Shown here piece by piece: positions 1 to 64,000 of a stretch of 64,000 nt of DNA. Under the pieces are notes generated by a model. The model made no database searches, was not told the DNA's origin, and saw only the letters and a list, made by a program, of their open reading frames with translations. Positions within the stretch are counted from its first letter, which is position 1, and each line of letters opens with the position of its first letter. This stretch comes from Negaprion brevirostris (taxonomy: Eukaryota), in contig JARDVH010000121.1 in NCBI GenBank assembly GCA_030324005.1, positions 31,112,595 to 31,176,594 on the forward strand, given 5' to 3'. The translations under genes and the position numbers were made by a program.

Positions 1-87
1 AGCCACGATCTTATTGAATGGTGGGGTAGGCGCGAAGGGCTAGATGGCCTACTCCTGCTCCTATTTCTTATCTTCTTATGTTCTTAA
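1..87 (+). mobile_element. CR1-type LINE 3' end
   Basis: gatcttattgaatgg..ggcctactcctgctcct followed by a (TTCTTATG)-like tail. Confidence 0.7.
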
Positions 88-749
88 AATAGGTAGGCTT
101 GGTTTAGAATATGAGGGGAACTTTTAAAATTTAAGTGAGGAAGCATTCAACCAGGAATTATCAGATATGTACGGAATCTAGTGGGATTCACTTTACACCT
201 TGGGGATTGACACAAAAATGTTAACTTTGGACAATACACTGAGGAAAAATAAAATGAAAGAAAAACATTTATATAGCAACTCAGGACTTCACAAAGTGTT
301 TTTTAACCTATTAATTACTTTGCTTCCTGAGAGTATGGACATGCTGGAATTGTAGGAAATTTTGCAGCCAAAATGTGCACTATAAGCATTACAAATGTCA
401 ATCTGATAATGACCATATAATCTGTTTCAGTTCTCTTAATTAAGGACCCCAGGGATAACTCTTCACCGTTGGAGAATTTACAGATAAACATAGACACTGC
501 AGAAACAACAGTTTTGTTAAAATTGATCAAAATGGTCTAAAAGGTTGACCAAAAATAAAAAACAGATTTTAAGAGGTTTGAATTGATTCCAGGAAAAGAG
601 TAGATTAGGACATCTAAGTAAAAAGGAATAGAATTTGGGTGTTACACCATAGTTGAAAAGATGCCAAAGTACATAAATTGAGATCCTAAATTATCACAAA
701 TAATGGAAGGGAAAATAAATGACAGAAAAAGTGTTTGTAACATTTTTAG

Positions 750-1130
750 ATTAGCTCAGTTCACACCATTAGCTTCTTTCAACATGACTCAAGAGATAAT
801 ACTCTGATGGTTAAGAGTTGAAATCCCACTCCAGAGACTTGAGCACATAATCTAGCGGATACTTCTGTGCTAGGCTGAGGGAGTGCTGCAGTGTCACGCT
901 CGCAATCTTTCTGATGAGATGTTAACATAAGGCCCCATTTGTCCTTTCATGGTGTAAAAAAAGTATGGCCTATTTTAGGAGCTGAGGAGTTTTCCCCTGT
1001 GATGTGATCAATATTTAACTCACAACCAACGTTTCTATTAACACAGATTATCTGGTCATTATCTCATCTATGTTTGTAGCATCTGGCTGTAAAGCACTTT
1101 GTGAAAGCAGTTATTAAATGTATTTTCTCT
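750..1130 (+). mobile_element. Deu-domain SINE (SacSINE1-like), degraded
   Basis: cccactccagagacttgagcacataatctag..tgagggagtgctgca..tctttctgatgagatgttaa..acagattatctggtcattatc..gtaaagcacttt. Related fragments lie near 1155-1215, 1560-1820, 18660-18820, 26930-27200 and 52327-52570. Confidence 0.6.
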
Positions 1131-1244
1131 ATAAATTTATCAAGTCAAGCCCATTACCGCAATTTGAGGACACAAACTCGATCTGACACTGCAGTACTGG
1201 AGGGACAATGTTGCTAAAGGCAATTTAAGAACAAATCTAACTAG

Positions 1245-1502
1245 GAGTGGCATGGTGGCACAATGGTTAACACTGCTGCCTCACAGTGCCAGGGATTCCC
1301 AGCTTGGGTTACTGCCTGTCTGGAGTTTGCATGTTCTCCCCATGTCAGTGCAGGTTTCCTCCCACAGTCCAAAAGGGATAGTGGTTAGATGCATTGGCCA
1401 TGCCAAATTGTCCCTCAGTGTACCCAGTGACGAGAGGATTTTCACATAACTTCATTGCAATATTAATGTAAGCCTACTTGTGACACTAATAAATAAACTT
1501 TA
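1245..1502 (+). mobile_element. tRNA-derived V-SINE
   Basis: A-box-like head ggtggcacaatggttaacactgctgcctcacag, V domain tggagtttgcatgttctcccc..ggtttcctcccacagtccaaa, tail aataaataaacttt. Confidence 0.8.
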
Positions 1503-3606
1503 ATCTGAAACTAACTGTAAATGCCCTAAAATGGCAAACCATGATTGTGTTGCCTGTTCTTGTACTGCAGATGAATGTTAAAGACCTTGCAAGTACATTC
1601 AGAAAGGATAGACAATTCTCCTGCTTCCTGAACAGTTTTCCTCCATTTACAAATGATATCCATCACTAAATTAACCGGCTACATTGCTGTTTGTGAATAT
1701 GATTTCAGAGTGGTTGTCATATTTGCCTTCAAAGCAGATACTGTAATTGAAAACTAATCCATCTTGTGGAATACTTCGAGGTGCTTTGAACTGAAGATGT
1801 TATTTAAATTTGTGTTATTACAATAAAAAATTGTGACATGGCAAATAGATTTATCGAATAAGTAGGTGAGATTGGTAACGGATTGATCGAAAAAGACCAA
1901 ACACTTGGAAGTTCAGAAGAAATCAAGAAAGAAAGAAAAGTAGGCAACCGTGGTTGAAATGATGATTACACCTATTAAATACAGACATATACCAGAACAC
2001 TAGATAAATATTGGTCCACTTTTTTTGGAAAGTCAGATACACATTCATAGAAATTATGAATTGGAAAAGATTGTAGGGAAAATATTGGAGCTTTATTTAA
2101 AGCAAGCAACTCAAGAACAAATTTATGACTGTAAGCCAACCTGAGTTTAAGAAAGCCCATTCCTGCCTTTACAAAGAGTCTCGTGCGTGATGATTCACAA
2201 GCCTGTTCTCAGATGTTGAGCAAGACATCGACCAATACCTTTCCTTAACGAAGGAGGGAATGTGGAAGGGCTCCTTTGGATTTTCTTGCAGATTTTCTAT
2301 TTTGGAGGAAATCTGTCTTAGCAGAATAGCTCCACCCAGATGATTTATCAGACCATGGTTACAACAAAGGGCTACTGTACCAAATATATTCAGTGTTTTG
2401 AAATGCAGCACAAATATGCCTTTTGCAATAAATAGTAAAAATCACAGCTGTGAATATTGAAGCAGCATAGCAAAAAGCATTAATTTTTTTTGCGTTGCAG
2501 ATAGATAAGGAGATAATAAATGAGACCTCACCGATTCAGACTTCATTCTGGACCAGTACATTGTCTTATTTTAAGTAGTTTTATTCCTTTTCAGTTTTTT
2601 GTGGGAGTAGGTTAGCAGGAATGGATTTGCTGCTTTAGACATGGGCATAAAGGCTGTTTGAGCTTGGCATGCTCCAAGTGACTGGCTGCAATGTGAAATA
2701 GTAATGATCAATTGCAAATAGTTCACCCATTGTGGATTTGGAAATATAGAATGCTGTTGTTTAGACGAAAATAATTTAATATAGCGAAAATAAACTAAAT
2801 CAGAGCCAGTCAACAAAATGCAAAAATGTATTTGAACTCAAAATTAAACTGGATACAGTCTAACCTAATCCATGTGTAAACAATTTAATTCAATAAATAA
2901 GCATCTGGTTAAAGGACGCTCTTCCTCTGTCCGAACCTGCATAAATGGAAGGTAATGGCTGTAAACCTTGGAGACTATTAACCAGACATTCAGGCTAGTG
3001 GTATGCTTTTCATTATTATGCCCCCAGGTTATACACAGAGACGTAAGTTATTAAAATGTCTTTGCACACTGATTTAATGTGACCTGTTGAAATGTCTACA
3101 CATGACAATTTGCCATTTCCTGTGACTTAACTACGCAAGGCAGTAATTGTCCTCTAACTTAACAAAATTAACCACCACCCTTTCTCCTCAGATCACACAT
3201 TCTGGTATTCAGGTCATTTGAATGAGAAGATTTCTGTCTGAACAGGATTATCCAGAAAAGATGTGATGTACAAAAAAAATGTTTCCACTGGTTACAATGG
3301 TGTGAAAGTACAGCATGCTGCAATAGTGACCTCTAGTGCATATTATTAAACTTCACCTTTTTAAGGATAATCTTTTTCTTAAGTACAGTTAGGTGGAATG
3401 CAAGTGGAATGCAAGTGTAGCAATATAACTTACTTTGTTTAAATGCTGCTCTTTCACCCTAAATATTTTCACTCACTCATTGCCCATCTGTTTTGGCTAA
3501 CCAAAGAGATTGGACAAACTCTTAAGTCTCTGCCAAAGTCAATCAGAATCAGACAAATCGTTTTGCCTCTTTCCTACCAAACCCCCATGATAACTAGTCA
3601 AGGATT

Positions 3607-3706
3607 NNNNNNNNNNNNNNNNNNNNNNNNNNNNNNNNNNNNNNNNNNNNNNNNNNNNNNNNNNNNNNNNNNNNNNNNNNNNNNNNNNNNNNNNNNNNNN
3701 NNNNNN
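3607..3706. other. Assembly gap (others: 6935-7034, 14194-14293, 17116-17125, 20347-20417, 22387-22486, 28464-28515, 34498-34597, 47126-47135, 50696-50795, 56016-56115, 59013-59112, 61036-61042)
   Basis: Runs of N, mostly exactly 10 or 100 nt. Confidence 0.99.
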
Positions 3707-3789
3707 CCAATGATAACTAGTCAAGGATTGAGAGTTCACCATGTGGATAAGTAACAAAAACAAGCAAGGCTTCTACCACACCATACCAA

Positions 3790-4850
3790 CAACAACTTGT
3801 ATTTCTACAGCACTGATAAAAACAAGGAGCTTGATCCAGCAAAACCTGATATTAGGACAGCTGAACAAAAGGCAGGTAAATGCAAGTTTTAAGCAACATC
3901 TTGAAGAAGCAATGGAAGATAGAGAGGTTTAAGGGCGGAATTCCAGAGTTAGTATCATTTATGTGGCTGAAGGCATAACCTCCTAAGGCGATACTTCAGG
4001 AGGTTGTGGAGCTGAATGAGGTTAAAGATAGAGAGGAGAAAGATAGTGTGGGATTTGAAAACAAAATGGAATTTTAAAATTGAGGCACTACAACAAGTTT
4101 CGGAGGGCACAGGATTGATGAGTGAATGAGACTTGATGAGAGAAAGGCAAGGTCTTGGATGATGGATGACCTCAGGTTTACAGCATGTTGAAGAAATGTG
4201 GTCGGCCAGGAATGCATTGGAAAGTCAGGTCTAGACTAGCAAAGGCATGGATGTGAGTTTCAGCAGCAGATGAGCTGAGACAGAGGTAGAGTTAGGTAGC
4301 ATTTATGGTGGCATGGATATATGGACAGAAGCTCATCTGTGCTAAAGAGGGCAACAAAGTTGTGAACAGACTTGTTTAGCCTCAGCCTGTTGTCAGGGAG
4401 AGTTGGAATCCAAGTAGAGAACGGGCTTTGGAGTGGGGTGAAAGACAAGGGCTTTGTTCTCAATATATACTTGGAGGAAATTTCTGCACATCCAATACAG
4501 AATGTCAGCCAGTTCAATAATTGAGAGACAGTGGAGGGAAGATGAAAGCTAGTAGTGAATTGGAACTGGCTGTTATCAGACAGAGTGTGAGAACTGATGC
4601 TGTGTTTTGAAGGATATTGCTGAGCGGTAGCATGTTGGTGAAAAATAGGAGACAGTGTCAAGGTTAGATCCTTGAAGGACACCAGAGGAAAGTGTTGCCT
4701 GTTGCAGATAATTCTTTGTCCACAATTAGACCAATTAATGTGAAACCAAGAATGTGCAGTCACATCCAGCTGGATAACAACTGAGAGACATGGAGGAGGA
4801 TGGTATGGTCAACCTTGTCAAAGACTGCAGATAGGCTGTGAAAGACATAC
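3790..4850 (-). mobile_element. L2-like LINE remnant
   Basis: gaggaaatttctgcacatcca encodes WMCRNFL on the minus strand, and gtcttggatgatggatgacctcaggttt is similar to the block at 16640-16670. Confidence 0.55.
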
Positions 4851-4859
4851 CAGAAACAG

Positions 4860-5020
4860 AGGTTAACCAAGCTATGATATTCCAAATTTCCTAGAACCTG
4901 GAATGGTCCAAGTGAATTGGAAGTTAAAAAATGTAACTACTGTTCAAGCAAGGAGGAAGATAGAGAAATCAGGGAACTGCAGTTAGCCTTACAGCAGTCA
5001 CCAGGAAAGTGCTGGGCCTG
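4860..5020 (+). mobile_element. CR1 RT fragment
   Basis: ggaatggtcc..ttggaag..aatgtaac..ttcaagcaaggaggaag..agggaactgcagttagcct resembles the W..ANV..FKKG..GNYRPVSL region. Confidence 0.5.
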
Positions 5021-6783
5021 AATTTAAACTGAATCGGAAGGGTTCCATGCATCTTGTAGTCCTACTCCTGAACTCAGCACCCACCATTTTTGCAGAGAAA
5101 AGATGGTGGGCATATTTTGCTCATCCATGATATATGGAGGCAGCTGCACACTTCCAAATGCAGCTTCCTTCACTTGAAAGCAATTTTGGTCACTCAGGTT
5201 TTTGAAGCATAACGCACAGGCTGTAAACATTTGAGGGAAAGTCTAAAACTGCCAGAGTTCTTTGGAGAGTGATGGTACCCTTTTGAAGAGATTGGGTACC
5301 CTTTTGGATTGTTAAGGATAGACATGATTGTGTTTAGAACATGAATAAAGTCTATGAAACTGTTTGCTTCATTTGAATCCCTTCCACTCAACATTTTCCT
5401 GAAAATAAAAAGACTGCAAAAAAGTATATACTTGCAATTTGACCAGCTATTTGGTGACATAAACGTTATGGTTATCATCATAGGATTAGTGCTGCTCGAC
5501 TGCTTCAATGGCCTAGCATTATCACAGTGAGGAGACTTACAAGTTTGAAATTTAATTCATAAATTGCTTAGAAATAAATTCTGGTTTTAATGTGGGGCTA
5601 TGATAAAAATATTTGCTTTTATAGGGGATGAAGTACTAAATGTATTGAATGGGTATTTGTTGAGTGTTTAAGAAAAATGGTGAGGTCTTTAAGAGGTACT
5701 TAAAACTTTATTTCATCTCAGCATGGCTCTGGAATCTACTCAGTGGATACAGGATGAGTAGGCATGGATAATATAAGGATAAAGGATGGTGGGGGTATGG
5801 GTTGACACTAAGTTGGCATGACCTATAAAGAGCTGGGGTGGTTAAAGGACTATAGGTTGGCATGGAGGATGTGAGGGCCATGGGAGGTTAGAGACATAAA
5901 GTGCACGAGTTGGCCTGGATGGGGCATGAGAGTCTGTGGGGCTGAAGGGGTAAGGAGTAAGGGCTAGAGGCATGTTTTCTTGTTTTACTGTTTTTATTAA
6001 AATTGGGATGAAGTCTTAGCACACCAAGGGGGGCCTGGTTTTGCCAGCCTTTGCACTTAGAAGGCTGGCTTTGGGGGCCTAACTCCAGTTAGCCAGGTGG
6101 GAATGGACAGCAAGTGTACAGAAATTGGATAAAATTTTCCCAAAGCCTCATCAACAGGGGACCCAAAAATCAATTTTAAGCTGGCATGAATCTTCCACTG
6201 CTACCTGCATTGGCGAATCGAGAACCTGCTGGAGACCAGCACGGTAGGGTACATGTGAAGGCCTGACACCCCCATGCTCAAATCTCCTCCTTGCCAGCGG
6301 AAAGACATGTTGGCACAAAACACATCTGAAACAATGTTGTGCAGATGTTGGAACTCACCTGCACAATGTTCAGGATGTGGGCTAATGACAACCCTGGATT
6401 CTGGAACACCACATTAGTTTTGTTTTGTTATTAGTGGGCGAGGGGAGCATTTACAGCTCAATCTTCTGGATTTAGTGCCCTGAAGAGGGTCCATCTTCCA
6501 GCCGGAGAGCATTCTGGAGATCCATCTCTTTTCTCAAGAGATCCATCATCTTGCTTCAATAATGCAGAGGTGATGTTGGAAGGTTTTGCAATATGACATC
6601 GAGATTGGATGACAGATTGTACGCCATCAGGCCCACCCTGCCAAGGAAGATGATGCAAAACACCCAGTTGCATAATGACGTCAGAGCCAGAAGACTTGGC
6701 ATGTTTCCCACTGGCCTCTACAACAGGAAACACTCCCATGATTCCACTCCCACCACAGGACTTGGTCCCAGATGGGAGAAGTG

Positions 6784-7348
6784 CTTTTGGTAAATTGGCC
6801 TTTATAAATCGGAGTATCGAGTGTAAAAGTTGGAGTGTCATGGTAAGGTTATATAAAGCATTGGTGAGGCCAAATTTAGAGTATTGTGTACAGTTTTGGT
6901 CACCTAGTTACAGGAAGGATGTAAATAAGGTTGANNNNNNNNNNNNNNNNNNNNNNNNNNNNNNNNNNNNNNNNNNNNNNNNNNNNNNNNNNNNNNNNNN
7001 NNNNNNNNNNNNNNNNNNNNNNNNNNNNNNNNNNTGTATAAGATTTTGATGGGTATAGATAGAGTGAATGCAAGCAGGCTTTTTCCACTGAGGCTAGAGG
7101 AGAAAAAAAACAGAGGGCATGAGTTAAAGGTGAAAGGAGAAAAGTTTAAAGGGAATATTAGGAGGGATTCTTCATGCAGAGTGTGTTGGGAGTGTGGAAT
7201 GAGCTGCCGGATATAGTGGTACATGGATGAGAGGGCTGTGGAGCGATATGGTCCAAGTGCAGGTCAGTGGGACGAGGCAAAAAAATGGTTTGGCGCGGAC
7301 AAGAAGGGACAAAAGGCCTGCTTCTGAGCTGTAATTTTCTAACGTTCT
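6784..7348 (+). mobile_element. Younger CR1 LINE 3' portion (spans an N-gap)
   Basis: AFGKLAFINRSIECKSWSVMVRLYKALVRPNLEYCVQFWSPSYRKDV, a ttctaacgttcta tail and flanking AAGTG at 6779-6783 and 7349-7353. Confidence 0.85.
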
Positions 7349-7374
7349 AAGTGTGGACCAGCTTCAGAAGTCAG

Positions 7375-8870
7375 CAGATGAGTTACTCACTGCAGGATTC
7401 CTAGCTCTGACCAACTCTTGCAGCCAACTATTTTTATGGGTAGCCCAGTTCAGTTACTTGTCAATGATAACCCAGGATGCTGGTGGCGGTGGATTCATTG
7501 ATGATAATGCTATTGAATGTCAAGGGCGATGGTTAGATTCTCTCTTGTTGGAAATGGTCATTGTGTGGCACTTGTGTGGCATGAATGTTACTTGCCACTT
7601 GTCAATCCAAGCCTGGATACTGCTTCAGTATCTAAGAACCTGTGAATGGTGTTGCACATCAGCAAACATCCCCATTTCTCACCTTATAATGGAAGGAAGG
7701 TTATTAATGAAACAACTGAAGGTGGTTGGGTCTAGGACACTACCCTGAAGAGCTCCTGCAGTGATGTCTAGGAGCTGAGATGATTGACCTCCAACAGCCA
7801 CAACTATCTTCCTTTGTGCTAGGTATAACTTCAACCAGTGGAGAGTTTTCCCCAATTCCCATTGGCTCCAGTTTTGTTAGGGCTCCTTGAAGCCATATTC
7901 AGACAAATGCTGCCTTGATATTATTCAGCTCTTTTGTCCATGTTTGAACCAAGGCTGTCAGGGGGTCAGGAGCTGAGTGACCCTGACGGAACCCAAACTG
8001 AGCACCTGTGAGCAGTTTATTGCTGAGTAAGTGCTGTTTAATGAACTCTTCCAACACTTCACTGGTGATCGAGAGTAGACTGATGGGCAGTAATTGGCTG
8101 GGTTGGATTTGTCCTCTTTGTGGGCAGGACATACCCGGACAATTTTCTGCATTGCCAAGTAGATGCTAGTGTGTTGACTATAACAGCTGGGCTAGGGAGC
8201 ACAGCAAGTTCTGGAGCACAAGTCTTTTGTACTATTCCTGGAATATCAGGACCCATACCCTTGCAGTTGATATCACGAGGAGTAAGTTCAATTGGCTGAA
8301 GATTGACATCTGCTGACACTGCCAGTGGTGAGTGAGATGGATCATCCACTCAGACTTCTGCCTAAAGATTGTTGCAAATGCTTCAGCCTTATCTTTTGCA
8401 TGGTTTTGTTAGGCTCTCCTGTCACTGAAGATAGGGATATTTGTGGAGCCTCCTCATCCAGTGAGCTGTTTAATTGTCCATATCCATCCATGACTGGATG
8501 GGGTAAGACTGAGACGAGATCTAATCCACCAGTTGTGGGATCACTTTGTTCCCTCTTCACTTAGATTTCTTGTGTGCCAAACAGCATAAAAACAAAGTTT
8601 TAGCTTCACCAGGTTGACACCTCATTTTTACGTATGCCTGGCATTACCCCGGCATGCCTCCTATACCCCTTATTAAAGCAGGGTTGATGCCCTAGTTAAT
8701 AGTAGTGGGGGAAGGCTCGGTTCGTAATGGAACTACCAAGCCACTCAGTGATGGACAGTGAAGTCCCCTACCTAGTGGGCATTCTGCACCCTTGCCACCC
8801 TCAGTGCTTTCGCCGGTGGTGTTGAACATGGTGGATTACTGATTCATCAGCCAAGAGTGGTGCGTACAGA
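7375..8870 (-). mobile_element. Degenerate LINE ORF2 (RT), CR1/L2 group
   Basis: KGMGPDIPGIVQKTCAPELA, KSNPANYCP and SLLSITSEVLEEFIKQHLLSNKLLTGAQFGFRQGHSAPD..IKAAF are spread over shifted frames. Confidence 0.8.
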
Positions 8871-8919
8871 AGGAGAAGAAGAATTTAAACTTCAAATTTT
8901 CTGGGCAGAATCCCACCCC

Positions 8920-10260
8920 TTACATCTTGTTCACAACTTACTTTTCTACTTACATTTGTGTCATTAGCAAACTTCACAACCATTCATACACTCCCTTCAA
9001 AGTCATTGATACAAATTGTAAATAGTTGATACCCTAGTTCTGAACCCCGCGACAGCCCCACTCATAGCTTGCCAACTCAAAAGAAACCCATTTATTCCTA
9101 CTCCATTTCCTGCGAACAAACCAATCATCTGCCCGTGCTAATATTTAACCTCCTATACCACAAGCTCATTTTGCGTAGTAACATTTGCAGATATGGAATC
9201 TTGTCAAATGAAATGTCTTCTGGAAATCCAAGTACAGCTGATCCACAGGTTCCCTTTCATCCATGTTGCTTGTTACTTGGAGACTTGTCATTTTTTAGTT
9301 CCATTAATTTTCTCAGTACCCCTTCCCTAGTGATTGTGATTTCAGGTTCCTTCCTCCTTTTCACTTCCTGATTCACAATTATTTCTAGGATGTTATTTGT
9401 ATGCACTGCAGTGAAGACAGATGCAAAACATTTGTACAATTAACCCACTATTACCTTATTTTCCATTATTAATTCCCCACTCTTTCCTAAAGATCCAAAG
9501 TGTTCACTTTACCTAAAAGCCTGTAGAAACTATTAACTTATATTACTTGCTAGCTTTTTCTCATTCCTTCCTCCGTATTAATCTTAGTCATTCTTTGCTG
9601 TTCTTTATATTGGTGGCATGGTGGCAGTGGTTAGCACTGCTGCCTCATAGTGCCAGAATCTGGGTTCGATTCCTGCCTTGGGTCACTGTCTGCACAGGTT
9701 TCCTCCAAGTGTTCTGATTTCCTCCAACAGGCCAAAATCGTGCTGATTAGGTGCATTGGCCAGCCTCTGTGTACCCAAAGGGGTACTGGCGTGTGGTGAC
9801 TTCGGAATTGTCACAGTAACTTCATTGCATGTTACTTGTACCTTTATGAATAATAACCTCTAGCTCCTCCCCCTCATAATGTAAGTTCCTCTCCAATCCA
9901 TTGCATATGCCCTGAACCCTAGTACTGGATTTATGCTCCCAGCTGCAGGGAAGTGCATATTTCTTGACTATACTGTCCCTATCTACCACTACATTCCTAT
10001 TACCCTCTCCCATTTGTGTGGCTTCCTGTACTATGGTCAGTTTGCTCATCCACCTTGCAGCCACCACTTTTATCCATAAGGGCTGCAAGATCCTCAAACC
10101 TGTTCAACAATTGCAAAGATTGAGGCTCCTGTGCGTTTACCTTCTGGGTCACTGTACGTGCATTATCTTGCAGTCAAATTATCCTGTTCACGACTACTGA
10201 CCAAATCAGAAGACCCCAAAAATTCTGACTGCCTCCTGGTACAAAGTGTCCCATCGTAAC
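8920..10260 (-). mobile_element. Internally deleted CR1 LINE with ORF1 esterase (SGNH) and ORF2 remnants
   Basis: RNVVVDRDSIV..TRVQGICNGLERNLHYEGEELEVIIH resembles CR1 ORF1 VVVGDSIV. FASVFT..REGVLRKLMELKNDKSP is ORF2-like. Confidence 0.7.
9612..9855 (+). mobile_element. V-SINE inserted into CR1
   Basis: ggtggcagtggttagcactgctgcctca..gggttcgattcc (A/B boxes), with the same body as 1245-1502. Confidence 0.75.
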
Positions 10261-11559
10261 ATATCGCTTGGCTGGCATCTTTATGTTTATTATTTAAAAA
10301 TTAATAAATTAATAATACTATGCCCCAATACCTTTCTACTGCTAGTAATCCTTACAATTACTAATAAATAATGAGCTTTGGAGATAAGTAAGCAAAATAT
10401 TCACTATGGATGAGAAAAAAAACTTAAAATTCTCAATGCAACAAAAACTCAAATCTTTTGAATACTAATCACTTTAGAACATGAGTAGTAGTATCTAAAT
10501 TATTCCTGCCCAACAACTCATGTAAAAACAAGTGGGGAAAGAGGGAGAAAGTTATGGTTTCCAGAATTTAGCACCTTAGGTTTTCCATATTGGGCCTTAG
10601 AACATTCTATTATTGATGATTGTAGTTGCCATTAGCTGAGAAAAGTCTCTAAATGTGTCTTAATTAGCCATCAAGAAAGTGGCAAAGTCTCAATTAGTAT
10701 GCACACATGGAAGACATTAGACAATTGGTAACAGTTGATCATTATTTGAATCATTATAAAATGACTAATTTTACAATTAACCTTTTTCCTCTCCAGAAAT
10801 TTCCACAATTCTATTATTTTCATTGGGAGTTGAAAACAAATGGTGGTGTTTTGGATTGGGCTTGGTTAGGGTAATCATCAGAACTACTGATGAAGGCAGC
10901 AAATTAAGTCTACACACACCTGGGGGGTGTGGGGGTTTCCTTGCAGCTGAAGCAACATTCCTACATTTTAATTAGTCAAATCAGCTGCTTTATTGTTGCA
11001 CGGACAAACTTAAATGTCTTAATTAATTACTATTAGCATTCATTTCTAATCTTCCCGCCCAGAAATTAATAAACTCTATTTTAAATATTACTAGAATTTA
11101 AGAAGTATTAAAAAGCTACCTGCCACTTCCAAACATCAGACAATTGTCTAAAATGGAGTGAAAAGCAGAAAACTTTCCATCATCTTTGTCAATTACAGAG
11201 GATGCACTTAAACAGCTGGCTATGAAACCATGTCCAGAGTCCTCCATACCTCATTAAGATATACTTTTAAATAAATTACATATTAGCCTGACCAAGCAAT
11301 TCACGTACAGCTCATGCAACCAGCTTATCATTTATTTAATGCAATAGAATAAAATCTAACAGCAACACAAAATTTTAAATCATCAAAACAATTAAAACAT
11401 CCAGTAAACACAGGAGAGCAGAAGTTTAGTCACCACAATGTTCCAATCATTTATTGAAAGTCAAAGATTTGCAGTCTGAAATTACCAATGAAGCAAGAAT
11501 TTTTCCAACGCTCTGACATGCTCAATGTGGCTTAAATCCTATGTACTGTCACCTGTATA

Positions 11560-11960
11560 CTGCTGGTGTCAAGCTCCTCCACCACCACCTTTGCTCTCAT
11601 AACCATCTCCATGTTACCAGACCACTAGTCTAACATCCAATCACGGATAAGTAATAATCTCCTCCAATTTTACATTGAGAACAAAGCCATCACTTTTTCT
11701 TTCAGCAATGAGCTCTCCACCCTTGCCACTGAACTCCCATTCCCTTTCTAAGCCCCAAGTCAGGCTGAGCCAGACCCTGTGAAACCTTTGGTATCTGGTT
11801 TGATCCTGAATTGAGCTTTACCTCTCTGTCTTTTCTTAAAAAAAATCTTTGCTTTTGGGCATCGTAGGCAAGGCCAGAATTTATTATCCAGCCTAATTGC
11901 CCTCATGATCAGCAAAACGACTTCCTTGCCTCTGTATACTGTCCACCATCTCTGCATTAT
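11560..11960 (+). mobile_element. L2-like LINE fragments
   Basis: gtctaacatccaatcacggataagtaataatctcctccaattttacattgagaacaaagc resembles SDIQ.WM..NFLQLN..KT. Confidence 0.5.
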
Positions 11961-13264
11961 ACCCTTTTATCCATGAACTGCTGCGTAATCTGAAGGGGTT
12001 TAAATACCGGATTAGAAAATTTCCACATAAGTATAATCCAAGCAGAAAATATTGTAAATTAGGGGCTAGTTTAATTATATAAATGGCAGGCATTGTTAAT
12101 GTTCACAAAAAGTACTGCCAAAGAATGATGAATGTTAAAGTTATAATTGAAAACTATGGCAGCCCAGTGTTAAACCCTCATGAAAACATTTTAATTGATA
12201 AACGTTAATTGAATAATCAGGGGCTCAAAATGGTGTCTGTCACCATAGTTTAGGAAAGGCTTTTAAATGTCCCAGGGGAATATTTGCCTACAAAAAAAAT
12301 GATACAAGCGTGATGTTCTAAAGCAATCAAACAATGAAATTATAAATCCATTCAGCTAAAATTGGAGAACAAAAACAACACCAGAGCACTAACCATGCTG
12401 CTGATTTCTACCACAAAAAGGAAATTAAAATGACCAGTCTATTGTATTTGTTGAAAGCTCCTAACATGCAAGCAAGAGTGATATTTCACAGAAATGTTTC
12501 ATGCCAGTATGGCAAATAGTTCAAATAAGATTAGATTGTATCAGTTTAAACAAGCAATAAAGTTAGACTGACCTGTAAAAGTGATGTTTGGATCGAACAT
12601 AATTTTTAGTGACAATATTACCCACTCCATTCCTGGAGTATGTTTAGTAAAAACATGCTATGGTGGTAGATACAGTTTTAAACAGGGCACATTACAAATT
12701 ACTTGCATTAAAAGTTAGTTTTATTAAAATACAAGTTTTGCATCTTTTTATCATCAGTTTCTGATCCGAGCATGTAAATGGAATTTCCTTCTGTATGATA
12801 TTTAGAAGTAGCATGCAGTATGCTTCTACCAAAGGACCAACTTCTATACACAAGAACTCATTAGTTTATATAACATCTGTGCAACTGACAAAATACAATC
12901 GTGTGCATAGATCACAAAATGGCTCCCTTGCAAAGTAAACCTTTGTGAACTGCACAACATAGCAGGATACCATTCTAGAAGCACAGAATGCTTAGCAAGG
13001 CACTACAGGGAACAACAGGAAGAAAGTCAGTAGGTTACTTGTTTGTGTAGATTACTTGCCTTCAGAACAGGATATCTGCTGAGGATTTAAATTAACTGTG
13101 ACAATGGTACTCAACTGAAGGGACTAACAAGTGATATGTATTGCAAGTCAGCATGGGACTGGAACATTTGTTATTGAATTTAAAGTTGAATGACTAGTTT
13201 AAATGTTCTCAAGAGACCATAAACTCCTCATACACTTCTTGGGTCATCTGGGTCCTTGGTAGCC

Positions 13265-14795
13265 ATGATGTGGAGATGCCGGCTTTGGACTGGGGTAAGC
13301 ACATTCATTCAGTTCCACAACACCAGGTTAAAGTCCAACAGGTTTATTTGGCAGCGCTAGCTTTCGGAGCCTCAAGCTCCTTCTTTGGGTGAGCGAGAAC
13401 TTGTGTTCACAAACAGGGCATATAAAGACACAAACTCAATTTATAAGATAATGGTTGGAATGTGAGTCTTTACAAGTAATCATCATTCTGCACTTTATCA
13501 CAAGCCCACGGATAACCTCACAATGCTCCACTTCTCCAGCTTCCACCCTAAACACATGAAAGAAGCTACCCCCTACGGACAAGCTCTCCATATACACAGG
13601 ATCTGCTCAGATGAGGATGACCACAACATACATACAGATGCTGAAAGCTGCCCTCGTAAGAACAGGATATGGTGTTTGACTCATCAATTGACAGTTCTGA
13701 CACGTCACAACGAAAAACCGCACGGAGCTTCTCAGAAGAGGAACATGGGACGTGGCAGACAGGATACCCTTCGTCGTCCAGTACTTCCCCAGAGTGGAGA
13801 ATTATGACATCTTCTCCAGAGCCTTCAAAATGTCATCGATGAAGATGAACATCTCGCCAAGGCCATCCCCACACCCCCACTTTTTGCCTTCAGGCAACCG
13901 CACAACCTCAGATAGACCATTGTCCACAGCAAACGACCCAGCCTTCAGGAGAACAGTGAGCACGACATCACACAACCTTGCCAAAGCAACCTCTGCAAGA
14001 TATGCTAGATCATCGACATAGATGCCATCGTCTCACACGAGAACACCATCCACCAGGTACACAGTACATACTCTTGCAACTCGACCAACCTTGTCTACCT
14101 GATACGCTGCAGGAAAGGATGTCCTGAGGCATGGTACATTTGGAGACCATGCAGAAGCTACGACAATGGACGAATGAACACTGCTCAACAATCNNNNNNN
14201 NNNNNNNNNNNNNNNNNNNNNNNNNNNNNNNNNNNNNNNNNNNNNNNNNNNNNNNNNNNNNNNNNNNNNNNNNNNNNNNNNNNNNNNNNNNNNATGTGAT
14301 CGGCGCAACTTGTGGGCCGAAGGGCCTGTTTGTGCTGTAGTGTTCTATGTTCTATGTTCTATGTTCTATGTTAGTGTTCTCCAAGATGACCTTCATGACA
14401 AACAACGCAGAATCGCTGAGCAAAGACCGATAGCCAAGTTCTGCACACGAGGACTGCCTCAACTGGGATCTTGGGTTCATGTCACACTATCTGTAACCTC
14501 CACGACTTGCCTGGGCTTGCAAAATCTCACTTACTGTCCTGGCTGTAGAGAATACACATCTCTTTAACCTGTGCTTAACCATCTCTCCACTCACATTGTC
14601 TGTACCTTTAAGACTTTATTACCTGTAAAGACTCGCATTCCAACTGTTATCTTGTAAATTGAGTTTGTGCCTTTATGTGCCCTATTTGTGAACACAAGTC
14701 CTCACTCATCTGAAGGAGGAGCTCGAGATTCCAAAAGCTAGTGTTGCCGAATAAACCTATTGGGACTTTAACCTAATGTTGTGAAACTTCTTACT
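13265..14795 (+). mobile_element. Penelope-like retroelement (5'-truncated) with inverted pseudo-LTRs
   Basis: Degenerate frames encode LHFSSFHPKH..PYGQALHIHRICS (RT C-terminal region), DRIPFVVQYFP and SCNSTNLVYLIRCRKGCPEAWYI..ETMQKLRQ (GIY-YIG). 13320-13480 is the reverse complement of about 14615-14785. The 13-bp direct repeat gtccttggtagcc flanks it (13252-13264, 14796-14808). Confidence 0.85.
14294..14371 (+). mobile_element. CR1-type 3' tail nested in the Penelope endonuclease region (5' part hidden in a gap)
   Basis: gggccgaagggcctgtttgtgctgtagtg(ttctatg)4. Confidence 0.75.
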
Positions 14796-15329
14796 GTCCT
14801 TGGTAGCCCCAGGACCAGGGACCCTACCAACATAGGCGTTGCCCGATTTCTAAACATTACGTCTGAGGTACTGATGAAGTGCTTTCTAAGAGAACTTTAG
14901 GATTAGCCTATCACTTGATGTGATCAAAAATACTCAAAAGCAACAATTATCACCTTAAAGTAGAAAATAGCACAGAAAATTTTTCCATTGCTTTATCGTC
15001 AATTACAGAGGCAGCGCTGGTTTCAACAAGTCCTTAGGTGGTCTGGAAATCATTTATAGTATAGAACATGGACTCCAATTTAACCTGAAAATAGACTGTA
15101 AAAAGATAAGCTCCTGGCTGAGTTTAGAAGAGATGAGATTTCAAAATATGCGTAAATAATTCTGCTCGACAATTTCAGTTCCTTTTATTATTGGCCCTGG
15201 AGCATATCATTTAAGCTCGCAATAGCCTTCATCACTGCTTACAACGGAATTGAAACGTTCAGAGTAGCAGATTAAAACAAACAATATGAAGAATTTAGAA
15301 ATTTTATTTTAGAAAGGAACGTGGCTGTC

Positions 15330-15627
15330 AATGCCACAGTAGCAACACAGCGATTAGCACTTCTCACGATGCTCGGGATCCAGGTTCAATTCTCACTTCG
15401 GGTGACAGTCTGCGTGGGTTTCCTCTGGTGCTGCAGTTTCCTCCCACAGTCCAAAGATGTGCAGGCTTGGTGTATTGGCTATGCTAAATTGTCCCAAGAT
15501 GCAAAGGTTAAATTGATAAATCATGATAAATGTGTGGGCTTATAGGGACAGGGCCTAGGTAAGATAGTCAGAGTTGGTGTAGGCCCGATGGGCCAAATGG
15601 CCTCCTTCTGCACTGCAAGCATTCTAC
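15330..15627 (+). mobile_element. HE1-like V-SINE with CR1-derived tail
   Basis: caggttcaattc B box, V domain, and 3' gggccaaatggcctccttctgcactg..ttcta. Confidence 0.75.
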
Positions 15628-16429
15628 GAGTAAACGTATAGGAATCTCTCTCCTACAAATGTTCCTGAGTAGCATTGTAAATTCATTTTCTAGAGGAGAG
15701 AAAGCCAGAATTTGAATACCTTACTGAGGCTCAAGGAAAGATAATTACTACCAAAAGGTCCAAAACTTCATGACTGTCCAAATCACTGACTGATTACACT
15801 GAGGGGAATCATCTGAAATTGAGTTGGAAGTGATGCAATTCTGGTGAAATATTTTGAGTGCACAGAAGCACATCCCTTAATGGAAAATAATTAGGACAGA
15901 GAAAAACCCCAGGCCACAATTATAGCTTCAAAGCATAGACTGGATTACAGTGTGTGTAAAGGTGGAACTGCTACAGCACCAGTTGCCTGTTTGCAGCACA
16001 TGGCTCAGAAATTCTGATTTCATCACAGCTCAGAACATACCAACTGACAGCAAAAAGGTGATTAAAACATTTTCAGTGATTTACTCAGCAAATGTCAGTG
16101 AATTATTGTATTCAGTCTTCACCTTAATTTCCAGTAGCGTTCTCAATGGAGGCAGCAAGCTTGTTACAGACATTTGAGTGAGGCCATCAAACCTCCCCTT
16201 ATCATGAGACAGTAAAATGCCACCTGAGGTCAATGCCCTTCACATGTTCTGCCCCTTGCCTGCTCTGATTCCTATGGCTGGCAGGTCAGTAAACATCTGT
16301 TCACAAATACAGACGTGAAAGAGATTGTATTTTAGGTGCCAAGATCTGGATGTCTCTTTTCACCCCTCCATCCTTTCACCTCACTCCAGGTTTTCATAGA
16401 AACTGATTTGCATATCACAAAAGATTCCA

Positions 16430-17460
16430 AGATCATCAGGGAGAGAATATGAGTTTAAGACTTGGCAGTTGAAGTAAAGGACTCCAATAGTGGGACAATA
16501 GGGAGAGATTAGAGAATAGAAGATACAAAGCCATAGCAGGATTTAGAAACAATGATGAAAAAGCAATGCTGCTTAACACAAAGGTCAGCAAATAAAGGGA
16601 TGATGGTTGAATGGGTCTTAGTGAGTTAGGAAACAGGCAACAGAACTTTGGATGACCCCAAGTTTGCAGAGGCTACCAATTTCCCATTATAATACCAAAA
16701 GTTGTCATCTGTGAATTGACTGATGCTAACCCTGCTTAAGTAGAAATAGACCTTGCAGACACAGATGTGTGCTTATACAGATGTGGTCAGAAAGAAGCTC
16801 ATCTCATGGTCAATTATAAAACCAAGAACGTTAGCAGCCTGATATAGCCTCAAACAGTTGCCTGGAAGATGAATAGTCAGTGGCTCAGGAAAAGTTTGTT
16901 TTAGGGACCAAAAACAAATGGCTTCAGTCTTCTCAAAATTTAACTGGAGGAAATTTCTGCTTACCCACAACTGGATGTCAGATATGCAATCCGATGATTT
17001 TTGAGCCAACTTGGGAGTGGGTGTGGGGTGTTGGTGGTAAATATGAGCACTGGTAGTGAAGGGGGAAAAATATGGAACCAGATGCTCATCTTGGATTATG
17101 TCACAGTTGTGTAGGNNNNNNNNNNAAAATAGGAAATACAAAATAGGAAGAGGCCAAAGAATTAAGAGCCAAACATAGTGTGGAAGTAGGGAGACAAGTC
17201 ATGGGATAAAATTCTTTGACTAGAAATAGATAATAGAAGCAGGCAAGTGGAGCCTCATCCAGGCAGCTGCTGGACAATAGTGGTCAACCGTATCAAAGAC
17301 TTGCATCAATTGTCATGAAGAATGACAAGAGATAGTTTATAGTTGCCAGTCATGTAGGATTTCAGATGATTGTGGCAAGAACAATTTTAATACCATCAGC
17401 AGAAACTGGATTGGACGGATTTTAAAATGTGGAGCTCTGGGAAAAGTTGGGAATAGATTT
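16430..17460 (-). mobile_element. L2-like LINE remnant
   Basis: ORF 16773..17141 encodes SDCISDIQLWVSRNFLQLNFEKTEAICF..NVLGFIID. Confidence 0.7.
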
Positions 17461-18099
17461 GAATGAAGACAATACTTGCAAGCACTTGAGTGTGGGTGGG
17501 TGTGGGGGAGGTTGTAGGTGAACAGTAGTTCAAATACAGAAGTAGTCTTTTTTGGGAGGGGTGATTATAAACAGATTTGAGCAGAGAAAAACGATTTCAA
17601 AATATTTGTTAACATGGGAGCCAGGAGGCCAGCAGTTTATTTCTTTATCCCAAGGGCATGGCCAGCTTCCAGAGCAAAGTTTTAAACTGGTACACATGAG
17701 CACAATTCCATTTGCACTGAACACAAGTTATGGTTTAAATTTTGCATGGGATACACTTAGAGTAAATGCACCAAAAAAAAAATCAGCCCAGTTTACATAG
17801 AACTAGTAGAGGCAAAACAAATACAATTTTAATGGGGCTGTAAGACAAGCCATTGAAGGTGACAGGGTAGGTTGAATAAAATTGTTAATATATTGGGAAT
17901 CCAGGCAGGGCAACTAATTGAATGGGCAGCAGTTGCTGGTTTGAGAGCAGGGGTGTTGGGGATGCACTGCACATGTGTGAAATGTGTACATCAGAAAAAC
18001 AGTCTCTTGGTAACATGCAACACAGTACATGGGGACAATCACCTTGATTATGACATGATTCCATAAAATCTGGGGCAGTTAGCCATCCTGGATCCAGGG

Positions 18100-18632
18100 A
18101 TTTAATAAACTAGATGAAGTTTGGGTGAACTTTTATAAAGCACTGTTTCAGCATCAATTGGAGCATTGTCCAATTATGGGCTTTATACTTTATGATGAAG
18201 GCTTTAGTATGGTGCAGAAAAGATTTACCAGAAAAGTTTCAGGGTTGAGGGACTTCATTTATTGTGGGCATATAGAGAAGCTGGGATTTTTCTCCTTAGA
18301 AAAGAAAAAGAGATTTGATAGAGATGTTTAAAATCATGAGGGTGAAATGGAGCAAAAGAAGAGCAATTTCCCTGTTGGCAGAAAAGGTCAAGGGCCAGAT
18401 TATACCAATTGGCAACAAAAACGCATTTGACATAAGTGGTTAGGATCTGGAATACACTATCCAAATGTGATGGGGGAATATTTAATTATGGTTTCCAAAT
18501 CAGAATTGGATGACCTTAAGAGAACATTTGGTGGTCTGTGGAAAAAGGAGCTAGCTGACTTGTTCTTACTGAGTACTGGCATGGACACAACAGGCCTAAG
18601 TGGTCTCCTTCTGTGCTATAACCATTCTATGC
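18100..18632 (+). mobile_element. CR1 3' fragment
   Basis: FYKALFQHQLEHC..VQKRFTRKVSGLR..EKLGFFSLEK, with tail ctgtgctataaccattctatg. Confidence 0.7.
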
Positions 18633-19237
18633 TTTTAACTTTACCCCCATAATCCATGGTGACAGCAAGTGTTTACTGAGGGAACATGGCACTGATTTGG
18701 GAAGAGACCTTAAAAGCCTTGCTTGCCTCTTGGGTAAATAAAATAGCCAAATTTAATTGTTTGAAGAAAAGCAGTTGAGATCCCCCAATATACTGGCAAG
18801 CATTTATTCTTCAATCAGTAGACACCATAGAAATAAACTAAACAATTAAGTTTAAGGGTTAAATTTGCCACATGCAAGTAGAATGCTTTTAATAATTGTT
18901 ATAATCTAAAAAGCTGTTGACCACAATTTTCCCTAAACTCTAAGTGTCATGTCAAGAAAACCAGAGCGACCCACACTGGTCTGTCAGGGGCAGCCTGGAT
19001 CACTATTACCCCACACTAAGTTTTTTTGGGGGCAGGGTGGGGGAAGGTGGGAAAAGAGTGGTGAGTTATGTGCCAGTTCTGGGAAGGGCAGGGCCTAAGC
19101 ATACCGGTTGAGCCTCTCTGTAAAAGCAGCCAGGTGCTATTTTGGAAGATTGCCCAGGGAGACTGCCTCTCCCCTTAGACAATGGAGCGTCTCACTCATC
19201 AACTGCATCTTTCCTCACTCCTGCCCTGGCATTAGGG

Positions 19238-19292
19238 CCCTCTCCTCCGCTCCCCGCCCCCTCTCCTCCGCTCCCCGCCCCCTCTCCTCCCC
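19238..19292. repeat. 21-bp GC-rich tandem repeat (about 2.5 copies)
   Basis: (ccctctcctccgctccccgcc)x2 followed by ccctctcctcc. Confidence 0.8.
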
Positions 19293-21010
19293 AGCCACAT
19301 CCCCAGAGTTTCAATGACCAAGCCCCCTAGTGTGGCTATCACACCTAGTCTCTGCTAGTGGAGACCAGCAATATTTCTTGCAGGTCTCGCACCATACCCA
19401 AAAGGTCAGTAAATCCTGGGAATCGAGATAATCCGGTGCCAAACTGGCTATGCAAATGCTCTAGTTTGCACCATTAGAAAGGGATTGCAAACCATTTCGC
19501 ACAGGGCACAGAAACAACTTTTAGGTTTACATGCTATTTTCTGGGATCCACAGCCACAGAAGTTCCACTAGCATGTTAAGATGATGTTGCCCAAGTAACT
19601 AAGTCTAAGATCCATAACTTTGCAGAGGTTGTAGAAGATGGTGAAAGAGACCAGTGCAAGTTGAATCCTTCAGATTGGAATTGATTGGACAGCAAAGAAT
19701 GCTGGCTATGGAAATCCCAGAGGTAAGTAAATTGGGCAATTTCAACTAGATCATACTGTCCAGTAGGACCTCAATTTACCTTCTTACCCCATGAAGTGAA
19801 AAAGGATGCTTAGGATGGGAAATGGGAAAGAATACGCTTATGGGTGGCCAGGTGAAGTTAAAAAATCTGCCATCTCTGCCCAAGTGATATGATTTTATGC
19901 CAAAATCTCATTAATTCTCTAATTACTGATGTTCTTAAGCCATATAATTGGAAAACAGGAAACAAAGGTATACCTTGCTTTCAAAGTCCAGGAGTATTCT
20001 ATACACTCCAGGAGTATATTTACATTTGTATCACTGTAAAACCAGATGGCAGTCCAAAGATGATCATAGCTAGGAAATGTTCACTGCAGTTTTAAAATGC
20101 TTGCTCAAGATCATGTTGATATGATTTTTTTTTTCCCAAATAAGCTTCTGCAAAGCCCCGCTGTGATGCAAATGTGGTGGAATTCTCTCTCTTTTGCAGA
20201 GTGCTGGCTGAAGGAAGGAAACTGAGGTGCAGCTCACCAGCTGCTCAACAGGCTCTTCTCACTAAATTTGCACAGAGCGCTTGCACAAAGACAAAAGAGT
20301 GTGGCCCACACTGACAATATGGTGCAGCATCAGAAAAAGCCAGTAANNNNNNNNNNNNNNNNNNNNNNNNNNNNNNNNNNNNNNNNNNNNNNNNNNNNNN
20401 NNNNNNNNNNNNNNNNNAGAAAGGACTGTGTCCCCACCTTCCAAATGAAGCTCCCCTAGGCCCAATCCCCAACATTTCCCCCTGCCAGGGCATCCTCCCC
20501 TCCCTGGGGACAATACTTACATGTGCACTCCTGTGCCTGGTCCAGATTTAGCCACCACAAATGTGTGCTACAAAATGTTTCCAATTAAAGTGTTGTTGAT
20601 TGTGTGTATGAATACTTCAGTGCAAATTTGTGTGACAAATTGCACAGCATTGTACCATGAATGGTGGCAACAAACCAGATTAAAATTGTAGAATGATGAG
20701 AAGCTGCAGGAAAATGTAAGCTTTGCAAATAAGAAAAAAAAAGCAATAACTTCTGGAGAGAAAAAACTCCAACAGAACCAGGGGATGCAAAACACCATAT
20801 ATATATATATATATTCCAAAACTGGATGAATGTACATCAAACAACAGTACATCATAAATTAGAGACAGTTTGAAACACTATTGTATGGTTGAACATGATT
20901 AAGGAAATCAAAAAAGAACCAAAAATGCAATAAATACAAAAAAAAAGAAACTGAATTAAATAAGATGTACCTTAATATGCATACTACAGTGTGCCCAACT
21001 ACAACAAACT

Positions 21011-21016
21011 TTTATT
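21011..21016 (-). terminator. Candidate polyadenylation signal AATAAA
   Basis: tttatt on the + strand with a downstream U-rich tract on the minus strand. Other AATAAA candidates at 24357-24352 and 24212-24207. Confidence 0.4.
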
Positions 21017-24000
21017 TTCTAATATTGTAACACTGAGGGATCCAAACAAAACAGATGGAAATTCCCTATAAATTGCATTGTAAATGAATATATCCAAAAT
21101 TCAATGGAATAGGAATTAATGAATTCAGCATGCACCCTCAAGCAACAATTTTATATTCAGATCAAACAAGCAACTGTTAGCCCCTGTATGTGATGCATAA
21201 CAATTTCAAAAATATGCATAAAAGTGCAACTATAAAACATTTTCTAGCACATGTATATATGGCTCAGTCTTCTCCGGGAAAGAAAAATCAGAATCCACTG
21301 TCACAGGAGGTCAGTAGTGTCAATATTACAAACCCCAAACAAACAAATGCTCCGCTGATTGAGCTGTCTTTTTTCTCAAATTAAGAGTTTGGTTTCTTGG
21401 TAAGGCACACGGCACAATTCAGACGCTCTGCTTGAAGTGTTTGAGCGGTCTGCAAGCCTAATATAACATACACATCCTCTTGCTGCATAGCTAGTTTCTC
21501 ATTTGCATATCACCAGGATGCTTAATGGGAAATAAAATGAATGCTTCTTAAACTTTTGGAGCCTAACAGCTGAAGCACAACTATTAGGTACAGTAGAACT
21601 AAGCAAAGTTCACAGTCTTCCAATGGTTCCATTACCAGGTTTATATTAGCAGCATTTCTGGAGAGCTGATAGACCGTGTACCAATGTTCTGTGTATGTTG
21701 TGCACCAAAATGTTTTCATTTATGAACAGAGATTGCTTTCAACTAATCCATTTAAAAGAAACAAATCAGAATGTTATCCAATTCATAAAAACTAAAACTA
21801 AACCATAAGCTTAATTTACTTCATAAAAACCAATTGGAATCCAACAAAAATAAAGCCCCTTCACCTAAAATGTACAAAATGAATAGCAACTATTTTAGCA
21901 GCCCAATTGTACTGAAATGCAATATTAAAAGGTTGCTGTATTTACATCCAAGAAAATCCAAACCAACAATTGGGGGCTATGTACCCAGCCTAATTTCACA
22001 ACAGAACTGAAAACTGACCTTGTACTCATCTCAAAAAATTGCCTGAAATTTGACTTCTACGTACACAATTTCTTCCCAGGGTACAGGACTAGGTCATTAA
22101 TAGACAGCATTCCTTTCATTTGTGCATTATATACAAATTGCCATTCCTACACACTATCCTTGGTCAGTTGTCTCTTGAAATGTAGGTTAGATGATGCCAA
22201 GAGAACAAAAAAAATTCTTCCATAGTCTCACTCAACTGTTGAATTCCATTTGAATGTTACAATAATCACAGTTCTGTTCATTCTGTCCTTCCCTCAAAGA
22301 ACAGCAACTTAGTGCATTTCATTACTGTAAATTTGATAAATTTTGAATCAGTTGTAACAAAAAGTTTGAAACTTCTAAACACTCTTNNNNNNNNNNNNNN
22401 NNNNNNNNNNNNNNNNNNNNNNNNNNNNNNNNNNNNNNNNNNNNNNNNNNNNNNNNNNNNNNNNNNNNNNNNNNNNNNNNNNNNNNGAAACTTCTAAACA
22501 CTCTTGGTCCCTGCCAAAATGACAAATCAAGGTGAGTTGAGAAGCTCAGTTCTTAAGAGTTAATCAAAATGCAACACAATCTTCATAGACTAAATAAAAT
22601 ACGTTATGAATTTTAACAATTAGGATTTCCCCCTCCGGGATACTGCAAAGATGGCAAGTTCAGTAAACAGATAGTCTTCAACAGAATTATTGATTTAATC
22701 TTTCAGCTACATAAACTGCAACATTTGTTTAAAACTAAACATTTTAAATGTAGCAGAACAATGCATCAGAAAAATTCAATTCATGGAATTTCACCCAATG
22801 CAACAGATTTAAGCATAGCTGTGGTAAGCATTACTTATTCTAGTACATTAAAAGTTAGAACTGTTAATATACAAACACCCATCAAAAAATGGGTATAACA
22901 AACGTGGCTGCAGGACAAGTACAACTGCTAGATTCGCTGCAGGCAAAAAACATGCTGAGAGTTTGGTAAATATTGAGTATGACTATAACAAAAATGCACT
23001 TGTACATCTGCCTCTTTTGGGCTGTCTATTAGCAAGGTTTCAGCAATAACTTTGCTACTAACAGCTAGCACAAGGAGACGAGCCAACAGTTTAAAGTGGA
23101 CAGCACTTGTCAACTGTCGTTCAGCATTGCTTCCAGCTAAGAAAGCTGAACTCAGTAGGAATGTTCAAATTATAAAAATCTGCACACCCTATACTCTGTC
23201 AAATATATAGCATCATTTTCAAAATCAAACTTTGGAAATTCTTCCTTAACTGGTTCATTAAAGCTTTGTTCTTTTGAAAGATGTCAGCTAGAGTACTCTG
23301 TAATCAGTAGCCTATAAAAATATTCTTCATCCAATGAGCATTTTAGTTTAAACACTTAAGCATTTCCATTCTTCTGTAGATCAATATTTTGCTTATTGTT
23401 AAATTAATTACATGTACACATCTCCAGACAAGAACATTTGTTTTCAGAATCTGAAAATTCCACAGCTTGAACGGCTGTTAAAACGAGACATCACTATGGT
23501 ACATTGCTTCAGTTCCTGACTTGTTACCTTGTAATTATCAATGTTTCACCTGGGGAAGGAGGAGGCCCAAAGATCACTCAGTCTGTCATTTGGGAGAATC
23601 AAGAAACTTGCATAATTAACCTAATGAAACATCAGAGCATATCATATGCTCAACAGTGCATCTGCCCACCCCCCCACCACTAAACTTTGATCTTATGGAA
23701 ACACGGTCTAAAATTGAACAAAGCAAACATAGATTACTTTTAAAAATTGTGAATTTAAACGTGGTTTAGTACCAAATTTCCACTTTGCGTGTTTTCAATT
23801 TTTAAAAAAATACACAAAATGCACTTCTGAAACATTAGTAGACCTGGTACGACCAGCATGCATTTGTTGCAGTTTGCCCAGTCTGAATGTGAAAAGATTC
23901 CCAAGTTATATTCCAACAGTGCATCAATTGTCTGCCAGGTAGCACTTGTGGTCTTACTATATGATAATCCAACACTGCACTGTGCAACAGGCAACCATAT

Positions 24001-24460
24001 TTGGTGCATCTCATTTACACATTATGAATATATAATATAAAGAATCAAGGTTCAGTTGCAGAGGACTAGTGTTCCAAATTAAAGATTTTGTAATATTGCA
24101 ACTTAAAAGGGTACCAAAGTATTGCTTACCACAGCTGTGCCACCAAATGGAATATAAAGAGACTATTGGAAGACTGATGCTAGAAGCATTACCACAGGTC
24201 ATACAATTTATTGCTCATTTTTCAGTGGAAAGAAAAAGCTCAATAACAGTAACACAATTTCCCAGAAATGCCAATATCAGGTCCCAAAATTCATAAACAA
24301 AAAATCTAGAGCCTGGCATTGCAGAAGTGATGCCCCCCCTCCCCCAACTCATTTATTAGTGCCAAGCAATGTAGTTATTGCAAAAAACAGGAACAGTTGA
24401 CAATTAGAAACAGTACAATTTCAAGTTCATAATCAAAATGGAATACAAGTTAATTTGTAA

Positions 24461-24492
24461 ATATATATATGTATATATATATATATATTTAT
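24461..24492. repeat. (TA)n microsatellite in the putative 3' UTR (another at about 20797-20813)
   Basis: atatatatatgtatatatatatatatattt. Confidence 0.85.
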
Positions 24493-26413
24493 ATAATTTC
24501 TGCTTACAACCAGAACAAAAACATAACCCAAAATGAATGGAATAGTAGTGTTCAATACATGTACAAATCACAGCTTATTTGAGGTGGATCTTGTACTTCA
24601 GATGTTGTCAGATTTCACCAGTGGGTCAGCTGGCACCCTAAAAATCAACTCTTGACACAGAAGGAGTATTCCATTCACAGCTTTCAACAGATCTGGGGTC
24701 AAGAACATATGTTGTTAGAAAATATAATGGGAGAATCATAAATACATCACAGGCAACTAGAAAACAAATAGCAAAATGTAAAGTTCCTATTGGCATTTTA
24801 TCCTGAAGAAACATGCCTCTCTCCTCAGCACTTGTCTTCTGGAGGTTTGGAATTTAGAAATGTACTCCACCCCTTCCACCTACACTGTTTGTGTCATTTA
24901 TCAACTCCCCAGGTTAGGGGGGCTCAATCAGATGGACCCCTGCATAATCTTGTTATTTACACCAAGTTAATTAGGAAAAAAAGCCCCCCTTCATATTCTA
25001 GTCCAGAAGACAGTATGCCTACTGTCAAATAAAAAAGTTAGTAAATCAAATTAAAACAAAGTCAAAAATGTTTTCTCTAAAGTCAGAGAATTTTTGAAGT
25101 ATAGTTCCTCTGGTGAAGATCAACTTCTGGAGAACTTTTCAACTCCAGTTTTCCCCTCATCATCGTACCATGACAGCAACTACAATTCAAAGTATTCCAC
25201 TGGCTATTAAATGCTTGGAGATGTCAAATGGTTGTGAAAAGCTGTACAGGTGAAAGTCTAATTTCAGGCTTGTACAACAATGCAAAAGCATGTTGTCAAA
25301 TAACTAATCTGTCCCAATGTACTGATTGAATGCTGTTTAACAGATCTAGATCTGGTGGCCAATTTCTTAAAATGGTCTTGGATGTTGGTATCCTGATCAG
25401 TATTAAGCTCTCCTCCAAACATTACCAAAGATTCTGATTTTTTTATTTCATTGCTGTTTGTGCAAATTTATAAAAGAAATCATTACTCTAAACCAGAAAT
25501 GAATCAAGTTAACAACGGCCATTTGAAGTACAAGCAATATTTAGAAAGCCTATACTGAGTAAACTGGGTAAGTAGAGTGCTAGAGGACATGCAGCACGAT
25601 CAAAATGAGGCAATACTCAAGGTGGATTCTTAGTGTATTAAAAATCAGTTTGCACGTTGTTCGTAACTAATTTCCTATTGCCACATCCAACCACAAATAA
25701 TTTGATACGTTTTGCCTACACCAATTTGTGATGTTGACAGCACAATTCTAGACAGCTGTGTTCGAAATTTACAGTTTTAAAAGATTTAAAATGCTTCCTT
25801 TGCATCTTCAAATCATTAGTTTTGTATGTTTAATATTTCTACTAATTCCAGAAGCCTGTTCTTGGTTGCAGCTAATTTGTTGTTCTGTGGGTTATTGCCA
25901 TTGCTTCAGACCCCCAATCCCACCCAAACCCTTGAACTCAATTTGACAGCACATGCAGCCTACTTGCAGATCGAGTCCCAATCTTCCCATGGCTCTTCGC
26001 CAAAATAGGATATCAAATAGTTTACCAAATGCAAATGCTGATAAAATACTTCCTTAAATGTTTTGAAACATAGCTTTACCTCAATTTCAAACCAGTCTAG
26101 CAAAAACCAAAATCAATATGCAGCTTTGTTATATAATAAATAAATTTGGATTTTTGGTGTCAGATACAGAGGACACATTGTTCCCTTTTCTTCTTGCTCT
26201 GCCACTTACTAGGCCTACGTCCAACTTTTGTAGCCCCTAGTGAAGCCTTGTCCTTTTATGATGTGGCTCGAGTGCCTGGTTGTGTGTTACTTTATTAAAA
26301 TAGGTGCAAGTTTGGTTTAAAATGGCCAACTTACTGGTTATTACAATTTTACTCCTTTGCAAGAAGCTAGCACATTCCTCATACTTACATTTACCTTATT
26401 CCATTGACAGGTT

Positions 26414-26520
26414 TCACTGGGTCATGTACTCTTTGTCTAAAGATCCACTATGACCATGATTAATGCTCCTTTTCTGCGACATACTGTTAGAGTGCTGCAG
26501 ATACTGGAAAGGCCTCTTCC
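26414..26520 (-). CDS. ZNF217: ZNF217 last coding exon
   Basis: Acceptor tttacacag|. Translation GKRPFQYLQHSNSMSQKRSINHGHSGSLDKEYMTQ* resembles the recalled human C-terminus GKRPVSYQHLSNSMAQKR. TGA at 26416-26414. Confidence 0.92.
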
Positions 26521-27676
26521 CTGTGTAAATGTAAAATGAAACAATAGGTTAAAACTGGATGAATTCCAGTTCTCATTTGGCCATTACATGTGCTTCAATG
26601 ATACAAATTAATCCAACTATCAAAAACCTAAGGCAATTGACCAAAATCTAACCGCTTTTTGAACTTTCTCTCAACCTCCCTCCCAAATCTACCCAAGAGA
26701 GATAAATATGCCAGAAATTCACAAATAAGCAAAAAAAATTTTGTCTAGATAACAATAGTCACTGCAGTTCAAAATTATTTTATGCATGGACCATGTCAGA
26801 GACACGTGATAAAGGTGTTATACAATTGCAAGCTTTTTTGGTACATTACAAGCAAGGTTAATTTTTCAATTAGTACTCTAGGAAAATAATTAAATACAGC
26901 TTGGTGGCAGCAATCACCCAAACTTTGTAGGAAATCTAGGCTAACGTTTCAGTGCAAAACAGAGGGTGATGTTATATGAATGATATGCTAAACCTCTGGT
27001 GAATACAAAGCTTCCAGTAAGCAAAAAAAAAAAAAATGGTCCTTGTCTTAGCCAATATTTATTCCTCAACCAACAGGTAATTTATCTCATTAACATTTGC
27101 TGTACACAAGCTCGCTACCACAGTGACTATAATTCAAAATATAATTGACATGTTCTTGGGACCTTGATGTGACAAGATACTAAATAGACTCAAGCTCAAT
27201 TTTCCGTTCTGTCCAACCCCAGACACTACCATCGATCCCAGTGCATGAAAGCCAAAATTATTTAATTCAGAGTGCAAGCACAAGATCTAATTCTATGTTA
27301 TAACATACTAATGGCTACAAGGATTATTAGACACTTCAATGAGTTTAGGTTGACCTAAATATAGCTAACTGGGCACAGTATCCTGCCAGGTTCTACAAAT
27401 AATATCCCAGTATAAACAAAGAATGAAGAAACCAAACTCTAGACCCAGGACTGTTTGCCCAGCTTGGAGAGCAAAGGGATCTGGAGTTTGAGCCAAATAC
27501 TCAAAAAAGAGCTATTAGTCATGTCAGCACTGGTAGCCTGATGCAGCCTCAAAAAACTACTGATCACAAAGGTCCAATTCTGTCCTCAACCGAGTACCAC
27601 CCATATTTATTTTCAGTAGAGTTAACTCACCAATTCTGGCATCCCAAATGCACTTACTTAACCAACAGTGAACTCG

Positions 27677-27958
27677 CCCCCAAGTTTATCTTAGTGTCAC
27701 AAGTGGATTTACATTAACACTGCAATGAGTTACTGTGAAAATCCTTTAGTCGGTGCCTGTTCGGGTACATTAAGGGAGAATTTAGCATAGCCAATGCACC
27801 TAATCAGCATGTTTTTGGACTATGAAAACGAACCACAGCACTTGAGGAAACCCACAGAGACAGGGGGAAAACATACAGACTCCACACAGATAGTGACCCA
27901 AACCAGGAATTGAACCAGGGTCCCTGGCGCTGTTAAGCAGCAATGCTAACCACTGCCA
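27677..27958 (-). mobile_element. V-SINE
   Basis: Reverse complement of the 1245-1502 family (aagtttatcttagtgtcacaag..gaattgaaccagggtccctggcgctg..gctaaccactgcc). Confidence 0.8.
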
Positions 27959-28242
27959 TTTTCTACTTTGCCGTACTTGTCTTCATTAAAACATTTGCAT
28001 TTTCCATTATGCCACGATGCATGAAAAATATGCATTTTGGTGTGGCAGGGCCTTGTTCTTTCTACAAAGTGATCAAGGAAAAATAAAATCAAAGCCAATT
28101 GGAGACTGAACAGAGAAATGCCCTTTTCTTAAAGTCTCTGCTGGTGATAGTCAGAATATCAGTATTGCTAAATTTCTTCCATATTAAAAAGGGATACAGC
28201 TCCTTCAGAAGTTAAATTTGATTAATTTTTAGGCAGTGAAAA

Positions 28243-29445
28243 TATAATACCCCACCCACTGTGAAGCATAGCTCATGATTTTATTTTCTCTTTTTGACTA
28301 AAGGCTGATCGATCGATTATTTCTTTTTAATCAGTGGGGTGGCAGGAGAGGTCTCGAGTAAAGTGATCCGAGTCAAAGTGGAATTAGGGGTTCTTTGTCC
28401 TTCCAGTTGGTAAGGAGATGGAAAGGGAACACAAGGCATTCAACAATACCTCACTATTCTTGCNNNNNNNNNNNNNNNNNNNNNNNNNNNNNNNNNNNNN
28501 NNNNNNNNNNNNNNNGCAGGACTTCATTACACTATTTACACAAACGCTGAGGACCTATTATAGGACAGGGGGCAATTTAAAGGCTCATCTTCTGGAACAC
28601 TGCCATTGGATGACTGAATTTGACTTCAGTATATTCTTAATGAAATGTCTTAAGATGTGATTCTATATTTGTTTGGTTACATGGGCACTAACAGTGGCTA
28701 TTGAGACTTGATTCCCCTGGGGATATAGTATCTTGTTGGCTGTGGGGCCTGAGTGAGAGTCCAAGTGGTTCAACACCGGCATCTTTCTTTGGTTGGAGAT
28801 CACTCTCCCCCAACTGGTGTTATATAGGGACTTCCAGACTGTCCTCCTTCTTGAAACTGGGAAGAGGTTTCAAATGAGGATATAACGGTTCTGGATACTC
28901 TTGTAAAATGTACATCGCTAGACCATATCTGATGTCTTAGCTAATCATGGTATTCCTCTCCGAGTTTCCTTTCTTTATCTCGGTAGGTGAGATGCTCATA
29001 CAGGCTCTGATTTGTTATACTAACTCGAGGGTTTCACGCATCACGTTGGGAGGAGAATTGTATCTCAGCGAGACCCCATCGATGGGGGACTTGGTTTTTC
29101 TGCCCCTTGTCGGTAGGGTTTCTTTGGTGGAAAATGGTTTGTGTTTGTGTTTGTGTTTGCAGGTGATAGTGGGGTCAAGAATCCTTGGCTTACTGGCTCC
29201 TGTATACAAGACTGCACCTTAAAACCACCTCTTGTACCAGTGACAGTATCCTGACGTTACTCTTTATCTGAGCTATCCTTTCATTGCTTGGGAAGTCCTG
29301 GGATGCTAAGTTAGGTCCCAATTGGTTGTACTTTAATCCTGTATATTGTGTAACTGTTATCCTGTGGAGGAGGGCATGCATCATGGGCCACGTGCTCATG
29401 GCTTTATCCTGTTGTCCTGAGAGCTCCCACTCTTTCTGCTATCCT
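28243..29445. mobile_element. Unclassified CpG-retaining insertion with an LTR-like left end
   Basis: TATAAT..ATTACA termini at 28243 and 28531, and a higher CpG content than the flanks. No recognisable protein. Confidence 0.35.
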
Positions 29446-29446
29446 T

Positions 29447-30472
29447 TCATGATGAGACAGTACAGTAGAGAAAGAATCTGGTGAATTGGCACGACAACAA
29501 TAATCTCTCCCTCAATGACAGTAAAATGGAGATAGTCATTGACTTCAGGAAGTGTAATGGAGAACACGCCCCTTTCTACATCAAGGGTAATGAAATGGTT
29601 GAGCTTTAAGTTTCTAAATGCCCACCAACCTGTTCTGGTCTCTCCAGACACTATAGTTCAGACAGTCCACCACTGCCTCTACTTTCTAAGGAAGCCAAGG
29701 AAATTCATGATGTTCGCTATGACTCACTAATGTTTATAGATACACCATTGAAACCCTCCTTTCCAGAGGTATCACACTTTGGGATGGCTCCTGTTCTGAC
29801 CAAGACCCCAAGAAACTTGTGAACATAGCCTAGTCCATCACACATACCAGCCTCCCATCCACTGATTCCATCTAGACTTCCCACCGTCTCAAAAGCAGCC
29901 AGCATAATCAAGAACACCAAGACCCTTGACACACAACTTCAGAATCCCTACAGTGCAGAAAGAGGCCATTCAGCCTGCACCAACAATTCCACTTAGGCCC
30001 TATTTCTGTAACCCCATATATTTACCCTGTTAATCCCATGACACTAGGGTCAATTAACATGGCCAAATCAACCTAACTTGCCCATCTTTGGATGGTGGGA
30101 GGAAACTGGAGCACCCAGAAGCTGTCGTGCAAACAGAGAAAAACGTGCAAAATCCACACAGTGACTTGAGGCCAGAATTGAACCTGGATCCCTGGCGCTG
30201 AGGCAGCAGTGCTAACCACTCTGCTGCTCCTGTACCACTTTCTTCAGTCAGGGAAAAAAAAAGTACAAAAAAGAGGGAGTCTTGCTGCCAGACTTTTGAA
30301 CAGACTTACCATATTAAGCTGATCTTTTGCTACACTCTAGCAATGGCCGTAACACTATTCTGCACCCTCGCCCTTCCTTCTCCCCATGCACTCTATGAAT
30401 GGTATGTTTTGTCTGTATAGCTCACAAGCAGCAATACTTTTCACTGTATCCAATACATGATAATAAATCAAA
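29447..30472 (+). mobile_element. Rex1/Babar-type LINE 3' portion
   Basis: Degenerate NLVNWHDNNNLSLN..EIVIDFRK, SFKFL, LYFLRK and FYRYTIE motifs, with 3' tail aataaatcaaa. Confidence 0.7.
29940..30228 (-). mobile_element. HE1-like V-SINE nested in the Rex1/Babar LINE
   Basis: agaatccctacagtgcagaaagaggccattc..ggaggaaactggagcacccagaa..gaattgaacctggatccctggcgctg..gctaaccact. Confidence 0.8.
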
Positions 30473-32932
30473 CTGTCCATACAAAAAAAATGTAGACTAG
30501 AAGAATGATCGACAATCTATTTGTATAAATATTTGTATACATGTGGAATAATGATGATGATCACTCTGTACCACTGTAGATTTTGGGGATTTGTTGTGTC
30601 TTGAGGCAAAATGAGAAATGAAAAACACCTCAGTAAAAATGCTCAAAAGGTGCAGCATTTGTTCCATAAAATTTTCCCTGCATAACACTGAATGAGCAAA
30701 TTGTTCCAGAGAGATAGCTTGCTTAAGAAACTACCCAACAAACCCCCTAAATTCAGCAACTTTTCCAGACCACAGAACTCTGGCTGATCCTTGTTCCACT
30801 GCCAGATACAAGAAACACATCTTAAATTACACAAAACTTTTCAACCATGTCCTCTAAAGCTGGTATTTATAGATAATGAACAAACAGCAAAGCCACATCA
30901 ACCAATGCTATTGTTTGAGTTTTATCCTGAAAATCTTCCACTTCTAGAAGGTGGGAACAGTTGCTGAGCAACAATAATCAGTTTTTCATTGTGTCTGACA
31001 CCATCTCTGTGCCCTGCATGTGTCCCAAGTAACATAATGACCAGAAAAACAGCAGGAGAAATGATCCTGTTAAAAATTCAGGATAAGATGTCATTAGCAT
31101 TTCTGATATGCCAGGGCCCTCTCTGGCTACTACGAGCCTCGGCATGACTACTTGTCAGCTTTCATTGTCATCAGTGCTGGCAGCCCACAAAAAGTGCAAG
31201 ACTGCAAGTATGAATAAATTGCATTAAATTAAAAGCCACAAGCTTGATGTGTTTCTCCAGTAGCATCACACTTGTCAGGCATGATTCTTTAAGCAGCTGG
31301 TTTTATTTTTCAGACATCAACCAGCAAGTCAGCCAAGATGGAAAGGCATCACCTTGATAGGGACAAGTGATGCAAAAAAAAACAAGAAATGAGTGGCACC
31401 AGAACTTTGTCTCCTCTGGCAAAAAAAATCAGTGTGATGAATAAGCAGTGATTGGAAACATCATGGGCTAATCAAGTTTGCTGAGTGTAATGCATTTCCC
31501 ATGTCACTCCTGATCTTCCATCCAACACACTCGTCTGCCCCAGAGAATGCTGTCACAGACCAAGACCTGTTCTGTAATTCAAAGTGCTCGAAGATACTTT
31601 GGGCTTGAAGATATTTAGTGTTTCCTACTGCCTACATCAAGCGTAAAGTGAAAACTGGATCAGTGACACCTTCTCATTCAAAACCCATTTCCACTGGAAA
31701 AGGAGCTAAAGATTTAGCAGAGCAATTATGCCTGCAGTTTACGTGCTAACAGCTTTCAATCCTGCCACACTAAACATCCCAGCATTAATTTAATCTGAAT
31801 CTTCATTTAACCCATCGCATCTGCACATCAATAATTGACTTCAAACACAATTAAAAATCAGCAGTTTGTAGACAAGATCAGAGGAAACCCATAATGAGGT
31901 TACTCGTCCAAAGCAGATGGTGTTGTCAGAAGTTCAGCCCATGTAAACATTCCTTCACTGTGTACATGTTCTGTCTGTTCAAACAAACCTTACCAGTGAT
32001 ATTTTAAAGATTCTATCAAAAGAAGCCCAAATTGAAGAGGTTGGTCTATAGCAGGTGATTGAAGCACTCGTTTAAAGTCAAGTTAGTTGGCCAGAAGCAT
32101 AAATAGTAATTTTTCAGTAATTGTGTTTTTGAGAGGGTTGGCACGCTTCAAATGTGCGCGGTTGTGTTTGTGCACGAGATAGTGCATGCGTTTTCAAATA
32201 AAAACCTGACGCAAGTGAAAGAATAGCTAGTGCAGAGGGTTGGTGACATTACAAAGTATAAAATTATTGATCTGCTAAACATCTAAACTTAAAAAATAAT
32301 TTCAAGATTGCAGACCTTTGGATGGGGAAGGCTTAAAATGAACATTTGGACCCAGTAAAATATGGGTGTTCTTTTTGTCCCCACTTCCCTTATGCTCTGA
32401 CATCTCTGGGGACGTGACTGTCACTCATTTGGTTCATGTGACCCAACCATGTGAACTGAAGAGAGGATGGTTACATCCCCAAAGACATGCTCTATGGTTT
32501 ATTTGCTACTGGCATAAGACCAACAGCTTGGCCACATTTGATACAAGGATGTCTGCAAACAAGACCTCTCAAGTTGATCAGGATTGAAATTGATGCATAG
32601 GAAATCCTTGCTGCTGAGACAAGCAGTCAAAGTGCACAGAAAAAGCACAGGACAAAATAAATAACCAGATGGCAAAGAGCTTATCAGCTGACCTTGGGGC
32701 AACACAAGGGACTGCCATTCACATTCAGATGCTGTCCTACCCAGAAGTGACATGCACATCTTGAGTGCAGTCCATTGCCTCCCAAGATGGAGGGACACTA
32801 TCCCGTGAGCCTTTCCCTATATGGAGCACTATTTCAAAAGTGTAAAGCCTCAAGCTACAAGATATGTAATAATTTATAACACTGATCAAACTGTAAAAAT
32901 GCATTTAGACAAGTTTTTAAAAGCACACCTAC

Positions 32933-34784
<1,852 letters not shown>

Positions 34785-35079
34785 TTAAACATAGCACTTC
34801 AATGGTTAGAATGTACTCATTAACTTACATCCAGATACAGACTTTGTTAAAAAATGTCACAAATTACATTAGCAATTTAAAATCATATCTCTAATTAGTT
34901 TAAACACCATTTCAGTCTTGCACACTTTGTCCCTTTGCGAAGGACAGAAATGTTAAAACATCACATGAACCAGAAACTCTCAAAGAAAACTTCACTACTA
35001 AAATAGTTTGCTGTGGTGGTTCAGAGAATGGATTGACAGTGAGGCAAGAGGGTGAAGAATAGACTAAGCTCTTCTTCTC

Positions 35080-35650
35080 CAAGGAGATACAAGCTCAGCT
35101 TCTCATCAATCCACATCTCCCTAAAACTATTCCTATAGATCTTTCCTGCATCCTCTCAAAGCCTTCATATCTGGTGCTATTCCCATTTGAGATCAAATTA
35201 GTATTTTATTAAAGGTTATCAGAACCTCCTTGCTTTTGTATTTGATGCCTTGTGAAAATGGTTTAAAAGGCGTATTTCTCAACAAGCCTTCCACTTTCAA
35301 CAATTTGCACATGCATACCCAGGTATCTGTTGCTGTACTTCTTCCAAATTGGGTCTACTTTTAGTCACTGCCTCTCCTCATCCTTCCTACCACTGGACAG
35401 GTCATTGCACTACATTTCATCGTGACTGCCCATTCCAATTGCCCGTCTATTTGTTCATGAAGTTTACTGCTATCCCCCTCAGTTCACAACATATACATTT
35501 TATGCCACCTGCCAATTTTAACATCTACTCTAGTACATACATACGTAGCAATGGCCCTAGTGCTGATCCTCTGGGGAACCCCACTATATACCTTCCTCCT
35601 GTGTCATACAAGCATTCATGATTTACCATCATTCAAATTTCATGTTGATG
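35080..35650 (-). mobile_element. Old CR1 RT fragment
   Basis: aatggccctagtgctgatcctctggggaaccccact encodes a SGVPQ.SALGP motif on the minus strand. Confidence 0.5.
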
Positions 35651-35990
35651 CAACCACTTTAATTATATCAACTTCAAGTGTTTGCTTTTCAGATTTTCTT
35701 TTTCACTTACCCTCTGCTGAATATTTTGCTTAGTACTCACTTATATAATCAGCTAGACATCTATTAGATGCCATCTTCAAGTTAATGAACAGGTAAAGCA
35801 AAATGAACAAAGCCTGAGATAAACACCAAGATAAGGCAAAATACTACCAACTCTGAAAGGATCACCTAGACTTGAAACATTGGACTCTACTCTCTCTTGA
35901 CGTGGAGATGCTGGTGTTGGACTGGGGTAAACACAGTAAGAAGTCTCAACATCAGGTTTAAGTCCAACAGGTTTATTTGGTGGCACACGC

Positions 35991-36025
35991 CACTAACTTT
36001 CAAAGCGCTGCCCCTTCATCAGGTG
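35991..36025 (-). ncRNA. Minimal type I hammerhead ribozyme motif (Penelope-associated), core intact
   Basis: Minus strand reads CAC CUGAUGA A GGGGC AGC GCUUU GAA AGUU A GUG: stem I CAC/GUG, core CUGAUGA..GAAA, stem II with GU pairs and a near-palindromic stem III. Confidence 0.65.
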
Positions 36026-36407
36026 AGGGAGGGTTCTGTTCACAAACAGGGCATATAAAGACAAAATCAATTCACAAAATAATGGCTGGAATGCAAGTCT
36101 TTACAGGTAATCAAGTCTTAAAAAAAGGTACAGACAATGAGTGGAGAGAGCATTAAGCACAGGTTAAAGAGATGTGTATTGTTTCCAGACAGGACAATTA
36201 ATGAGATTCTGAAAGCCCAGGCAAGTTGTGGGAGTTACAGATACTGTGACATGAACTCTAGATCCTGGTCCGGGATCTTTAACCTGTGCTTAACCTTCTC
36301 TCCACTCACATTATCTGTACCTTTAAGACTTGATTACCGGTAAAGACTTGCATTCTTTTGTAAATTGACTGTCTTTATATGCTCTGTTTGTGAACTGAAA
36401 TCCCACT

Positions 36408-36441
36408 CACCTGATGAAGGAGCAACGCTCCAGAAGCTAGT
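36408..36441 (+). ncRNA. Hammerhead motif with mutated GAAA box
   Basis: CAC CUGAUGA A GGAGC AAC GCUCC AGA AGCU A GU. Confidence 0.5.
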
Positions 36442-37579
36442 AAACCTGTTGGACTTCAACCTGGTGTTGAGACTTCTTACTTTATTCTCTCTCCACAGAT
36501 AGTTAAACTTGCTGAGATTTTCCAGCATTTTGTATCAGGTTCCAGCATCTGCAGTACAGAAATGTACTTAGACTATAACTAACTAAAAGCAGCTTATTGT
36601 TACCGTGGTGCTCTGATGACCAATCTTTTGATTTCAATTTGTCTGGGATAAGTCTATTCTCACCCTACCGAATATAGCCTTGGCTGTTGTCCCTGATTAA
36701 CCAAATTACGATCACTGATAGCTAGATATTCCCCGACTGACATTTGATCCACCTCATTCCCCAGAACTGCATCCAGAAGTGTCTCCTCCCTCACTGGGCC
36801 AGCAACCAGTCAAGAAAATTCTAAATACACTTGTCCCTTGCGTTATTTCCTATTCTATGTTACAGTAATAGAGGTCTTTCTTATATTGACACCTTCAATA
36901 TTTTAGCTAGCAGACTAAGAAAAACTTTGGCGATATATATACACCATCACGCTATTTTATTTTACAGTAGCCAGAGTTACTGCTACCTACTTCAGAACTC
37001 CAGAGTAGTAAGCCCATTATGAAGATAGGAGATTAAAGTTAAATGGACAAGTTTTCCTCTCTAGTCCATGATATCTTCTCAGATGGAATTGGCTGAGTCT
37101 GACACTAGCCTCCTCCCTCCTTCAGAGGAAATCTGACCCCTGCTCATTAAGGAATGTGTCAACCAACTAAACTTACTACCATATTCCCCAAGTGCATACT
37201 CAGACACATCATGAATAGAATTAGCCCACTTATACTTACTAACATGTTTGTATGGCCGCCCAGACTAGATAATGATTTGTTTAATATTGCTGTTCATTGT
37301 GTTAGCCTCCACAATGCTTGGTTCATTAACATTTTAAAACCTTCAATCAGTAGTTATTTTAAAATCTATGGAAATTCAGTGTTTTAATAAAACCTAGCAC
37401 TGAAGCTTCCCAGACCCTAGTGGAAACAGAAAATGAAAGATTTCAAAATGTGACGTCAGGGGCAATGCTGTAACTCACTAATTAAAGACTGGTTATCCAA
37501 TAATCATGGTGAGGGGGAAAGAAACAAGTAGATGGGGGAAATAAGTGGAGGAGGAAAACAAAAAATCAGGTTACGAGTA

Positions 37580-38230
37580 GAATGGGCAGCCAGTCTATGA
37601 TCAAAAATTAATGAGTCTTTTGATTATTTTCAGAAAGATTTAAGTAGATAGGCTGATGGATTTTCATCTGGATAATAGTAATGAATTACTAGATCAAATA
37701 GTAAGTGCACACAAAGATGGAGGGATTTGATTTTGCCATTCTACTGGTAGAGGCCAAACAAAGGATTTGGGAGTAATATATAACGCACTAGTCAGCGGAA
37801 AACAAACTGGGCATTGGATGAAGGGTATTGAAATGGCATAATCATGGAATATGCTATGTAGTTCTGGTCACCACAGTTAAAAGAAAACATATGTCAAGAA
37901 CTCAAAACAGCTCAGCATTATTCAGGCCTTAGGGACTGAAGTCAGCAGAAAAAGCTTATATACACAGCAAAATAAAAGACATGCAAATGACTTTAAAATA
38001 CAGAACTGAGGGGGAACTGAGGAAAAAAAAGACAGGAGTACAAGATTCACAAAGTTTTGAACAAGGTCAAGTAAGTTTCCTTCAATAGGACAGCACGTGC
38101 GAGGCAGAGTTCCAGAAAAGTAGGATCAACTGATATTTAGATAGTTATTTGTCTCCCTTTATTGAGAAGATATATTAAAGGATTTTAGCACAGCCACAGG
38201 CAAACTGTAAATGAAAAATAGGATTAGAAT
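37580..38230 (+). mobile_element. Old CR1 fragment
   Basis: tggaatatgctatgtagttctggtcacca resembles EY..QFWSP, and aaggatttgggagta encodes KDLGV. Confidence 0.4.
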
Positions 38231-38549
38231 TGCAAAATAATCAAAATCAGAATTCATTAATTAGACCCCAAGCAATTGCTGAGCACGGCAGTAAACTAAT
38301 TTCATAGGTCAACCCATTAGCATCCAGCATTTTTCAGAACTTCCCTTCTATGAAAGATAGAATAAGGCTGGGAAAGAACGCTGTTCCTTAAATTTGGGCA
38401 CATTCTTACTGGCAAGGGGAGATAAACATGATAGAACAATAAATGGACTCTGGGTCATGAAGCAAAATCCATCCGAAGGCCCATTTCCACTCAAAATAAC
38501 ATACTGGTGTTCTTTGTGGTCCCAATCCACAAAGTTCAACCTGTTTTTA

Positions 38550-38798
<249 letters not shown>

Positions 38799-40750
38799 TT
38801 AAACTATTTTCATCTGACGATTTTCTTTCTGAAAACGTTGCACTAATCCAAAAGGGCAAACTTTTACTAATTATATGCAATGAAAACACTTCAAAATTAC
38901 ACATTTATTATTAACAGGGTGGCAGAAATCTTTTGAAAATGGGTTGCAAGAAAATTTGCATTTATATCCTTAATATTAGTAAGTATAATAATGCAAAAGT
39001 TTGCAAAGTATGAATACAGAGTATAAAAGCAATAGGTAACAACCAAATTCAGAGACAAGCTGTCAATTTAACTACTGACTACGAAGCCAGTTAACTATTC
39101 AAAAGATTTTTTTTTGTTACCTTTCCTTCCTCCACACCAAAGAAGTGGAACGCGCCCATTAACACTGATGTATTTGGAAATTTGAATGTTAACTTTAGGA
39201 ATACAGCATTGCCTCCACAAGATATATCAGTTACTTATCAACTATAATCAATGCTTGGATTACCAACTAATGTTCAAATACAGTTTGCCTGCCCAGACTA
39301 GTTGCATTCACCATGCTCATAATTCGCTTTGCATTAAATTGGCAAGTGAATGCAAAAATGCTCAAATGGAAATTTCAATGTAGGCACTGCCTAGGTCTAA
39401 GGCAGCATTGGAAAATCTCAAAGTGATAAAAGCAAAGCTCCCCTTCTACATACCACTAAGGGAATGTGACATAATGAACTTCAATAAAACAGTAGGAATG
39501 AGAGATGCACAGGGTGATCCCAGATTTAATCCTATGTAGATGTGCCAACATAGCCAATACAAGGTAGATGTAGTTTTTTTTAATCTTGATACTTGGAGAG
39601 CCAGAAGTGTTGCTGAAGAATGCTATCCAATGTTCATTAATGGAAAAATGTGAAACATGCATACACACATCAGCAAATACAGCAATAAAAGAGTCGAACC
39701 CTAGACCTGACATTTACCATTGTAAATTTCTGGGGCTCAAGGTTGTCCATTGTCACACTGGCAACTAGAGGGTGGGTAAACACCCATCTTTCAAAAATGA
39801 AAACAAACGCATTCAAAAATTTTCCATGTTAATTCCCATGATGCAGTTGCAGGCTGTGGCCACTGGATGGCCATGTGGTTAATTTAGAAGCAGCTTCCTC
39901 AACTTACTTCATCGTCATCATCAGGTATATTAACTGATCTTAAACACCATTGTATGCTATTTACTAACATGTTAAAATATAGAGAATGATTACTCAAAGC
40001 CTCAATCTTCAATAAAAGCCATACTAAACGGCATTTTGTCAGTAAATTAAACAAATATTAAACTTTCAAAAATAAAGTTATTGAACGTTTAGATAAAGGA
40101 ACAAAGTAATGGAATATGGTATGGACACCATCTTGGACCAATTCAAATGTGCACATGCACATAACTTCTCAGCTATTTGTAAGGTGAAAGCAAAAACTAT
40201 AGTTACATACTATATAGTTACATACTATATACTTAGTATAGTATATAACAATCCTAAGGTTAGTATACAAATGACAAGGACCCAATGAGGGTGAAGATTG
40301 ATCTGGATACTTAAAATCGATTTTTTTTTTCAAATTAGTGGGGAGCACCTGGATGTGGAGGGCATAAGTTTGCATAAGTAAGGCATGGGGAAGGTGAGTG
40401 GTGGAGAGGCTAAGATGAAGTTTCAAAGAACCAAGGAGGGCCTTAAAATAACTTAAAGTTTAATTTTACAGAGGATAACGTGATAAAAAAAGATGGAATA
40501 GTGTGATTTGTGTTAAATATGGTCATTTTCCTCCAATTTCCACCCCCCACGGTATATATAATTCTTCACAACCCTACATATGCTAATGTGAACTTCAGAT
40601 TAGCCTATTCACAATAGTACACAGTGATTAGTCATAACCAGACTTTTATTCAGTTGAAGGTCATTTTATCAAACTGCAATGTCACTTGCATTTCTAAGGC
40701 ATCAGTAATTTAGTAAAATGAAGAATGTTTTTACTGTAATAAAATAGCAG

Positions 40751-40767
40751 AGCACTAGATGGTGCAA
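40751..40767 (+). promoter_or_regulatory. Candidate CTCF site
   Basis: agcactagatggtgcaa resembles the CTCF core CCACYAGRKGGCRC. Motif match only. Confidence 0.35.
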
Positions 40768-43562
40768 TCCTACTGTAATATCTGAACTGATATGTAATAA
40801 TAACTAGTTTGTTGTCCAAGTTAAAAAGAATGAGTCAAAGATGCTTCTGGCTGAATCCTGAAAATCTATTTGATCAAATGCCTTGTAGCATCAATGGTCT
40901 GCAAGTTAAGGAAAACGTTGCTGCCTTCGAAGAGACAGGAGTACATACACCAATACATTTTAAAAATCCCAGGGTGCGCATCTTTAAATTGTCATTCCTG
41001 GGGAGAACGATGGTTTATACTCTTCCACCTTCAGAACATTCAAAAGATATTAAAAGAGCATCATTCTCAGTAGTAAACTAAACCCAAATAATATTGCTTT
41101 TGGAGTCAAGGATTTGATGTGAATGTTTGCACATGTACTAGCCATCTTAATTTGTCATTGCAAAAAAAAAGTCAGTTGCAAACTCAAAACCACTGATCAA
41201 AAATTAATTTCAACCTTTTCACTGCCCCACTAGAGCAACACATTTCTAGCCCTTGTACATTAAATGCAGAACTATCTGATCTATATCCACATGAAACAAG
41301 AGGGTCCTTGTCCAACTTGAAAGTAGTTGTACTGTTCATCATTGTCAGGCAGGCTTTTTTTTAAAAAAGGAGGTACCGCACAGCGCATGGGGAGGCGATC
41401 ACATTTCATCCAACTGATTGCTGCCATGTGACCATAATGAGCTTCCAGCTTCAAAACTATTTTCATGTTAAGCACAGCAGTTTGTACAGTAGCCCTTCAA
41501 CCAGAAGTATCTCAATTACACCACAACTTCCATTGTGAAGTGAGATTATTCTCTCACTGGCAAGAGATGAAAACAACCAGTTATAAAAGACTTCTTGCAC
41601 GACTGAAATCAGATATTCAAAAAGTGTTTTTCCATATGTGCCACATAGCAAACCTATCTGCATCAGACATGAGATTATCCTTTCTACCAATTTAATGAGA
41701 TAAACAAAATAATCGATGCACCATACAAACAATTGCAGACCGGTGGTGGCAGCGGAATCATCTATAGCACGAATGGCTAAAACCATTCAAAATACGAGTT
41801 GCATTGTGGCTGGATATGAATCTCACCAGAGAAACATTAAATAGTTTGAGAGATATAGGGCACAGCGGCCTCAAGGTTTTGACACAAAGAGGATTTGGTT
41901 AAGATAGCAAAAAGCAGGAGGGACCACTTTGCTGAAATGTCTTGTTTAGCATCACTAGTGGGGCAGTGAAGCCACTGTTAAATACCATACCCTACCAACT
42001 AGACCACTAGCTTCAGATTTTGGTGAAATGACCACCATCACACTTTCACTCACCCACTAACAATCCCCATCAATTACAACCTATATTTTAAATTCATTAC
42101 CACCACCACCTTTGTAGCCAAATGTCACAGCTTGTAGACTACACCAGCTACTCAAACATCTCAGCGTGGACTGCACAACTCCTCTTATGAGAAGATGGTG
42201 TATAACCAAAGTAACCCAAAGCATATATCCTTAATCCCATAGAGACAGCTACTGGACAATGAGCAGATTTCCACCAAAAAAATCAGCAACCTCCCATCAG
42301 CCATGCAACCACCAGCAGACCCATTATGCATAGTAACATTAAAGATTTTAAAAAGTACAAACAAGATTATCAATTTTTGTATGGCATAGTTTTAATTCAT
42401 AAATTTGCTTTGGAATGTTTATTTTGTGCTCCCTTTTATTTTTGCACTGTGGCCAAGCCAATATTGTGATGGTCAGTGGCAAAGACAAGTTGAGATGTGA
42501 ATAAAAAACTGGGAATGCTGGTTCTGCTATTTAAGAAACGTTGTAGAGATAAACCATGGAACTATAGACAAGTGAGTCTCACATCAGTGGCAGGGAAACT
42601 ATTGGAGAACATTCAGGAGGAGAGCATCTATTGCCACTGGGAGGCAAAGCTTGTTCAAGGATAGACAGCATGGCTTCAGAGGGAAGTCATGCCTAATAAA
42701 TTTGATTGAAATTTTTAAAGAGGTGACCAGATGTGTAATTGAGGGTAGTGCAGTCAATGTAGCTGATATGGATTTCAACAAAGCCTTTGAAAAGTTCCCA
42801 AAGAGCAGACTTGTAAAGAAGGTAAATGCACATGGGATTCAGGGTAGTTTGATAAAGTGGATTCAAAATTGGCTCAGTTGTAAGAGACAGAGGGTGATGA
42901 CAGAGGCTGCTTTAGTGACTGGGAAGCCAGAGTCCAGTGATGTTCTGGGCCCCTATTATTTGTCTTTATATAGATGACATATGAGTATGTGGGTGTAGAA
43001 TTAGCAAATTTGGGGATGACAAAGATTGACTGGGTGGTTAACAATGAGGCAGAGGGTCTTGGGCTACAAGATATAGACCAAATGGTCAAAACTTAACCCT
43101 AAGTAGTGTGAGGAGACACACTTTGGAAGGATTAATTTGACAGTCAGTGAATGGTACTACACTAGAGTAAATACATAAGGTTACAGGGATAGGGCCTAGG
43201 TGACATTGTGGTCGATGCAGGCACCAGCGGGCCAAATAGCTTCCTTCTGCACTGTAGGGATTCTATGATTCTTAGTGTGTTTGTCCACAGATCCCCGAAG
43301 GGGGAAGGATACGTTAGTAGATGTTTAAAAAGACCAATGGGACACTTGCCTTTATCAGTTGAGACAGATTACAAAACCAGGAAGTCATGCTGAAGTTGTA
43401 TAGAAATTTGGTAATAGAATACAGTGTGTAGGCCTGGTCGCCACATTACAAGGAAGGTTGTGATCGCACTGGAGAAGGTGCAGAGGAGATTCACCAGGGT
43501 ACTGCCTGGGATGGAACATTTAAGTTACGAAGAGGGGTCTGGTAGGCTTGGGTTGTTTTCAT

Positions 43563-43790
43563 TGAGACTTCTTACAAGACCAGGTTAAAGTCCAACAGTT
43601 TATTTGGTAGCAAATACCATTAGCTTTCAGGGCTCTGCCCCTTCATCAGGTCAGCTCGCCAGACAAAAGGGGCAGAGCCCTGAAAGCTAGTGGCATTTGC
43701 TACCAAATAAAATGTTGGACTTTAACCTGGTGTTGAGAGACTTCTTACTGTGTTTACCCCAGTCCAACACCAGCATCTGCACATCATGAC
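43563..43790. mobile_element. Minimal fold-back Penelope-derived element nested in a CR1 LINE
   Basis: ccaggttaaagtccaaca...tagctttcagggctctgccccttc is mirrored by aaggggcagagccctgaaagctag...gttggactttaacctgg. It interrupts CR1 sequence at gttttc(a/g)ttg. Confidence 0.85.
43618..43652 (-). ncRNA. Minimal hammerhead ribozyme motif, core intact, stem I mismatched
   Basis: Minus strand reads GAC CUGAUGA A GGGGC AGA GCCCU GAA AGCU A AUG. Confidence 0.55.
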
Positions 43791-46417
43791 TTGGTTTCGT
43801 TGGAGCAGAAGCATATAAGATTATGAGGGACATAGGAGCAGTTGTCCCCCTTAGTTTAGGGCAGTCACGAGGGGGGATAGGTTCAAGGTAAGAGGCAGGA
43901 GGTTTTGGGGAGGAGGGAGCCAGCATGGATGTGAGGGAAAACATTTTTATCCAGAGGGTGATTATGGTCTGGAAAGCACTGCCTGGGGCAGTGGTAGATG
44001 TGGGTTGCCTCATCCTTTAAAAGGAAGTGGATGAGCACTTGGCACATCATAACATTCAGATCTATGGACCAAGTTAGGATTAGGTGGAAGTTCAAGTGTT
44101 TCTAAGTATTGGTAAGGACTCAATGGGCTGAAGGTCCTCTACTGTGCTGTATGATTCTATGATTGTGGTTACTGATATCACTCGAGTAAGCTTTTCGTGA
44201 ACAGCTTGGCCAAATTCACTGATTAAGTTGCCTCCTCTCCCTCATGCTCAACTGCTCACCGTATAGCTGGTGATCAGGGCTCTCACATCAATGGGGATTT
44301 TGGGTAATGTAACAGTCGACGACCATAATTCTTCAGTTACACTGCAAAGTATCAGACTTTTCAGAGCAGCCTAGGCAGTAGAAGCATTTTTGCACACAAA
44401 TGGTCTACTTTATTGCACGCTACACATTGAACCTGGCCTAGAGCTGGCAGGGTAGCAACTGAGCAATGAGTTGTGATTGCTCAAATGCAGCTAACAAAGT
44501 AGACTGCCAGAGAAAACAACAGGATACTATTGGACACTGACCTGTGTGTGCTACATATGGGATCAAATAGCTGGACATTCGGGAAGGAGAATCCCCCTCA
44601 GCTCTTAGAAGAGCAAAACAGTTGACATATATGCCAGTGACAACCTGCATCATGGTGAATCCTGCAATCCTAGAAAGTCATGTGTGCTCCACCTGCTGAG
44701 TGCTGGCAAGAGACTGAAACACAGTTTGTATTCTTTGAAGAGAGTAGCAGTGACCTTTTGGAAAATTACAGATATTGGAAATAGAGCTGGGAGGAGCCAG
44801 ATGTATTAAAGCTCATTGCCAGGAGACACCTTGTCAGCCACTGGCAATGCCACCTTCGACCTGCCCTGCTTCAAGGTTGCAGCAAGTGATACATTTCAGG
44901 GCAGACCTCTTCACTCAAGTGTGACATTTTGGATTAGAAACTGGCATCCTGAACTCTGGGAAGAGAAATGATCCCTGTTGAGAGCCCCCCTCCTCCTGCT
45001 TTGAGTGACACGGCTTGCTCTGCACAGCCACTTGTCAATTGGTGCGTCCAAGTATGGGAACAACTGATTCGTGCAGAAGTCCGTTAAAATCTCCTTCAGC
45101 ACCTGCCTCACCACTTCCTGGAGATGTATGTAACTTGAAACAGCAATAGAAAGCAGCAGACACTTGAGGCAAAGCAGCAGCCAGAAGAAATCAAGTGAGC
45201 AAATAGCCTAATCTCTAAATAGCACTTGTGGGGAGGAGGGATTCCTTCCTCCTGTTACGTTGTGCAGGGTTTGGGGAATTTGCCCCAGAAGAAAAGATGC
45301 TTCTATCACTTAAAAGCAACAGATGCAAGCTACTCCAATTACGTGCCCATAAACTTTTTGGAAGTTAATTTAATCTTCACATTTGGTATTGCTGAGTTTT
45401 AAATCTATAAAATAAAGTCTGTGCAGTGAAGGAGTTTCACTTGCTCATCTCTAGATGTATCTGTAGCATGCTTACAGCAGAAAGAGGCAACACCATTTCA
45501 AGCACTTTTACATTACAAGGCATCAGAAGAACATTACACTTTAATTCAAGTTTTGAATTAAATGCATTAAAAATGGCATTAAACATTAGCAGCAGGAATC
45601 CATTCTTTAATAAAAAGTGTTGTTGCATTGAACTATTTCCTAGTATAGCTCAAAAACAGTTTGCAACTGCTGTGAATATTAAGCAATGTTCTTTGCCTTT
45701 CCTCGTCACCTATGGAAGCAATTTTCACAGGACCAAACATATTTAGATAGTTTCAGATTCATTACACATTTGATCAAATCCCGCAATGGATTTGACTCGA
45801 ATGGCTTGGACTCTTCCGCAGACATGGAAAAGAATTAAAATGTGTAATGGGATACAGGAGAAGATTCTTAAAACACAAAGCTGGTTTTAATTATTTACAG
45901 ATATTAGAATACTTTATCAGTAAGTCAGTAATGTGTTTCATTTGAACACTATTGTAACAATTTTATGACAATATGTTCTACTGCAATTCCCTGTGGTGTA
46001 AACTTGGAATGAAGAGCAATAAATAACCAAAAAGGAGTCTCAAGTATTTTAGCCCAATAAGCTCACTTGATTCAATTACAACTTAATGTCACAACAGTTT
46101 CTTATTAAAACGTGAAATTGGATTCTCCCCAATTAAGGTTTTGAGATGATGGGTACTAATTAAAACTAATTCTTCAGTTTTTTTTTAGAAAAATCTTAAA
46201 ATTTGGCAAGACTACTCCATTTTTGAAACATTACTGCATTGGACTACAGGATCACCCAAAATTTTGGCTTTATCTAACAGATTCAGTGGCAGAGTTTTTC
46301 CACACAGGTTCTTATTCAAGACAAAAAAAGGGGGGACTTTACAATTTTGAAAAATGAGAATCAACAAGTACTTAGAGCATTAAACCCAAGCATCCAAATA
46401 GTTTCATATTTTCCTAC

Positions 46418-48293
<1,876 letters not shown>

Positions 48294-49342
48294 CTGAAAG
48301 TAGAATACACAGTATTCAACACAAGATTAAAAATGTCACCATTTCACTCATTAATACACAAAACTAGATTAAACATTATATGTTGGTGCCAAAAATAACT
48401 GAATAGAAAATATAGTTCTAAATTCATGATAAAAGATACTCTACACAAATGTGCATAAGATGTTTTGCACTGCAAATGTCAGTGACAAAAGGACAATAAA
48501 AAAAATCAAAAATCCAAAGGAAGCTACTCTTTGGCAGGCTTTATTGAAAGCACTCCAATTTAAAACCGAGTAAACATTCACTTCTGTGCACATCTGTTTC
48601 TATTAAAATGAGAGACCTAGGTATCTGCCTCCATTTTTCCTTCGCACTCATTCAGCCTTTATTTTGCCATGGAAAGAGTGGTTAGCCCATCAGTGCTAAA
48701 AGTTACTCAAGTGGAAATCCTTTGGCAACTTTCAGCAACAATACAGATAGATAAACCTGGAAATTATGAGGCTGCTGTCAGAGTTGCCACTATCCATTAC
48801 AAATCTGTCCTGACTTCATCCTTCTCGAGCAATATTCACAGGAGTGGAGCAGACTGTTTGCAACTTTGTTATCAAATAGGATTCCAAAAGTGTGCTTCCA
48901 GCCACACACCTGAACCATTAAAACAACTTAGACCTAGTGCCTCCTCAGTAATGATCTGACTCCACCTCTGCCTTCGTTTGTCTGCTGACAATACTGTACC
49001 TTGGTTACTTCTAGACCAACTCCTCCAAGCACTCCAGGATGACTTCTCACATTCTACCCCTAGAGATTGGAGGTCATCTAAAAGTATGCTGCTTGTGGCT
49101 CATCTTGCAAAGTCCCACGTTCCTATCATTTTTATCCTCACTGACCTATATTGGCTTGCAGTTGAGCAATGCCCAAAACTCAAGGGATTTTAAAATCCCT
49201 CCTTGACTTTGCTCTCATCTCTGCAAGTTCCTCCACTACCAAGAAAATTCTGATTTCTTGGAAATCCCTTATTTTAATTGCTCCATCAATGGTTCCCTCA
49301 GCTGCCAAGGTTTTGAATTCCATCCCTTCAGATACTTAAACT

Positions 49343-49592
49343 GTGGTTAGCACTTCTGCCTCACAGCGCCAGAGTCCCGGGTTCAATTCCCAGCTTGGGT
49401 CACCGTGCAGAATCGACATGTTCTCCTTGTGTCTGCGTGAGTTTCTGCTGGATGTTCTGGTTTCCTCCCACAGTCCAGGTCAGGTGCATTGGTTATGCTA
49501 AATTCTCCCTCAGTGTATCCAAACAGGTGCCAAATTTTCAGTTACTTCATTACAGTGTTAATGCAAGCCTAATTGTGACTAATGATAAAGTT
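49343..49592 (+). mobile_element. V-SINE
   Basis: gtggttagcacttctgcctcacagcgccagagtcccgggttcaattccc plus the V domain and the family tail. Confidence 0.8.
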
Positions 49593-52500
49593 ATCTGTTC
49601 TAACGTGGGCTTGTACGGATCATGATCATCAGTTTGCATTATAACACTTTTGTTGGAGTGGGTGAGGCAGCAGCAGTTATGGTCTTCAGTTCAGTTACAT
49701 CAGCTAATCTTGGGAGTTAGACCACATATTCCAATGCAAGTATCCAGGCAAGTTTTTGCAGAGGGTCTTGCGCAGCAGAAATCAACCCATCAGAAGTTTG
49801 AGCTTCCTGGCCAATTATTGTGCACACATCTTTCAAGCCTTCAAACATGCAGCTGCATCCAAACTCAGATGACCTGGATACCAGTCATGGGGTCTCATTC
49901 TATCCGCTTTTAGTTACTTCTAGATTTTTACTTCAATTGTCTTTTAACTCTGTTCGTATCTCTGATAACTATTCTTAATTTCCTGGTTCAGATTCTGCAT
50001 TGCTCATTAATAATTGATTCAATCTGACTTGAGATGATCCATTCAGAGATCCAAGATCTCCTATAGAACTTCCTATATGAAAATGACTTTCTAATCACAG
50101 CAAGTTATGCAAGTATAATGAATGCTTATGCCACTGACTGCAAGGCTGAACCCAATGTTTCACTGCAGGCTACTACCAGAACAGACCCCTTTCCCAGTAT
50201 AACAATCAGAATGTAACATTTTCTGGACACTACCTCAAATTAACCAGTAGCATTGGGACAATCTGCAAATCAGATGAAAATACAATATCGAAATTTCCCT
50301 TACCACTCCCTTTCTCGTGTCTCCAGTTTTGCATTTGAATCAACAGTAAAAAATTGAAGTTCAAGCCTTATTTCTAATAAAGGATCAATTCACTGGAGGA
50401 CACCAAGCACCAAATTCTTCCCCCCCCCGCCCCCAAAGGTGGTCAAGATTTGCTGTTAGTCTGCAGGTTGCCAATGTAATAACAGGTGAAGAAAATTAAA
50501 ATTTTACACACAAACTACCAACTTATAAAAACCTAAGTGCTGGATCACCTTAAATACATGCAATACTGCTTCTCCATCTGCAACTAAATCATCTGACTAA
50601 TTCCAGAGGGTAGGAGAAGTGACCATTTTCACCTCCAGAATGTCCACCATGTCCCCAGAAGATGCCAGTTCTGGGAAAGTAATAGCCTCAATTTTNNNNN
50701 NNNNNNNNNNNNNNNNNNNNNNNNNNNNNNNNNNNNNNNNNNNNNNNNNNNNNNNNNNNNNNNNNNNNNNNNNNNNNNNNNNNNNNNNNNNNNNNAATTT
50801 TGCTAATGACGACATCTACCTCAGCCCCTCAGATATTCCCAGTTTGGACTTCAACTTTATACTTTCCCCTCAAGGTGTGCAACTACCTGAAAATCCCCCA
50901 CTAAGGCCATGTATAAATCAGTCCTTTTGGAAACAGTATGCACTATGGCCTTTGCAAAAAAAGAGACCTTGTACTTAAATTGCTCGCACACTCCACATCT
51001 GACTTAGTCACCCACTTCGTCTGCAACACATGATGCTTCGTTGATTTTACGAACTCTTTCCCCCTCCACCCTCAAGGCCCAGTCACAAAAAATCACTAGA
51101 AAACTGTCCAGCCTTCATTTCTCAAAATGTTGCTACTTTGTAGTTGACTATGGCTAATAGGCAGTGACAGCTACAAAAAAAAGATCAGGGTCATGGTAAA
51201 TATTCTGCAAACAATGAGTGTGAAAGCATTTGATCGGGAAGAGAGCAAAACTCACTTATCTTCCTTCAGTAATTGAAGATGCAACCGCAATACATTTCAA
51301 GATCATGTTTGATTTAAAAATCCAATGTCAGAATTATTTTTAAATCTATTCATGGTAATGCAAAGAAAAAGATACTTCTGCATCAGCCTAAATGTAGTGT
51401 TGGGTACCATAACCAGGGTGGTGACCAACTTGGGAACAAAGTAAGAGACACAGGGAGGTGTTGGTGAACCTGTAGAAGCAGTGATGTGGGTGTGGGGTAG
51501 ATGCTGGTAAACCTGGATGACCCCCCCCCAGACCTGTGTACTCCCTAGACTAGGGGTCTCCAAACTATGGCCCGCAGCAGGCTGCATCCAGATCAGAGTT
51601 TGGAGACTTCCCTGTGGAAAATCTCAAGTGCAAATCAAAGGGCTTGCAGAATCAGCAATTGCAGAATAATTCTGGGACAATTATGCATCCAAGGAAGGCA
51701 GGGCCTTGGATGTGGGGCAAGAGGCCAGATTACTGGACAGTTCCAGAAAATCCAGGATTGTCAGTCTAATTGACAAAGGGTTCCTTTCCACACATTTAAA
51801 TGACTGTGACTGAAGCAAGACCATCACCTACCATGAAATCACCATTTGCATCTATCCCAGGAGGATGACAACTCTCATGCACCTTGCAGCAATTACAAGC
51901 TGGGAACAGCCAAGCCTTTGACTCTACACTTGCTACAACATCTCTACAGCTGTTTATTTGTTCAACTACTTCCTAACTCCCCTCCCATCTCAGTTGTTCA
52001 TACAACGCTACTCCACCTCGCCTGCAGTCCAGGACAAGTCATTTTTGTATTTAGCAGACTGATCCAGTCAGTGCAAGGCATTGGTTTTGGAAAAAACCTC
52101 ACTCTGGAATGCTGCTGGAGAGCAAGGATACTAATTTGACTTCTTTTCTGCAAAAACAACCACCTGATAATCCCTCTTCTCTGCCATTCTTTCTCCATGA
52201 GCAGAGTGTTCAGAGGTCTCCTTTGTCACCATGACTAATGGCTGTAGGCCACTGGTTGCCTGCAGATTCCATCTTTTACATTTGAAGCATTAAGAGAATT
52301 ACACAACTATTAAATATGGTAAAATGGGTGTTGTCAGCTGTGACTCAGGTGGTAGCACTCTAGCCTCCAAAATCACAAAGTTGCAGGTTCCACTTAGGAC
52401 TGGAATACAAAAATTTAAACTGAAACTTTAATAGTGCTGAAAGTATGCTGTGCTTTTGTAGGTGCTAACTTTCAAATTAGTTGTCAAAATGAGACTAAAT

Positions 52501-53789
52501 TCTCCATCAATTAGAATCACAAGTAGTTTATATGATCCTTATCACATTGCTGATTGTGGGAGCTTACTGTGTTTTTCATTCTTTCACAGGATGCGAGTGG
52601 CATTGTCTTGATCAGTACTTGTTGTCCATTCTAATTGCTTTTCAGGGTGATGACAAGCCCAGTTCTTGAACTGCTGCAGTCCATGTGATGTTGATGCCTA
52701 CAATGCTATCAGAAAGGAAGTTCCAGTATTTTACAAATAAGTGGTTTTAGACTTGCATATAGAGATTACCTAATATTTGAAGGCACTCTGTAAATCCTTC
52801 TGTACTTCCTGAGATAATTATATTTAACAAAAATGGAAGTGTGTTACCCAAGGAAACCATTTTAGAACTACTATTGCAAATGTTAGTTACACCATAAAAC
52901 TCACTTTTCCCCTCAAATTTTAATCCCTCTTCACAATACTAAAGAAAAATACAGAAACAAAGATTTCTTGATTTGAATCTCCATGCATGATTACATATTT
53001 TTCCAAGATACAATTTGGTAGGAAATGCTGACCAAAATAGATTACTGCAACACTGTTGACATGTACAATTAATTTTTAAAAATAACAGTATTTTTGATCT
53101 TTGTTGCCTACATATTGCAAAGACCTTCACGGTCCCAAGGAATCTTGCCTGGCTGGAGGGATTTTTTTGAGCTTTCACACTGAAGCTCAAAGTATCTCAC
53201 ACAGCACTACAGGTCTCTGATGGAAACTCCAGCAAAGCAAACACATACATCTTCAAAATCAGGGTGCTACTCTACAGTGCAAATACATGACCACTGTGGA
53301 GTGAGGCTGGTGGGAAGAGAGAGCACAAGCTAACTGTAGTATTTCTTTAATAACACATCACAGATTCATTTATACTGGTACTGTTGGAACCTAGTTACAC
53401 ACAAGTGCTTTGTGCAGCAGGTGGTACTTGCACTTGTGCCAAGTCTACTACACAGCCCATTATTATTTTGTTGCAACATAACTGGTCTTGTACTTAAGTT
53501 TCAATATGAGCCATGTTCTTCTAGAGTTGAGCATTTAGTATCTGGCAAACTCAGCCAACCAATTCCACCAGAATATTAAATAGGGGCTATGGGTTGTTCA
53601 TTGAGTTATCTTATTTTACACCATTGCTAATACAGAAAATGAGCAAGCATTCCCAAGAATGAAAAACTCTCCTTTCCAAAAACACTGCAACAATAGATGA
53701 CTAAACCCACTTCCAATCTTTGACTGAAACTGCAGTTGGTTGTACACTTTTCACGTGCGCAACGATAGGAACACATGTTGTGATATAAA

Positions 53790-53990
53790 ACAAAATGAAA
53801 ATGCTAAAAATACACAGGTCAGGCAGCATCTGCAGAGGCAGTATTAACGTTTCTGGTCGATGACCCTTCAGCAATCCGAACTGTGACCTCTGTTTTACTC
53901 ACCCACAGATGTCATCTCACCTGCCGATCAGTTCCAGCATTTTGTTATAATTTCAAATTTCTAGCATCAACAGTATTTTCCTCTTTTTTG
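53790..53990. mobile_element. Fold-back repeat of a second, probably Penelope-derived family with a degenerate hammerhead-like motif
   Basis: Inverted arms aaaatgct..caggtcaggcagcatctg / cagatgtcatctcacctg..ccagcatttt. Minus strand GAAGGGTC ATC GACCA GAAACGTT at about 53870-53846. Confidence 0.55.
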
Positions 53991-54595
53991 TACTGCATAA
54001 ATTGACAGCTACACCACAATCAGAAGCTTAGGATGCACTTATTTTGTGACTACACTTTGAACATACTGCATAGGCTGTAATACACTGAGTAGACTGGTGA
54101 TCATGAGAAAAGCTATAGAAATCCCCATCCTCCTCCAACACCATTAACTGCACTATTTGGGTTTGTGCATTTGGTGGATCACTATTGCTTTCATCAATGA
54201 ATGTTTTGATTCTGATCACTGTCATACCACATCATAGCGTGCATATGCGCAACCTGATGGTCTAAAATTCCAGCATCAATCTGGTGACAAAGCTTCAACA
54301 TTCGGAGCTTTGAGTGCTGCTTTTGCAGAGTAACATCAATTACACCCCTCCCAAAAACAGACTGATTGCTGGGATAACCCTCAGACCCCAGGTAAATTTA
54401 CAAGATCCCAAGGGAGGCTCAGTAAGCTAATTTACCTGACAAGCTACAATTTCAGTCAAGCTTAGGCCAGAGTTGGTAAAAGGACAATTTAAAAGCTGTC
54501 GAAGAACGATCTTGAAACACCAATTCTAAAAGCTGGACAGAATTTAGTTTATCCTAAATGAGCAACATTCATCTGTGATAGATATGAAAAAAAGA

Positions 54596-54922
54596 CATTT
54601 TTCTAATTGGGATGTGGATGTCACTGGCTATGCTAGCATTATTACACATCCATAGCTATAATTGCCCTCAAGATGACAATGGTGAGCTGCCTTCTTGCAC
54701 CAAAAAATAGACAATGCTGGAAAATCTCAGCAGGTCTGACAGCATCTGAGAGAGAATAGAGCCAATGTTTTGAATCTGGGTGACCCTTCATCAGAGCTAG
54801 GATCAGCAAAAAAAAAAAATCACTATCTGCAGAATTTTGCTTTTTGCCTTCGTGCACCACTGCACACCCTGTGGTGTAGGTACACCCAGTGCTGCTAGGG
54901 AGGGAGTTCTAAGATTCTAGCT
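54596..54922 (-). mobile_element. LINE 3' end fragment (related copies near 11850-11920 and 52575-52735)
   Basis: gggatgtggatgtcactggcta..aattgccctcaagatg..ggtgagctgccttcttg and gtggtgtaggtacacccagtgctgctagggagggagttc are split by an insertion. Strand is inferred. Confidence 0.5.
54702..54848 (-). mobile_element. Second-family Penelope-like 3' end inserted in a LINE fragment
   Basis: Minus strand CTGATGAAGGGTCACCCAGATTCAAACATT..cagatgctgtcagacctgctgagattttccagcatt. It matches the host sequence at 35851-35897 and 36483-36555. Confidence 0.55.
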
Positions 54923-56369
54923 GAGTATGAGAAAAACAAACCTGAAACAGTCAGCATATCATACCCATTGGCTGGAAAAGCCAGAGGACATTGCAAGCTC
55001 AAAATAAAACCTCCAATACAAACCATCAGTTCTGTAATGGGAACAAAAACAGCTTTAACACTGCATCACAAATTTATAGTCAGTGGTAGTAGTATTGACC
55101 ACACTTCCTGTAACAACCTCTCGCAAAAGGGAATCAATGTGCACAATGATTATGGATGAGAGATACAGCAGCAATTAATACAATGCAGTATTAACTTAAA
55201 ATATAAAAACGTGTGCTTGACACTCTGGCTTACACTATAAGTGACAAAAACCTGCTTGATAAGTATCCAACTTGAAAAAGAAATCTCCGCCATAGTGCAA
55301 TATTGTTCACATGGCTAGCTGGGAACACAGATGTGGCCCAATTGCACCTTTGAGTGATATGGAAAAACAGACATCCCTTGGTTGGTCATTTCATCTCGTA
55401 TCAAAATTCCAAACCTCAGTTAGAGAGGCACATTAAATACATTTACTTGTATTTTATGATGAATTTGCAACGCAGCCAAAAAGGGCATCACCACAGCCAT
55501 GCCTTAGGCCTATTAGTCATTCCAACTGGACCATGTTGTTACAGCATTAAATACACTGTACAACCAGAATTAAATGCACCATACTGTCAAACTGGTTTCC
55601 TCATTGCTGATGTATACAGAGTGCCACTTAATTGACAATTGTCATAATCACAGATCAGGACTTTGAAAAGAAACTATAGGAAATACAGTAAACCCCTTCA
55701 TAGTATGAACATAATTAGCATCAATATTCATACAATATTGTACAGAATTTCATTTAATGTGGTAGGAAATCAGAAAGGAGGTGCCACTCAAAGCCACACC
55801 CACAACCCCCCACCCCCAGCTTCAAAAAAAAATCCAGGTAAAAAAATTCACAGGATTAAAACTAAAAATTAAAAAGCAGAAAACAAAATAGTAAGGGTTC
55901 AACTACCAACAGTACACCTGTCCTGTTGTTGGCTCCAGATGCTTTATGAAAAAACCTTTTTCCTTTTTGTTGAGTTAAACACAAAGAGACTTATGATTTA
56001 GAAAGAGCAACATCANNNNNNNNNNNNNNNNNNNNNNNNNNNNNNNNNNNNNNNNNNNNNNNNNNNNNNNNNNNNNNNNNNNNNNNNNNNNNNNNNNNNN
56101 NNNNNNNNNNNNNNNCTTATGATTTAGAAAGAGCAACATCATAAACCACACCAGCTGTAACTCCACGCAAAATTGAAATAAGTGTACAAAAGTCAAAAGG
56201 ATAAGATTTCAGGAAATTGCATGGAACAAGTGAAGAAGAAAATTCAAGATTAAAAGCAGAAAATTAAAAGGATGTTATTTTGGTTGAACATGTCCTCACT
56301 CCCATTATTTGTTCACGCAGCAGTGACTGAAGTAGTAATTGAAGCAGTGAATTGAAGTAATCCCAAGCC

Positions 56370-56780
56370 AACATGCCCAGCATCAAGGCATTATAACTCA
56401 AAATCAGTACACTGGCCAGGACATGTCATTCTTATGCCCCACTCAAGACTCCCAAAGCAACAGTTCTACTCAGAACTGTCGCAGCTGGAGGCTTCATGGA
56501 AGACAGTGGAAACATTTTAAGGATATCTTCAAAGCATCACTGAAGATCAAACATCCCTGTTGACTCATGGGAGCCTCTGGTTGACCAAAATGGGAAGTCT
56601 TAATGGGGAAGGCACCAATACAGGAAAGCCTCATTAGGAACAAGATGACTGATATCAGGAGTGCCAAACCTCCAAACTTATCTGCCATCTGCCCAACCCT
56701 TCGAAATTTAGCAGAGTCCACAGAACATGGATTGGATTTATCTGCCATCTCAGAAACACATCAAATCAGATTGATAGCAA
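56370..56780 (+). mobile_element. RTE-clade LINE 3' fragment
   Basis: Translates to WPGHVILMPHSRLPKQQFYSEL..GRQWKHFKDIFKASLK, matching the RTE W.GHV.RM...RLPK..LY.EL motif. Confidence 0.65.
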
Positions 56781-57784
56781 GTCGTCTTCAATTCCTAGAA
56801 ACTGCCCAAGAAGAATTGCACTAACACTAACCAGCACATGGTATACATTTGTTTAAAATGTTTAACTACAGTGAAAAAAAAACCCAGAATGAAACAGCTT
56901 TGCCAATATAAGTAATTATCAAATGATTGAAAATAGATGTCTTTTTTGGCCAAAAAGGAAACATCCATTTTCAATTATGGATTACAATTAATACTGGCTA
57001 GACAATTTAAATGAAGTGCTAATGGTCTTATCCAATGATTTCAGTTTAAACAGCATCCCATAATTGAGGAGATTAACATTCTAGTAACTGAACAGCAGCA
57101 CAAGTGGCAATAATGGCAGAACTAGTTACTGCTATCAGAGAAATCTTGCAAATGTGAATGGTTCAAACTGACTAAAATATAAGTTGCCAGCACAACTGTG
57201 GCAGGTTCAATAATTTGCAAATACAACCCAAAGCTATTACAAAAGTAAACTGAAGTAACATATTAAAAATTCAAGTCATTAAAAGGTGCATTTCACTATA
57301 TTTGCCTGTGTTCAGCTCTTTCGCAATATGAAAGCCAAACTTGGATTCTGTTCCTCTTTCCATTGTTGCAAGAGTAAGCATCTATTTATAACCTTCAATA
57401 ACATAACTGCAACTGAGCTAATTTACTGCAGTTTATAGAGATTGTGTTTTCTTAGATGGTTCCAGTAATTCCAGTCCAACTTCATTACTCTCAAGTCAAT
57501 GCAAAGTGGAAATGGATTTAAGTTATTCTCCCATATCCATGGTTTTTTTCAAAAATATTTAAATAGAAGTCTATTCACACATCCAGGCTCTATTACTTTT
57601 CCACATTATACCCCTAATTTTCAACTTCTTGCTTCACAGGCCTTCACAATGTCTCAGCCCCAACAAGCCATTTATTCATATGTTAGTTCTGTGCCACGGA
57701 AGCTATTTCACTGAAACGGGATTCTATCATTTAAACACCAACTCCACATCAGAACTCCCTTAGACAGATAATGAGAACTTCAGA

Positions 57785-57932
57785 CAATTTTCCCTTCCCT
57801 AGCACAGATTGAGAGAATTGTGTTGCTGATCCCAGCTGTAGCACTGAGCTGGGGGGAGGGAGGGTGCAAATCTGGTACTTTGATTGTATGGTTCAGCTGG
57901 TAGCTCAAACTCACTTAAGCTATCACAGGGGC
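57785..57932 (-). mobile_element. Old tRNA-derived SINE remnant
   Basis: Minus strand cctgtgatagcttaagtgagt..ctgaaccatac..cagctgggatcagcaac..ctagggaaggga. Confidence 0.3.
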
Positions 57933-58934
57933 ATGAAGAAATAAGTTTGTTGAGTGGGCAGTGATTTAATTACCAGAGTTTATAGCATGCATGCTGTCTC
58001 ATTAAATTGGCTCCAAACAGAGTCTCTGATAGCAGGGTTTGCAAACAAATGTTTTGTAAAGGAATAGCATTAAAACCAGAAATAAAAAATCCACTATTAC
58101 ACTACCCAATATCATTGGACACCCTTCTGCTGTTTCCTAATGGAGCTTTTCATTTAATTGCTATAGCTCAGCTTCAGAGACTTACATCCCTGCTGTAACT
58201 GCATTTCCTTCTTGGTTTGGAACTCAAATCAGCTACAACAAATCTTTCTTCATGTGACTTCACAACATCTCAAAAAAAGTGTACTTTTGCTCCAATCTAT
58301 AAACATTGCTGACAAAGATTTAATGCAAACTTAACAGTACTCTCAATTGTGTTCATAGAAGACAAATGTCATTACTCTGTAAAAGTGGGCAGTCCTATTA
58401 CATTTTTAAGCAGGCTGACAGCCAATGCAGTTTGCTTCCCAGGATATGGTTTGTGCATTGTGGCATTCATTAGAGTTCATTCTCTCATCACAAACATAGG
58501 AACTGCAAGAAGAAAACAGCTGGAATGGTGCCCTATGGAAATACTGTATAATGGACTGAAAGTGAATTATTCAACATACACAAAAACACACCTAATTACA
58601 GCATCATCCATTGATAGAACTAACAACAGTTTGGAAAAACATTGAAACATCTTCCTCATGGAAGTTAACACAAGTGTCTATGGCTGCGTTAAACAGAAAA
58701 TTAAGTAGGAAGTGGATTTAAAGGCCTTCAAAAATGGAGGTACCTGCATCCCATGAAGTCAGGCAAGAATGGTTCTTGATAGTACATCATAAACATGTTA
58801 TGTGAATTCAGGTAATGCTGGCCTTTATCAATCCAAGGACCAACATGAGATTGAAACACTACACGGGCTCCTTCAATTCAGTTGGAAAAGCAAGGTTCAT
58901 CCATCAGAACAAATGGAATTTACTGCTTCTATTC

Positions 58935-59213
58935 AACTTGGACAGGTTGCAGAGCTGGGCTGAGAGGTGGCGGATGGAGTTTAATGCGGAGAAGTGTGAG
59001 GTAATTCACTTTNNNNNNNNNNNNNNNNNNNNNNNNNNNNNNNNNNNNNNNNNNNNNNNNNNNNNNNNNNNNNNNNNNNNNNNNNNNNNNNNNNNNNNNN
59101 NNNNNNNNNNNNGGGATTGGTTTAGGTTAGTGGGTCATTGTTTTTTAAACTGGTCGGCGCAACATCGTGGGCCGAAGGGCCTGTTCTGCGCTGTAATGTT
59201 CTATGTTCTATGT
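58935..59213 (+). mobile_element. Young CR1 LINE 3' portion collapsed across a gap
   Basis: LDRLQSWAERWRMEFNAEKCEVIHF, then a gap, then gggccgaagggcctgttctgcgctgtaatg(ttctatg)2. Confidence 0.85.
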
Positions 59214-62200
59214 TATCTGTGGCACTCCCTCAAGTGGCACTACACAAGTATTACAATACAATTCTAAAATATCCCACAAATGTTATTTTCAAACTGCTGA
59301 CATCATACAATGCACAATTACAAATGCATCAGATCTGAATTCTATGCCACCGTGACATTTGTAATGCAGCAATCATTGCCCCATGTCAAGCATACCACAG
59401 AAATCCCTATGGACAATATTAGTAACTATTTTCATGGAACTGCCACAGCAGCGCACAGTTTCCTCCAAAGATTATTCTAAATATTCAAGCTAATGGAGCA
59501 CAAAAGAGGGATTGTTGTGCTGGTGGGTGGAGGGGAAAATAGGGAAAAAAGGGGGAAATAGTCCACTTTACATTCAAATACAACTGACAAGAATACCTCT
59601 TTACTGCAATGAGCATCCTATAGTAATGAGCTCAAGTGTTAACAATGACCTTATTTTTGTAAATTTTAATGAAACATGTGAATGTACAACTTCTGGCACT
59701 TTGATGTTCAATATTGTAGTCTAATGATCCTTAAACTAGATGATTAAGAGATATATACAGGCCATCATGCCCTACCCTTGGACAACTTGAACAAAAGATG
59801 TGATGTTAACAACATCAATCCAGAGTTTCTGACTTGAGTTGACATTCTATTTGCATGTGCATTCATTTCACAAGGGACACCCTACAAACAAACTCAACTG
59901 CATTCAAAAGTTAAAAATCAATTCATTTGACATGCAAAAGAAATTACTGGTCTAATAAGAGAATTTTAGATAGGATCCAGGGAAAAAGTTCATTCTGTAA
60001 TTAAACGCAATTAAATTGTCCAAAAGATGTTCCTGCTTAGAAAACAAAGGAATAAACTTCACTAGACTCCAGTTTAAGCAATCATAGAATGATACCTGTT
60101 TATAGCACAGAAGATGCCAATGTGTTTGCATAGTGTTTTGTTAGAAACAAACATTTATTTCCATTGTCTTGCACAGTCCTATGTTTAGTTTTAAATGGGA
60201 AGGAAAATGTAAGAACTTTCCCTGAAAAGATTCAATGGTCTGAGTTACAAATACTCAATTCATGTCAATATCCAGCCTTTGGCTAGTTCAGTATTTAGTG
60301 AAATGCTAGCACTGTTTGTTCCCAACATTCAGCACTTATGCAAATCAACAATCCAAAAATTGCTGAATCCATAATAACTGCCACTAACAGGGTCCTTTTT
60401 TTTAAAAAATAGAAAGGGCAACAGGCTTTCCTGGCAGCCTTTAAAAACCCAACAAGTTTACACCGAGGTTGCTACCAGATGTGTGACACTCAAATACCAA
60501 AGACTAGTGATATTAACAACCTAAGACAAAACTCACCTTTTCCTATTCACAACCAGCAGCTGCAGTGTAAACAGTCCAAGCTTTGCCAGTAGTTTAAACA
60601 AAACTATTTTATTAAAATGGAAAATGTCCCAGTTTAAAGCTGTACTCTGTCTCACTCAAAACCATCTGACTTGTATTACTTGTGAACATTACCTAATGGA
60701 GAGAAGTTATGAATCTCAGTCCTCGAGTTACAGCTTTTCATCTAAAAAAGGACCAAAATGAAATGTGAACAAAGGGGTGTGGTGAGGTTAGAGGTGGCTA
60801 GAAATGAGAAACTTGTATGTCAATTGTTTGTACTATTAAGAGCTTAAAAGATTCTTATTAATCCATTAAGATGCTAAAATTCAAGATTTTTTGTAAAAAG
60901 TTACATTTTACAAACTTCAATCCAATTGAGAAAGTTACATCATCTCAGCAAATTCTAAAGATTGTTTGACAGAATGACCTGAAAAAAGATTTACTACTAC
61001 CATTGTACAGTAAAAATTCATTTCACAATTTGTCANNNNNNNACTTGAGATTGTTGTGCTGGTGGGTGGGGGTGGGGGGGGGGGTGCAGAAAATAGGGGA
61101 AGAGGGGGAATAGTCCATTTTACATTCAAATACAACCAAGAATGCCTCTTTACTGCAACGAGCATCCTACAATAACAACACGTAGAGATTTTTTAATACT
61201 CAAGATGCTTAACAAATGTCTTTGTTAGACCCGACACATATCCGAGGAGAAAACAGACAAATTAACATTTCCGATGTGGATTCTTCACTAGAACTGAAGG
61301 ATCCACACGAAACATTAGCTGGTCCATTCTTGACACACATTCTACTTCACCCAAGTGTTAACCATTTTCTGATTCTGCAGAAACTATGACTTCTACTTTT
61401 GTTCTCCAGCAGGAAATATTTGCACTTTTTGCATTTGTTTTGTCATAAGGGATTATAATGACCACTACATAGATATTTTACCTGAGCAATTGTTAGATCT
61501 CTCCTAATACTTTGGATAGTTGCATGATGAGCAAATACTTACGTGAATACCAGCCACTGGGTTTTATGTGCTTAACACAATACTGTTATACGGTAGGTAG
61601 AAACAATTGGTAGAAGATTTAGAGCTTTTGAATATCAAGGTATATGAAGAGAGTTGAATATTAGAGGGCTGAACTACACCCAGTTATTCCCATTTATGAA
61701 GTGGTACTAGGAAACTGGCAGCTGAGTGAACGAACAGAAAAAAGGATGTCACATCATTTGATCTTGCTTACAATGGCTACATATTACACTGATGAGTCAT
61801 GAGGCCAGAGTTTTCAGGTGGGGTGCAATGCTATGGGGAAGCTATGCATAGTCTTGGACCAACAAGAGCTTAATTGTTCAAAGGGAGAGCAAGATGGCTC
61901 TGTGCAAAATACAGAATATAGAAGGAATGATGTATGGTAGTGAATAAAGTATAGGGTCAATAAAAGGAAAATACACATGCTGGGTTTATAACTTTGAGGC
62001 ATACAGGATAAAAATGACTGACAGGTACTTTCTTAAATAGACTTCAATTAAAGTGATAATTTTGTAATAAACAAACTGAAATGAAGTTATTTCTAGAACA
62101 GTTGTGAAATCAAAACCCCTTTCATAAATTCAGATGGAACTCAGTGCTTCCCAAACAATGGTAACAAAGGCAGAAGCATCACAAAATGACTCTTGGGGGC

Positions 62201-63621
62201 CAATGATGCATCTGTTTAAATTAGCCTTGCATGTCTGCACACAGCTTTGAAATACTGCCAGAAGTGCAATCCTGGGGGTTTACAGATCACAGCTATAAAA
62301 TCATTTCATTCGAATAAAATCTGGCAAACTGATTTTATATTAGTCCAACATTAATTCAAACTCTGGTAAACTACCATCTATGAACCGTCTCCCAGGTTAC
62401 ACAGCTAAATCCAATCTTTTTTATTCTACTGCCAATCTGAGACCAGTAAAAATAACCTAAGCCTGCAAATGTATCCCGGAATAAAAAAGGCCCAAATCCA
62501 ATAGGATAACCACCAGAGGCATGTTTACTGACACCATCCCCAGGAATCTGAATTAGAACACACAAAAATCAACTTTAAAAAACAAAACACCGCCCTTATT
62601 GAAGGCATAAGCAGTTCAACTTCACAAAAAAATTTGCGTCATGGAATTTTCAATTTCCTAATGGAAATTTCAATTTCCCCACTTGGCAAACCTTTTGCTG
62701 AGTGAAATTTTTACAAACTGACAGCAACAACTATTCAACAAACAGAACACCTTGAAATGATTTAAAAAGAAACATGGCCAAAGCACAATAGTTCTTTCCT
62801 CCCCACCCAAGCAAGATTATCACACACTTATGTATCACAAATGGAATGATTTCCTGGCAGTTGGAAACTGGGGCTGCTTCTGTGGATACATTTTCTAACA
62901 AAAGGTCATAGCACAATGCAGTAACTAGACTAGAGATTAACTATCTTTTTGAAAATTGCAGTTTAAAAAATGGCATAAAAGAATGACTAGAGTAACAATA
63001 TTGAAAAGTCAGTTCACATAAATACTAGCATTAAGAGGAAAAATTCTTCCATTGTACTACAGAACTGTTACTGCGAAATTGCTGCAGTGATGATAATCAT
63101 ATGACCAATTAACTTGGATTGTAAACATGCCAACTAGTTTATTTTTTTTTAAATGCTCATCTAACATTCCAAAGGACTTTGAACATGGGCTGTACAATGA
63201 CTACAAAGACATAACCCACTGCTGCTTATTAATTTATTACAAGAATGAACACAAATAAATTGTAGACAAATTATGACACTGGATCAACAGTAAGACCTTG
63301 CTCAGCTCAAATCCTCTGGCTCACTCACTGAGGTCCATTACACCTGCCTACACAACAAGTCTGAACACCTCTTGCCAAATGAACTCTGGATTGAACAGCA
63401 CACAAACAATGTAGATGAAGGAGTGGCAATCAGTTTTTTTTTAAATGGGTAGCACAAAATGCAACATCAGCCTGCTGCATGTGGTTCTGCATGTTAAAGG
63501 AGCACCATAAAAGATGCTCCTACACATGCAATAATGGTTCACTGGGCAGTTCAAAACCTCAGACAGCACAAAGGTATTTCCATAAAACAAGGAAGGGAAT
63601 AGATAGGAAGAGAGCTCATAT

Positions 63622-63865
63622 ATAGAATCCCTATTGTGCAGGTGGAGACCATTCAGCCCACAACGACAATCCCAATCAAGCCCAATCCTTGCTAATTCCC
63701 GTGATGCAAAGGCCCATTTACCAATCCACTTATCTAGCGCATCCAGAGGCAACACACGCAGTCACGGGGAGAATGGGTCACTGTCTGTTTGGAGTTTGCA
63801 CAAAGCCAGAATGGGACTCAGGTCCTTGGTGCTGTGATGTAGCAGTCCTAACCCCTCTGCTGCCC
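63622..63865 (-). mobile_element. HE1-like SINE, rearranged
   Basis: atagaatccctattgtgcaggtggagaccattcagccc..gtcacggggagaatg..ggtgctgtgatgtagcagtcctaacc, with an internal inverted piece gggtcactgtctgtttggagtttgcaca. Confidence 0.65.
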
Positions 63866-64000
63866 TTAATTTTAAGGGACTGCAATGGCTGGGAATCCAG
63901 CCCGGGTCAACTGTTTGGGAGGCACCTATGCTCACCATTATAGCATCATCACTTACATAGTTCAGTTGCTTTAAACTGAAATCCTCAAAATAAACAATTC

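Follow-up and report, generated by a model that had tools for sequence, protein, structure and literature searches.

A truncated Penelope-like retrotransposon insertion with decayed hammerhead motifs in a ZNF217 intron of Negaprion brevirostris

The ZNF217 locus and its intronic insertion

The window analysed here (the whole stretch of 64,000 nucleotides from Negaprion brevirostris) carries the gene ZNF217 on its minus strand, with coding exons at 48195-46413, 38780-38643, 34775-32910 and 26521-26417. The exon open reading frame at 48219-47140 is 96% identical to ZNF217 of Mustelus asterias. The assembly of the window is gappy (13 runs of N, one of them within the insertion A13 described below), and three N runs lie in the ZNF217 coding sequence (34498-34597, 47126-47135) or near repeats.

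The insertion studied here, named B36 (35896-36481), sits in an intron (38643 to 34775), some 1.1 kb ahead of the acceptor. This host intron is bordered upstream by the exon at 38643-38780 (minus strand, 95.7% in tblastn with P0008) and downstream by the exon at 32910-34775 (minus strand, 87.5% in the same search, including an N gap). The initial annotation had placed the element in a ZNF217 intron with its better preserved hammerhead motif sense to the pre-mRNA, and both points hold, the gene and this motif being on the minus strand. An AAUAAA followed by GU-rich sequence is also present in B36 (35977-35972, minus strand), sense to the ZNF217 pre-mRNA and partly in duplex; it is a possible cryptic intronic polyadenylation signal.

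Structure and boundaries of B36

B36 contains two inverted arms (35930-36170 and 36276-36486) that are identical at 182 of 204 aligned positions, i.e., they differ by 22 substitutions (11%) and by several indels. The minus strand of the insertion folds with a predicted energy of -319.7 kcal/mol (z -26.5), and none of 100 shuffled sequences was equally stable. The fold-back structure announced by the initial annotation is thus present; its location (given as 35898-36482) is right as well, except for the start, which we observe at about 35896.

The insertion is flanked by a TSD of 14 positions, with a left copy at 35884-35897 (plus strand, CT-rich, overlapping the element end by 1-2 nt) and a right copy at 36479-36492 (plus strand). 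The two copies are identical at 12 of 14 positions, a score matched by one of 300 random window pairs; they are degenerate and low in complexity. The TSD sequence is present once in an uninterrupted copy of the host repeat at 54796-54707. Contigs of the family depart from the insertion sequence at 35898 into unrelated flanks, with 989 loose ends in the run X18 and 1393 in X19 (agreement 0.35). One X19 contig crosses the left junction of B36 with 0 substitutions; X19 being possibly the source of the window itself, this contig speaks only against mis-assembly. An X19 contig matching 35700-35925 without substitutions carries nine extra letters past 35722.

The left arm belongs to a longer, direct copy read on the minus strand. 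From its 3′ end, this copy comprises a 37-nt PLE 'tail' (35896-35932), found on the left arm only, then a 3′ UTR/pLTR (35933-36234) that aligns, at 79.9% identity across 343 columns, with the 3′ terminus (14466-14797) of A13, a sister insertion that carries an ORF, and finally the last codons and stop of a PLE ORF (36235-36270). The encoded end, DQDLEFMSQYL*, resembles those of A13 (NWDLGFMSHYL*) and of the protein P0004 (NRDLGFMSHYM). These matching C-termini identify the 105-nt 'loop' between the arms as the ORF end and the 3′ UTR start of the longer copy. The element, previously described as non-coding, is therefore nearly but not strictly so. A near-palindrome of the form 9+1+9 (8 of 9 pairs), read directly from the sequence, marks the head-to-head junction at 36260-36278. 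Past this junction, the inverted copy omits about 90 nt; according to the arm comparison, it is a 5′-truncated copy without tail (36270-36481, plus strand). The ORF end in the loop leads us to read B36 as a 5′-truncated direct copy (minus strand, 36270 to 35896) joined head-to-head to a shorter inverted copy (plus strand, up to 36481).

Two other origins of this structure were considered and rejected. An assembly artefact is ruled out by the TSD, the split host repeat and the 11% divergence of the arms; a MITE derived from a DNA transposon is ruled out by the nature of the arms, which are retroelement 3′ ends, by the ORF remnant and by the one-sided tail.

The flanks of B36 correspond to an older repeat, the 5′ half of which (35851-35897, plus strand) is 81.6% identical to 54796-54749 and the 3′ half (36480-36535, plus strand) 79.3% identical to 54761-54707. 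Once one TSD copy is removed, the joined flanks align with the uninterrupted repeat at 54796-54707 (minus strand) at 74 of 86 positions. On this alignment, B36 is nested inside a second repeat, whose halves form its flanks. The 5′ half carries a decayed hammerhead-like motif of its own, which reads CUGAUGA-A-GGGUC...GAUUC-AAAA in the copy at 54794 (minus strand). The repeat possibly represents a pLTR from a different PLE family; it has no ORF linked to it. A further partial match is located at 53837-53792.

Sister insertions and assignment of the family

Six related arms were detected in the window. They form three insertions, B36, A13 (13265-14795) and C43 (43560-43790), so that the six copies counted by the initial annotation are confirmed as arms but are not six independent copies; one extra match, at 23547, is unrelated. 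A13 consists of an inverted pLTR with tail, the 3′ part of a broken ORF (linker and GIY-YIG region) and a pLTR without tail, and is bounded by a perfect TSD of 13 bp (13/13, at 13252 and 14796). C43 is a very short fold-back with the tail on its right arm only, located in the next ZNF217 intron upstream of that of B36; its candidate TSD is weak (10 of 12 positions, as good in 16 of 300 random pairs). TSDs are an optional trait of PLEs. An inverted 5′-truncated copy producing inverted repeats is present in 3/3 insertions, as is a one-sided tail of about 37 nt, and the junctions and lengths differ among all three. At the end without tail of the C43 left arm (43560-43575), the terminal pLTR segment has undergone a small local inversion, and the left arm of A13 (13300-13315) has, just before the tail, a 10-nt segment that differs from the other arms. 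Another inverted pair, with 36-nt arms (81%) 617 nt apart, is present at 390-1078 of the window and does not match the B36 family.

In the sequencing runs, 29,567 contigs of X18 and 42,284 of X19 match the family, numbers which are not a copy number. The family letter fractions given below are depths of contigs from four of 22 sequencing runs over 35700-36275 (left flank and left arm). A>G counts in these contig sets are taken as family variation and were not counted as editing.

Of 43 candidate proteins, 6 match residues 105-225 of the A13 ORF (translated with X at stops); among the full matches, P0002, P0004 and P0005 are the closest (68-77% identical; Mustelus, Heptranchias and Scyliorhinus). 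All four scanned relatives give an RVT_1 match, two of them above the cut-off; the E-values for P0002, P0004 and P0005 are 4e-6 to 3e-10. One of the four, P0002, also shows a sub-threshold GIY-YIG match (E-value 7.6e-4). A Pfam search of the broken A13 fragment itself (P0001) returned no family, and a PDB search with P0004 no match. An ORF combining RT with a C-terminal GIY-YIG, as in EN+ PLEs, is reached through A13 and its relatives, and the end of this ORF is present in B36. Pieces of the PLE ORF also occur in P0003 (NOXP20-like, Mustelus) and P0007 (septin 5a, Scyliorhinus), where they are either exonised element sequence or gene-model errors.

The linker of the A13 ORF carries a CX4CxxC motif (CQSNLCKIC, and CHSNLCKTC in the relatives). 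In the available text of PMC8557442, a CX2-5CxxC linker is a mark of Neptune and Nematis PLEs, and Neptune and Poseidon are found in vertebrates according to the accessible part of bioRxiv 10.64898/2026.07.22.740005. The family of B36 probably belongs to the Neptune clade, an assignment made from one linker motif that is shared with Nematis. Like Neptune, the family has an RT followed by a CX2-5CxxC linker (here CX4CxxC) plus a GIY-YIG-like region at the C-terminus; it differs from Neptune in that the microsatellite target bias of the latter is not seen here.

The hammerhead motifs

Each arm of B36 contains a hammerhead motif, at 36025-35991 (minus strand) and 36408-36441 (plus strand), outward-facing and exactly where the initial annotation had located them. 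The minus motif, with a predicted scissile bond after 35994, is a minimal type I hammerhead decayed by the changes C16.2U, C11.2U and C11.1U. Its core had been called intact. This is correct for CUGAUGA and GAAA but not for the rest: AGUU replaces AGCU, which makes the cleavage triplet UUA, and G.U pairs make up three of the five in stem II, 10.1-11.1 among them. The AGCU stem III attributed to the motif likewise exists at the family level, C16.2 being found at 84-96% of depth in the four runs (position 35996), but not in the B36 minus copy. At position 11.2, this copy has U where the family has C at 0.95-0.98 of depth, and at position 11.1 it has U where C reaches 0.30-0.59. The plus motif, antisense to ZNF217, is broken by G12A and A13G (the GAAA to AGAA change already reported) and lacks 17 nt immediately 3′ of the cut site. 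Of the marks of an active hammerhead, the minus motif has lost the G10.1-C11.1 pair (G.U) and the palindromic helix III (AGUU), and the plus motif carries G12A. The link proposed to minimal type I hammerheads of PLEs is well founded, with, at the family level, the CUGANGA/GAAA core, the extra base after A9 and the palindromic 15.2-16.2.

No enrichment of the bare CUGAUGA..GAAA pattern is seen in the window, with 2 matches against 1.22 expected (34 of 100 shuffles reach 2). A full descriptor that adds stem II pairing and the cleavage triplet to the core is passed by two of the six arms and yields two hits, both on the minus strand (36022 and 43649), for a mean of 0.065 in shuffles, one in 200 of which reached 2. 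Rfam gave no hit at the gathering threshold over the whole window, and no hammerhead at E-values up to 10 over 35800-36600, where two chance hits (E-values 4-5) were obtained. The loops of the two A13 arms measure 5 nt.

Two-sided changes affect one of nine pairs in the six arms from three insertions (one of five in stem II), a count reached by 421 of 500 shuffles, and the covariation score of the same arms is reached by 106 of 500 shuffles; in these arms covariation does not exceed the shuffled controls. Among the 40 of 72 family variant positions listed, none falls in CUGAUGA or GAAA, which suggests that the core is conserved across the family. The CpG spanning C11.1 and the catalytic G12 is altered in five of the six arms, as would be expected from methylation-driven decay; the two C43 arms may have inherited their change together. 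A 5-bp hairpin starts at the cut site in B36 (35993-35980, minus strand, GUGGC...GCCAC) and in C43 (43690-43703, plus strand, GUGGC...GCUAC), while the A13 type lacks it. This hairpin would compete with the hammerhead fold, since it uses the 3′ strand of stem I, and could be an off-state in one subfamily.

Predicted folding and RNA-level consequences

We used an equilibrium folding model that does not include hammerhead tertiary energies. In this model, the probability of stem II does not exceed 0.002 even for the minus motif alone, and imposing the hammerhead fold costs 5.9 kcal/mol for the isolated motif, 11.2 when it lies within the direct copy and 41-45 within the insertion; there, 88-95% of the bases of the minus motif are paired to the other arm. 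During transcription of the ZNF217 pre-mRNA, the antisense arm is made before the sense motif, and competing complementary structures are described as blocking ribozyme assembly (PMC2817708, as far as its accessible text goes). The intronic self-cleavage envisaged by the initial annotation is unlikely for the B36 copy, which is mutated, sequestered and devoid of a tandem partner: the AGCU palindrome and two G-C pairs of stem II are lost and the motif is buried by the antisense arm. Most likely, the sense motif does not cleave in the ZNF217 pre-mRNA. This is a prediction from folding and sequence, not a measurement, since the hammerhead of Poseidon from Anolis carolinensis (PAc) cleaves only with its protein.

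The other consequence put forward, a dsRNA hairpin of roughly 200 bp, agrees well with the folding, which predicts 192 long-range pairs with uninterrupted helices of up to 27 bp. Inverted repeats in introns form long duplexes that are substrates of ADAR. By analogy, incidental editing of the B36 duplex is plausible, and an incidental intronic duplex of about 190 bp is likely to be the sole RNA-level consequence of the insertion.

Origin of the insertion and alternative explanations

Taken together, these data indicate that B36 is very probably a dead-on-arrival insertion of a high-copy EN+ Penelope-like retrotransposon, probably of the Neptune clade, with hammerheads that are decayed passengers. 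Rather than a dedicated fold-back non-coding element, as first proposed, it corresponds to an insertion pattern already published for PLEs. In the available text of PMC8557442, an inverted 5′-truncated copy gives rise to inverted repeats, and a tail of 30-40 bp is often found at one end only. The accessible part of PMC3846280 describes inverted pLTRs with TSDs of 8-10 bp and palindromes at the inverted junction, interpreted as self-priming. The PLE protein of Anolis cuts both strands and extends them, with two RT start sites that bracket the tail, and the PAc hammerhead, which requires the protein for cleavage, is dispensable for insertion in vitro (PMC11167929, available text). Following this published work, the GIY-YIG of the element would have introduced nicks in the two strands, offset by about 13-14 bp; reverse transcription would have begun at the pLTR 3′ end, on one side with the tail and on the other without it, and halted early, and the two products would then have been joined head-to-head. 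The hammerhead would have been carried along in the pLTR and been of use, if any, to the source element.

Could the sense motif nevertheless work as an active or co-opted ribozyme and cleave the ZNF217 pre-mRNA, whether by itself, in a dimer or with the help of the PLE protein? The motif has CUGAUGA, GAAA and a UH triplet, its stems I and II are formally able to pair, it is sense to the transcript, a second descriptor-passing motif occurs on the same strand (43649), and the PAc hammerhead is protein-assisted (PMC11167929, in the text available). We consider this reading extremely improbable in view of the loss of the family letters at 16.2 (84-96% of depth) and 11.2 (95-98%) and the pairing of 88-95% of the motif bases with the other arm. 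Furthermore, the motif at 43649 is 7.6 kb off, beyond an exon and within its own hairpin, while in the published parts covered here single min-HHRs did not cleave and dimers cleaved little (PMC4209133), and no read ends were reported at the PAc cleavage site (PMC11167929). It is highly improbable that the duplex itself has a host function, be it ADAR editing, small RNA production, ZNF217 splicing or intronic polyadenylation. Its 192 predicted long-range pairs and helices of up to 27 bp, and the presence of a second fold-back (C43) in the neighbouring ZNF217 intron, would fit such a role; yet with 22 substitutions and several indels between them the arms do not look as if their pairing had been maintained, insertions of this kind arise abundantly as by-products, and incidental editing is not a function. 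Being short, nearly non-coding and bounded by a TSD, B36 could also be a member of a non-autonomous fold-back family copied as a unit, MITE-like or as a retrozyme-like PLE derivative; the family is abundant and non-autonomous pLTR derivatives are published (bioRxiv 10.64898/2026.07.22.740005, accessible part). This is very unlikely, since the three insertions of the window have three junctions and three lengths, and the contig depth drops steeply toward the B36 junction. In addition, the 15 of 75 joints listed occur in 1-3 contigs per run and are scattered, with none at 36270 among them, and retrozymes are described as head-to-tail tandems whereas B36 is head-to-head.

Within the preferred reading, a dead-on-arrival PLE insertion, there remains the question of the template. 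A copying of the two arms from two RNAs of two subfamilies is a tentative idea that we regard as rather unlikely. The letters of the two arms are opposite at 36012, 36151 and 36152, three sites at which the family is near-evenly split (in each of the four runs, the other letter makes up 0.46-0.64 of depth); at all three, the right arm is of the A13 type. Two templates would explain these sites. At eight of the listed sites, all covered by both arms, the left arm deviates from a clear family majority (0.68 or more in each of the four runs); at seven of them the right arm carries the majority letter, and at the eighth it carries a third one. Against two templates, a 2-nt gap near 35948 is common to both arms when set against the sister copies; this gap and the snap-back-like palindrome of the junction point to one template. 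Moreover, the sites were chosen after the fact, and gene conversion or recurrent mutation could also have produced them. If the idea were true, PLE inverted ends would arise by twin priming on both nicked strands and not by snap-back self-priming, and one RNP would hold two templates. Pairs of this kind are numerous in shark genomes. The B36 locus itself matters little, being a single decayed member of a shark retrotransposon family with many copies. The family, whose thousands of TSD-bounded inverted insertions bear diagnostic subfamily letters, could separate self-priming from two-template priming, and could serve to build a deep alignment of a shark PLE hammerhead that escapes Rfam.

Comparison with known systems

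A search of titles and abstracts in the accessible literature found no paper on a shark PLE hammerhead or on the B36 family. The minimal PLE hammerheads (Cervera and De la Peña 2014, PMC4209133) are located, in the text available, in PLE pLTRs, including pairs on opposite strands 100-700 bp apart; their monomers do not cleave and dimers do so little, and no shark example was found in the text and two supplement files. The B36 family shares with them CUGANGA, the extra nucleotide between 9 and 10.1, G10.1, the palindromic 15.2-16.2 (AGCU, at the family level), a short helix I and the lack of a real helix III. It differs by a helix II of 5 bp, and the B36 copy by the change of C11.1, C11.2 and C16.2 to U.

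Non-LTR retrozymes (bioRxiv 10.64898/2026.07.22.740005), reported in one chondrichthyan in the accessible part, are similarly derived from pLTRs, non-coding and equipped with a type I hammerhead. They are built as head-to-tail tandems, each unit having a hammerhead on one strand, whereas B36 is a head-to-head pair, and we found no direct repeat family of at least 20 nt in 35000-37500. Poseidon of A. carolinensis (PAc; Frangieh et al. 2024, PMC11167929, available text) supplies the likely mechanism, with a one-sided tail and priming on both strands. It belongs to a different clade, and the PAc ORF begins in stem II, whereas the core AUG of the B36 family reaches a stop within nine codons.

The closest likeness is with the insertion units of EN+ PLEs (Craig et al. 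2021, PMC8557442; Arkhipova et al. 2013, PMC3846280), which, in the portions of these papers available, combine truncated direct and inverted copies, a tail at one end, a junction palindrome, a TSD and a pLTR hammerhead, as B36 does. Compared with these units, B36 is extremely truncated (about 12 codons are left) and nested in another hammerhead-like repeat, and its TSD, like that of A13, measures 13-14 bp instead of the 8-10 bp of the rotifer examples (PMC3846280). Within the published text covered here, every structural feature of B36 is already in print for the PLE class.
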